Shown one piece after another: positions 1 to 64,000 of a stretch of 64,000 nucleotides of DNA. A program made the position numbers and the translations under genes. Location: assembly GCA_951406725.2 (NCBI GenBank), contig OX597837.1:33604001-33668000 (forward strand), written 5' to 3'. Each line of letters starts with the position of its first letter. Position 1 is the first letter of the stretch. This DNA is from Octopus vulgaris (lineage: Eukaryota). The notes under the pieces were generated by a model, which had not been told where the DNA came from, ran no database searches, and saw nothing but the letters and a program-made list of their open reading frames with translations.

Positions 1-242
1 TTGCCAAACTGCTAGGTTATGGAGATGTAAACAAACCAACACCAGTTATCTAGCAGTGGTGGGACACACACACACAACAGGCTTCCACACAGTTTCCATA
101 TAGCAAATTCTCTCACAAGGCATTGGTTAATCCAGTATTATATATTTGAAAAAAAAAATGAATAGGAATGGCCATGCTGGAGTACTGCCTTGAAGAGTTG
201 AATCAAACAAAATATATAATGACTTTCTATTTCTTATCCTAC

Positions 243-292
<50 letters not shown>

Positions 293-296
<4 letters not shown>

Positions 297-412
297 CCTG
301 CTCGCTTAGCCAGCGGGGTGGCATCATTTGAAGGCTAAAACAATGCGAACGCATTGTGACCAGCGATATGTAACAACATCTGATGGTCTGGTACCACACA
401 GCCGGTCACGTG
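293..412. mobile_element. Short complex-sequence insert within a (TA)n tract, probably the end of a TA-targeting element
   Basis: About 120 bp of CpG-containing sequence ending ggtcacgtga, flanked on both sides by (TA)n; family not identified. Confidence 0.4.
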
Positions 413-445
<33 letters not shown>

Positions 446-1164
446 TACACACATGCACACACAGACACATTTGGCTTTCATTTCTGTCTGTCTTTACTTA
501 ACTTATGAGTGGTTTCACTCTCTTTTCCGTTTCAAAGGGATTGTATTGCACCTGAGCAATGTATACAATCATCTCATTATTATCTTCATTATACACACAC
601 ACACACACACACAACAGACATATTCATTCTTTACTGAAGTCGTCTGTGGGTTTCCTCCTCTTCCTCACCTCCTCCTCCTCTTTACCATGCTCTAATAAAT
701 AGATGACTCTTTCTCTTTGTTCTCTAGGTTCATGTCTGCTGTGATTTCTACACCCTTCTTTCTCTCTTCTCTCTGTCTCTATACTTTCATCTCGCTGCTG
801 TTGTTTAGCCACAGGTCTGCCTTGGTTGACCAGCCTCTGGTCAAACATGTCCCGATCATGACGGCATAGTATATCTAGGATGACACTAAGCAGATATGTT
901 TGGCCTGCCTTCTTTAGCACAGTAGGATGTGGTTTTGAAAGATTTTATAAGTATTTCTAGCAATTTGGGTTACGTCTTGAAAGCCTTCTTCCTTATCAGC
1001 CAGGTGTCTTTTTGTTTATATATAAGCATCAATGAACACAATGTAGATGTATGTATGCATGCATGCTTGGTTTTCTTTTTCTCTCGCATCACTATATATG
1101 TGTGTGTGTGTGTGTGTATGTGTATAAATATAGATATGTCTGCATGTACATACGTGTACATGTT

Positions 1165-1202
<38 letters not shown>

Positions 1203-1204
<2 letters not shown>

Positions 1205-1800
1205 CGCAGGAGTGGCTGTTTGGTAAGTAGCTTGCTTACCAACCACATGGTTCCGGGTTCAGTCCCACTCTGTGGCATCTTGGGCAAGTGTCTTCTGCTA
1301 TAGCCTCGGGCCGACCAATGCCCTGTGAGTGGATTTGGTAGACGGAAACTGAACGAAGTCTGTCGTATATATGTATGTGTGTGTATATAGTTGTGTGTCT
1401 GTGTTTGTCCCCCTAGCATTGCTTGACAACCGATGCTGGGGTGTTTACGTCCCCGTCACTTAGTGGTTCAGCAAAAGAGACCAATAGAATAAGTACTGTG
1501 TGGCACCTTGGGCAAGTGTCTTCTACTATAGCCTCGGGCCAACCAAAGCCTTGTGAGAGGATTTGGTAGACGCAAATTGAAAGAAGCCTATCGTACACAC
1601 ACACACACACACACATACAAATATATGAATGCATGTGTCTGTGTTTGTGCCCCACAACTGATATTAGTGTATTTATGTTTTTGTAACTTAGCGGTTTGGC
1701 AAAAGATACCAATAGAGCAAGTACTGGGCTTACAAAGAATTAGTCCTGGGGTTCAGCATGGCCACGGTCAAATGACTGACAGAAATAAAAGAAAAAAGGA
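1203..1800 (+). mobile_element. tRNA-derived SINE family A: near-full copy followed by a 5'-truncated second copy
   Basis: Head ggcgcaggagtggctgtttggtaag...ggttcagtccc (A/B-box-like), internal (TA/TG)n, body restarts at about 1497; same sequence recurs more than 12 times in the window. Confidence 0.9.
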
Positions 1801-1819
1801 TACATGATGTCTATGTATT

Positions 1820-2162
1820 GGTTTCCGTCGCTGGATTGTGGCCATGCTGGAGTACTGCCTTGAAGAGTTCCAACAAACAAAAATCAACCTCAGTACTTAT
1901 TTCTAAGTTTGATACTTATTGGTCTTTTTTCACCAAACTACTAAGTTATGGGGATGTAAACAAACCAACACCAGTTATCTGGGTATGGTGGGGCACATAT
2001 ACAACAGGCTTCCTCACAGTTTCCACATAGCAAATTCACTCGCAAGGCATTGGTCGACCCAGGACTGCAGTAGAAGACACTTGCACAAAGTACCACATGG
2101 GATTGAACCCCAAAACCACATGATTGCAAAGCAAGCTTCTTAACCACAAAGCCACGCCTGCA
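1820..2162 (-). mobile_element. SINE family A, diverged copy
   Basis: Reverse complement of the family A tail, body and head. Confidence 0.8.
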
Positions 2163-2407
2163 ACTATATATATATATAATGTTGTTCTGGTCACATTAGA
2201 CTGTGGCCATGCTTAGGCACTGCTTTGAAGAATTTTTGTAGAACTTGCCCCCCACCCCGTACTTAGTTTTGTTTCAAGTCTTATTCTCATTCTATCAGTC
2301 TCTTTCACCAAACCACTAAGTTATGGGGGAGTAAACACGGCAACAATTGTTGAGCAGTGATGGGGGACAAACATAGTTAAAAATGAACACACACACACAA
2401 AATTAAT

Positions 2408-2804
2408 AGGAGTGGCTGTGTGGTAAGTAGCTTGCTTACTAACCACATGGTTCCGGGTTCAGTCCCACTGCGTGGCACCTTGGGCAGGTGTCTTCTACTA
2501 TAGCCTCGGGCCGACCAATGCCTTGTGAGTGGATTTGGTAGACGGAAACTGAAAGAAGCCCGTCATATATGTATATATATATATATATATGCGTTTGTGT
2601 GAGTGTGTTTGTCCCCCTAGCATTGCTTGACAACCGATGCTGGTGTGTTTATGTCCCCGTTACTTAGCGGTTCGGCAAAAGAGACCGATAGAATAAGTAA
2701 TGGGCTTACAAAAGAATAAGTCCCGGGGTCGAGCTGCTCGATTAAAGGCGGTGCTCCAGCATGGCCACAGTCAAATGACTGAAACAAGTAAAAGAGTAAA
2801 AGAG
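2408..2804 (+). mobile_element. SINE family A, full length
   Basis: aggagtggctgtgtggtaag...cagtcaaatgactgaaacaagtaaaagagtaaaagag. Confidence 0.92.
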
Positions 2805-2893
2805 TATACCCACTCTACTATTGACCAGTATATGGGAGCATATTTTTTTCTGACTCATGAATTTTTAGATCTCTTTCTCTCTGTTTATATATA

Positions 2894-3279
2894 TCTCTCT
2901 CTATATAAACGGCAGTTTGTCTGTGTGTGTTTCTGTGTGTCTGTTTGGTTGTACCCTCACACTGACCATGGCTTTCAACCGATTCTGATGAAACTTGACA
3001 CACACATAGCCCAATGTCATAATTCAAAACTAACGCAGCGAAAATTTTGAAAAGTTCCCCAGTTCTGAAAAAATCGATAAATTCGACATGGGGTCGAGAA
3101 TCAGAAACACAAACCACAGACTGTCTAGGGGACGCAACTCGACCTTTTTTAACCCTCAAAAAAAAATTTACCATCATTTTTTTTTCCATTTTTTTGCTAT
3201 TTTTTTGGCTATAACTCTCTAAAAATGCTTTATAGTTATTTCCCTTACAAACCTGAGCAACGCCGGGCGATACTGCTAG
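2894..3279 (+). mobile_element. Non-autonomous Helitron
   Basis: Starts TC after A, ends CTAG before T, with subterminal GC-rich hairpin-like cctgagcaacgccggg; no TSD; 3' end shared with 14569-14960. Confidence 0.8.
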
Positions 3280-3859
3280 TAATGTATAAATCCTGTGTAT
3301 ACCCACTTCATTTTTCTCACTAAAGTTGTCAATCAGCACCAGTGCTGCTGCTGCTACTCTTCCCCTTTTGTATATTATTATTATTACTGTTTATTCTGCA
3401 ATAAATAGGTGACACAGAATATTTTTTTTTACTTTTCCATCCATTGTTCTATATTGTTTGGTTGTGGTCAACCTATTTCTCTGCCTCTATAACTCCTACC
3501 TTTCTTCCTTGTGTATGTGTGTGTATATATACATATGTGTGTGTGTGTGTGTGTTGACTATTGGCAGATGGTTATCATTCCTCTTGCTCTGTCACCCCCC
3601 CCCCCCCAGTATTCATAAGGGGTGGGAGACTTGCAGCTGAGGTTTACTTATCCAGTTCATCTCCACCCTGCTCTCACCTGCCTCTGATGTCTACTTGTTT
3701 AGCTATCTCGGCAGATAGCTCACCTCTTAAAACTGGTATCGGGTTAGGGGGGTTAGGAGAGGGGGCATGTTGCCGACCTAGTAGTGGGGCGGGGAGTAAA
3801 CTACTCTTTTGATTATTCTCCACACCATGTCTTTTTACTGCAGAGTAAGACACCCAGGG

Positions 3860-4050
3860 GTTAGTTAGTTAGTTAATTTTTTGGCTCAAAAGCAAAAAGC
3901 AAGGCCATGTAGGGGGACATGGTGTTATGTACAGGGTGGTGTTCATGTAAAGACTTCAGGCCACTTGAGGTCAAGGGAGACTTTGAACAAAGCGGTTGTC
4001 GGCATCTTCACCATCTCGTCTGGCAGCTTGTTCCACGGATCTGCAACCGG
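3860..4050 (-). mobile_element. CR1-type LINE 3' fragment with (CTAA)n tail
   Basis: Minus strand encodes VADPWNKLPDEMVKMPTTALFKVSLDLKWPEVFT*, a typical CR1 ORF2 C-terminus; sister copy at 42089-42311. Confidence 0.85.
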
Positions 4051-4291
4051 GGGGGTGGTGAAGGGGTTAATCTAGTTTCAGTCCCATTGCTTGTGCTGAT
4101 CCCAAGGCTTTGGTAGAAGACCCATTCCTCGGGTGACACTCAGTAAAATTGAACCCAGAGTTTCCTAATCCTTTCCTTACCATATATCTGTTGAAGCCCA
4201 CAGCCTTTGTTTTGGTTAATTTTGAAACTTTGAAGAATTTAGTAAAATAACATCATTATAAATCTGATATTTGAAACTCAAATTGGGTAAA

Positions 4292-4598
4292 AAGGGTGAA
4301 GACCTTTTCCAGTCATGAATGACCATGGGATTGCACCTAGGAAGTTCCCCTCTGGGCAGTCACCCATGTATACCAGTCTCCCCTCTCCCTACCACCCATG
4401 TTATCAAAGGGTAAGGCAAAGGCTGATACAGCTTGGCATCAGTGATGTTGCAACTCATTTTTACAGCTGAGTGAACTGGAGCAATGTGAAATAAAGTATC
4501 TTGCTCAAGAACACAACACACAGCCTGGTATGGGAATTGAACTCACTACCTCATGATTGTGAACCCAGTGCTCTAACCACTGAGCCATGTGCTTTCAC
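4292..4598 (-). mobile_element. tRNA-derived SINE with CORE-like central domain
   Basis: Minus strand: tggctcagtggttagagc...gagttcaattccc head, then gtgttcttgagcaagatactttatttcacattgctccagttcactcagctgtaaaaatgag; its 3' part matches the 46.3-47.8 kb satellite unit. Confidence 0.8.
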
Positions 4599-4632
4599 AG
4601 ATTGGCTTGAAATATAATGTAGGGTTTTAAAG

Positions 4633-5466
4633 CAGCGCTGTGGAGTCAGTCGGAAACAATTAAGGAGTAGCTGGAGTCTGAGTCAGTAAAACTATACCGA
4701 CTCTTATTCTGACTCCCAATATCTTTATTCTTTAATATAAACCAGTTATAATAATAATCAATACCGGAAGTTCCTCAATACCAGAAGTTCCTACACCAAT
4801 ACCGGAAGTTTCAACCCCTGTCTTACTTGACTATCCCCCCCCAAGTATACCCCCACTCGCACCTCTATGTAGGGTTTATTTGATCATATAGCGCAGCGCC
4901 GCCTCGACTGGCTTCCGTGTTGGTGGCACGTAAAATGCACCAATCCGACCGTGGCCGTTGCCAGCCTCGCCTGGCACCTGTGCAGGTGGCACATAAAAAG
5001 CACCCACTACACTCACGGAGTGGTTGGCGTTAGGAAGGGCATCCAGCTGTAGAAACATTACCAGATAAGACCGGAGCCTGGTGCAGCCTTCTGGCTTCCC
5101 AGATCCCCGGTCGAACCACCCAACCCATGCTAGCATGGAGAACGGACGTTAAACGATGATGATGATGATGATGATAACATATAGGCCTACACAAAGTAAA
5201 AACATATGCATATGAGATATGTAGACCATAATCACTTGATTACATAAAGGGAAGTCAGAGGTGCGAAAAGTAGAGTCCGGGTTTGTAAAACTATACCGAC
5301 TCTGATTCCGACTCCTAATATCTTAATTCTTTAATATAAACCAGTTGTAACATGTAGGCCCACTCAAAGTACAAGCGTATGCTTTATGAGATAGGTAAAC
5401 CACAATCACATAATTACATAAAGAAGAGTCGGAGTCAAAGTATCTTGCTTCGACTCCACAACCCTG
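4633..5466. mobile_element. hAT-like MITE with GGAGTC subterminal repeats, interrupted by a nested insertion
   Basis: Ends cagcgctgtggagtc / gactccacaaccctg; flanks gttttaaag / gttttaag (near 8-bp TSD); internal direct repeat 4680-4750 vs 5275-5350. Confidence 0.65.
4888..5172 (+). mobile_element. Family D: RTE-like LINE 3' end or RTE-tailed non-autonomous retroposon
   Basis: ggttggcgttaggaagggcatccagc...ccatgctagcatgg...ggacgttaaac(gat)n; many 5'-truncated copies share this 3' end. Confidence 0.8.
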
Positions 5467-5472
5467 GTTTTA

Positions 5473-5680
5473 AGGTAGCAAACTGGTAGAATTGTCACCA
5501 CGCTGGGCAGAATGCTTAATGGCATTTCATCCGTCTTCACATTCTGCGTTCAAATTCCACTGAGGTTGCCAGCCTTTCATCCTTCTAGGATTGATGGAAT
5601 AAATACCAGTTGATGTAAATGACTAGTTGCCCCACCTCATGAGATTGCAGGCCTTGTGCCAAAAATCGAAATCAGTATTA
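5473..5680 (+). mobile_element. SINE family B, diverged
   Basis: gttcaaattcc B-box followed by gcctttcatccttctaggattgat...taccag (Meta-domain-like). Confidence 0.75.
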
Positions 5681-6439
5681 AAGTAACTCCCAAAAGATAG
5701 AAAAGACCTTTGATTGAGTGGGGTTGTCGAAAAGAGGGAGCTGTCCTTGACCAAGAACAGATGTCTTGCTCTAGAGAAGATACATGGCCCCAATTATATA
5801 CACCAGCTTGTACTTATTTCACTGACCCCAATAGGATAAGGAGTAAAGTTCACTTCAGCTGGATTTAAACAGGTCATAAAGAGCTGAAACAAATTCCTCA
5901 AAGTGCTTTATCCAGCACTCTCATAATTCTGCCAATGTTGTTGTTGTATTTACTGTGGTGTAAAGAAGCCAGGATGATTTGGGGGCACTGTAAAATTTTT
6001 CCATTCCCTTGAGTGTTTGTGTGCCTGTTTTTTTCGGGGGGGGGGGGGTTGTGTTTTTTTTGTCTTATGGCCATTGTGAAGAGGAGTGCATCTGTTTTGT
6101 TGTGGTTTTTATTGTAATGACAGCCCAGTAGGAGCATTGGGCCTTTTTAATATTTTTGAAGCTTTGAAATTTTCATGTTTTTGTTAAAAACAAACAACAA
6201 AAAAGAAAAGACAAATAGCATTGAACCATTCTGTATTATTAATATTTGATCTTGCATAACAAAAGAAAGTGAAAATGAAGTTTGGCAGAGAAAGTGAGAG
6301 GGGGGGTTTCTTTCTTTCTTTTTTTTTTGTGTTCTCCAAAGTCTAGTGTTTATGCGGCTGCAATTGAAACTGATAACAATGTTGTTGTCATGGTAACAAA
6401 AACACAGCCAAATAACGATGTCAAACACAATAGCATGAC

Positions 6440-6700
6440 CATCACCACTGCTATCAGTACCAACAACACAACCGCCACTACCGCCAACAATACAATCAAC
6501 CATCAACACACCCACCGACACAACCACACCCACAACCACCAACACAACCATACCCACCACCACAACCACCACCACTACCACAACCACCACCACCAACAAA
6601 ACCACACCCACCACCACCAACAAAACCACCACCACCACCAACACAACCACACCCACCACCACCACCACCACCACAACAACCACCACTACCATCGTCAAAC
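6440..6700. repeat. Degenerate (CAC/AAC)n trinucleotide tract
   Basis: Visible directly; source of the His-rich and poly-Val ORFs. Confidence 0.9.
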
Positions 6701-6957
6701 CACTGTGGAGGAAAATGAATAGAGCAGAAACAACAGCAAGAATAGGGTTTCCCCCATGGTTGGGAGCCTTAAAGGGGACAAGGTACATTAACAAAAATCT
6801 CGCAACAAGTGGTAACTCTGCCATCTTCTCAATTGCTCTGTTACTACTGCCACATTCATTCTGGTTTCTGGTAATACCACCACCACCACTACCACCACCA
6901 CAGCAACAAAACATCTGGTGAGAACACGCAGGAATAAAGTGACAAATTTCTCAAATA

Positions 6958-7370
6958 GGTGCAGGTATGGTTTTGTGTGTGTGGTAAAAAGTTTGCTTCC
7001 CAACCCCTTGGTTCTAGGTTCAGTCCCACTGCTTGTCACCTTCGGCAAGTGTCTTCCACTAAAGCCTCAGGCTCACCAAAACCTTAGGAGTGGATTTGGT
7101 TGAGGGGGGGAAACTGAAAGAAGCCTGTCATATATTATTTGTATGTGTGTGTCTGTGCCTGTATTTGTTCCCCACCATTGCTTGACAACCCATGTTGGTG
7201 TGTTTACATCCCTGTAACTTAGCAGTTCAACAAAAAAGACTGATAGAATAAGTATCAGCTTTAGAAAAAATGAACTAGTACTGCGGTCGATTTGATTGAC
7301 TAAAATGCTTCAAAGCGGTGCTCCAGCATGGCCACAGTCTGATGACTGGAACACGAAAAGGTATAAAAGA
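6958..7370 (+). mobile_element. SINE family A, older diverged copy
   Basis: Head, body and tail all align to family A. Confidence 0.85.
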
Positions 7371-7685
7371 AAGATTGATGACCCTGCATAATGGATATCA
7401 CAACAACAGTTGGTACCACCTCTTTTCTGTCACCAACGCCTTGTTCTCTGTAGCAACTGTAGTTCACCAGCACCCTCAACAATCACTCAAAGAAGGTGAA
7501 CATGGCAGGAGCCACCCAAAGTAACTGAATCTATTACTTGTGGAGAAAAAATATGGTAAATTGAGGTGTCTGCAACAGTTGGTGAATTTTGGAAACCAAA
7601 AAGCTTCTTTGCTTGTACAGTGTGACCTTTTTGAAGAAATAGTCAGTGAACAATGGTATGTTGGTTAAAAATCGGTTAATCCATA

Positions 7686-8560
7686 TTCTTTTCTACCCTA
7701 GGCACAAGGCCCAAAATTTTGGGGTAGGGGTCCAGTCGATTAGATTGACCCAATATGCAACTGGTATGTAATTTATCGACCTCGAAATGATGAAAGGCAA
7801 AGTTGACCTCAGTGGAATTCGAACTCAGAATGTAAAGACAGACGAAATACCGCTAAGCGTTTTGCCCAGCATGCTAACGTTTCTTATTTCTTTATTGCCC
7901 ACAGGAGCTAAACATAGAGGGGACAAACTAAGACAGACAAAGGGATTAAGTTGATTACATCGACCCCAGTCACTGTGAGGAGAGTTCCAGTTTAATCTGA
8001 TCAATGGAACAGCCCGCTTGTGATATTAACGTTAAAGCGGCTGAGCACTCTACAGGCACACATGCCCTTAACTTAGTTCTCAGGGAGATTCAGGGTGACA
8101 CAGAATATGACAAGGCTGGCCCCTTTTGAAATACAGGCACAGCTTGTTTTTGCCAGCTGAGTGAACTGGAGCAACATGAAATAAAGTGTCTTGCTCAAGG
8201 ACAAAATGCACAGCCAGGAACCACTGGAAATCATGCTACAATAACTGGCTCCCTCTTGGTTATGACAATGAGGGTTCCAGTTGATCAATGGAAAACCTGC
8301 TCATGAAATTGATGTGGCTGAGCACCTAACAAACACGTGTTCCCTTTGACGTAGTTGTCAGGGAGATGCAGCGTGATACAGAATGTGAAATGGCTGGTCC
8401 CCCCTTTGAATTACCGGTACACCTCATTTTTGCCAGCTGAGTAGACTGGAGCAATGCGAAGTAAAGTGTCTTGCTGAAGGAGACGATGCGTTGCTGGAAA
8501 TTGAACTAACAATTTTATAATAGTATGCCAAATACCAAACTGCTAAGTCCCATGCCTTCA
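7686..8560 (-). mobile_element. Cluster of SINE family B pieces (7686-7970) and two CORE-head SINEs with C-type tails (7975-8560)
   Basis: Reverse complements of gcctttcatc...gtcgataaatta and of ttgagcaagacactttatttc...ctccagttcactcagctggc. Confidence 0.75.
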
Positions 8561-9766
8561 CCAAATCAACTAATGGAACAGCAGCAACAACAAAATCCAC
8601 AACATAATACAAACAACAACAGCGAAAAATTTTGCAACATAATACAGACAAGAACAACAGACATCTGTGAAGCAGACCATGATACCAAACCTGTGCCAGA
8701 AGAAAATCTGTCAGCATTGTCCTCAGCACTCAGCACAGGAAAAGGCAAGCATACACATTGTCATTCGTTGTCTTCTTAATTGCTACAGACTTCCCCCTTG
8801 GGCCAGGGAACTTATCAGTCAACGAAGTTGACATATAAAATCAAACGAAAGCAGTCTGTATGAGAGAGAAGAGAAAGAGCTGTGCACAGCAATGGAATTG
8901 TTCTGCATGTGTTTGTTGTGTGTCCAATCATTGCTGACTTGTGCTGTTGTGTTCAGCAGCTGCCGTCGCAGCACGTGGGACAAATGCAGCTATCAGATGA
9001 GTTTATGGTGATGACTGGCCTTGCCACCCTTCAGTCGGGCAGAAGAGGCAGTTTTCCTGTTTGGTAACTGAGGTTGAGACTTGCTCTTTTGGTGGGGCCC
9101 TTGTTTCCATCTACAAGTCACACATAAAAGAAAAAAAAAGAAGGCTGAGGGTGGGGAGAGAGATGCTGTTCTAGAGTGAATTTATGGAAAGTTGAGTGAA
9201 AGTGGTTTAAATGACAAGAGTGGAGGGGGGGACCACTTGAAGTATAGACCTGTAAGTTAGAGAACAAGAATTCACGAGGGCACATGCCCTTTGTGATCAA
9301 GCTGGTCTTCAATGGTGGGGTTCTTTGATTGGCCCTTAAAGTCATCCTATGTCAGGATTGCATCACTATCACTTTTTTTGTTATTATTGTATACTCGTAC
9401 CCTTTTTTTTTTATATCATCCTATTCTTTGTAAACCCCTTTATGTCTGTTCTTTGTATTGCCCTCCACCCCCTTTCATCTGTTGCCTGAGTAGCAAAGCA
9501 GTCACCATCATTACGGCAATAAAAGCTGGCTGAACTGTTAACATCTTGGGGAGAAAAGGGCATTGCAGTACTCCTTCTAGCTCATTAAGTTCTGAGTTCA
9601 AATTCTGCTGAGGTCAGCTTTGACTTTCATCCTTAAGGAGTTGATAAAATACAGTAATCCCTCGACTATTGTAGGTGTTACATTCCAACCCCCAAAATAG
9701 GGGAAAATCTGTGAAGCAGAAACAGCACTGTATATGTTTTTTAAAATCATTTTTATAATTTGTATA

Positions 9767-10181
9767 CTCTTTACTCTTTTACTCTTTTACTTGTTTCAGT
9801 CATATGACTGTGGCCATGCTGGAGCACCACCTTTAATTGAGCAACTCAACCCCGGGACTTATTCTTTTGTAAGCCCAGCACTTATTCTATTGGTCTCTTT
9901 TGCCGAACCGCTAAGTAACGGGGACATAAACACACCAGCATCGGTTGTCAAGCAATGCTAGGGGGACAAACACAGACACACAAACACATATACGCATATA
10001 TATATATATACATATCTACGACAGGCTTCTTTCAGTTTCCGTATACCAAATCCACTCACAAGGCTTTGGTTGGCCCGAGGCTATAGTAGAAGACACTTGC
10101 CCAAGGTGCCACGCAGTGGGACTGAACCCGGAACCGTATGGTTGGTAAACAAGCTACTTACCACACAGCCACTCCTGCGCC
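9767..10181 (-). mobile_element. SINE family A, full length
   Basis: (ctctttta)n tail through to cctgcgcc head on the minus strand. Confidence 0.92.
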
Positions 10182-10399
10182 TATGTATTTATTTTATTAT
10201 AAATGCAAAACAATACCACAGAGGAATCAACATAAGCTTAAACAATAAATCGCAATAGGGCGAGGGATTACCGTAAGGGCCAGTTAAGTACTAGGGGGCG
10301 GGGGTCAATGTGATCAGTTGCGTCTCTTTTAAAATTTTTGCCAAATTCAATCCCATTATTATTATTATTTGTGAAGAGTTACGTCAGTTTTTATAAAAT

Positions 10400-10508
10400 A
10401 TTATTACCTCTGCCTAAGATATTGCTTTCAGTTGTATTTGTCCATAGACAAGATATCTCAAAAACTGCTGGATGGATTTGGATGAAACTTTCAGGGGTGT
10501 TTGGCCTT
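10400..10508 (+). mobile_element. 5' fragment of the Helentron-type element seen at 20840-21204
   Basis: ttattacctctgcc...agatatctcaaaaactgctggatggatttggatgaaactttcagg matches 20840-20970. Confidence 0.7.
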
Positions 10509-10523
10509 ATTATTATTATTATT

Positions 10524-11100
10524 AAGGCAGTGAGCTGGCAGGATCGTTAGCACGCTGGGCAAATGCTTAGTGGTATTTTGTCCATCTTTATGTTCTGAGT
10601 TCAAATTCCGCGAATGTCTACTTTACCTTTTGTCCTTTTCAGGTCAATAAAATAAGTACCAGTTCAACACTGGGGTTGATATATCCCATCCCCCGAAATT
10701 GCTGGCCTTGTGCCAAAATTTGAGATTATTATTATTATTATTATTATTAAGGTGGCAAGCTGGGTAAAATGCTTAGCGGTAATTACGTCGTTACGTTCTG
10801 AGTTCAAATTCCGCCGAGGTCGACTTTGCCTTTCATCCTTTCAGGGTCAATAAATAAAGTACCAGTTATGCACTGGGGTCGATATAATCGACTTAATCCG
10901 TTTGTCTGTTCTTGTTTGTCCTCTCTGTGTTTAGCCCCTTGTGGGTAGTAATGAAATAGGTATTTCGCCTGTCTGTATGATCTGAGTTCAAATTCCGCCG
11001 AGGTCGACTTTGCCTTTCATCCTTTCGGAGTCGATAAATTAAGTACCAGTGAAATACTGGGGATTAGTGTTATCAACTAGTCCCCTCCACCCAAATTGAA
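10524..11100 (+). mobile_element. Three SINE family B copies separated by or ending in (ATT)n
   Basis: Repeated gagttcaaattccgccgaggtcgactttgcctttcatcctttc...gtaccag. Confidence 0.88.
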
Positions 11101-11218
11101 ACCATCATTATTATTATTATTATTATTATTTCTTCTATTGTATTCTCATCTCTCTTCCCTGTGTCTTTCTCTTATTCCCCCGTCTCTCTCTCTCTCTCTC
11201 TCTTTCTCTCTTTCTCTT

Positions 11219-11258
<40 letters not shown>

Positions 11259-11751
11259 ATTTGAATACGACTCCATCTGGGATCGACCTTGTCTCTTCTC
11301 TTCACCCTTTTGCGTTGGCAGTGGAGAGGTGGGGGGGGGAGGCAAAAGGGAATACCTGTAATATATTGGGGTCGGTCGATTCAGGTGTTTCTTGTTGCAC
11401 CAACAGCCACTTTGACTAAAAGGAAACAAAAATAAAACCTTTATCAAGTTCATGACTGTTTAGCAACCAACTACCATTTAAGGTGATGTAGAGCGTGTGT
11501 GTGTGTTGTCTTTGGTGCTACTGTACCTAATGCTTTACTCCCCCCCTCCACTACCTATCTACTATTCTGCTGTAGCTGCTGCTGCTGTACTTGCAACATT
11601 ATCCTCTCCCTACTTTCCCCCCACTCCTCCTCCTCCTCTCTCCCTCATCACTCATGGCTGCACTCTCCTGCACTACCAATGGCTGCTGTTGTTTATGTTG
11701 TTGTCGATGTGGTCGTCGTCGTCATTGCTGCCTTTTTTTTTTTTGTTTTTG

Positions 11752-12550
11752 ACGTTGTTTAGCCCCGGGTCAGCTTTCAACCAACCGGGCAGACCCATTT
11801 CAATTGTGGCCATCTTGCCTTTTTGCTACCTGTAGGGCCACCTTATTTTTGATACATCAGCTGCTATTTCTAGCACGGTAAAAGCTGACAGACACTTATG
11901 TTGTTTAACCCTGGGCTAACTGTGATCAAGTAAACCCATGATCAAAGCTACTCCACTAGTGACCATCCTGTCTTTTTGTACCTGTAGGACCACATGATTC
12001 AATACATTGGCTGGTGTTTCTAGCACGTCAAGATAAGATAGACACTTATGTTGTTGTTTAGCCCTAGGCTAACTTCAAGCAGGCTTATAGAGCTATTCTA
12101 GTGGTGACCATCTCGCCATTTTTTTTTATTTCTGGGACTGCATTATTTAATGCTTCAGCTGCTATTTCTAGCATGTCAAACAGTGATAGAGATGCTCCTA
12201 ATGTTGTTATTGTTTAACCTCAGGTCAACTCTGACTGAGCAAACCTTTGATCAAAGGCTTTCCAATTGTGACCAACCTGTCTACTTGTACCTGTTGGACT
12301 AAATTATTGAATATCTTGGCTGCTATTTCTAGCATGTCAAGCAATAATAGAGATGCTCCTTTTGTTCTTTTCATTGAGTCCCAGGTTAACTCTCACTGAT
12401 TAAAGGCATTCCACTCATGACCATCCTGTCTTTTCAGGGAGGGGTATGTGGTGTCCCACATAATCTAGTTTGCTTATTTAAGACAGCAGGGTGGGATTTG
12501 AGGGAGGTTTGACTGCCATTTCTAGCAGACTGAACAACTATGTAGAGGGA
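11752..12550 (+). repeat. Tandem array of about 5 diverged ~150-bp units of a dispersed repeat (family E)
   Basis: Unit ttgtttagcccc...gtgaccatc...gctgctatttctagca starts near 11755, 11900, 12055, 12210 and 12370; solo copies near 800, 28050 and 57630. Confidence 0.75.
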
Positions 12551-12908
12551 GAGGCTCTATTGTTAGCTTGTTTTGCTGTTGTTGAAATCATTGTTTTTGT
12601 TATTATTGACAGTGGAGAAAACATCATTCTGACATATTTAGAAATAATGTCTTGCACTTGGCTATTGATCTATGGTGTAATTCTGTCTGTGTGTATGGTT
12701 TGTACACACACACACACATGCACATTCTTAAATACAAATACACATCTCTTACATGCATTCATTTCTCTCTCTTTAATAATAATAATAATAATGGGCACAA
12801 GGCCTGAAATTTTTGGGGAGGGAGCTAGTCAATAACATCAACCCTAGTATTTGACTGGTACTTAATTTATTGACCCCCAACAGGAATAATAGTAATCATA
12901 ATAATAAT

Positions 12909-13023
12909 TGTACATTATTTACATTTGACAGATATTTGTCCTCATCTTCTTTGTTGTTAACACGAAATATCCATCAAATGTAAATAATGTACATAATTCC
13001 TCATCTCTTAAATATAGAACTGT
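12909..13023. mobile_element. Inverted-arm remnant, Penelope-like pLTR-end architecture
   Basis: 12909-12937 is the reverse complement of 12965-12993 (2 mismatches); another copy at 32363-32828. Confidence 0.55.
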
Positions 13024-13492
13024 GTAATAATAATGGCTTCAAAATTTGGCACAGGGCCAATAGTTTTTGAGGGGAATGGGGTGAGCCGATTACATCAACC
13101 CCAGTGCTTGACTAGTACTTAATTTTATCGACCTTGATAGAACGAAAGGCAAAGTTGAACCTGGTGGAACTTGAACTCAGAATGTCAAGACTCACAGACA
13201 CAGCACTGCTAAGCATTTTGCACGATACATTAACAATTCTGCCAGCTTGCCTTTTTATAATGATAATATCATGCACCTGCATACACACGAACAAGGACAA
13301 TGTTTACTATATATACTGATGTACAGAGGTGTAGACTACTGATATAGCGTAATTTATATATACACGTGCATTTATATATTGTCCATTTTCCATGCTGGCA
13401 TGGGTTTTATGGCCCACATATCTCTATATACACGCACATACACACGCATATGATATTACAATATATGGTGATATACAATGATGTTCAGAGCA

Positions 13493-13534
<42 letters not shown>

Positions 13535-13758
13535 TATATAGATATATAGGGGTGTAGGCATGGCTATGTGGTAAGAAGCTTGCTTCTCAACCATATGGTT
13601 CTGGGTTTAGTCAAATGCCTTCAACTATAGCCTCAGGCTAACCAAAGCCTTGTCAGGGGATTTGGTAGACGGAAACTGTGAGAAGCCTGTTCAGTATTTG
13701 TGTATGTGTGTTGTTTTCCGCCTGCCTTCGTCTTTTGTCTATTTTCATAAAGCTTCCC

Positions 13759-13759
<1 letters not shown>

Positions 13760-13806
<47 letters not shown>

Positions 13807-14145
13807 ATATATATATATACACACACATACATAAATATATATATGTATATATATATACATTATATATATATATATACATATATATACATTATATATGTAT
13901 ATTTATATATACATTATATATATATATATATATGTATATTTATATATACATATATATACATTATATATATATATGTATATTTATATATACATATATATAC
14001 ATTATATATATATATATGTATATTTATATATATATATATATATGTATATTTATATATACATATATATACATTATATATATATATATGTATATTTATATAT
14101 ACATATATATATATATATATATTTATATATACATATATATATATA
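13760..14145. repeat. (TA)n-based compound micro/minisatellite
   Basis: Visible directly. Confidence 0.95.
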
Positions 14146-14312
14146 CTTTATTTAAAAGAGTTTCATGTTCCCGTTCATCGGACAGTTTTGTTAAAACTCC
14201 GAGTAACAGGTTTTGTTGAATTTCTGCTGCTTTAAATAAAGCATATTACTCTACCACTGGTATTTGAGTACTCTTTTTTCCACCTTGTTTCACATTTATA
14301 TGTTTACTCCAG
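14146..14312. mobile_element. Penelope-like pLTR remnant in inverted arrangement, carrying a split hammerhead ribozyme motif
   Basis: Left arm read on minus: aacaaaactgt-ccgatga-acg-ggaa-cat-gaaa-ctc...tttaaataaagtat; right arm on plus: aaactccgagtaacaggttttgtt...tttaaataaagcat; embedded in (TA)n. Confidence 0.65.
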
Positions 14313-14568
14313 TATATATATATATATATATATATATATAGGTAGATATAGATATCTCGAAGTATATGTAAGGTATACTTGTTGACTGTTTGTACTATTT
14401 TTGATGGTACTGCAGTTGTTACTGCTAGTACTACTACTACGAATATATTCACTGTACACCTGTTCTCATATAAATAAATAAATATATCTATATATAAACA
14501 CACACACACTATTGCTGTTAGTGAAACTCATGTTATTCCTTCTGTTACTACACAAATCTATCTATCTA

Positions 14569-14960
14569 TCTATATCTTTATATATAAAAGTGAAGTTGTG
14601 TGTCTGTCTCCTACGATTTAGATTCCTAACTACTCTCACATTTTGCGGTACAGTTTAACCAAAAGCGGGTATCTTATAGTCGTGATTCATATCGAGCCCT
14701 TCTGGGTATTAGTGCGCGTCTACGATTTAAAAAAAAATTTACCATAATTTTTTTCCATTTTAATGCATTTTTTCGCTATTATATAAGGGAAGTAACTTTC
14801 TAAAAATGTCTACGATGAGTCAACGATTTATAAAAAAATTTACCATAATTTTTTTTCACTTTTAATGCATTTTTTTGCTATTTTTTGGCTATAACTCTCT
14901 AAAAATGCTTATATAGTTATTTCCCTTGCAAATCCGAGCAACGCCGGGCGATACTGCTAG
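14569..14960 (+). mobile_element. Non-autonomous Helitron, second 5' type, with internal ~90-bp tandem duplication
   Basis: TC start, ends ccgagcaacgccgggcgatactgCTAG before T; last ~130 bp match 3150-3279. Confidence 0.8.
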
Positions 14961-15239
14961 TAGATATATATATATATTCATATATACATACATACACATG
15001 CACAGTTACTATTGGTGCTGTTTCTGTTACACACACACCACTCTTACTATTACTGTTAGTAATGCTGTTATTACTGTTGGTGCTACTACCACCACTACCC
15101 TACCACCACCAACAACAACAACAACAACAATTCTGCTATTATTACACAATGGTATCATTATTCCATCTACCTTCAAACAACAACCATCTGCAACCTTTTG
15201 TAATGATGGCAGTGGAGCCGTTGTGCCGATAGTAATAAT

Positions 15240-15948
15240 CTTTTCTGTCATAGGCACATAGCCTGAAATTTTGAGAGAGGGGACTACTCGATTATACTGA
15301 CCCCCAGTGTTTCACTGGTACTCAATTTATCGACTGCGAAAGGATGAAAGGCAAAGGTGACCCCAGCAGAATTTGAACTCAGAATGTAATGACAGGCGAA
15401 ATACTGATAAGCATTTTGCCTGGCATGCTAACGACTCTGCCAGTTCGCCACCTTGTTAAGCATTTTGCCTGGCATGCTAACGACTCTGCCAGTTCGCCAC
15501 CTTAATGATGATAATTATAATTATTATTTCAAATTTTTGCCATAAGGGCAGCTTATGGGGATTTGTTGATTATATTGACCCCCCAGTGTTCAGCTGGTAC
15601 TTCTTTTATTGACCCCGAAAGGATGAAAGGCAAAGTTGACCTCAGCAGAATTTGAACTCAGAACATTGTGTTGGGTGAAATACCGCTAAGCATTTTGTCC
15701 AGCTTGCTACCTTAATATTAATAATAATAAAAATGGTTTCAAATTTTGGCACAAGTCCAGCAATTTTGTCGGACAAGATAAGTCGATTACATCGACCCCA
15801 GTGCTCAACTGGTACTTATTTTATTGACCTGGAAAGAATGGAAGGCAGAGTAGACCTTGGTGGGATTTGAACTCAGAACATGAAGTTGAATAAAATTTCA
15901 CTAAGTATTTTGCCCAGCATACAAACAATTCTGCCAGCACACTGCCTT
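15240..15948 (-). mobile_element. Three tandem SINE family B copies
   Basis: Repeated gaaaggatgaaaggcaaag...gaatttgaactcagaa; 48-bp local duplication at about 15408-15503. Confidence 0.85.
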
Positions 15949-15950
15949 AA

Positions 15951-16160
15951 CCCTTTTGTTACCGTATTTATTTTGAGATGCTCTGCGTTTCTTTCAATAT
16001 AACAAAGAATTTAGTAAAATAACTCGGTTATCATTCAGCTGGTGTTAGGAACATAAATTGTGACTAAGGTTTGGTGGAAAATTTTAATTCAAAACTTTTA
16101 TAAACAAGTCATTTGTACTCAGAGCCAGAGGGAGTTTCAGCCGGGTTGGTAACGAAAGGG
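15951..16160. mobile_element. piggyBac-type MITE
   Basis: TTAA on both sides; TIRs cccttttgttacc / ggtaacgaaaggg. Confidence 0.88.
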
Positions 16161-16288
16161 TTAAGGGAAGCTATTTAAGAAAGCAAGAAAGAATGGTTTT
16201 ATTGCTGTTGAGGTCATCTTCAACTTTCATATCTTCAACATCAATACTAATGGGACCTGTGGAAATTCCACAGAACGAAAAAGATTAA

Positions 16289-16508
16289 CCCTCTTGTTAC
16301 CATATTTCTGTTGAGATGCTCTGTGTTTCTTTTAATTAATTTTAAATATAACAAAGAATTTAGTTAAATAACTTGGTTATCATTCAGCTAGTGTTAGGAA
16401 CATAAATTGTGACTAAGGTTTGGTGGAAAATTTTAATTCAAAACTTATGGAGACAAGACATTTGTACCACAGCCAGAGGCGGTTTCAGTCAGGTTGGTAT
16501 CAAAAGGG
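16289..16508. mobile_element. piggyBac-type MITE, second copy
   Basis: TTAA-ccctcttgttacc...ggtatcaaaaggg-TTAA; body closely matches 15951-16160. Confidence 0.88.
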
Positions 16509-17000
16509 TTAATAGTAATGATATTAATAAATTTTAGCACAAGGCTAGCAATTTTGAGGGGAGAAGGTAAGCATATGCCACTGATTCCAGTACTTGACTG
16601 GTACTTTATCAACCCTTAAGCGATAGAAGGCAAAGTTACCTTCAGCAGGATAATGTCTTCTGATGAAAATACAAAGTCAGCAATTTCAAGAAGAGGAGAA
16701 TTAATCTGTACCATCAACCCTAAGAATCCAACTGGGGTTTTATAGAAGCAAAGTCAACTTCAGTAGGATTTGAACTCAGAACGTAAATGGTCTAACTGAA
16801 TATTTTGTCCAATGGTTTAGGAAAATATGAAGGGCAACCTGCCCACTGAAACCCTTTTCTTCTCTATGAAATATGGTGGATGAAGGGAGTAGCCAAGGTT
16901 AAAAAGGTTGTGTGTGGATTTGAGGGAGATTATTGATTGAAAGGTATCAGCTGACACTTATACGAGTTTTATATAAGAGAGATGAATGTGATAATATAGA

Positions 17001-17371
17001 TGGAAGCACTCTGTCGGTTACGACGACGAGGGTTCCGGTTGGTCCGAATCAACGGAACAGCCTGCTCGTGAAATTAACGTGTAAGTGGCTGAGCACTCCA
17101 CAGACACATGTACCCTTAACGTAGTTCTCTGGGATATTCAGCGTGACACAGAGAGTGACAAGGCCGGCCCTTTGAAATACAGGTACAACAGAAACAGGAA
17201 GTAAGAGTGAGAGAAAGTTGTGGTGAAAGAGTACAGCAGGGATCACCACCATCCCCTACCGGAGCCTCGTGGAGCTTTTAGGTGTTTTCGCTGAATAAAC
17301 ACTCACAACGCCCGGTCTGGGAATCGAAACCGCGAGTCCGCTGCCCTAACCACTGGGCCATTGCGCCTCCA
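17001..17371 (-). mobile_element. tRNA-derived SINE family C, full length
   Basis: Minus-strand head ggaggcgcaatggcccagtggttagggcagcggactcgc...ggtttcgattccc; TSD gataatataga at 16990-17000 and 17373-17383. Confidence 0.92.
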
Positions 17372-17684
17372 CGATAATATAGAAACATATATTGGAAAGG
17401 AAGATAAATGATGGATATTAACCCTTTTGATGCCATTCCACATGTTCTAAGAAACTTTTAGTTTTAAACTGATCCAAATTAAACCCTTCCATCGGAATTG
17501 CATGCTAATTTATGTTCCTATTACCAGTTGAATAATGGCAGTTATTTTACTAAATTCTTCATTATTTTCAAAATTGAAACAAAAGACAATATAGATAAGG
17601 AAAGAATTTTATTCTCAAATGCAGGATAATGCTGATAATATAGCACGAACAGAATAAACTATCCATGATGTGTAATCACAGGGA

Positions 17685-18052
17685 TCATCATCATCGTTTA
17701 ACGTCCGTTTTCCATGCTAGCATGGGTTGGACGGTTCAACTGGGGTCTGGGAAGCCAGAAGGCTGCACCAGGCTCCAGTCTGATCTGGCAGTGTTTCTAC
17801 AGCTGGATGCCCTTCCTAACGCCAACCACTCTGTGAGTGTAGTGGGTGCTTTTTATGTGCCACCGACAGAGGTGCCAGACGAGGCTGGCGAACGGCCATG
17901 CTCGGATGGTGCTTTTTACATGCCACTGGCACGGAGGCCACTGGCACGGAGGCCAGGCGAGGCTGGCACGGCCACAATTGGATGGTGTTTGTTACGTGCC
18001 ACCAGCATGGAGGCCAGGCGATGCGGTGCTGGCTACGGCCACGTTCGGGATG
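17685..18052 (-). mobile_element. Family D (RTE-like 3' end)
   Basis: (cat)n-cgtttaacgtccg tail and ~60-bp subrepeats gtgctttttacgtgccac. Confidence 0.82.
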
Positions 18053-18118
18053 TGAGTTCAAATCTCATGGCTGGCCACCGACAGATTTTTCTACAAAATA
18101 TGGATAGTTTATCCTGTT

Positions 18119-18560
18119 CATCATCATCATCGTTTAATGTCCATTTTCCATGCTGGCATGGGTTGGACAATTTGACTGGGGTCTTGGAAGCCAGGAGGCT
18201 GCATCAGGCTCCAGTCTGATCTGGCAGTGTTTCTACAGCTGGATACACTTCCTAATACCAACCACTCCATGAGTGTAGTGGGTGCTTTTTACGTGCCACT
18301 GACACAGGGGCCAGAGGAGGCTGGCAATGATCACAATCGGTTGGTGCCAGTCAAGATAGCACTGGCATCGGCCATGTTCGGATGGTGCTTTTTACGTGTC
18401 ACCAGTACAGGGATCACAACCACAATTTCCACTTGATTTTGATGTACTTGACTCAGTAGGTCTCCTCAAGCACAGCATGTCACCCTACGATCCAAGGTAC
18501 TTTTTGAGTGGGCTGGGGCTGGTTATGTGACACTGGTGTAGGTTTCAGCTGTGAACTCAC
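18119..18560 (-). mobile_element. Family D, longer copy
   Basis: Same 3' end as 17685-18052, extends further 5'. Confidence 0.78.
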
Positions 18561-19429
18561 TATATTATTAGCATTATCCTGTGTTTGAGAATAAAATTAT
18601 TTCCTTATCATTTAGTACATCTCAATACTTCTAAAGCAAACTTTGTTTGTTGACTTTCAATGAAAGTTGAATTTAACGTATGATAGTGTCTTATAAAGAC
18701 AATATATTTCGACAGAAATATGGCAAAAGAAAGGGTTAATGCAAGCCACACAACTTCATTCCCTGTTTGCTGTGGTTGACCCTTAATACAGATAGATTCC
18801 ACAATGAACTCTTGACACACCTTTTAAGCTTGATTAGAATGGAAGACAGGTATTGAATTGGCAAAACTGTTTAAATGTTTGGCGATATGCTTTTACATTC
18901 AGAGTTCAGATCCTGTGGAAACCAGCTTAAAACCGAAAATAATTCAGCACCAACCAAAATAATAGTCCTCTCTCCAGTTGTCAGGTCATTGACATTTTAC
19001 AATGACGAGTAGTTTCGTCATTCATTTGGGAATCTTCAGACTGAAACTTTGAAGCGTAGAAGTGTTGTTTATTACCTTAGAGAAATGTGTTGTTGTATGA
19101 AGCTTCTTTTAATAACAATAGTCAGAAGAGGTCAAGATTTGACTCTCTCTGTGTTTGTGTGTCTACGTAAATGTGGATGTGCACAGAAAGTCATCCATAA
19201 TAGATGTTTGTAGCGAGAACCGCAGAACTGTGTCATCTGCGATGGCAGCATGTGTCATAAGTCGTTCATTAGTAATTGATGAATGTACTGGGTTTTAGCT
19301 GACCATGGCATCAACAGTCATGTCTGTTTATAGCAGCTGTACCAGACTGACGCCAGCCACATTGGCTCAGCCATAAATCTCCAAAATCAAAGGGAAAAGT
19401 TGACTCCAAGAAGAGTAATTATCTTTCCT

Positions 19430-20020
19430 GTTCTTCTCTCTCTCTCACTCTTTCACCCACTTACTCACTCTTACTCTCTCTCTCTGTCCCCTCTCTTATT
19501 CTTTCTTTTACACCTCTCTCTGTCTCTCACCCTCCCTCTTATCCTCGTGCTCTTTCTCTCTTATCCTCTCCCCCTGCTCTCTTATCTTCTCCCTCCCTCT
19601 CTCTTATCTTCTCCCCTCTCTCTCTCTCCTATCCCCTCTCTCTCTCTCCTATCCCCTCTCTCTCTCTCCTATCCCCTCTCTCTCTCCTATCCTCTCTCTC
19701 CTCTCTCTCCCCTATCCTCTCTCTCTCTCCCCTATCCTCTCTCTCCTCTATCCTCTCTCTCTCCCCCCATCCTCTCTCTCTCCTCATCCTCTCTCTCTTC
19801 CCTATCCTCTCTCTCTCCTATCATCTCCCTCCCTCTCTTATCCTCTCCCTCTCTCTCATCCTCTTCCTCCCTCTTATCTTCTTCCTCCCATTCTCTCCTC
19901 TCCTCCCACTTTCACTTTCCTTCTGCCTTCTCTCTTATTCTTCCTCTCCCCTCACCACCTCCCTTACTCCCCCACCTCTCTTGCTACCTCCACCCCCCCT
20001 GCCTTACCCCCCACCCCCAA
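19430..20020. repeat. Polypyrimidine (CT)-rich tract with tctctctcctatcccc minisatellite
   Basis: Visible directly. Confidence 0.9.
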
Positions 20021-20499
20021 GCACTATCTTTCCCTGACCTGGCTCTTGTGTTTGGCCCAAAACATTACCAAGACTCTCTCCCCCCTCCTCGCCAAACTAA
20101 TTCATTCCATTTTTGTGAACCTTTCATGAAACTAAAAGACTGGTTTGGTTTAGTTGGGTGTTTATTTATTCAGAGGAACTTATTGGTGAAGCTGTGATTC
20201 CAGTGAGGAATAGGGGGAGGAGACACGACTGACTCATTCGTCACTCGCAATGAGTTTGTTAAATGAATTATTAATCCCGGTATTATTTTAATCCAAAGTC
20301 ATGATTGAGCGACTTTATTGTTAAAGATCTCAATAACTTGAACAGCCATTGTTTTTTTTATTTCATGGTGGTGCTCCAGCATGACCACAGCCGCATGGCT
20401 GAAACTAGTAAAAGAGTGTACCTAGGACTGCATCAAACAATGTGTCCTTTCTCTTATAAGAAAGAAGGGTGTTATTTGAGGTTAGCAATTTTTAGTTAC

Positions 20500-20686
20500 A
20501 TGTGCCGTTGGCACGTAAAAAGCACCCACTACACTCACGGAGTGGTTGGCGTTAGGAAGGGCATCCAGCTGTAGAAACACTGCCAGATCAGACTGGAGCC
20601 TGGTGCAGCCTTCTGGCTTCGCAGACCCCAGTTGAACTGTCCAACCCATACCAGCATGGAAAGCGGACGTTAAATGATGATGATGA
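20500..20686 (+). mobile_element. Family D, 5'-truncated
   Basis: ggcacgtaaaaagcaccc...ggacgttaaat(gat)n. Confidence 0.82.
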
Positions 20687-20839
20687 TTTCTGTTTTGAAT
20701 TCAAATCCTGCTTGTGCTGACGTCATCCTTTCATCTTCCTGGGGGTCAATGAAAGGACTATCAATCACGTGGTAGAGACCCTTTCATTTGACCGTGCCAT
20801 TCTGCAAACTTTGTCACCTTGTTTCCTCCTCAGAAACTA

Positions 20840-21204
20840 TTATTACCCCTGCCTTAGCGAAGGCAGAGGTATTGTTTTCAATGGCGTTTGTTTATTTGTC
20901 AATGAACAAGAAGATATCTCAAGAACTGTTGGATGGATTCAGATAAAACTTTCAGGGATGTTTAGCCTTGTGACTGGCACAAACTGATTAGATTTTGGGA
21001 TCAATCCAGTACCGGACAAGGATTCTGGATTATTTTTCCTGTTTTTTTACTTAAGAGTGGTCAGGTTCATTTCTAGTATTCTCATTTGTGAGAGCAGTCG
21101 AGTTTATTTCAGATAGTCTCATTTTAAAAATCACCCCTGGATAATTGTTGAGAGGACGTTGGTGTTGTCTTGGTGGAGGTTTGCGCTCTCTAAGTGCTCT
21201 TGTT
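20840..21204 (+). mobile_element. Helentron-associated (HINE/DINE-like) non-autonomous element
   Basis: 5' acccctgcctt-agcg-aaggcagaggt inverted repeat, 3' subterminal inverted copy cttggtggaggt, then hairpin gcgctctctaagtgc; T-rich ends, no TSD. Confidence 0.7.
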
Positions 21205-21229
21205 GTTATCATTATTATTATTATTATTA

Positions 21230-21650
21230 AGGTGAGCTGGCAGAGACGTTAGCACACCTGGTGAAATGCTTAGCGTTATTTCGTCTGTCTTTACATTCTG
21301 AGTTCAAATTCCGCCGAGTTCAATTTTGCCTTTCATCCTTTTGGGGTCGATAAATTAAATACAAGTTGTGTACTGGGGTCAATCTAATCGACTGGCCCCT
21401 TCCCCAAAATTTTCGGACCTTGTGCCTAGAGTAGGAAAGATTATTATTAAGCCGAGTTAGCAAAATTTTTAGCACACTGGGCAAAATGCTTAGTGGCGTT
21501 TCATTTGTCTTTACATTCCGAGGTCAACTTTGCCTTGTATCCTTTCGGGGTCGATAAATTAAGTACCAGTGGAACACTGGGGTCAATGTAATTGACTTAC
21601 TCTGGCCCCCCCGAAACTGCTGGCCTTGTGCCTTTAGAAGAAAGGATTAT
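21230..21650 (+). mobile_element. Two SINE family B copies with (ATT)n tails
   Basis: Family B head and Meta-like domain twice. Confidence 0.85.
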
Positions 21651-21945
21651 TATTATTATTATTATTATTCTCCTTTTGACTCTTCTTACCTTTGGGAATG
21701 CAGGGGTCCCTGTCCACTGGACCATTTGGTACCAGGCCATACAGAATAAATTTTAAAATTTTGCATTATGTATTCTACATGTAATATCACCATTTACTGT
21801 CTGTCATCCATGCTGGCATGGGTTGGGTGGTTTGACAGGAGCTGGCAAGGCCAGCAGGCCACACTAGGCTCTACTTGTCTGTTTTGGCAAGCTCTCTTCA
21901 ACTGGATGCCCTTCCTAATGCCAACCGCTTCATAGAGTTTACTAT

Positions 21946-22635
21946 GTGATTTTTACATGACACTGGCCAGTGCTTTTTACCTGGTGCCAGCACCAGTGCC
22001 TTTTATGTGGCACCAGGACCAGTGCTTTTTATACGGCACCAGTGCTTTTTACACAGCACCAGTGCTTTTTTCATGGCACCAGTGCCTTTTACGTGGCACC
22101 AGCACCAGTGCCTTTTACATGGCACCAGCACCAGTGCCTTTTACGTGGCACCAGCACCAGTGCCTTTTATGTGGCACCAGGACCAGTGCTTTTTATACGG
22201 CACCAGTGCTTTTTATACGGCACCAGTGCTTTTTACACAGCACCAGTGCTTTTTTCATGGCACCAGTGCCTTTTACGTGGCACCAGCACCAGTGCTTTTT
22301 ACACGGCACCAGTGCTTTTTACACAGCACCAGTGCCTGTTACGTGGCACCAGCACCAGTGCCTTTTACATGGAACCAGCACCAGTGCCTTTTATATGGAA
22401 CCAGCACCAGTGCCTTTTACGTGGCACCAGCACCAGTGCCTTTTACGTGGCACCAGCACCAGTGCCTTTTACGTGGCACCAGCACCAGTGCTTTTTACAC
22501 AGCACCAGCACCTTTTACATGGAACCAGCACCAGTGCCTTTTACGTGGCACCAGCACCAGTGCCTTTTACGTGGCACCAGCACCAGTGCTTTTTACATGG
22601 CACCAGCACCAGTGCTTTCTATGTGGCACCAGCAC
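21946..22635. repeat. Minisatellite of 26-bp and 20-bp units (gcaccagcaccagtgccttttacgtg)
   Basis: Visible directly; continuous with a family D variant at 21800-21960. Confidence 0.93.
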
Positions 22636-22872
22636 TGACAGTCTCACCAAGCAAAACCATTATCGCTGTTTAATGAATTTTTCTTCTCCTGTCACAGCTT
22701 ATTTATTAATAGCACAAAATTTGTTGTTTCTACAGCAATTTATTCAGGTCTGCACTCCAGGTTGTTAATGGTGGTGTTTTTAAAATGTTCAACCATAGTA
22801 TAGACTTGATCCAGTGAACTTATGAGCAAAGGGTGTTTCATCCATGACCATTCCATCCTAATGTATCGAAGA

Positions 22873-23256
22873 GGAAGCACTCCGTTGGTTACGACGATGA
22901 GGGTTCCGGTTGATCCGAATCAACGGAACAGCCTGCTCGTGAAATTAACGTGTAAGTGGCTGAGCACTCCACAGACACGTGTACCCTTAACGTAGTTCTC
23001 GGGGATATTCAGCGTGACACAGAGAGTGACAAGGCCGGCCCTTTGAAATACAGGTACAACAGAAACAGGAAGTTAGAGAGAGAGAGAGTTGTGGTGAAAG
23101 AGTACAGCAGGGATCACCACCATCCCCTGCCGGAGCGTCGTGGAACTTTTAGGTGTTTTCGCTCAATAAACACTCACAACGCCCGGTCTGGGAATCGAAA
23201 CCGCGATCCTATGACCGCGAGTCCGCTGCCCTAACCACTGGGCCATTGCGCCTCCA
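22873..23256 (-). mobile_element. SINE family C, full length
   Basis: TSD aatgtatcgaa at 22860-22870 and 23257-23267. Confidence 0.92.
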
Positions 23257-24198
23257 AATGTATCGAAAACTACATTTTGCAATGTAATCTGATAGAGAAA
23301 TGGTTGTTTTTGATTGTCCCCAAGACAGTTCTAATTGAGCAGATTCATATTCATAAGTATTCCAGCCTTGCCCATCCCAAGTCTTTTTGTGTCTAGGACT
23401 ATGTAGTTCAATGTGTCCTTGCTGGTTTCAGATGACTGGGTGTGATTTGAAGAAATTTCATTGCTATTTCTAGCAGATGGAATGATGAACAGCCATGTAT
23501 AAACTTCCTCTTCACCTGTTGATGTCATTGCTTTTATTTAGCCCTAGGCTGGCATGCGCTCGTTAGACTTATGACGGTCGTCCCCTATTTATTTTCAGAC
23601 AATCTTTATCTCGGTACATTACATAATGTGCCCTTCATTAAAAAAACCAAAAAAAAAAAAGTAGGAGGGGTGGTTGCCTGTTGTTTCTGGCAGATCGAGT
23701 AACCACATCGAGGCTCCCTCATTATCTCAGTGTTCGTTTATCTTTGGACTTAGTAGGAGTTGCCAAGAAATGGAGGTTGGAGTCGGGAAGAGGTGGGGGT
23801 GGTGGCTGATGAGGATTTGGGGCGAGGGCGGTAGGGGGGCAGGCAAGGGAGAACAAGACTGTTACACACACACACACACACGCACGCTGCTTTTATTTTA
23901 TATTCTGTTCTTCCCTTTTGTTTTCCTTTCGAAAATTCCTCCTACGGAGAGATTATTTTTGGAAATTTCAATAGTCTCGGCTCATCGTCTCATCTCGTCT
24001 CTTCTCTTCTCAGTATGTAAAACTGCCTCTTTTGCTACCCCCCACCCCCCACACACTGCTCCTCCTTCTTTTGTCGCTCTCTCTCTCTCTCTCTCTCTCT
24101 CTACCCTTCTTTCCATTCAGTCTCTGCGTCTCATCCTCTCAAACACTGTTGCTTCGCTCCTTTTCTATTTTTCACAGATGCTTTGCTAAGCTTCAGTC

Positions 24199-24292
24199 AA
24201 TAATAATAATAATAGTACTGATAATAATAATAGTAGTACTGATAATAATAATAATAATAATAATAGTACTGATAATAATAATAATAGTACTG

Positions 24293-24325
<33 letters not shown>

Positions 24326-24390
24326 GTACTGATAATAATAATAATAATAATAATAGTACTGATAATAATGATAATAATAATAATAATAAT
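24199..24390. repeat. (AAT)n punctuated by agtactgat
   Basis: Visible directly. Confidence 0.95.
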
Positions 24391-24867
24391 ACCATTACTA
24401 ATGATGGTAATGTTTAATAGAGATAATTAGCCAGGTCTGGTAGGGAGGTTTCTACAGCCAATGGTAAATTATAAGCTGTTTGTTTGTGTATAGGATCTTA
24501 ATAGAATTGGCTTCTCTCCTCCCCATCTCTCTCGCTTCAATACGACTCTTCAATCTGTTTCTCTCCTTCTTTATCTCTCCCCCTCTCTCTACCTATTTCT
24601 CTCTACTTCCTCTCTCTCTATCTATTCTCTTGTCGTTTTCTCTCTGTTTCTCTCTCCCGCTCTCTCTCTCTCTCTCTCTCTCCTCAACCTTGCCCCACCT
24701 CTATTTCTCCTTCTTCTCTCTCTCCCTCCCTCTCTCTTTCGTTTTTCTCCTCTCTTCTTCCTCAATTTTCCCCTTTCAGTATTTCTGTCTGTCTCTCTCT
24801 CTCTCTCTCTATTTTTAAGTAATGGTGAAACACACTCAAACAAACACATCTGTTTATCTTTGCATCC

Positions 24868-24898
<31 letters not shown>

Positions 24899-25007
24899 TC
24901 ATTTTAAGCATCTTAGAAAACTGCAATGTGTGTGTGTGTGTGCATGTGTGCGACAAGTAAAAAAAATGCAAAAAACGACTTTTCATTTAATATTTACCTA
25001 TTCAATT

Positions 25008-25045
<38 letters not shown>

Positions 25046-25081
25046 CATTGATATTTTGTTAGAAGTCATTATTATTATTAC

Positions 25082-25120
<39 letters not shown>

Positions 25121-25479
25121 CATGATCATTATGATGAGGGGGGGGGAAAATACGGATGGAAGGGTAGTGATGTTGGTGGTGAGGGCTCGTTAAGACGACC
25201 ACACTATTGGCTCTCTATTGATTTTAGAGTTGGTGGTCCATTTCTCTCTAAGCATTCCAGATCAACAGTGCAGGGGACTTGAATCTACCTCTATTGATAT
25301 TGTTGTATCACAGATAAATAATCAATACAGGATAGTGCTGTGGGAGGAGGGAGTGTGAGGTGTAGGAGGAGGAGGAAGAAGAGGAAGGGGTGGTGATGGA
25401 GCCCTGCTGGATGAAGTCTCTCTTTCTCTTTCTTTCTCTCTCTCTCACATCTCTGAGGTGGTGAGGTTTTTTCTCTGAG

Positions 25480-26100
25480 TGTGTGTGTGTGCATATATGA
25501 ATGTATATGTATGTGTAGGAAGGTGTGTATGCATGTATGTGTAGGAAGGTGTGTGTGCATGTATGTGTAGAAAGGTGTGTGTGCATGTATGTGTAGAAAG
25601 GTGTGTGTGCATGTATGAATATATATGCGTAGAAAGGTGTGTGTATGAATGTATATGCATGTGTAGAAAGGTGTGTGTGTGTATGAATGTATATGTATGT
25701 GTAGAAAGGTGTGTGTGTGTGTATGAATGTATATGTATGTGTAGAAAGGTGTGTGTGTGTATGAATGTATATGTATGTCTAGAAAGGTGTGTGTGCATGT
25801 ATGAATGTATATGTATGTGTAGAAAGGTGTGTGTGTGTGTAGGTGTATGAATGTATAGGTATGTGTAGAAAGGTGTGTGTGTGTATGAATGTATATGTAT
25901 GTGTAGAAAGGTGTGTATGAATGTATATGTATGTGTAGAAAGGTGTGTATGAATGTATATGTATGTGTAGAAAGGTGTGTGTGTATGAATGTATGTGTAG
26001 AAAGGTGTGTGTATGTATGTATAGAAAGGTGTGTGTGTACATGTATGGATGTATGTGTAGGAAGGTGTGTGTGTATGAATGTATGTGTAGAAAGGTGTAC
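25480..26100. repeat. Minisatellite gtatgtgtagaaag(gt)n-atgaatgtatat, grading into TG-rich sequence up to about 26800
   Basis: Recurring gtagaaaggt anchor with variable (GT)n. Confidence 0.92.
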
Positions 26101-27034
26101 GTGCACGTAGATGTGTATACATATGCCTAAGTAGATGTGTGAATGCTTATATGTATGTGTATAGAACGTGTGTATACGTGTGTGTAGGTGTGTGTGAATG
26201 CATATGCATGTAGATATGTATGCATTGAATGTATGCTAGCAGTGTGTGTGTGTGTGTGTGTGTAGATGTGTGTGAACATGTATAGAATGTGTTAGCAGTG
26301 TGTGAATGTGTATGCATGTGTAGATATGTGTGTGTGTATGAGATATGTTTGCAGTGTTTGTGTATGAATGTGTGTGTGTAGATTATAAACGTAAAGGAGT
26401 GTGTGTGCATGAGCATGTGTGTGTGTGTGTGTGTAGAGGATATATATATATTAGCAGTGTGTTGTGTTTGTGTGTGCACATTTTTGTATAGTATGCATGT
26501 TTGCTGTGTATTTGTGTGTTTGTACATGCTTGGATTGTGTGATACTTGTGTGTGTGCATGCATATGTACAGGTGTGTGTGGGTATACATGCATGTGGTGT
26601 GTATGTGATGAGTGTAAAGGTGTATATTAGAATTACGGCTTTATGGTTACACATGTGTGTGTGTGCATCTGCAGGCATGTATATATATATATGTATAGAT
26701 TTATGTGTGTAATGGTATGTTGGGGACTATGAAGTGTGTGTGTGTGTGTGTTAGATTTGAGTGTGCATGCATGTGTGTGTGCATGCGTGCATACGGAGGT
26801 AGGTGTGTATGTGTGTAAACTGTAAGTGCGAATCTGTGTCTGAGTGCCTGCATGTTTATGAAAGTTATATAATGTTTGTCTGGCTGTGCTATAAAATATG
26901 CAAGTGTGCATGTATTTAGTTGTACACATACACACACATTTATTTATATATATATATATATCTATATATATATATATGTATATAAATTTTTATAATGGCC
27001 TCAGCTCGTGAGCTGAAACTAGATAAAATTAAAA

Positions 27035-27074
<40 letters not shown>

Positions 27075-27079
27075 CAATC

Positions 27080-27300
27080 TCTTTCTCTTTTACTTGTTTC
27101 AGTCATTTGACTGCAGTGGCCATGCTGCGGCCACCGCCTTTAGTCGAGCAAATCGACCCCGGGACTTATTGTTTGTGTAAGCCCAGTACTTATTCTATCG
27201 GTGTGTTTACGTCCCCGTCACTTAGCGGTTCGGCAAAAAAGAGACCGATAGAATAAGTACTGGGCTTACAAAAAGAATAAGTCCCGGATTCGAGTTGCTC
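27080..27300. mobile_element. Fold-back SINE family A insertion (minus-strand tail plus inverted internal segment)
   Basis: 27146-27202 is the reverse complement of 27244-27300; agcaatc flanks both sides. Confidence 0.85.
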
Positions 27301-28212
27301 AAGCAATCGTATATGTAATATAAATTTATATATATATATATAAATTTACGTATATGTATATAAATTTTTATATATATATAAATTTACGTATATTAAACAA
27401 TTTACACACACACGCACTGTTTAAAGAATGTTCTAATGTCTATTATATATATAAAACTGTTAGAAATATAAATAAATATAATTAAAATAAAACACTAAAG
27501 GCTTGAGTATAAATTGAAACCAGATCAACAGATTTAAATCTGTGCATGGAGAGAGAGAACATCATTTGTTATGCTTGGGGGGTTCTCTGATCCACACCCA
27601 TTCTTGCCACCCTTCATGTAAATAAGTCAAAAAATATGTATGTTTCTATGTAGTTTACAACTTAATTCTGTGTTTAATTAACCCCAGAAGGACGAATTGC
27701 TAAGTCCACCTTGGCCAGAGTCCAAAACTAACCACTGCTCTCTTGAAAATTGTGCAACCTTGTGCTTATCTTACAAATGATGAAGATAATGATGGTGATG
27801 CTGACGACGATGATCTCCTGATCTCTGGGTTTTTTTTTTATTTGTTTGCGTATATTTTTTTGTGTGTTTTTTTTTGTTACTCTGTAAGTCTCTAAGCTAC
27901 CTGGCTCGTTAATTTATACCTTCGTCAGTTTATCTATTTATCTTAATTAATATAACTGTTTATTTACATATTCACCTCTACTTTGTCGATAGCTGTTCAT
28001 CTCGTTGTTGTTGTTGCTGTTCACTGCTCTTGTCATTGTTGTGGTTGTTTTTAGCCCCAGGTCAGTCTTGATTGAAGACATGCATAATCAAAGTCTAGCC
28101 ATGACCACCCCATCTGTTTCACCTTGTAAGACTACAGTCTCTAAGCGTGTCCTTCCTTTTGTTAAGATCGTTGTGTGTAATTTGAGAAAGATTTACCTGC
28201 TCTTTCTAGTTC

Positions 28213-28480
28213 AGTAGTAGTAGTAGTAGTAGTAGTAATGGCAGCAGCTGATGATATTGTAGCAGCAGTGACAGTAGTAGCTGGTGTTATTGTTAGTACT
28301 TGTTGTAGTACTGCTAGCTGTTGTTAACGCAGTAGTAGTAGTAGTAGTAGCTATTATTGTTGTTCTAGTGGTGGTGGTGGTAGTAGTAGTAGTAGTTGCT
28401 ACTATTATTGTAGCAGTAGTAGTAGCTGTAGTTGTAGCTATTGTAGTAGTATTAGTAGTTGAAGCAGCAGCAATAGTAGT

Positions 28481-28548
<68 letters not shown>

Positions 28549-28555
28549 AAGCAGC

Positions 28556-28590
<35 letters not shown>

Positions 28591-28649
28591 AAGCAGCAGT
28601 AGTAGTAGTAGTAGTAGTAGTAGTAGAAGCAGCAGTAGTAGTAGTAGTA

Positions 28650-28683
<34 letters not shown>

Positions 28684-28690
28684 AAGCAGC

Positions 28691-28725
<35 letters not shown>

Positions 28726-28920
28726 CAGCAGCAGTAGTAGTAGTAGTAGAAGCAGTAGTAGTTGTAGTAGTAGTAGTAGCAGCAGTAGTAGCTGTTGTTG
28801 TTGTTGTAGTAGTAATGTTGTTATACTAGTAGCTGATGTTATTGTTGTAGTAGTAGTAGTAGTAGTAGTTACAATAGCTATTGTTGTGGTAGTAGTAGTA
28901 GTAGTGGTGGTAGTAGCTGC
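28213..28920. repeat. (GTA/GCA)n trinucleotide field
   Basis: Visible directly. Confidence 0.95.
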
Positions 28921-29059
28921 TGTTGTGATTAGTGATTGCAACATGGCATTTTTCTGCATTATCAACAAAAATAATGCAACAAAGTCTCTTCCCCCCCACC
29001 TCACACACACAGTTATTAGTGTAGAACTAATGCCTCTTCCCCTGCCACCACACCACACA

Positions 29060-29900
29060 TGCGTGTGTTTACACATGTCTGTGTGTGCATATGTGTGTGT
29101 GTATTTGCATATGTATATATATGTATGTGTGTGTGCATATATATGTATGCGTATGTGTGTGTGCATATATGTATATATGTGTGTTTGTGCATATATATGT
29201 ATGTGTGTATTTGTGCATATATGTGTATGTATGTGTGTGCATGTATGTATATGTGTGTGTTTATGCATATATGTGTGAGTGCATATATGTGTGTGTATTT
29301 GCATATGTATATATATGTATATGTGTGCATATATATGTATATATGTGTGTATGTGCATATATATGTATGTGTGTATGTGCATATATATGTATGTGTGTGT
29401 GCATATATGTATATATGTGTGTTTGTGCATATATGTGTTTGTGCATATATGTGCGTTTGTATATGTGTATGTATATATGTGTGTATGTGTGCATATATAT
29501 GTGGTTGTGCTTATATATGTATGTGTTTTTGTGCATATATGTGTGTGCATTTATATGTATATGTGCATATATGTATGTGTGTATTTGTGCATATATATGT
29601 GTGTGTGTGTGCATATGTATATATATGTGTGTGTGTGCATTTATATATGTGTATGTATATATGTGTGTATGTGTGCATATATATGTGGTTGTGCTTGTAT
29701 ATGTATACGTATGTGTGCATATATATGTATTTGTCTATTTGTGTATATATATATGTGTGTATGTGTGCATTTATATATGTGTATGTATATATGTGTTTAT
29801 GTGTGCATATATATGTGGTTGTGCTTGTATATGTATATGTGTGCATATATATGTGTATGTGTTTGTATACATATGCATGTGTGTGTGTGTGTCTATCCAT
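29060..29900. repeat. TG/TA compound satellite (gtgtgcatatatatgt motifs)
   Basis: Visible directly. Confidence 0.93.
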
Positions 29901-31147
29901 GTATCTGTATGCATTGAGAGAGAGAGAGTGAGAGCGAAAGTATTGATTAGCCAAAGAATCCATTCAAGGAATGCCTCTCTCTTTTCTCTTTCTTCTTTTT
30001 CATCTTCTTTCTTTTTCTCTCTAATGATTATTTTAGTAGTCTCTGTTGTTGTTGCTGTCCCAATCAGACAGTCATGTGACCACAGACATTTCACCTGTGA
30101 CCATCCTGTCTTTTTTTATTTATTTATTTATTTTTTTTTTTTTATACACATTGTTTATCCATAACAGCTTTGTCCAAAGTGTTCCTCCTTATTTAACATG
30201 ATTGTGCTTACACAAGGAAAACTTGCTTGTTATTTCTAGCAGGCTGAGCCCTGTACCAATAGTTCCCTTCACTTTCGTTTTGTAGGTGCAGGTAATAGTA
30301 TTTGGAGGTAGTTCAGTGTTGTTTATTGTGATAGCTTATATGACAGTGGTAGAAATGGTGTTCATCGTGATGGTGGTAGTGGTGGTGGTAATTGATGGTA
30401 CTATGCTGTTCATTGTGGTAGTTTTCTGATGGTGATAGTGATGTTGATTGTGGTGGTGGTGATGGTGGTAATACTGGCGTGGTAGTCATGGTAGTAGTGG
30501 TTGGTGGTACCATGGTGTTTATTATGGTAGTGTATATGGTGATGGTGGTGTTGTGGCGGTAGTAGATAATAATTGTGTGGTGATGGTGGTGGTGGTAATG
30601 GTGGTAGCAATGATGTTGATTATGGCAGTGGTGATGGTGATGGTAGCAATCATGTCGGATTTCCACAGTAATCAGTTTAAGAGGTGTTGTTGTGTTAAGT
30701 CATTGATTCTTCTTCATCAGTCGATGAGGTGGTGGTGGTGGGAGGAGGATGAGGAGGCAGGGCAGAGAACATGTTTGTAATCTACCATCATTATAAGGGT
30801 GGTAAAAAAAAAAAAAAAAAAACACCACTACCCCCACCCCCCACCACCACCCCCAACCGATTTAGCAACCCTCCTCCCCTCCCTTCTCTGGATATCTCCC
30901 CCCCACCACCAACAGTAAGATGTTTAGAATGAAAAAAAAAAAATCAATTCATTTTATGAGATCCACCAAAATCCTGGTGTGAGAACCTTGTTCGGTGCTT
31001 ATGATCCAGATTTCCATCAGTTCTTAGCTGCCATCACTCCCGACCCCCCCCCCGACCCCACCCACTCCATAAAGGAACCACTCTGCAAGGAGAAAATGGC
31101 AAACTAGCACAAAGTCGTTAGTGTTGTACCAGAATCCCTTGGTTGTA

Positions 31148-31368
31148 AGGAGGCACTTGGCTTAGTGGTTAGGGGTGTGGTGTTGGACTCATGAACGTAA
31201 GATTGGGGTTTCAATTCCTGGACTGGTTGATGTGGTGTGTTCTTGAGCAAAATGCTTCCGCATGGCTCCAGTCCACTCAGCTGGCAAACAGGAGTAATTC
31301 TGTGACGGACTGGTGACCCATCCGGGGGAGTAGATGTGCCATGGAAACCAGGAAACCAGCCCTATGAG
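31148..31368 (+). mobile_element. CORE-head SINE with V-domain-like 3' module
   Basis: tggcttagtggttagg...tttcaattcctgg, then ttcttgagcaa...ccagtccactcagctggc, then tgtgacggactggtgacccatccggggg. Confidence 0.65.
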
Positions 31369-31374
31369 TCTATA

Positions 31375-31603
31375 TATTTCTTTACTGCTCACAAGGGGGA
31401 CATAGAGGGGACAAACAAGGACAGACGAAGGGATTGAGTCCATTATATGGCCCCCAGTGCGAAACTGGTACTTTATTTGTCGACCCCGAAACGATGAAAA
31501 GCAAAGTTGACCTCGGCGGAATTTGAACTCAGAACGTAACGACAGACGAAATACCGCTAAGCATTTCGCCCGGCGCGCTAACGTGTCTGCCAGCTCGCCG
31601 CCT
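31375..31603 (-). mobile_element. SINE family B, full length
   Basis: Reverse complement of ggcggcgagctggcag...gtaaagaaat; ctatgagt on both flanks. Confidence 0.9.
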
Positions 31604-32401
31604 TGTACAAGTCTATGAGTTAATATCTTAACTTATCCTGGCAGTGTTTGTTCTGAGTTCAAATCCCACTGGGATCAACTTTTCCTTTTACATTTCCATC
31701 CATTTACGGGTTGGTGAAACAGTTCCGATTTGGGGTTGCAGATTAAGTGGGACTGTAAAAGAATCAGATTAGATGCCTTGCAGTATTTGATCTGGTTTCT
31801 TATTCTCTGGTTCAAATCCTGCTGCCACTGGCTCAGATTGTCGTAGACTTGATCCATCATCCAATTTATCACTCCTATGTGGCCCCCACCACAGCTACTT
31901 TTAGTGAACTCCATTCTTTCGCAAATACTCAATCAGGGTCTCTACTCTGAGAATAACCTCTCTTCTTCCAGCCATTGCTTTTCCTTTGATCCTGTCAAAG
32001 GCTATGGGCACTGCGTTTTCTCTGAAAAAAACCCCCCAAAAAATAAGGATCCTTTCTGCTATAGGCACATCGACCCCAGTGTTTGACTGGTACTTATTTT
32101 ATCGATCCCTGAGAGGATGAAAGGCAATGCCAATCTTAGCAGGATTTGAACTCAGAACATAAGACAGAATGCTGCTAAGCCTTTTGCTCATCCTGCTAAC
32201 AATTGGTGCCTTACCACTCTGTAATAACCCCTTTTTTTTTTACTAAAGGCACAATTTATTTTATTGACCCTTGAAAGGATGAAAGGCAAAGTCAACCTTA
32301 GCAGGATTTGAACTTGGAACATAAAGACGGGCGGATATAAATATGATAATACTAAAAGTAATACAGTTCTATATTTAAGAGATGAGGAATTATGTACATT
32401 A

Positions 32402-32795
32402 CTCCTTTACTTGTTTCAGTCATTTGACTGCAGCCATGCTGGAGCACCGCCTTTAGTCGAGCAAATCGAACCCCGGGATTTATTCTTTGTAAGCCCAGTA
32501 CTTATTCTATCGGTCTCTTTTGCCGAACCGCTAAGTGACAGGGACGTAAACACACCAGCATCGGTTGTCAAGCGATGTTGGTGGGGACAAGCACAGACAC
32601 ACAAACACACACACATATATATACATATATACGACTGGCTTCTTTTCAGTTTCCGTCTACCAAATCCACTCACAAGGCATTGGTCGGCCTGGGGCTATAG
32701 CAGAAGACACTTGCCCAAGATGCCATGCAGTGGGACTGAACCCGGAACCATGTGGTTGGTTAGCAAGCTACTTACCACACAGCCACTCCTGCGCC
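32402..32795 (-). mobile_element. SINE family A, nested in a Penelope-like fragment
   Basis: Flanks rejoin to tgtacattatttacatttgatgga, matching 12909-13023. Confidence 0.9.
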
Positions 32796-35029
32796 TATTA
32801 TTTACATTTGATGGATACTTGTCCTCATAACGTGTACTACGGCATAGGGCCCTGGTCCCAGGGTATAATCAGAAGTGCAGAATGGTATGGTTTTGGTTTT
32901 TAAAGTGTTTCGGTTGGTTACCTGACAGCCAGAAAATTATTCATGTACAAATGATTGAAAAGTGTTTGGGATATTAAAACAGCGGCTAGAACATAAGGGT
33001 GGAGCCTGTTGTCAGGGTGGTTGGGACAAGGGCCAAGTGGAGCTTAGCAGATGCAACTGATGAGGAGCAAGTGGGCACTTGGGTGGAGGTGGGGATAAGG
33101 CTAAGTGGTTGGGGTGTGTCGTGTTTGATTGCTGATGTCTCTCAAGTGTCTTTTATTATAGCCCTGGGGCTGACCAAAGCCTTGCAAGTTGATTTGGTTG
33201 ATGGAAATTGAAAGCCAATTAGGAGTGCATGTACCTGTGTGTGTATGTGTACCCTTGAGTGGAAAACATGTGGCTTAGTGGTTCAGGTTTCTCGTTCATG
33301 GTTGTAAGGTCATGAGTTCAATTCCTGGTGGTGTGCAAATGGCTGAGTACTCCACAGGCACGTGTATCCTTAATGTAGTTCTCAGGGTTGTTCAGTTGTT
33401 GTCGTCATCATCATCATCATTGTCAACAACAGCAACAATGTTTCTGATGCTCTGTTGACTGAGCTAAGAAGGTGCCTCTATGTGGCCACTTGTCCTGCTA
33501 GAAATGGCTGCCAAATCTCCCTCAAATCCCATCCTCCCACCAACTTTACAAAAAGAAGAAAAGGTAGGAGGTTATATTTATAACCAAGATAATGCAGTTA
33601 GTCCTGGATACCTTATACCTTTGAACAAAGACAATGATGGCGACGCCGACAATGATGATGATGATGTCTAAGCAATTTTCCTAATTAGATTGCTTTTACA
33701 AAGATAATTGTCTATTGGACGATGAATGTATAGAATGGAAAACTGGATGGAAGAGAACAGCTCTATTCTTCGTCTCTTTGAGACATCCTACACCCCTCCA
33801 TTTCACCCTACCTCCCCCTTCGCTCGCGCGCTCTCTCTCTCTCTCTCTCACACACACACCGCCTTCCATTCTTTATTTCCCTCTCTCTCTCTCTCTCACT
33901 TGTTTCCTCTCACCACTCCCCACCACCCCCATCACCCCACCTCTGTTTCTATGTTGCTGAACTCTATAGTGCTGCCGTACTAATACATTCTACGGGTTGA
34001 CAACCTTTTTATGCAGATTATTTGCAATGGAAAGCTATATAAGACTTCTATCTCTCTCTCTCTCTCTTTGTTTCCCCTCTCTCTTGTCTCTCACTCTGTC
34101 TCCTGTCTCCCCCACCCTTGTCTTTCTTTGCATGCTGCCAGATTTTCTCTCTCCTCTCTTTCTTTCTTTCTCATCTTACAATCTTTTAACATTTCCTCAT
34201 TCTTTCATCTCAATTTCTTTACCTCTCGCTCTTGCATTTTGCATGTTCTCTCTTTTCATCTCATACAGCTGTGTCTGTGCATGCTCATACAGGTGTGTGC
34301 ATGTGTATGTGCATTCACACACACCTGTATGAGCGTGCACCAGTTTGTGCAGGCTCATACTGGTGCATGCATATGTGCACATGCATGTTTGTGCATATCC
34401 ATGTATGCACAGATGTGTGTGCTTGCTTGTATGGATGTGCACATGCATAGATGTGTATGTATGCGTGCACAAATGCGTGTGCATGCACACATGCATGTTT
34501 GTGTGTGTGTGAAATCACTCTCTCTCTCTCTCTCTCACTTTGTCCCTCTCTCTCACTCTACCCTCACTCCCCACCACCATCTTCTGATTAAGCATTTGTC
34601 AGCCTCCTCAAATATGTCATCCTCCTCACCAGCCCTACCTCTTCTCCCTCCCGCTCTCTCTCCTCCTCCTGCCCTACCTCTTCTCCCTCCCGCTCTCTCT
34701 CCTCCTCCTGCAGCTAAGATGGAGGCTATTTTCGGAGACTCCCTTTGCTTCCTTCCACATCCCTCTTGTCATCTTTGGCCTACTTTCCCCTCCTCTTGAA
34801 TCAATAGCAGTCACATGGCCATGCCAACTGGAGGCACCTTTCTCTGCTTTTCATGCTCAATTCAGTGCCTCTTTGCCTCTCTCTCGTCTCTCACTCACCC
34901 CTCCAATCAATCCCCCACTGTACCCCTCCACCCGCCTTCCCAGCCTCCTCTGCCCTTTGCTCTTCATTTGAACACGGACCTGTCCAGTGTCACTTCTCAG
35001 CTCTCCTTTGTCCATCTTGTATACAGTTA

Positions 35030-35252
35030 CGATGTTTGCTTCTAAACCATGTGGTTTGGGGTTCAGTCCCACTGTGTGACACCTTGGACAAGTGTCTTTA
35101 GTTGAACAAATCGACCCCAGAACTTATTCTATGTAAGCCTAGTACTTATTCTATCAGTCTCTTTGCTGAACCGCTAAGTTACGGGGACGTAATCACACCA
35201 GCATCAGTTGTCCAGCGATGGTGGTGGGGAACAAACACAGACACACAAACAT

Positions 35253-35285
<33 letters not shown>

Positions 35286-35510
35286 CGACGGGCTTCTTTC
35301 AGTTTCCGTTTACTAAATCCACTCACAAGGCTTTGGTCAGCCTGAGGCTATAGTAGAAGACACTTGCCCAAGGTACCATGTAAATCACACCAACTTCACT
35401 TCTTTCAGTTTCTGTCTACCAAATCCACTCACAAGGCTTTGTTCGGCCCAAGACTATTACAGAAGACACTTGCCCATTGTGCCACACACTGACACAGAAC
35501 TCGGAATCAT
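35030..35510. mobile_element. Rearranged SINE family A pieces (plus-strand head, two minus-strand bodies)
   Basis: Alignment to family A in both orientations. Confidence 0.8.
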
Positions 35511-36499
35511 ATCGTTCTTTTATTTGTTTCAGTCATTTGACTGTGGCCATGCTGTAAGACCTATCTATAAATGCTCTAATATCTATACTGCCTTGGTTTT
35601 TTTTTATCTTATTACGCAAAAAATTCTTATACACACGCTGACATAGAACCAACATTGAACCCTTTATTCGCAATAATACAGAATCTGGAACTTAACTATG
35701 GTCTGTCTATAGCACTGGTTCAACATTACCTGGCATTATTACCTCATATATATATATATATAGTTGTTTGTGTATATGTGTGTGTGTACAGGTTTGGTGA
35801 TGCAAATGGGGAAATAGAACTCAACACCTGAGTCTTAAGAAGCAGCTAAAAAAGGTTGGTGTTAGGAAGGGCATCTGGCCATAAATCATTGCTTTAGGAA
35901 GTCCTGTTCAATCTCCTGCCACCATGGAAAAGTGCAGAGAGTGTAAAGACCATTGTGATGATGAGAATGAGGAGGAGAGATACCTGTGTGTGTGTGTGTG
36001 TGTGAGGATGGGGATGCAGAATGAAGTAGACACGTTTCTAAATAAGTTCTATTATACACTCGTTCCTCATCGGCATTATTATTCGTTTCTGTTCTGTAAC
36101 AAAATAGGCAGATAGGGAGATTAGATTAACGGATAAGGACACGTCTATCTTGTATAATCTCAACGTTCTCCTCACTACCTTTCTGCTCTTCTCACTTAAT
36201 CATCATCTTCATCATCATCATCATCATCTTCATTTTCATCATCATCATTATTGTGTTTAAGTGTGTCTTTTTCCATGTCAGAAATGGGTTGTGCAGGTTT
36301 GTTCTGTTCTGTTCTGTTCTGGTGTTGCATCTCACTGCTTCGATGAGTTCTTTGTCGTCTCATTCACACAATGGCGTGCGGAGGGACGGATGGATGGATG
36401 AATGGATGGATGGGGGAGGTAGTTGGAGTTTTAGATCTGCACACAACATACATGCACATGCATGTACACACACACACACACACAGATTTATAGGTTAAT

Positions 36500-36787
36500 A
36501 TAAATATGTGTGTGCGTGTGTGTATATATGCATGTGTATTTGTGTATATATCTATATGCACACGTGTGTATATATGCATGTACATATATATGCATGTATG
36601 TGTATATATTTGCACATGTGTGTGTATATATATATATATGCATGTGTGTATGTGTATATATATATATGCATGTGTGTGTATGTGTGTATATATATATATA
36701 TATATGCACGTGTGTGTGTATATATATATATATATGCACGTGTGTGTGTGTGTGTATGTGTATATATATATATATATATATATGCAC

Positions 36788-36825
<38 letters not shown>

Positions 36826-36953
36826 GCATGTGTGTGTATATATATATATATGTGTGTGTGTGTATGTGTATATATATATATATATATGCACGTGTGTGTG
36901 TGTGTATATATATATATGCATGTGTGTGTGTATATATATATATATATATGCAC

Positions 36954-36985
<32 letters not shown>

Positions 36986-37020
36986 GCATGTGTGTGTGTG
37001 TACACACACACACACACACA
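36500..37020. repeat. (TG)n(TA)n-gca compound satellite
   Basis: Visible directly. Confidence 0.95.
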
Positions 37021-37134
37021 GAGCTCTACTAAGTCTGCATTGTCCATCTGATCCATTTGTATTTAATACAAGAGTTCTCCTTGCTCTCTGCATCCACACC
37101 TCATATTTTATGTTCTCTATACTTAAGTGGGAAC

Positions 37135-37165
<31 letters not shown>

Positions 37166-38254
37166 CACCTTTGTATCCTCCTCCCGCATCTACTTATGCA
37201 TGTGTGTGTGTGTGTGTGTGTGTGGTATTTTGTCAGAGATTTTAGTATTCTTTGTAAGATTGTGAAGAGAAGTGAGGGAGGGAGGGAGGGTTTGGCTTGT
37301 TTGTCTTTTCTTTCTCGGTGAAGTCTGCTAATAGTACTTAGATCAGCTGGAGGAGTGATTGTTGTTGTTGTTGTTGGTGCTGTTTGTTGTTCTTATTGTG
37401 CTCTACTTAAATTTGTTTCCATGCTACATACAACATGTGTGTGTGTGTAATGTGGGTGGGTGGGGGTACAAATTTAAGTGGAACATAGTATCATAATGAT
37501 CAAAAACAACTACTAGTATTATTAATGCAGCTGACCTAAGCTCTATTAGTAGATCTCTCTCTACAGGAATGGATGTATATGTATATATAATCATGTGTAT
37601 GTGTATCTATATATACACACACATGATTATATGTGTGTGTGTGTGTGTGCGTATGTATGTGTATCTATATACATACACACATGATTTTATATATATATAC
37701 ATACGCACACACAGGTGTGTGTGTTTATTTTTTAAATCCCAAACAATGCAAATTTTAGAAATTTGTAATCCAGGTGGATGTATAGTATTTTACCTGGTAT
37801 TTCAATATTTCAGTGTTAGGTTCCCCTTTTTGGGGGGAAATTTATGAGGAAAAGGTGTTGTTAGCTAGCTTCCCTGCTCTGTAGTGTTTTGCAAAACTAC
37901 ACTTCACACGCACACACACACACACTACTGAGCAGACACGTCAGCTAGTTTCCTGAAGAAGGGATCCTATACACAAAATATTGAAATAACAAGTAAAAAG
38001 TTGCATTGACCTGTGTTCGGGATTTTATTAATTTGCATTGGGTGGACTTTTAAAAATGAAATTATTAAAGACATTATATAAAGGCAGTGCTCCAGCATAG
38101 CCACAGTCAAATGACTGAAATGTGTAAAAGAGTATACATGTGTGTTTTCTGTCTGTCTTTAATCTATTGCAAAACCTTTTCTTGTTCTCATCTATATAGA
38201 TTAATAGTAATGTGTATTTGGAGTAAGCTAGTACTTCACAGGAGTATATACTGT

Positions 38255-38267
38255 TGTGTGTGTGTGT

Positions 38268-38353
<86 letters not shown>

Positions 38354-38472
38354 GTGTGTGTGTGTGTATATATATATGTGTGTGTGTGTGTATATATATA
38401 TGTGTGTGTGTATATATATATATGTGTGTGTGTATATATATGTGTGTGTGTGTATATATATGTGTGTGTGTG

Positions 38473-38518
<46 letters not shown>

Positions 38519-38598
38519 TGTGTGTGTATATATATGTGTGTGTGTGTATATATATATGTGTGTGTGTGTGTGTGTATATATATATGTGTGTGTGTGTG

Positions 38599-38653
<55 letters not shown>

Positions 38654-38680
38654 GTGTGTATATATATATATATATATAGT
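38255..38680. repeat. (TG)n(TA)n alternating microsatellite
   Basis: Visible directly. Confidence 0.95.
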
Positions 38681-39027
38681 CACCTACACACTGTTCATAT
38701 ATGCATACATACCTACAAACTAACATAGCTTTTGTAATAGGCATGCACACACATATACACACAACTATAGAATGGGGAAGAAGTTTATCACCATTATGAA
38801 TGACGCTTGTCGAAAGAATATTCCTCCTCTTTCTCTTCAAGCACAAGAAACCAAAGATGGTCTAAAGAGCAGATTCTTCTAAATAACACAAAGCATCACA
38901 TGCTATCTCTCAGTTTCTCCAGACTGAAGAACTCTTCTTATGTTGGCAGTGTACTTTCAGCTGCATTCGTGTTGTTTCATGTGGCTCTCTCATGGAGCTT
39001 CTAAAAACTTATATGAAAAAGAAATAG

Positions 39028-40180
39028 TTAAAACCCTTTTGTTACCATATTTCTGTTGAAATACACTGCCTTCGTTCCAATTAATTTTGAAAATAATGAG
39101 GAATTTATTGAAATAACTTTGGTTGTCTGGAACAAAAATTAGCATAAAATTTTAATGGAAGGTTTTCACTAAGATCACTTTAACCCTTTTGTTACCATAT
39201 TTCTGCTGAAATCCACAGCAATTAAATTTGAAAATAAGGAAGAATTTAGTAAAATAAATTTGTCGTTATTAATCTGGTGTTTGGAAATAACAAAATTTTG
39301 ATGGACGGTTTTCATTAAGATCACTTTAACCCTTTTGTTACCATATTTCTGCTGAAATCCACTGCAATTAAATTTGAAGATAATGAAGAATTTAGTAAAG
39401 TAACTTTGTCGTTATTAATCTGGTGTTTGGAAATAAATTAACATAAAATTTTGATGGAAGCTTTTCATTTAAATTACTTTAACCCTTTTGTTACCATATT
39501 TCTGTTGAAATACTTGGCTTTTCTTTCAATTAATTTTGAAAATATTGAAGAATTTGAAATAACTTTGGTTGTCTGGAACATGAATTAGCACAACATTTTG
39601 ACACAAGAACATTTTAATTTAGCTCACTTTAAAGAGTGAGTATCTACCTTAGAACCAGAGAGAGAGAGTCTCAGGTGAGAGTCTATTAATAGAAAAGGTA
39701 AATACCCATCAGTTGTCTCTCCTTGCCATTACCTGTCCTTAGCATTACAGTCATCTCTCTTATATATCCATCAGCTGATACCTTTTCATATACAACCTCC
39801 CTTAAATCACACCTACCATTTTAAGTCCTTTTGTTACCATGTTTCTGCTGAAATACTCTGCCTTCGTTTTAATTCATTTTGAAAATAATGAAGAATTTAG
39901 TCCAATAACTCTGTCATCTCTGGTGTTTGGAACAGAGCAGAAAATTCTGATTGAAGGTTTTCATTCATATCACTTCAACCCTTTTGTTACCATATTTCTG
40001 CTGAATTACACCACCTTTGTTTCAATTAATTTTAAAATTAATGAAGAATTTAGTCTGATAACTCTCATCTCTGGTGTTTGGGACATAAATTAACAGGAAA
40101 TAATTCCGATGGAAGGTTTTCATTTAGATATCTTCAACCCTGTTGTTACCATATTTTCTGCTGAATTTACTCTACCTTAT
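39028..40180 (+). repeat. Two head-to-tail arrays (4 and 3 units, ~150 bp) of the piggyBac-type MITE left end
   Basis: ttaacccttttgttaccatatttctg at about 39030, 39180, 39326, 39479, 39822, 39975 and 40133. Confidence 0.85.
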
Positions 40181-41094
40181 TAGCACTTGCCCACTAATTC
40201 CTCATCTAAGAAGAAATAGGTGCCAAAATTCCTCAAATCAAATTCCACAGCCTTGAAAAAAAAAAAAGAGGAAGAACATGTTAGTACTTCATCAGATCCC
40301 CCGTATGAAGACAAGATAGTCACAACTGGAATTAAACACACACACACACACTTTATCCAACTTGTCTGTGATTCTGTCAACAAATGCTTCCCATTCACTT
40401 CCTCCTGTTTGTCTTTGGAATCCATCCTGTTTTGAGGAACCTTAATTCCTCTGGCTTCTCTTATCACTAATTGCAACGATGCATTTATTTTACATCTCTG
40501 AATGAATGAACCTTCTGCTTCCTACCATCGTCATCATCATCATCTTGTCCCATCCCTCTCTTCCTCCAACTTTCTCTTATCCCCTTTCTCACTCACTCAC
40601 TCACTCACTCACTCTCACCATCTCTCCCTTCCTCTCTCAATCACACACTTGGTTTCCCTTTTCTCCATCTCACTCTTTTATCTCCTCTCTCACCCCCCCA
40701 CCCCACCCCCGCTGTTCCCCCCCCCATCTTCTGGTTCTAAATCTAGATATCGAGAAAGGATAGGCGCACTGCAAGAGCTTCCAACTTAATGCTGTTTCAA
40801 CTCTAATCTGCTCGCTAACATCACAAACTATCGATGATTCCTTCTCAAAAAAGGTTACAAAAAAGAAAATGGTTTTCGTTATTTTTTCATTTCACTTAAA
40901 ATCTTTCTATTTTTTTTTTCTTCTTTTTCTTGATATAAAATATTTTTTTTCTTTTCTTCACATGTAAATCTTCCTCAATAAAGACAAATTATTAATGGTA
41001 GCAGAAGCCATAAGCATGTGTGTGCATATGTATATACATATATAATCAGGATAGATTTGTGTATATGTGTGTGTTGATAATGTTTATATATATA

Positions 41095-41320
41095 GGCGCA
41101 ATGGCCTAGTGGTTAGGGCAGCGGACTCGCGGTCGCAGGATCGTGGTTTCGATTCTCAGACCGGGCATTGTGTGTGTTTATTGAGTGAAAACACCTAAAA
41201 GCTCTACGAGGCTCCGGCAGGGGGTGGTGATCCCTGCTGTACTCTTTCACCACAATGGCGGTGCCCCAGCATGGCCACAGCTCAAGAGCTGAAACTGGAA
41301 AAACAAAAACAAACAAAAAC
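41095..41320 (+). mobile_element. Chimeric SINE: family C head with family A-type tail
   Basis: C sequence up to ctctttcaccacaa, then ggcggtgccccagcatggccacagctcaagagctgaaac. Confidence 0.82.
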
Positions 41321-41491
41321 AATATATATGTATGTGTGTGTATATGTGTATGTATCTATAATGTATATGTATGTGTGCCTGTAATGTATATATATGTGTG
41401 TATGTGTCTAATGTATATGTGTGTGTGCCTGTAATGTATATATATATATGTGTGTGTGTGTCTATATATAGTATATGTGTGTATATAATCT

Positions 41492-41790
41492 ATGGGCCGA
41501 CCAAAGCCTTGTGAGTGGATTTGGTAGATGGAAACTGGAAGAAGCCTGTTGTATGTATGTATGTATTTGTGTGTGTGTGTGTATGTTTGTTCCCCCGCCA
41601 TAGCTTGATAACTGATGCTGGTATGTTTATGTCCGTGTAACTTGGCAGTTCAGCAAAAGAGACTGATAGAATAAGTACTAAGCTTACAAAGAATAAATCC
41701 TGGGGTCAATTTCTTCGACTAACACCCTTTAAGGTGGTGCTCCAGCATGGCCACAGTCAAATGACTGAAACAAGTAAGAATAAAAGAATA
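41492..41790 (+). mobile_element. SINE family A, 5'-truncated
   Basis: Body and tail align to family A. Confidence 0.85.
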
Positions 41791-42088
41791 TATTGTCCAA
41801 AATCCTGCAGTAGGGGTGAGGGAAGAGGAGAGAAAATAGTAATTCAGTGAAGGAGAAGTAGTGAGAGTAACAGCCATGAGTGAGAGGGGGAGGAGAGAAA
41901 GTAATAGCAATAAGAGAGAGGAAGTGGCAAAGAGAGCATTGTGTATCTTCTATAATAATACTCTTGTGTATTTCTCCATCACAACACATGAATGAGAAAG
42001 GAAGGGATGATCCACGGATGGAAGTGGAACGGTGAAAAGTCAACAGTGAAACAAAAAATCAAACAGCACTTCAACTCTGTGTGAGTGT

Positions 42089-42311
42089 AGTTAGTTAGTT
42101 AGTTCATTTTTTGGCTCAAAAAGCAAAAAGCAAGGCCATGTAGGGGGACATGGAGTTGAGTACAGGGTGGTGTTCATGTAAAGAGTTCAGGCCATTTCTG
42201 GTCAAGGGAGACCTTGAACCGAGCAGTCGTCGGCATCTTCACTATCTCGTCTGGCAGATTATTCCACAGATCCGCAACCCGGACGGAGAAAGCCCCTCTC
42301 CTTCGATTGAG
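42089..42311 (-). mobile_element. CR1-type LINE 3' fragment with (CTAA)n tail
   Basis: Minus strand encodes LNRRRGAFSVRVADLWNNLPDEIVKMPTTARFKVSLDQKWPELFT*. Confidence 0.87.
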
Positions 42312-42532
42312 GTGTGTGTGTGTAAAAGGGAGGAATGTGAATGTGTGTGTATGTAAAATATATTTGAGTGAGTGTATATGTGTTTATGTTTATTTAGAAA
42401 GATACAAAGAGGGAAAATAGAATTACAGACACACGCATTTACACCCAGGAAGGAAGCGGACTGTGGGAAGGTATTGAAAACCGTGTTCGCTACAGAGCGT
42501 GCTACTCATACATATAAATGTATACATATTGA

Positions 42533-42762
42533 AGGCGGCGAGCTGGCAGAGACGTTACACTCCGGGCGAAATGCCTAGCCGTATTTCGTCTGTCTTTACG
42601 TTCTGAGTTCAAATTCCGCCAAGGTCGACTTTGCCTTTCATCCTTTCAAGATTGATAAATTAAGTACCAGTTACGCACTGGGGTCGATATAATCGACTTA
42701 ATCCCTTTGTCTGTCCTTGTTTGTCCCCTCTGTGTTTAGCCCCTTGTGGGTAGTAAAGAAAT
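42533..42762 (+). mobile_element. SINE family B, full length
   Basis: TSD atataaatgtatacatat on both sides. Confidence 0.92.
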
Positions 42763-43281
42763 ATATAAATGTATACATATGCACGCACACACACATGCAC
42801 AGAGTTGAAGCACTGTTTGATTTTTATTCACCTTTCTGTACCCTTTTTATGTATAAAATACTACAATTAGCCCTCATTTTTGACAGCACAGGGTCAGCTA
42901 GTTTATATATAATGATAACAATGAACAATATGAAAAAATACAGCGGATGAGGGACATGGAGAGATTCTAAACATTTTAGGCACTAGTCCATCATTGGGAT
43001 AAGAGTAGAGTGAAAAAGAAAGAAAGTGGTTGGACAGCTGTAAAGAACAGACAAAGCAAACGGTAACTGTGTGCTGTTGTGGGAGCACAGCAAAATTGGT
43101 GACTGTTTCATTGACTGGAATGGACTGTGGAGAGGGCAGGGTGTAGCATGTAGAGAGAGAAGCAGTGTTGTGAACAGAGTTCATGCTGAGGGATGGTGCG
43201 TGGGTATAAGATAGAGAAGGGGTCCTTAGTATAGAGAAGTGTGTCAAGGATGTAGGATAGCCAGGATTTGTTGGTGTAGAT

Positions 43282-44165
43282 TAGGGGTTTTCAACCTGGG
43301 TCCATGTGACCTTTAGAGGTCCAGATAAGATTTTGTTGTTGAAGTCTATGTGTAATAAATCAGCTATACTTCTACAATACACAAAGCATTTTAACTATTT
43401 TGTGTATAGAGGGATGTGCAAAAGTAGGTATACAGTTATGAAAAAAGAAAACCTGTACAATACTCGTTTCTTTTTATTAAAAAAAATTATGTTGCGATAA
43501 AAGTATTATTAGGCGCAGGAATGGCTGTGTGGTAAGTAGCTTGCTAACCAACCACATGGTTTCAGGTTCAGTCCCACTGTGTGGCACGTTGAACAAGTGT
43601 CTTCTATTATCGCCTCAGGCCGACCACAGCCTTGTGAGTGGATTTGGTAGATGGAAACTGAAAGAAGCCAGTCGTATATATATATGTGTGTATATATATA
43701 TATGTTTGTATGTCTGTGTTTGTCCTCCCAACATCGCTTGACAACCAATGCTGGTGTGTTTACGCCCCCTGTAACTTAACGGTTCAGCAACAAGAGACCG
43801 ATAAGTACTAGGCTTACAAAGAATAAGTCATGGGGTCGATTTGCTCAACTAAATGTGGTGCTCCAGCTTGACTGCAGTCAAACGACTGAAACAAGTAAAA
43901 GAATAAAAGAAAAAGAATAGGACACGGAAAATATCAAAAATGAAGTGAACTTAATTCTTTTGATAAAAATAAATGAGTATTGTACATGGTTTTTGTTTTT
44001 CATAAATGTATATCTACTTTTGCACACACACACCTGTATAAAATTCCTAATAATATTTAATCAGGAAAATAGGATTTTTTAAAAATATCAAATGTCTATG
44101 AGGGTCCAATGGGGTAAAATTGGAATCAAAGGGGTCCAATGGCAAGAGATGGTTAAAGACCACTG
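43282..44165. mobile_element. hAT-like MITE interrupted by a SINE
   Basis: Ends taggggttttcaacc / ggttaaagaccactg; related to 57662-57905 and 63410-63790. Confidence 0.6.
43512..43920 (+). mobile_element. SINE family A, full length
   Basis: ggcgcagg head through to the aaagaat tail. Confidence 0.9.
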
Positions 44166-44779
44166 GTAGAAATCTGTAAAAATGAAAGTGTTATAGTATA
44201 ATGAGAAGACTGTGGATTTAGTGTTTGGATTGGGTGGGTGTAGAGAAGAGAGGTTGGTATAGAAGATGAAGAGAAGTGAAAGGAAATGGTATGTGAAAGA
44301 GGCAAAAATATCCTCTGTTCAGCTGACTTGCTTTATGATAAACTTCACATTACCTTATTTTTCTCTCTCGTTTTTCTTTTGCTCTTTGCCTTTCCCTTCA
44401 ACTAATCAGGTGAAGGCTAAGTAATGCAGGCTGTCATGGTAACCTCACTAGTGCTGGTGCTATGATAAAACCCTCTTCTTACCAACCCATCTGTGACACC
44501 CACTGGTTTTGTGATAGAAATTTCCTGTTTTAATGTGAACCAAATTAAAACCTACCATCAAAATTTCCTGTTATGTTCCAAACACCAGATTAATAACGAC
44601 AGTTATTTTTGTAAATTCTTCATTATTTTCAAAATGAATTGAAACAAAACCAAAGTATTTCAACAGAATATGGTAACAAAAGGGTTAAAGTGATCTAAAT
44701 TAAAATCTTCCATCAAAATTTCATGTTTATTTATGACCCAAACATCAGCTTAATACTGACAGTTATTTTATAAAATTCT

Positions 44780-45310
44780 ACATTGCAACGTGCAACCAAA
44801 AGAATACCCTCCATCAGGCATTTGCCATATCCTGAACGCCTTTCTTCCCTGGGCATGGACACATTGAAACTCCGACGTCTGGCAGCTGACTTGGCAGACA
44901 CCCATAAAATTATCAACCATCGTACAAACAATAACTCTGAGCACCTTTTCAAACTCCACCCATCTAACACCTGTGGACATATTTACAAAGTAAGAAAACA
45001 GCACAGCTCCCATGACTTTCGGAAACATTTTTTCACGCTGAGAGTTGCTGAAGCATGGAACAAACTGCCAGCATCGGTTGTTAGTTGTCGGAGCACTGCA
45101 TCCTTCAAAACTTCCATGCTTCCTGAGATTCGCCAACACTACACTTGATTTTCTCCCCTCCATACACACACAAGCATGTATCTGACTCATACACTGTTTG
45201 CTTTCCAGGCATTTCTACATTACTGCATGTACTTTATATGCACTTTCTGACAAGTTGTGGTGCACCTGAGCACTGTATACAATAATTTCATTATTATTAT
45301 TATTATTATT
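44780..45310 (+). mobile_element. 5'-truncated CR1-type LINE with 3' UTR and (ATT)n tail
   Basis: Imperfect 17-bp TSD ttattttataaaattct (44763-44779) and ttattttagtaaattct (45309-45325). Confidence 0.9.
44783..45148 (+). pseudogene. C-terminal fragment of CR1-clade LINE ORF2 (downstream of the RT domain)
   Basis: QRATKRIPSIRHLPYPERLSSLGMDTLKLRRLAADL...GHIYKV...RKHFFTLRVAEAWNKLP is the CR1 ORF2 C-terminal signature. Confidence 0.9.
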
Positions 45311-45973
45311 ATTTTAGTAAATTCTTCATTATTTTTCAAAATCAATTGAAAGAAAGGCAGTGAATGTCAGCGGAAATATGGCAACAAAAGGGTTAATGAT
45401 TAAATTAAAACTTTCCATCAAAATGTCATGTTAATTTATTATCCAAACACCATTATAATAATGACAGACTTATTTTACTAAATTCTTCAATATTTTTCAA
45501 AATTAATTGAAACAAAGGCAATGTATTTGAAGAGAAATATGGTAACAAAATGATTAATTTTCACTGATGTCCCAACAACCAAAAAATAATAAAATTTGAT
45601 ATCATTTTCAATTTTTTTCTTCTATCATTTAAATTTGATATCATTCTTTTTTTCTTTCATTTAAATTCATTCGTTCTCAATTTCTTTCATTTAAATTCAT
45701 CATTCTCAATTTTTTTGTCATTTAAATTTGATATCATTCTCACATTTTTTTTTATCATTTAAAATTATTTTTGTTTTATTTATTGGTATTCAACGTTTAA
45801 ATTTGAATGACATTCTCTGCCGTGTCTGTTAAATACCTTAACACAATTCCTCAGTATCGAGAGCAAACATGAAGTGACTATCCTCGGTGGACTGAATGAA
45901 TTTATAGTCAAATTTTATGGGCCAACTGGCAGTGAGTATGATGGTTCTCTTCTCTTTTCATTCCTTGATACAC

Positions 45974-46310
45974 ATCATCATCATCGTTTAACGTCCGTTT
46001 TCCGCGCTAGCACGGGTTGGACGGTTCAACCGGGGTCTGGGAAGCCAGGGGCTGCTCCAGGCTCCAGTCTGATCTGGCAGAGTTTCTACGGCTGGATGCC
46101 CTTCCTAACGCCAACCACTCCACGAGTGTAGTGGGTGCTTTTTACGTGCCACCTGCACAGGTGCCAGGGGGGTCCGGCATCGGTCAAGATTGGTTGGAGC
46201 TTTTAACATGCCAGCGGCACTGAAGCCAGCCAAGGCGGTGCTGGCAACGTTCGGATGGTCTTTTTTTATGTGCCACCGGCACAGGGGCCAGTCAGGGCGG
46301 CGCTGGCATT
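45974..46310 (-). mobile_element. Family D (RTE-like 3' end)
   Basis: (cat)n-cgtttaacgtccg tail with subrepeats. Confidence 0.82.
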
Positions 46311-46314
46311 AAAC

Positions 46315-47835
46315 ATAAAACAACCTTGCCTGGACTTGTGCCTCAGAGGGTAACTTTCTAGGTGCAATCCCATGGTCATTCATGACTGAAGGGGGTCTTT
46401 ACCCTTTACCCTATGTACATATAGTGGTGCAGAGAGGGGAGGCTGGTATGCATGGGTGACTGCTGGTCCTCCATAAACAACCTTTCCTGGACTTGTGCCT
46501 CAGAGGGTAACTTTCTAGGTGCAATCCCATGGTCATTCATGACTGAAGAGGGTCTTTACCCTTTACCCTATGTACATATAGTGGTGCAGAGAGGGAGGCT
46601 GGTATGCATGGGTGACTGCTAGTCCTCCATAAACAACCTTGCCTGGACTTGTGCCTCAGAGGGTAACTTTCTAGGTGCAATCCCATGGTCATTCATGACT
46701 GAAGGGGGTCTTTACCCTTTACCCTATGTACATATAGTGGTGCAGAGAGGGGAGGCTGGTATGCATGGGTGACTGCTAGTCCTCCATAAACAACCTTGCC
46801 TGGACTTGTGCCTCAGAGGGTAACTTTCTAGGTGCAATCCCATGGTCATTCGTGACTGAAGGGTGTCTTTACCCTTTACCCTATGTACATATAGTGGTGC
46901 AGAGAGGGGAGGCTGGTATGCATGGGTGACTGCTAGTCCTCCATAAACAACCTTGCCTGGACATGTACCTCAGAGGGTAACTTTCTAGGTGCAATCCCAT
47001 GGTCATTCATGACTGAAGGAGGTCTTTACCGTTTACCCTATGTACATATAGTGGTGCAGAGAGGGGAGGCTGGTATGCATGGGTGACTGCTAGTCCTCCA
47101 TAAACAACCTTGCCTGGACTTGTGCCTCAGAGGGTAACTTTCTAGGTGCAATCCCATGGTCATTCATGACTGAAGGGGGTCTTTACCCTTTACCCTTTAC
47201 CCTATGTACATATAGTGGTGCAGAGAGGGGAGGCTGGTATGCATGGGTGACTGCTAGTCCTCCATAAACAACCTTGCCTGGACTTGTGCCTCAGAGGGCA
47301 ACTTTCTAGGTGCAATCCCATGGTCATTCATGACTGAAGGGGGTTTTTACCCTATGTACATATAGTGGTGCAGAGAGGGGAGGCTGGTGTGCATGGGCGA
47401 CTGCTGGTCCTCCATAAACAACCTTGCCTGGACTTGTGCATCAGAGGGTAACTTTCTATGTGCAATCCCATGGTCATTCATGACTGAAGGGGGTCTTTAC
47501 CCTTTACCCTATGTACATATAGTGGTGCAGAGAGGGGAGGCTGGTATGCATGGGTGACTGCTGGTCCTCCATAAACAACCTTGCCTGGACTTGTGCCTCA
47601 GAGGGCAACTTTCTAGGTGCAATCCCATGGTCATTCATGACTGAAGGGGGTCTTTACCCGTTACCCTATGTACATATAGTGGTGCAGAGAGGGGAGGCTG
47701 GTATGCATGGGTGACTGCTGGTCCTCCATAAACAACCTTGCCTGGACTTGTGCCTCAGAGGGTAACTTTCTAGGTGTAATTCCATGGTCATTCATGACCA
47801 AAGGGGGTAGGAGGGGGGTCTTTCCCTTTTACTCT
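46315..47835 (+). repeat. 157-bp tandem array (about 9.6 units) derived from a SINE 3' end
   Basis: caacctt starts at 46321, 46478, 46634, 46791, 46948, 47105, 47269, 47419, 47576 and 47733. Confidence 0.95.
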
Positions 47836-48431
47836 TTGGAAGCTGGTGAGAGTTGGTGACAGGAAAGGCACCTGGCTGTAGAAAATCTGCCTCAACTAAT
47901 TCTGTCAGACTCCTGCAAGCATGGAAAAGTGGATGCTAAATGGTGGGGGATGATGACGCCAACTCCACAAAATGTTGACCGTTTCATCATTGCCAAAACC
48001 ACACTCCAAAGATAGCATCTTTATTGTTATTCTAACCAATTTCTCTCTTGTTTTATTCTCAAGTTTCCCCCCCCCCTCTCTCTTCCGTCTTTCAGCCATG
48101 GTCACCCACGTTTCAGCTAATTTTCTTGTGGACAACACTTCACGCTCCACCCTCACATTTCTCTTCAAGTGGTGCTTGAAAAAGAAAAAGTCAAGGCTTT
48201 TTAGTCAAAAGAGGAAAAAACACTAGCTTTGTTCTTATCTACCACCTACCATTGCCATGACCACCAAACAAGAAAACTACCAACCAATACTCCCTCTAGT
48301 TTTTAGTAGCTAGTTAATGTGTGCACAAACGTCTTCTGTTTATTTTTGTTTACTTTCTCAATGACAAAAGTGTGTCTGCACCGAATCATGTAAATATAGA
48401 CTTGAAATAGTATCAAAATATATACTAACAT

Positions 48432-48798
48432 GGAAGCACAATGGCCCAGTGGTTAGGGCAGCAGACTCACAGTTGTGGGATTGCGGTTTCAATTCCCAGA
48501 CCAGGCGTTGAGTGTTTATTGAGTGAAAACATCTAAAACTCCATGAGACTCCAGCAGGGGGTGGTGGCGAACCCTACTGTACTCCTTCACCACGACTTCC
48601 CCTCACTCTTTCTTCCTGTTTCTGTTCTACCTGTATTTCAAAGGGGGCCAGCCTCGTCACACTGAATCTCCCCAAGAGCTACGTTAAGGGTACACGTGTC
48701 TGTGGAGTACTCAGCCACTTGCACATTAATTTCATGAGCAGGCTGTTCCATTGATCAGATCATCTGGAACCCTCGTCGTCGTAACTGATGGAGTGCCA
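48432..48798 (+). mobile_element. SINE family C, older full-length copy
   Basis: TSD aatatatacta on both sides. Confidence 0.88.
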
Positions 48799-49764
48799 CG
48801 TTAATATATACTAGCAGGACCCATGAACATTTCACGGAATTAATGGTAAACTTATTGGGTTATTTCTGAAAACTTTGTCCCAAAACCCTGAAATCATAGC
48901 CTGTGTTGTGTTTGTATGGAAAGATAATTGTTCATCTGCTAATCATTTAAAAGTGTAAGAAATTGGAATACGATGGTTACCTGATGCACTTCATATATAT
49001 ATATACATTTTATATACTTTACGCACAATTTTATGGACTCAATACACAGCACTCTCCCTCTTCGTATTACCTTATTTTTCTCTCTCGTTTTTCTTTTGCT
49101 CTTAGCCTTTCCCTTCAACTAATCAGGTGAAGGCTAAGTAATGCAGGCTGTCATGGTAACCTCACTAGTGCTGGTGCTATGATAAAAGTACCCAGTATAT
49201 GGCTTGCATCATGCTTAAATCAGAAAGTGTTGTTATTCTTATTATTTCTAGGAGTCTTGTCTTGCAAGTTACTTGGTGACCTCATTGGTGCTGGTGCCAC
49301 ATAAAAAGAACCTACCATACTCTGTGAAGTGGTTGGTGGCACCTAGCCATAGAAACCATACCAAAGCTGACACTGGAATATGACACTGTCTTTAGAGCTG
49401 TCAGATCCTTCCAAACCATCCAACCCATGGATGGTAGGCAAACATTAAGTGATGATGATATTTAATCCAGATTTGTTTTCCTATAAAATCTGAATAAGCT
49501 GTCTGCAGAATTTAAAACATTTTCTTCGTAAAGTCTACAATGCTCTCTGCCAGACATGACAGCAGCTGGACAAAGCTGAAGAGGAGAGATAAAGTGATGA
49601 GAATTAGCGATGGGCAGATGTGTGCTGTTTGAACACAACTGGAAGAAACAGCATAGTAATTAACAGCGACAACGGTTTGCTAAGAGATTACGTCCAGTGT
49701 TTGTTTGTTTATGTCTGTTTTCCCATGCTGGCATGGATTAGACAAATATATTATCGAGACTATA

Positions 49765-49996
49765 AAGGTGGCGAGCTGGCGGAAACGTTAGCGCGCCGGG
49801 TGAAATGCTAAGTGGTATTTCGTCTGTCGTTACGTTCTGAGTTCAAATTCCGCCGAGGTCGACTTTGCCTTTCATCCTTTCGGGGTCGATAAATAAAGTA
49901 CCAGTTACGCACTGGGGTCGATGTAATCGACTTAATCCGTGTGTCTGTCCTTGTTTGTCTCCTCTGTGTTTAGCCCCTTGTGGGTAGTAAAGAAAT
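49765..49996 (+). mobile_element. SINE family B, full length
   Basis: TSD atatattatcgagact on both sides. Confidence 0.92.
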
Positions 49997-50197
49997 ATAT
50001 ATTATCGAGACTTCGTTTTAAAACTGGATGTCTTTCCTGTTTCTAGCCCTTATTTTCCAACTAAGGGACCTCTTATTTTAAATGCCTTTGAAGGCACAAA
50101 GTGAGAAGGCAATTTGTTGACAGGAGAAATGACACCACCACCCCTGCTGGTAGTTCGTATTTAACATTTGCCCTTCTCAAAAGAAATCGCAAAGACA

Positions 50198-50245
<48 letters not shown>

Positions 50246-51499
50246 TCACCATTATTTAATGTCCATGTTCCATGCTGGCATAGGTTGGGCAGTTTGACAA
50301 GGATCTGATGAATCAAAGGCCTGCATTGTCTGTTGCGCCATGGTTTTCTACAGCTGGATGCCCTTCCTAATGCCAACCACTTTACAGAGTGTACGGGATA
50401 CTTTTTTTTATGTTTTTGTGCCACTGGCACTATTAAAGTCACCCTGTAGCTTGTAAGTCAGCAAACCCAGGGGCGGAGGCTGTTGCTTCTGCATGCTAGA
50501 TAAGAGTTAAGGCATGAGGGAAGAGGTTGGGTCAGAGCAGGTTCATGCAGAGGCGCTGCATGGCTACTCACATTTAGGAGAGAGAGAGGGAGCAAGAATG
50601 AATTAGAGGTATATCCAAGGAGATAGACAGTGGTGATGCAGTGTCCAGGTGGCAGGAGAAGTGGTGGATGGGGAGAATGGGGCAAGAGTGTAAGAGGTGG
50701 GGGAGGGAAGTTGACAACGTCTGAGGAAGGATTGAGCTGGTGGAGAAGCACCAAGAAATTCAATAATCCTTATTTCTAAGGTGAGCAGCAGAAATTGTAG
50801 AATATTGGAGTAAATATTCAGCTTCATTCCTTTGTGTTATTGAATTTGACTTTGATCTGTCATCTCTCTAGAGGTCAATAAAATCTGTACCAGTCATTGA
50901 CTGGTGCTAATGGCCAGTGCAAATTGACCATGCCTCCTCCCGTCTTACAAATTTGTGACCTTGTGCTCAATGCAAAGAATCTTAATGCAATTTCCATTAA
51001 GACCTAAAACTAAAACATTTGGGTATGAAAATTCTTCAGAATCTGATTAGAGATCTCTGTTGTAATTACTTGTTAATTGAGTAGAGTTAATGAACGTCTT
51101 AATGGCTGTCTTTGCTTTCCACAGTCCAGTCTGGCGTTGGTCAGTTTTGTGACATCTTGGTTACCACTCTGGACTGTTTGTTTATTTTGCTGATCAATGA
51201 ATGAATGGAATCTCTACGTGTGTGTGCTCATCTTGCTAAAAATAGCAGCCAGATCTGTCCGCCCCAAATCACTCTCTGTTCCAAGGAAAAGAAGAGTATT
51301 GGATAATGATGATTATGTAATGCCTGATGAGAGGTTAATATAGCCCAGGGCTATATTATGTAATATATGGTGTCTCTTTGATCATAAGTTTGCACAATCG
51401 ACGCTGAATTAGGAAGGAGACTCACAAAGAAAGAACACCATCTCTACCACCACCATCACAGATGTGAGCTTTCTTTACTTTTTACTCCTCAGTAGCAAA

Positions 51500-52010
51500 A
51501 GGTGTGGAGCATAGTGGTTAGGGTATTCAGCTCACAATCTTCAGGTTGTGGGTTCAATTCCCAGTGACACATTATTTCACATTGCTCCAGTCCACTCAGC
51601 TGGCAAAAATGAGTTGTACCTGTATTTCAAAGGGTCCACCCTTGTCACATTCTGTGTCACACTGAATCTCTCTGAGAACCACGTTAAGGGTACACGTCTA
51701 TGTGGCTTAGTAGTTCAGGTTTCTCGTTCATGGTTGTAAGGTCATGAGTTCAATTCCTGGTGGCGTGTTGTCTTTGAGCAAGACACTTTATTTCAAGTTG
51801 CTCCTGTCCGCTTAGCTAGCAAGAGTGCATAGTACCAGTAATTCAAAGGGTCAATCTTGTTACATTCTGTATCACACTGTATCTCCCTGAGAACTACGTT
51901 AAGGGTACACGTCTGTGGAGTACTCAGCCACTTGCATGTTAATTCCACGAGTAAGGCTGTTCTGTTGATCAGATCGACTGGAACCCTGGTTGTCGTAACC
52001 AACAGTGTGC
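51500..52010 (+). mobile_element. Two CORE-head SINEs carrying the family C body and tail
   Basis: Heads at about 51500 and 51700, each followed by aaaggg...ttgtcacattctgtgtcacactg...gttaagggtacacg. Confidence 0.75.
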
Positions 52011-52374
52011 TGGTATTGGTACTCCTGTCAGTGAGCGCTTTACTTCCCATTCTGCTCAGCCAATGAAACCAATGGAATGGGTCAATGGCTGAAACAAAAG
52101 TAAAAGAAAAGGTGGTTGGATAGACTGTTGATGGATGGATGGATGGATGGGTGGGTGGATAGATAGCCAGAGGGATAGATTGAGGGAGAAGTAGGCAGGT
52201 AGGGAAACTGAAAGATAGATTAGATGGATAGGTAAAGAGATTGAAATATAGATAGAGAGAGAGAGAGACAGGATGACAGGTAGAGGAAAAAATAGGTTGT
52301 TAGACCAAAAAATAGATAAGATGGATGGATATATGGATGAATGGATAGATAGATAGATAGAAGGAATAGATATA

Positions 52375-52547
52375 GGCGCAGGAGTGGCTGTGTGGTAAGT
52401 AGCTTGCTAACCAACCACATGGTTCCGGGTTCAGTCCCACTGCGTGGCATCTTGGGCAAGTGTCTTCTGCTATAGCCTCGGGCCGACCAAAGCCTTGTAA
52501 GTGGATTTGGTAGACGGAAACTGAAAGAAGCCTGTCGTATATATGTT

Positions 52548-52578
<31 letters not shown>

Positions 52579-52775
52579 GTTTGTCCCCCTAGCATTGCTT
52601 GACAACCGATGCCGGTGTGTTTACGTCCCCGTCACTTAGCGGTTCGGCAAAAGAGACCGATAGAAAAAGTACTGGGCTTACAAAGAATAAGTCCCGGGGT
52701 CGATTTGCTCGACTAAAGGCGGTGCTCCAGCATGGCCGCAGTCAAATGACTGAAACAAGTAAAAGAGTAAAAGAG
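52375..52775 (+). mobile_element. SINE family A, full length, CpG-rich (young)
   Basis: Complete head to tail; best reference copy in the window. Confidence 0.93.
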
Positions 52776-53894
52776 ATGTATAGAGACAGACAGACAGACA
52801 GGTAGGTAGAAGAATGAATAGGTAGATTGAGGAATGGATGGAAGGATGGATTAGTAGGTAGATAGATTGATAAAAATGTACCTTGGTGTTGGCAGTGATT
52901 CTTATAACCAACCCAGTAACTCTGATTTACTTAACACCATGAAAACTGTCCTAAGCACTGGCTCTTAAGGACTCCTTTGGATGCTGGCGGTGGTGGTCTT
53001 GGTAGTGGCTTTGATGGTCTTAGTGATTAAGATTGGCCTGGATGACAACAATGGATGGTAGTCTTGGTAATAAGACTACCACCATTGGTAACTGTTGTGG
53101 TATGGGTGGGAATGGCGGGGGGGGGATGTGTGAGTGTTTGTGGTGTGTGAAGTGATGTCACCGAGGGACCAACCGGAGGGACAACCGGACCTTAGAAACT
53201 ATTGTTTGACGGGGAAGGAAGAGGTGGTGGTGGGGGGAGGAGGAAAGAAAGAAAGAAAGCAGTAAGAGTGAAACGTGTTGGATGGAAATGCACTCGTTGA
53301 ACTTGAGCTGTTAGACCAGCCATGATGATGATGGTGATGATGATGATGATAGTGGTGTGGTGTACAATCTGTCTGCTTGTTTATAATGAATCGATTTAAA
53401 AGTAGAGGAAAAAAACAGTTTGCTTTAATGTGCCTAGTAAACTGGTGTGTGTGTGTGTGTGTGTGAACTGACTCATGCCCTGCGTGTGTGTGTGTGTGTG
53501 TGTGTGTGTAAATAAGCTGACTAATACTTTTGTGTGTATGTGTATAAAGTTACTCATACTCGATGTGTATAGTCTGTGTATGTGTGTGTGTGGGTGTTTA
53601 TATGTAGACTGACCTGTGTTGTGTGGGGGTGGGGGGAACTTGGTTAATTATGTATGTATCTATAAAGTGACTTATTCTGTGTGTGTGTGTGTGTGTATTC
53701 TTTAGTGGATGTAAACAAATTCCTGTTACTGGGTATTTTTTAACTCAATTATGTAAAAGCAGTGTGTGTACATACGTATATCTGTGTGTGTGTGTGTGTG
53801 CATGGAGTTCAAAGGAGGCCAGGATATTTTAACATTAAATGATGTCTAATTTTCTTTAAAAACAAATTTCTATTGCCGTTAGTTTGAAAAGTAA

Positions 53895-54670
53895 TACCTC
53901 ATACTCTACTCAATGAGAGCTTTACCTCATACTCCACTCAGTGAGAGCTTTACCTCATACTCCACTCAGTGTGAGCTTTACCTCATATTCCACTCAGTGT
54001 GAGCTTTACCTCATACTCCACTCAGTGAGAGCTTTACCTCATACTCCACTCAGTGTGAGCTTTACTTCATACTCCACTCAGTGAGAGCTTTACCTCATAC
54101 TCCACTCAGTGAGAGCTTTACCTCATACTCCACTCAGTGAGAGCTTTACCTCATACTCCACTCAGTGAGAGCTTTACCTTGTACTCCACTTGGTGAGACC
54201 TTTACTTCATATACCATTTGGTGAGAGCTTTACCTCATACTCCACTCGGTGAGAGCTTTACCTCATACTCCACTCAGTGAGAGCTTTACCTCATACTCCA
54301 CTCAGTGAGAGCTTTACCTCATACTCCACTCAGTGAGAGCTTTACCTCATACTCCACTCAGTGAGAGCTTTACCTCATACTCCATTCAATGAGAGCTTTA
54401 CCTCATACTCCACTCAGTGAGAGCTTTACCTCATACTCCACTCAGTGAGAGCTCTACCTCATACTCTACTCAGTGAGAGCTTTACCTCATACTCCACTCA
54501 GTGAGAGCTTTACCTCATACTCCACTTGGTGTGAGCTTTACCTCATACTCCACTCAGTGAGAGCTTTACCTTGTACTCCACTCAATGTGAGCTTTACCTC
54601 ATACTCCACTCGGTGAGAGCTTTACCTCATACTCCACTCGGTGAGAGCTTTACCTCGTACTCCACTCAGA
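53895..54670. repeat. 28-bp minisatellite (tttacctcatactccactcagtgagagc), about 27 copies
   Basis: Exact 28-bp period, e.g. 53921 and 53949; no spacers. Confidence 0.96.
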
Positions 54671-55484
54671 GCCTGAACCAACAAATAAACCTTAATGAAG
54701 ACTTTGACCTACGAGAAATAGCAGCCAAATTTCTCTTATATACAAACACTCATTATCTCGTACATCTGTTCTTATTTTTGAAATTGAGGTGTGATTCAAG
54801 GTATATTTGGTTGCTAATTCTAAGAGGTCAAGCTACTGTGTAAGAGGCCTCTTTGTTGACTTGGTTATTGTTAGTGTGTGGTAGCGGTGATGGTGGTGAT
54901 GGCGGAGATGAAATTGTAACAGTTCCTTTGTTCTGTTGTATAAAGATATGTTAGGTATGAAAGTAGTTGTAGCAGTTAGTAGTAGTAGATAGGTGTGTAA
55001 TCTAATTGGATAGACAGAGGTGTGTGTGAATGTAGAAACCTTCCTGAATTCTTAAAACCAAAAGTAAGACATTGGCATTGTCATGTGATTGGCATCGATG
55101 GATGGATGGATGGAGGGATGAGTGTAAAAGTGGAGCGACAGAAGAAAGAAGAGAGCGAATTATAAAAAGAAAAAGGAGTTCGTTTCGCTGGGCACTGCAT
55201 AGCCCCTGGCATAAAGTGGGGTGGGAGAGGGAGTTGAGTGTTGTAGGTAATTGAATTCAGCTCCCAACCCACTTATATGACTGGTACTCATTTTCAGCCT
55301 AATTATATGGATGTGTCCCATTTTAGCCTCTCGACCCAGTTGTATTACCGCCACTTGCTTATTTACGCTGTCAACCCAATTATATTACTGCTACTTCTCT
55401 AATTATCCTCTCAGTCCCGTTGTCAATATTGGCAAAGATTAAAACTCAAACAATGCAGTCCTTTCTCATCACTACTGTATTTCT

Positions 55485-55891
55485 TTCCTTTCTTTAATTT
55501 GCTTCAGTCATTTTGACTGTGGCCATGCTGGAGCACTGCCTTTAATTGAGCAAATCGACCCGAAGACTTATTCTTCGTCAGCCCAGTACTTATTCTATTG
55601 GTCTCTTTTGCTGAACTGCTAAGTTATGGGGGATGTAAACACACCAACACCGGTTGCCAAGCAATGGTGGGGGTACAAACACAGACACACAAACATACAC
55701 ACACACACATACATACATACATATATATATATGCGTGACAGGCTTCTTTCAGTCTCCGCCTACCAAATCCACTCTCAAGGCTTTGGTCGGTCTGAGGCTA
55801 TAGTGGAAGACACTTGCCCAAGGTACCACGCAGTGGGACTGAACCCAGAACCATGTGCTTGGCAAGCAAATTACTTACCACACAGCCACTC
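55485..55891 (-). mobile_element. SINE family A
   Basis: Reverse complement of family A. Confidence 0.88.
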
Positions 55892-55899
55892 AGTAATAA

Positions 55900-56975
55900 G
55901 GATTCTTTCTAATATTTGGCATAAGGCCTGCAATTATACTGACCCCCCCCCAGTGCTCAGCTGGTACTTATTCTATTGACCCTAAAAGGATGAAGAGCAA
56001 AGCCCAGGCCAGTGGCATTTGAACTCAGAATGTAGCAACAGGTGAAGTGCCACCATGCATCTTGTCTGATATGCTAATTTTGTTAGTTCACCACCTTGAT
56101 AATAATAATAATAATAATAATTTCTGCTAAAGGCACAAGAGCTGAAATTTTAAGGGATGGAATAAGTTGATTACATTGACCCCAGTGTACAACTGGTATT
56201 TATTTCATTGGACTAAGGTGGCGAGCTGGCAGAAATGTTAGCACGCCGGGCGAAATGCTTAGCGGTATTTCGTCTGCGTTACGTTCTGAGTTCAAATTCC
56301 GCCGAGGTCGACTTTGCCTTTCATCCTTTCGGGGTCGATAAATTAAGTACCAGTTACGCACTGGGGTCGATGTAATCGACTTAATACCTATGTCTGTCCT
56401 TGTTTGTCCCCTCTATGTTTAGCCCCTTGTGGGTAATAAAGAAATAGGTATTTATTTCATTGACCGCCCCCCCTCGGGTGGAAGGCACAGTTGACCTCAG
56501 TGGAATTTGAACCTAGAATGTAAAGACAGACACATCACCATGCATTTTATCTGATGTGTTAACTAATTCTGTCAGTTCATCACCTTAATAATAATAATAA
56601 TAATCATTTCTACTAAAGGCACAAAGCCTGAAATTTTGTAGGAGGGGACTAGTCGATTACATCAACCCCAGTGCACAACTGGTACTTAATCTTTTTGACC
56701 CCTAAAGGATGAAAAGCAAAGTCGACCTTGGCGGAATTTGAACTCAGACTGTAAAATAATGATAGTGATAATAGTTTCGAATTTTGGCACAAGGCCAGCA
56801 AGTTTCAGGCAAGGGGCCCAGTTGATTACATCAATTCCAGTGTTCAACTGGTACATATTTTATTGACCCTGAAAGAATGAAAAGTAAAGGTGACCTCAGC
56901 AGAATTTGAACTCAGGACATAAGAAGTTGGAAAAAGTGCAGCTAAGCATTTTGTCTGCTGCACAAACAATTCTAT
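55900..56975 (-). mobile_element. Array of about 4 minus-strand family B SINEs with a nested plus-strand copy at 56217-56446
   Basis: Nested copy flanked by TSD ggtatttatttcattg. Confidence 0.87.
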
Positions 56976-57124
56976 ATTAATAAAGATAATTAGGATTATC
57001 TAAAATTTGTTGATTGACTTTTGATAAGGTACAAAGCCAGATTTAAACAAGGGTGTGGTGGTGGTGGTGGTGGAAAAGTCTTCTCTATCTGGCTCAACCA
57101 TTAATCATTATCATTAATCAATGT

Positions 57125-57616
57125 TCCTTTCCTTCTTGGGACACAAAACTCCACTTGTGAAGACCTGTTGAGGCAAGTGAAAATCCAAATCAGAATCGTA
57201 ATCTAACAACATCAGTGGAATTTGTAGCTTTGATACCAGTGCCAGTGGCACGTAAGAGAACTATCCAAACGTGGCCGTAGCCAGTGCTGCCCTGACTGGC
57301 TTTCGTGCTGGTGGCACGTAAAAAGCACCATCCGACCATGGCCGTTGCCAGCTTTGTCTGGTCTCCGTGCCAGTGGCACGTAAAAAGCACCATCCGATCG
57401 TGGCTGTTTGCCAGCCTCGTCTGGCACTTGTGCCGGTGGCACGTAAAAAGCACCCACTACACTCATGGAGCGGTTGGCGTTAGGAAGGGCATCCAGCTGT
57501 AGAAACACTGCCAGATCAGACTGGAGCCTGGTGCAGCCTTCTGGCTTCCCAGACCCCAGTTGAACCGTCCAACCCATGCTAGCATGGAAAGCGGACGTTA
57601 AACGATGATGATGATG
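57125..57616 (+). mobile_element. Family D, longest plus-strand copy, with four ~62-bp subrepeats
   Basis: gtggcacgtaa repeated 4 times, then the common 3' end and (gat)n. Confidence 0.82.
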
Positions 57617-58065
57617 AATGTGTGATGTTATTTAGCCATGGTTCAACACTGGTCATGTAGGCCAGTTCTCAACCAGGGTCCATACAAGATTTTCGGTGGG
57701 GTCACAGTAATTTTTCAGGAGCCATGAAAAAATTGTGCTTTAGACCAGTAAAGTTTGTTTAATAAAATCAGTTATACTTCTACATTATTACATGAAATAT
57801 TTTAACAATTTTAATACAGTTCCTAATAGGGGTGGGCAGGGGGCTCCACAAAAGTAAAATAGAAATCAAAGGGGTCCAGAGGCAAAAAATGGTTGAGAAC
57901 CCTTGATGTAGATTTACAATTAAAGGCATTCCTACCATGGCCATCTTCTGATGTTACGGGTATCTGGGACTCCATTATCTAATCTATCCTTCCATTTGTA
58001 TTTTTCTTTTGTACGAGAGAAAGATTTTAACTGCTATTTCTAGTATGTTGAGTGACTGCCTAGAG

Positions 58066-58254
58066 CAGTGATTCCCACCTTTCTATTCATATCCAGGCCA
58101 GACCTGGATGTTTTTTAGGGGGTTGTACCAAGGAAAAAAAAAGGAAAAAAAGTCATAAGAAAATTTATATTTCTAGAGGGAAGATCTTCGGGGGCTGCCA
58201 GAAGATTGCTTGAGGGCCACATGCAGCTCTTGGACCCACAGTTGAGAACTGCTG
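58066..58254. mobile_element. hAT-like MITE; a second short hAT-like MITE follows at 58263-58377
   Basis: Ends cagtgattcccacc / gttgagaactgctg; flanks gcctagag / tcttagag. Confidence 0.65.
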
Positions 58255-58939
58255 TCTTAGAGTAGGCATGGGTAACCATTTTCGAGAAACAGGCCACATG
58301 AGAAATGGCTCATCATTAGGTGGGCTTAAAAGTATGCCATTCAGAAGGTCCCGTGAGTTGCAGTTTGCTCCTGCCTGGCCACAACATTTCCCTTTGTTGG
58401 TGTGTGTGTGTGTGTGTGTTTGTTCGGTACAATGTATTTTATTTACTGGTACTTACACATTTGTTTTATCAATATCTTTTGTGAGATAAGCTGCAAGCTG
58501 GCGGAATTGTTACTTCGATATAATGCCATTAAGAAATGCTTAGTGGCATTTTGTCTGTCTTTACGTTCTGAGTTCAAATTCCACTGAGGTCAAATTTATC
58601 TTTCATCCTTTCGATGGGGGTTGATAAAATAAGCACCAAAGTTTGGGATTGATGTAAAATTGACTTACTCCTCTAAAATTGCTGGCATTGTGCCAAAATT
58701 TGAAACCAATATTTTGTGAGATGGAAAATAAACATGAACAGAATTGCATTGCATAACCAGTGGCGAAGGGAGAGGGAATAGAGAGAAAAGTAGTTAGGTT
58801 GGAAGGAGAGGTGTGTGTATATATTTTTGTCGATTGACCACTAACTGTGAGTGAGTTACTGTGGAATTGTGTCAATGACCAGGTCAAAGCTGCACTGGAC
58901 AGTGAGGAATATAAGGTGATTTTGGTGTATTCTGAAATA

Positions 58940-59086
58940 GGCGCAGGAGTGGCTTGCTAACCAACCACATGGTTCTGGGTTCAGTCCCACTGCGTGGCAT
59001 CTTGGGCAAGTGTCTTCTGCTATAGCCCCGGGCCGACCAATGCCTTGTGAGTGGATTTCGTAGACGGAAACTGAAAGAAGCCTGTC

Positions 59087-59132
<46 letters not shown>

Positions 59133-59330
59133 ATGTGTTTGTCTCCCTAGCATTGCTTGACAACCGATGCTGGTGTGTTTATGTCCCTGTTACTTAGCGG
59201 TTCAGCAAAAAGAGACCGATAGAATAAGTACTGGGCTTGCAAAAGAATAAGTCCCGGGGTCAAGTTGCTCGATTAAAAAGCGGTGCTCCAGCATGGCTGC
59301 AGTCAAATGACTGAAACGAGTAAAAGAGAG
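58940..59330 (+). mobile_element. SINE family A flanked by a ~120-bp direct repeat
   Basis: 58819-58940 is repeated at 59331-59448. Confidence 0.92.
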
Positions 59331-59552
59331 ATATATTTTTGTCGATTGACCACTAACTGTGAGTTACTGTGGAATTGTGTCAATGACCAGGTCAAAGCTG
59401 CACTGGACAGTGAGGAATATAAGGTGGTTTTTGTGTATTCTGAAATAGCTACACACACTCACACGCATACAGATATATACACACACACTTATACCCCTCT
59501 ACACAATTTTACACACTTTCGTACATACTTATGCACACTTATCTCAGTACGT

Positions 59553-59935
59553 GGAGGCGCAATGGCCCAGTGGTTAGGGCAGCGGACTCGCGGTCATAGG
59601 ATCGCGGTTTCGATTCCCAGACCGGGCGTTGTGAGTGTTTATTGAGCGGAAACACCTAAAGCTCCACGAGGCTCCGGCAGGGGATGGTGGTGATCTCTGC
59701 TGTACTCTTTCACCACAACTTTCTCTCACTCTTACTTCCTGTTTCTGGTGTACCTGTATTTGAAAGGGCCGGCCTTGTCACTCTCTGTGCCACGCTGAAT
59801 ATCCCCGAGAACTACGTTAAGGGTACACGTGTCTGTGGAATGCTCAGCCACTTACACATTAATTTCACGAGCAGGCTGTTCCGTTGATTCGGATCAACCG
59901 GAACCCTCGTCGTCGTAACCGACGGAGTGCTTCCA
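59553..59935 (+). mobile_element. SINE family C, full length
   Basis: TSD ttatctcagtac at 59539-59550 and 59936-59947. Confidence 0.93.
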
Positions 59936-60577
59936 TTATCTCAGTACACAACATACACCCCACACACACACACACACACACACAGGCAAGCTTCCATACA
60001 GTTTCCCCTCTTGCAAATTCCACTAGCAATGTTTTTACCCAAGATATCCACTGCTGCACACTGGAATTGAACCTCAAGCTTCATCATGGTTTTAGACACG
60101 AACTTCTTTAACCCCATAGCCCCCTAAATCCTTTTGTTCATTTACTTGACTAGTAAAAATATTTATTATATTTTATCTCCCCTGGAAGGACTGAAGGTTA
60201 AAAAAAAAAAAGGACCTCTCGGAATTTGAACCGAGAATGTAAAGGGCCGTTACGAAAAATGCCCCATAGCATCTTATCATTCTGTTGTTTTTGTCATCAC
60301 AAGAAAAATACACAAGGAAATGAATGTGTGTTTGATTAAATCGATCCAGGTTTTTTCTTAGTCCCTTAAAAAAATGCAAAAGAATGACCTAAAATTATTT
60401 TAAATGATTGTTATTCGATGGTTGTTATGACCCAATTCTCCTTATGTAAAATAAAAATAATAATCAATCGCTCAATGCAAACAATAATAATTTGTAGGCA
60501 AAATATATTGACACATTGCATACCCTTATCATCATCATCATCATTAATTATCAAAAATATAAAAATAAAAAGAATTA

Positions 60578-60619
<42 letters not shown>

Positions 60620-61164
60620 CCGTAGTATGTAATTAAATGTATATTGATATTATATGAATAAATTGATAAAAAGGGAGAAATTATTATTATTAAAAGTCAA
60701 CCAGAACAAGAAAGGGGAAGAGAGAGAGAGAGAGGGGTGACTGGAGATGCAACGAATGCTTGCATGTCGTAGTTGCAGTTTTGCTGCTTGTTTCTATGTA
60801 GACACACACACACATATATATATATATATATGTACACAATATGTACACGCAATCGCGTGCAAAAAAAAAAAGACAAGCCTCCAGATGTTGTTGTTATTGT
60901 TGATGATGATGATGATGATGATAATTTTGTAGAAAAATATTTAAAAAATACATAAATAAATAAATAACAAATCAGCAAACGGTAAAAGTAAACAAAAATG
61001 TTTTTTTTTCCCACTTTCCTTTGTCCACAAACTGCTTTCAATAGCAAACTTATCTGATGTCACTAAAGAGTCAAATGAGAGTTCTCTCCCTTCTCTTACG
61101 TACTCTCGTTATTTGTGAGGCAGTTTCAGTCTTTTTATTGTTTATGTTTATTGCCTCGACTCAC

Positions 61165-61385
61165 CTCTGACCTCCTCTCACTCTCTCACGCACTTGTTTA
61201 TATCTCAGGCGTTGCAGCCGTGGCTATCCTGCCTTTTTCTTTCCCTAGACATTGCGTACGTACATCTGTGTATAATAGAATGAGAGAGAGGTCTGATTAT
61301 AAAAACAGGGAAATAGAACCAAAAACATGAGTTTTTCAGCAAAGGATATACAGCGCCGAAGCACGAAACACTCGGCCTTCCGTCG
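61165..61385 (-). promoter_or_regulatory. Candidate non-coding first exon or promoter-proximal region
   Basis: Minus-strand GAG|GTGAGT donor at 61165/61164; non-repetitive and CpG-retaining; only short uORF-like frames (MSRERKRQDSHGCNA*). Confidence 0.4.
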
Positions 61386-61609
61386 GGTCCCGGTGCGCGC
61401 ACTCGCGCATCCGAGCTAGCTAGTCGTGACTAGTCGATCCTTACTTTGTGTTTTTTGTGCTTTATTTAGTTTGTTTAAAAAAATTATTTACTTTGTGTTT
61501 TATTTGTTTTTAAAATTTTTTTTTTTTATTTTGTATTTTATTTACTTTGCTAGGTAGTCGTAGGATCGACTAGTCACGACTAGCTAGCGCGAGTGCACGC
61601 ACCGGGACC
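61386..61609. repeat. 224-bp fold-back: 48-bp CpG-rich inverted arms around a T-rich spacer
   Basis: 61386-61441 vs 61562-61609: one mismatch plus an 8-bp insertion in the left arm. Confidence 0.9.
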
Positions 61610-61669
61610 ACTCTTCTTAAGTAGTGGCACTCGTATCGAAATTTAGCCAATTATAATAATAATAAAGCC

Positions 61670-61882
61670 TTTCTAATATAGGCACAAAGCCTAGGATTTT
61701 GGGGGAGTGGACTTTTCAGTTACGTCGAACCAGTTCATAACTGGTATTTATTTTATCGACTCCCCGAAAGGATAAAAGCCAAAGTCGACCTCGGCGGAAT
61801 TTGAACTCGGGACGTAAAGACGGACGAAATGCCGCTAAGCATTTTGTCCGGTCTACTAACGATTCTGCCAGCTTGCTGCCTT
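61670..61882 (-). mobile_element. SINE family B
   Basis: Reverse complement of family B. Confidence 0.85.
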
Positions 61883-62110
61883 CTATAATGATGATGATGA
61901 TGATGATGCATGTGTGTGTGTGTGTATACTGGTGTATGTATTTATGTGTGTGTTCTTGTTTCAGTCATTTGACTGCAGCAGCCATGCTGGAGCACCGCTT
62001 TGAATAGATTATTCGACAACGTTGAGACACGAACTCACAATCTTCTGATTCGAAGTCTTTTTATCTTTTACACGTTTCAGTGATTAAACTTCGGCCACAC
62101 TGGAGCACCG

Positions 62111-62151
<41 letters not shown>

Positions 62152-62902
62152 ACGTGCACTTTTTTAAAATATCTAAGAAGTAGCGTGATTTGAAAGAGAT
62201 ATGGTTGTTACTTCTAATTGGTTGGACGATGGTTTAGACTGCATGTTTGATGTTTTTATTAATGTTGCTTGGTCTCAGGTCATTCCTGGTTTAGTAGATC
62301 TATCATAAAAAAGCGTTCCAGTCACAGGCATCCCTTCTGGCATGGTGTGTGTGTGTGTGTGTATTATCGAATATAATCTTTTGATATCATTAATTATAGA
62401 CTCTTGCAATCTCGGGGAGGGTGCGACGCACAGACAGGCAATATCTCGCCTAACACATTCTATTGAATCACATTAGCAACATCAGCAGTGACTTGCAAAA
62501 TATATTTGGGTGTCTGGGAGAGAGAGAGAGAACGAATCCAATTAACCGGACTCGAAACGCCCCTCCCGTAATTGACACCCTTCCCTTTTTAAAATGGGAA
62601 ATTCTAGTTGCTGTTGTTTCTAGTGAGAAGAACGGCCATGAAGAGATCCCATAGTTTTCTTTTATTTGGATAAAGATGTATTGTTTGTCCTGTCTGTCTA
62701 CCTACCTCTCTCTCATTCACAGTACCACAAACAGTTGGTACTGGTTTTTGCTTTTTGCTTATATGGTTAGGTAGACTTTAACTGCCCCGCCTCTCTCTCT
62801 GCTGGTTTTGTTGCTGTGTATATATGTGTGTGTATATTATATTTGTGTGAGTGAGAGAGGTAGACAGACAGGACACAATACCTCTTTGTCCAGATATATT
62901 TC

Positions 62903-63281
62903 TCTCTTTTCTCTTTTACTTGTTTCAGTCATTCGACTGCGGCCATGCTGGAGCAGCGCCTTTAGTCGAGAGCAAATCGACCCCGGGACTTATTCTTTGT
63001 AAGCCCAGTACTTATTCTATCGGTCTCTTTTGCCGAACCGCTATGTGACGGGACGTAAACACACCAGCATCGGTTGTCAATGCTAGGGGGACAAACACAC
63101 ACACACATATATATATATACATATATACGACAGGCTTCTTTCATTTTCCGTCTACCAAATCCACTCACAAGGCATTGGTCAGCCCGGGGCTATAGCAGAA
63201 GACACTTGCCCAAGATGCCACGCAGTGGGACTGAACCCGGGACCATGTGGTTGGTTAGCAAGCTACTTACCACACAGCCAC
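62903..63281 (-). mobile_element. SINE family A, near full length
   Basis: Reverse complement of family A. Confidence 0.9.
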
Positions 63282-63795
63282 GATCCTCTTTCTTTTTTAG
63301 ATTGAAGATCTTTATAATTGCTGGGTTTTTTTTCTGTGTTATGATTTATAAACTTTCAGTCTGTATAAATGCCTGTAATTTTTTTTATGAGGTGGGGAGG
63401 TCCCCCACAAGAGTTTCTCAACCATTTCTTACCTCTGGGACTCCTTTGATCCCTACATTACTCAAACGGACCCACACAGCCATTCGATCTTTTAAAAACA
63501 ACCCTATTTCCCTCTCTCTCTTTGGGAGAGGCACAAGCACCTACACACACATATACACACACGGCAGTAACTTCCACCTACCGAATTCAATCACAAAGCT
63601 CCGGTCAGCTCGGGGCTATAGTGAAAGACACCTACCCAAAGTGCCACGCAGTGGGACTGAACCCGAAACCATGTAGCTAGGAAGCAAGCTCCCTAACCAC
63701 ACAGCCATGCCCTTCTTTTGTGTAATTGTAGAAGTATAACTAATTTATTGCAAATAAATTTTAGCAACAAAATCTTATCGGGGACCTCCACCAAG

Positions 63796-64000
63796 GATCT
63801 TCCCTCTAGAAATATAAATATTCTTTTGATTTTTTTTACTTTTTTTTTTTTCTTGGTACAACCCCCTAAAAAACATCCAGGTTTTTGATCTGGCCTGGAC
63901 ATGAATAGAAAGGTTGGGAATCACTGCTCTAGGCAGTCACTCAACATACTAGAAATAGCAGTTAAATCTTCCTCTCGAACAAAAGAAAAATACAAATGGA
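63796..64000 (-). repeat. Inverted duplicate of 57991-58186, running off the window end
   Basis: Reverse complement matches across a family E / hAT MITE junction. Confidence 0.88.

Follow-up and report, generated by a model that had tools for sequence, protein, structure and literature searches.

At 14146–14312 of the window, which is the whole 64-kb stretch of DNA analysed here, lies an unremarkable dead remnant of a Penelope-like element (PLE), flanked by (TA)n. We give a probability of about 0.88 to the reading that it is a dead, 5′-truncated, two-armed insertion of a Hydra-clade PLE, likely made by two primings, in which the halves of a type I hammerhead lie on opposite strands after a loss of 31 bases. 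The layout of the insertion is given in Table 1.

Table 1. Features of the two-armed insertion and its flanks (positions in the window)
Feature	Positions	Strand	Remarks
Left target flank	13760–14145	.	degenerate (TA)n, 196 copies of TA, 81% matches
pLTR short 3′ end	14146–14157	minus	terminates in AAATAAAG, followed by (TA)n; the first of the family's two ends
31-nt deletion site	14157–14158	minus	missing from direct arm: loop 3, stem III 3′ strand, cleavage triplet, stem I 3′ strand
Type I hammerhead 5′ half	14158–14192	minus	stem I 5′ strand, U4C core, stem II, GAAA, stem III 5′ strand
Head-to-head inversion junction	14193–14196	.	A-run common to both arms (microhomology); same junction in four sister copies
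Inverted arm, 5′-truncated inside GAAA	14194–14217	plus	palindromic stem III, GUA triplet, stem I 3′ strand
Remaining pLTR to short-end position	14218–14241	plus	
71-nt tail	14242–14312	plus	5′ UTR start of next tandem unit; second family-wide end
Right target flank	14313–14355	.	(TA)n

Origin of the split hammerhead

Direct reading bore out both hammerhead halves that the initial annotation had described, namely the stem I 5′ strand, CCGAUGA, ACG-GGAA-CAU and GAAA-CUC on the minus strand (14158–14192), and AAACUC-C-GAG-UA with the stem I 3′ strand on the plus strand (14194–14217). The end motif that it had seen in opposite orientations in the two arms is also present, as inverted AAATAAAG ends (arms 14141–14156 and 14231–14246) with (TA)n on both sides. 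We further agree that this copy is unable to fold into a hammerhead: when both strands were folded, either one was predicted to form a long arm-to-arm hairpin and no whole hammerhead. Stem II of the locus copy has a GNRA loop and one CpG change, and the predicted cut position in the inverted arm is after 14205 (plus). A descriptor of the whole hammerhead motif found none anywhere in the 64-kb window; Rfam gave no match at gathering over the window, and none of the 17 weak matches at E≤10 is a hammerhead.

The source genome was searched in full (2.8 Gb, 227 contigs). There were 1428 first-look candidates, and 40 of these 1428 were scored, at 87–98% identity. In the genome, an exact degenerate pattern built for the joined motif in the locus copy's subfamily matched 1052 places and its reversed control none, so that the joined motif is not due to chance. 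Exact counts of the whole motif reached 2381 with the U4C core and 3781 with the canonical CUGA, and the controls gave zero. In whole copies, three stems surround the conserved core in the predicted fold, which is that of a type I hammerhead, and stem II is 2–3 bp long. Joined copies of the locus copy's subfamily were linked by tblastn to an endonuclease in 8 of 30 loci, seven of them on the strand of the hammerhead, and in L291 to a near-full ORF; ORF-linked copies are present for every subfamily state. The check for contiguous halves in other copies, which the initial annotation had proposed, thus found them contiguous and linked to an ORF with RT plus a putative GIY-YIG part, and with thousands of such copies the proposed origin from a microsatellite-targeting, hammerhead-bearing PLE holds.

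The sister loci that were listed (29 were taken) share the layout of the locus copy, but their minus-side arm continues through stem III, GUA and stem I to AAATAAAG. Compared with the aligned copies that have the same junction (L002, L003, L009 and L017), the locus copy lacks exactly 31 nt after 14157, and positions 1–12 of the query were covered in register by no other of the 40 scored copies. The two halves are therefore on opposite strands because one arm carries a private 31-nt deletion and the other is 5′-truncated. The deletion is private to the locus copy and could have occurred at insertion rather than later. A ribozyme that is bipartite by construction was accordingly rejected; the earlier description of a ribozyme split over two arms is right for this copy and wrong as a design, the short-ended arm normally holding the whole motif. 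The copy is a relic, but the family is more than that, its youngest subfamily having intact ORFs and a canonical core.

Among the first 100 of the 1052 joined motifs, read by eye, 89 had CCGACGA, seven CCGATGA and four CTGACGA, and three had CAT for CGT. As 89 of 100 copies are CCGACGA, U4C is the master state of the subfamily, and the U7 and CAU of the locus copy are CpG decay; an explanation of U4C itself as decay of the locus copy was rejected on the same ground.

Parent element and its protein

Walking upstream led to L067, a full element with an inverted pLTR, a direct pLTR, a broken ORF, a 3′ UTR and a pLTR. With the RT of L067 as query, 146 places were scored, of which 42 had a 727-codon open frame by eye. 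In all 20 copies picked for this frame there is a 711-aa ORF, giving 14 distinct proteins, one of them common to six copies; a hammerhead lies ∼3146 nt after the start codon in 20 of 20 and 209 nt before it in 17 of 20. The unit of the element is thus about 3.36 kb, with a hammerhead in each pLTR. Near-identical intact copies suggest recent activity of the youngest subfamily, as far as sequence can tell. The tail at 14242–14312 runs on into the ORF in L067 and in L104–L123, and is 93% identical to the young element. The partial tandem with pLTRs, the inverted 5′-truncated copy and the tail at one end are features of PLEs.

Pfam matched no family in the broken or the intact ORF, and a PDB sequence search with the ORF protein returned one irrelevant match (E 1.3). 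The structure model of the 711-aa protein has a pLDDT of 84.6, and telomerase RTs hold ranks 1, 2 and 4 in Foldseek (E 5e-9 to 5e-8); the modelled fold points to a single ORF with a telomerase-like RT, as in EN+ PLEs. In the C-terminal part we read by eye VVY...YTG followed by R, H, E and N. These motifs and the published description make this part a putative GIY-YIG endonuclease, with no Pfam match. Of the motifs of the Hydra clade, RWK lies near residue 37, and DKT takes the place of DKG near 114. The linker CxCX5C reads CNCKNESSC. There is no C between VVY and YTG, so the CCHH cysteines inside GIY-YIG are absent, and CRLC (CxxC) and CRH (CxH) stand around the endonuclease E and N. The flanks of the fetched loci show the (TA)n target. 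The pLTR of the young subfamily carries a canonical CUGAUGA hammerhead, and the older subfamilies, including the locus copy, carry U4C. By its motifs, its target and the hammerhead in the pLTR, the parent is most readily classed as a Hydra-clade PLE.

Shared with the Hydra clade as described by Craig et al. 2021 (PMC8557442) are RWK, DKT, CxCX5C, the missing CCHH, CxxC/CxH, the (TA)n target, the type I pLTR hammerhead and the inverted 5′-truncated copy with tail. Different from the elements described there, which are mostly <3 kb with a tail of typically 30–40 nt, the unit here is 3.36 kb and the tail 71 nt; the tendency to <3 kb, which the unit of ∼3.36 kb does not follow, is given in that paper as no strict criterion. 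The coral Hydra-2_aMil (file S2 of PMC8557442) shares the inner stem I, the ACUC-N-GAGU stem III and the GUA triplet, whereas Hydra-1_oBim has another hammerhead and hence belongs to another family. The Hydra cores that S2 lists all read CUGANGA, and none is U4C, which the descriptor of that study would miss.

Like the PLE hammerheads of Cervera and de la Pena 2014 (PMC4209133), those found here are of type I in both pLTRs, have a palindromic stem III and a predicted dimer activity, and truncated copies give close pairs of motifs on opposite strands. However, the published ones have a long stem II and a short stem I, where ours have a stem II of 2–3 bp and a long stem I; the G10.1-C11.1 pair is absent here, and the core variant is U4C rather than U3-A8. 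A two-pair stem II is common among hammerheads according to Perreault et al. 2011 (PMC3088659), who also cite a viroid U4C hammerhead with considerably lower activity in vitro that was sufficient in vivo. The substitution is the same, but here it has become fixed in a lineage of retrotransposons that numbers thousands of copies. Animal non-LTR retrozymes (PMC7229834; Li et al. 2026, 10.64898/2026.07.22.740005) likewise have a type I hammerhead and a link to PLEs; they are described as tandem non-coding units, whereas the locus here is the truncated end of an ORF-bearing element. A literature search covering sources outside subscription journals and Repbase, some of them in part, found nothing on the family or on a U4C core in PLEs; a consensus may exist, for example in the Craig supplement. 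As far as the searched literature goes, the family appears to be a new one within the known Hydra-type PLEs.

Among 7996 scored database entries, 1074 were relatives, the best at 58%; more than 1000 full-length relatives with 43–58% identity are in metagenome assemblies. Judged from these sequences, the 27 families listed in 2021 are a small part of the Hydra clade. One Hydra-like metagenome element (46% aa) has tandem CUGAAGA hammerheads around its ORF, at L284:265 and L284:3024; they are 2759 nt apart and their stem III is palindromic.

In L104, a pyrimidine run and TAG, resembling a splice acceptor, stand directly 5′ of stem I; the same is seen in the young and middle subfamilies. In the Penelope of Drosophila virilis, the 5′ end of helix I marks the end of an intron (PMC4209133). 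A search of sequencing runs listed no RNA run with the sequence. Contigs of four runs guessed to be RNA span the pLTR-ORF junction, with no joint and no clustered end, although ends and strand are not readable from such contigs.

Ends, junctions and formation of the arms

The element has two fixed ends, the short one (AAATAAAG) and that of the tail, which reaches 71 nt beyond it into the 5′ UTR of the following unit. Among 51 head-to-head pairs (L124–L253), 49 combined a short with a tail end, two were tail plus tail, and none was short plus short. The 5′ ends were sampled without requiring the ribozyme, using exact 33-mers from the sequence downstream of the cut site, which matched 737 old-type places (70 loci examined) and 3027 young-type places (30 loci examined). 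Break points were taken from x-drop alignment to flank-free references, where an overshoot of a few bases is possible in A/T runs. Of 79 old arms, six ended at the predicted cut, 24 inside the core, 47 at 34–53 nt upstream and two beyond; for 29 young arms, the numbers were 0, 9, 12 and 8, respectively. The interval 34–53 nt upstream of the cut corresponds to the stem I 5′ strand and its edge. Since few arms end at the triplet, the templates were mostly uncut there, and the cDNA probably stopped or was joined at the 5′ edge of the hammerhead. Self-cleavage as the process that sets the 5′ ends was rejected, as there is no excess at the cut site (6/79 old, 0/29 young). The junctions often fall on short palindromes and differ widely among copies. 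In L136 and L143/L144, tail ends are repeated with (TA)n between them and three or four pieces of hammerhead are present, as if priming had been repeated or the template had been jumped.

In the proposed mechanism, the element protein would nick both strands of (TA)n, and cDNA would be started on uncleaved pLTR RNA at two sites separated by 71 nt, so that two reverse-transcription events, primed from both strands of the cut TA repeat, likely gave the two arms. Both cDNAs would usually stop in or just past the hammerhead and then join through short palindromes or A/T runs. Full elements may form a double hammerhead via the palindromic stem III and cut weakly, probably with the help of protein; the U4C core would have been tolerated in the older subfamilies, since insertion presumably does not need efficient cleavage. 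Priming from both (TA)n strands is the best inference because of the results of Frangieh 2024 on a Poseidon PLE (PMC11167929), where the PLE protein cuts and extends both target strands, the tail is delimited by two RT start sites, hammerhead mutants insert normally, and cleavage needs protein. The Poseidon PAc of Anolis in that study and the element here both have two fixed ends that delimit the tail, AT-rich targets and no ends at the cut site. Poseidon PAc differs in belonging to another clade and in its canonical core, ORF start sites and tail of 30–40 nt, compared to 71 nt in the 5′ UTR here.

The same two ends would also result if a single tail-primed cDNA folded onto a palindrome of the hammerhead region, served as its own template and was then resolved at the short end. 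Stem III, stem I and the adjacent TTAA/CTAG are candidate palindromes for such a fold-back; junctions do lie at palindrome centres (stem III in L173, L180 and L191; CTAG in L235, L244 and L251), and in L008 both arms of the insertion carry the same private change. However, the arms differ in 5′ extent, the tail arm being the shorter, in the locus copy and many others, an outcome not expected from simple fold-back, and large two-armed insertions with kilobase arms exist; we regard the fold-back as unlikely, though it deserves to be taken seriously. The pile-up of arm ends may alternatively reflect the 5′ end of the RNA, if a promoter or a splice acceptor lies where the hammerhead begins.

Far less probable is that a non-autonomous palindromic element resembling a MITE or retrozyme is copied as a single unit of 200 nt. 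The junction of the locus copy is indeed exactly matched in four of the best-scoring sisters and many copies are of similar length, but those four were chosen as best matches from >1400 candidates and the junctions otherwise vary widely. The same arms extend into the 3′ UTR and ORF elsewhere, with every subfamily state linked to the ORF, and no tandem unit of 150–400 nt occurred in the loci examined; at the locus itself, the tandem-repeat search found no tandem non-coding unit of 150–400 nt with a hammerhead. We give next to no credence to a functional bipartite ribozyme, in which the minus transcript would act in trans as the enzyme strand on plus or element RNA. Although the classical enzyme half survives in the minus arm (stem I 5′ strand with core, stem II and GAAACUC), the 31-nt loss is private to this copy, stem II contains a C.A mismatch and the core is of the U4C type. 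Moreover, each strand has its own arm-to-arm hairpin, opposite-strand transcripts would pair end to end, and there is no sign of selection or expression. Two primings on uncleaved RNA remain our preferred account of the two arms.

History of the ribozyme core

A tree was built from 465 nt of endonuclease DNA in 70 copies, chosen by similarity searches from three seeds, with duplicates and rows of >10% gaps dropped; 16 of the 70 rows are without a linked hammerhead. Its shape is a ladder with an age gradient, in which the locus copy's subfamily falls in the old U4C steps and CUGAUGA is youngest. Taking terminal branches as a proxy for age since insertion, the medians are 0.035 for 15 copies with a GGAA loop and C4, 0.021 for 15 copies with a GCAA loop and nearly all C4, and 0.005 for 24 CUGAUGA copies; terminal length and distance from the youngest tip correlate with a Spearman coefficient of 0.84. 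The majorities of eight ladder steps (50 of 51 loci usable) are C4 in the five older and U4 in the three younger. The youngest generation thus likely reverted the U4C core to the textbook CUGA, judging from these sequences.

Along the ladder, the ribozyme changes at only 5 of 38 positions (U4, N7, one loop 2 base, 11.1 and loop 3). One of 29 constrained positions changed vs four of nine free ones (Fisher p 0.0075, a guide only, since the steps are related), leaving 28 of 29 invariant; the oldest and youngest steps differ at 30 of 142 upstream bases and at 53 of 155 third codon positions. Conservation of the tail equals that of the ribozyme, so the constraint may in part come from promoter or protein-binding roles. 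In the young subfamily (L104–L123), stem II consists of two G-C pairs with a GNRA loop and an A.A mismatch at 10.1/11.1; along the ladder its closing pair passed from A-U through A.G to A.A, while the core appears to have returned to canonical. In five of six subfamily examples, a double-hammerhead fold was predicted within 0–1 kcal/mol of the dimer minimum; in the last C4 step, a competing fold in which the core is trapped was predicted to be 5.6 kcal/mol more stable, and the two changes on the following branch would abolish this trap.

Outgroup rooting on single copies leans against the polarity from C4 to U4, as it weakly grouped the C4 subfamilies without the young one (support 53 and 76). 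With step majorities, the best root lies at the oldest end, and the AU test rejected none of six roots (p 0.08–0.67); the nearest outgroup matched the old state at nine and the young state at 12 of the differing sites. At slightly under even odds, we tentatively propose that one Hydra-PLE master lineage transposed for long with U4C while keeping the other constrained positions, passed through a predicted misfolding step, and then regained CUGAUGA before today's burst. In this reading, the U4C phase would span ∼0.3 substitutions per site of endonuclease DNA and have left at least 2381 exact copies. If true, the lineage would be a dated natural series in which the hammerhead was kept mainly as a fold and its cutting power was lost and regained; the fold would then serve as a place where reverse transcriptase stops or joins, and half of the arms do end there.

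PLE hammerheads are of low activity in vitro, and in the one reconstituted system insertion proceeds without them. The lineage provides fossil ribozyme variants in series, some having the canonical core and others lacking it, along with intact, nearly identical young elements for biochemical work on a clade new to such assays, and holds thousands of insertion junctions that inform on where reverse transcription starts and stops.

The window also contains a 390-nt repeat (14575–14962), which starts with ATC-TTTATATATAAAA, and ends with a GC hairpin and CTAG within an AT-rich flank; its minus-strand 3′ end is at the 14962 side, as read on plus. By its termini, it resembles a non-autonomous Helitron-type element. 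The same repeat adjoins the 3′ end of L104. Two young tandem arrays lie further along, at 46318–47808 (9.5 copies of 157 nt, 95% matches) and at 53895–54669 (27.7 copies of 28 nt, 92% matches).
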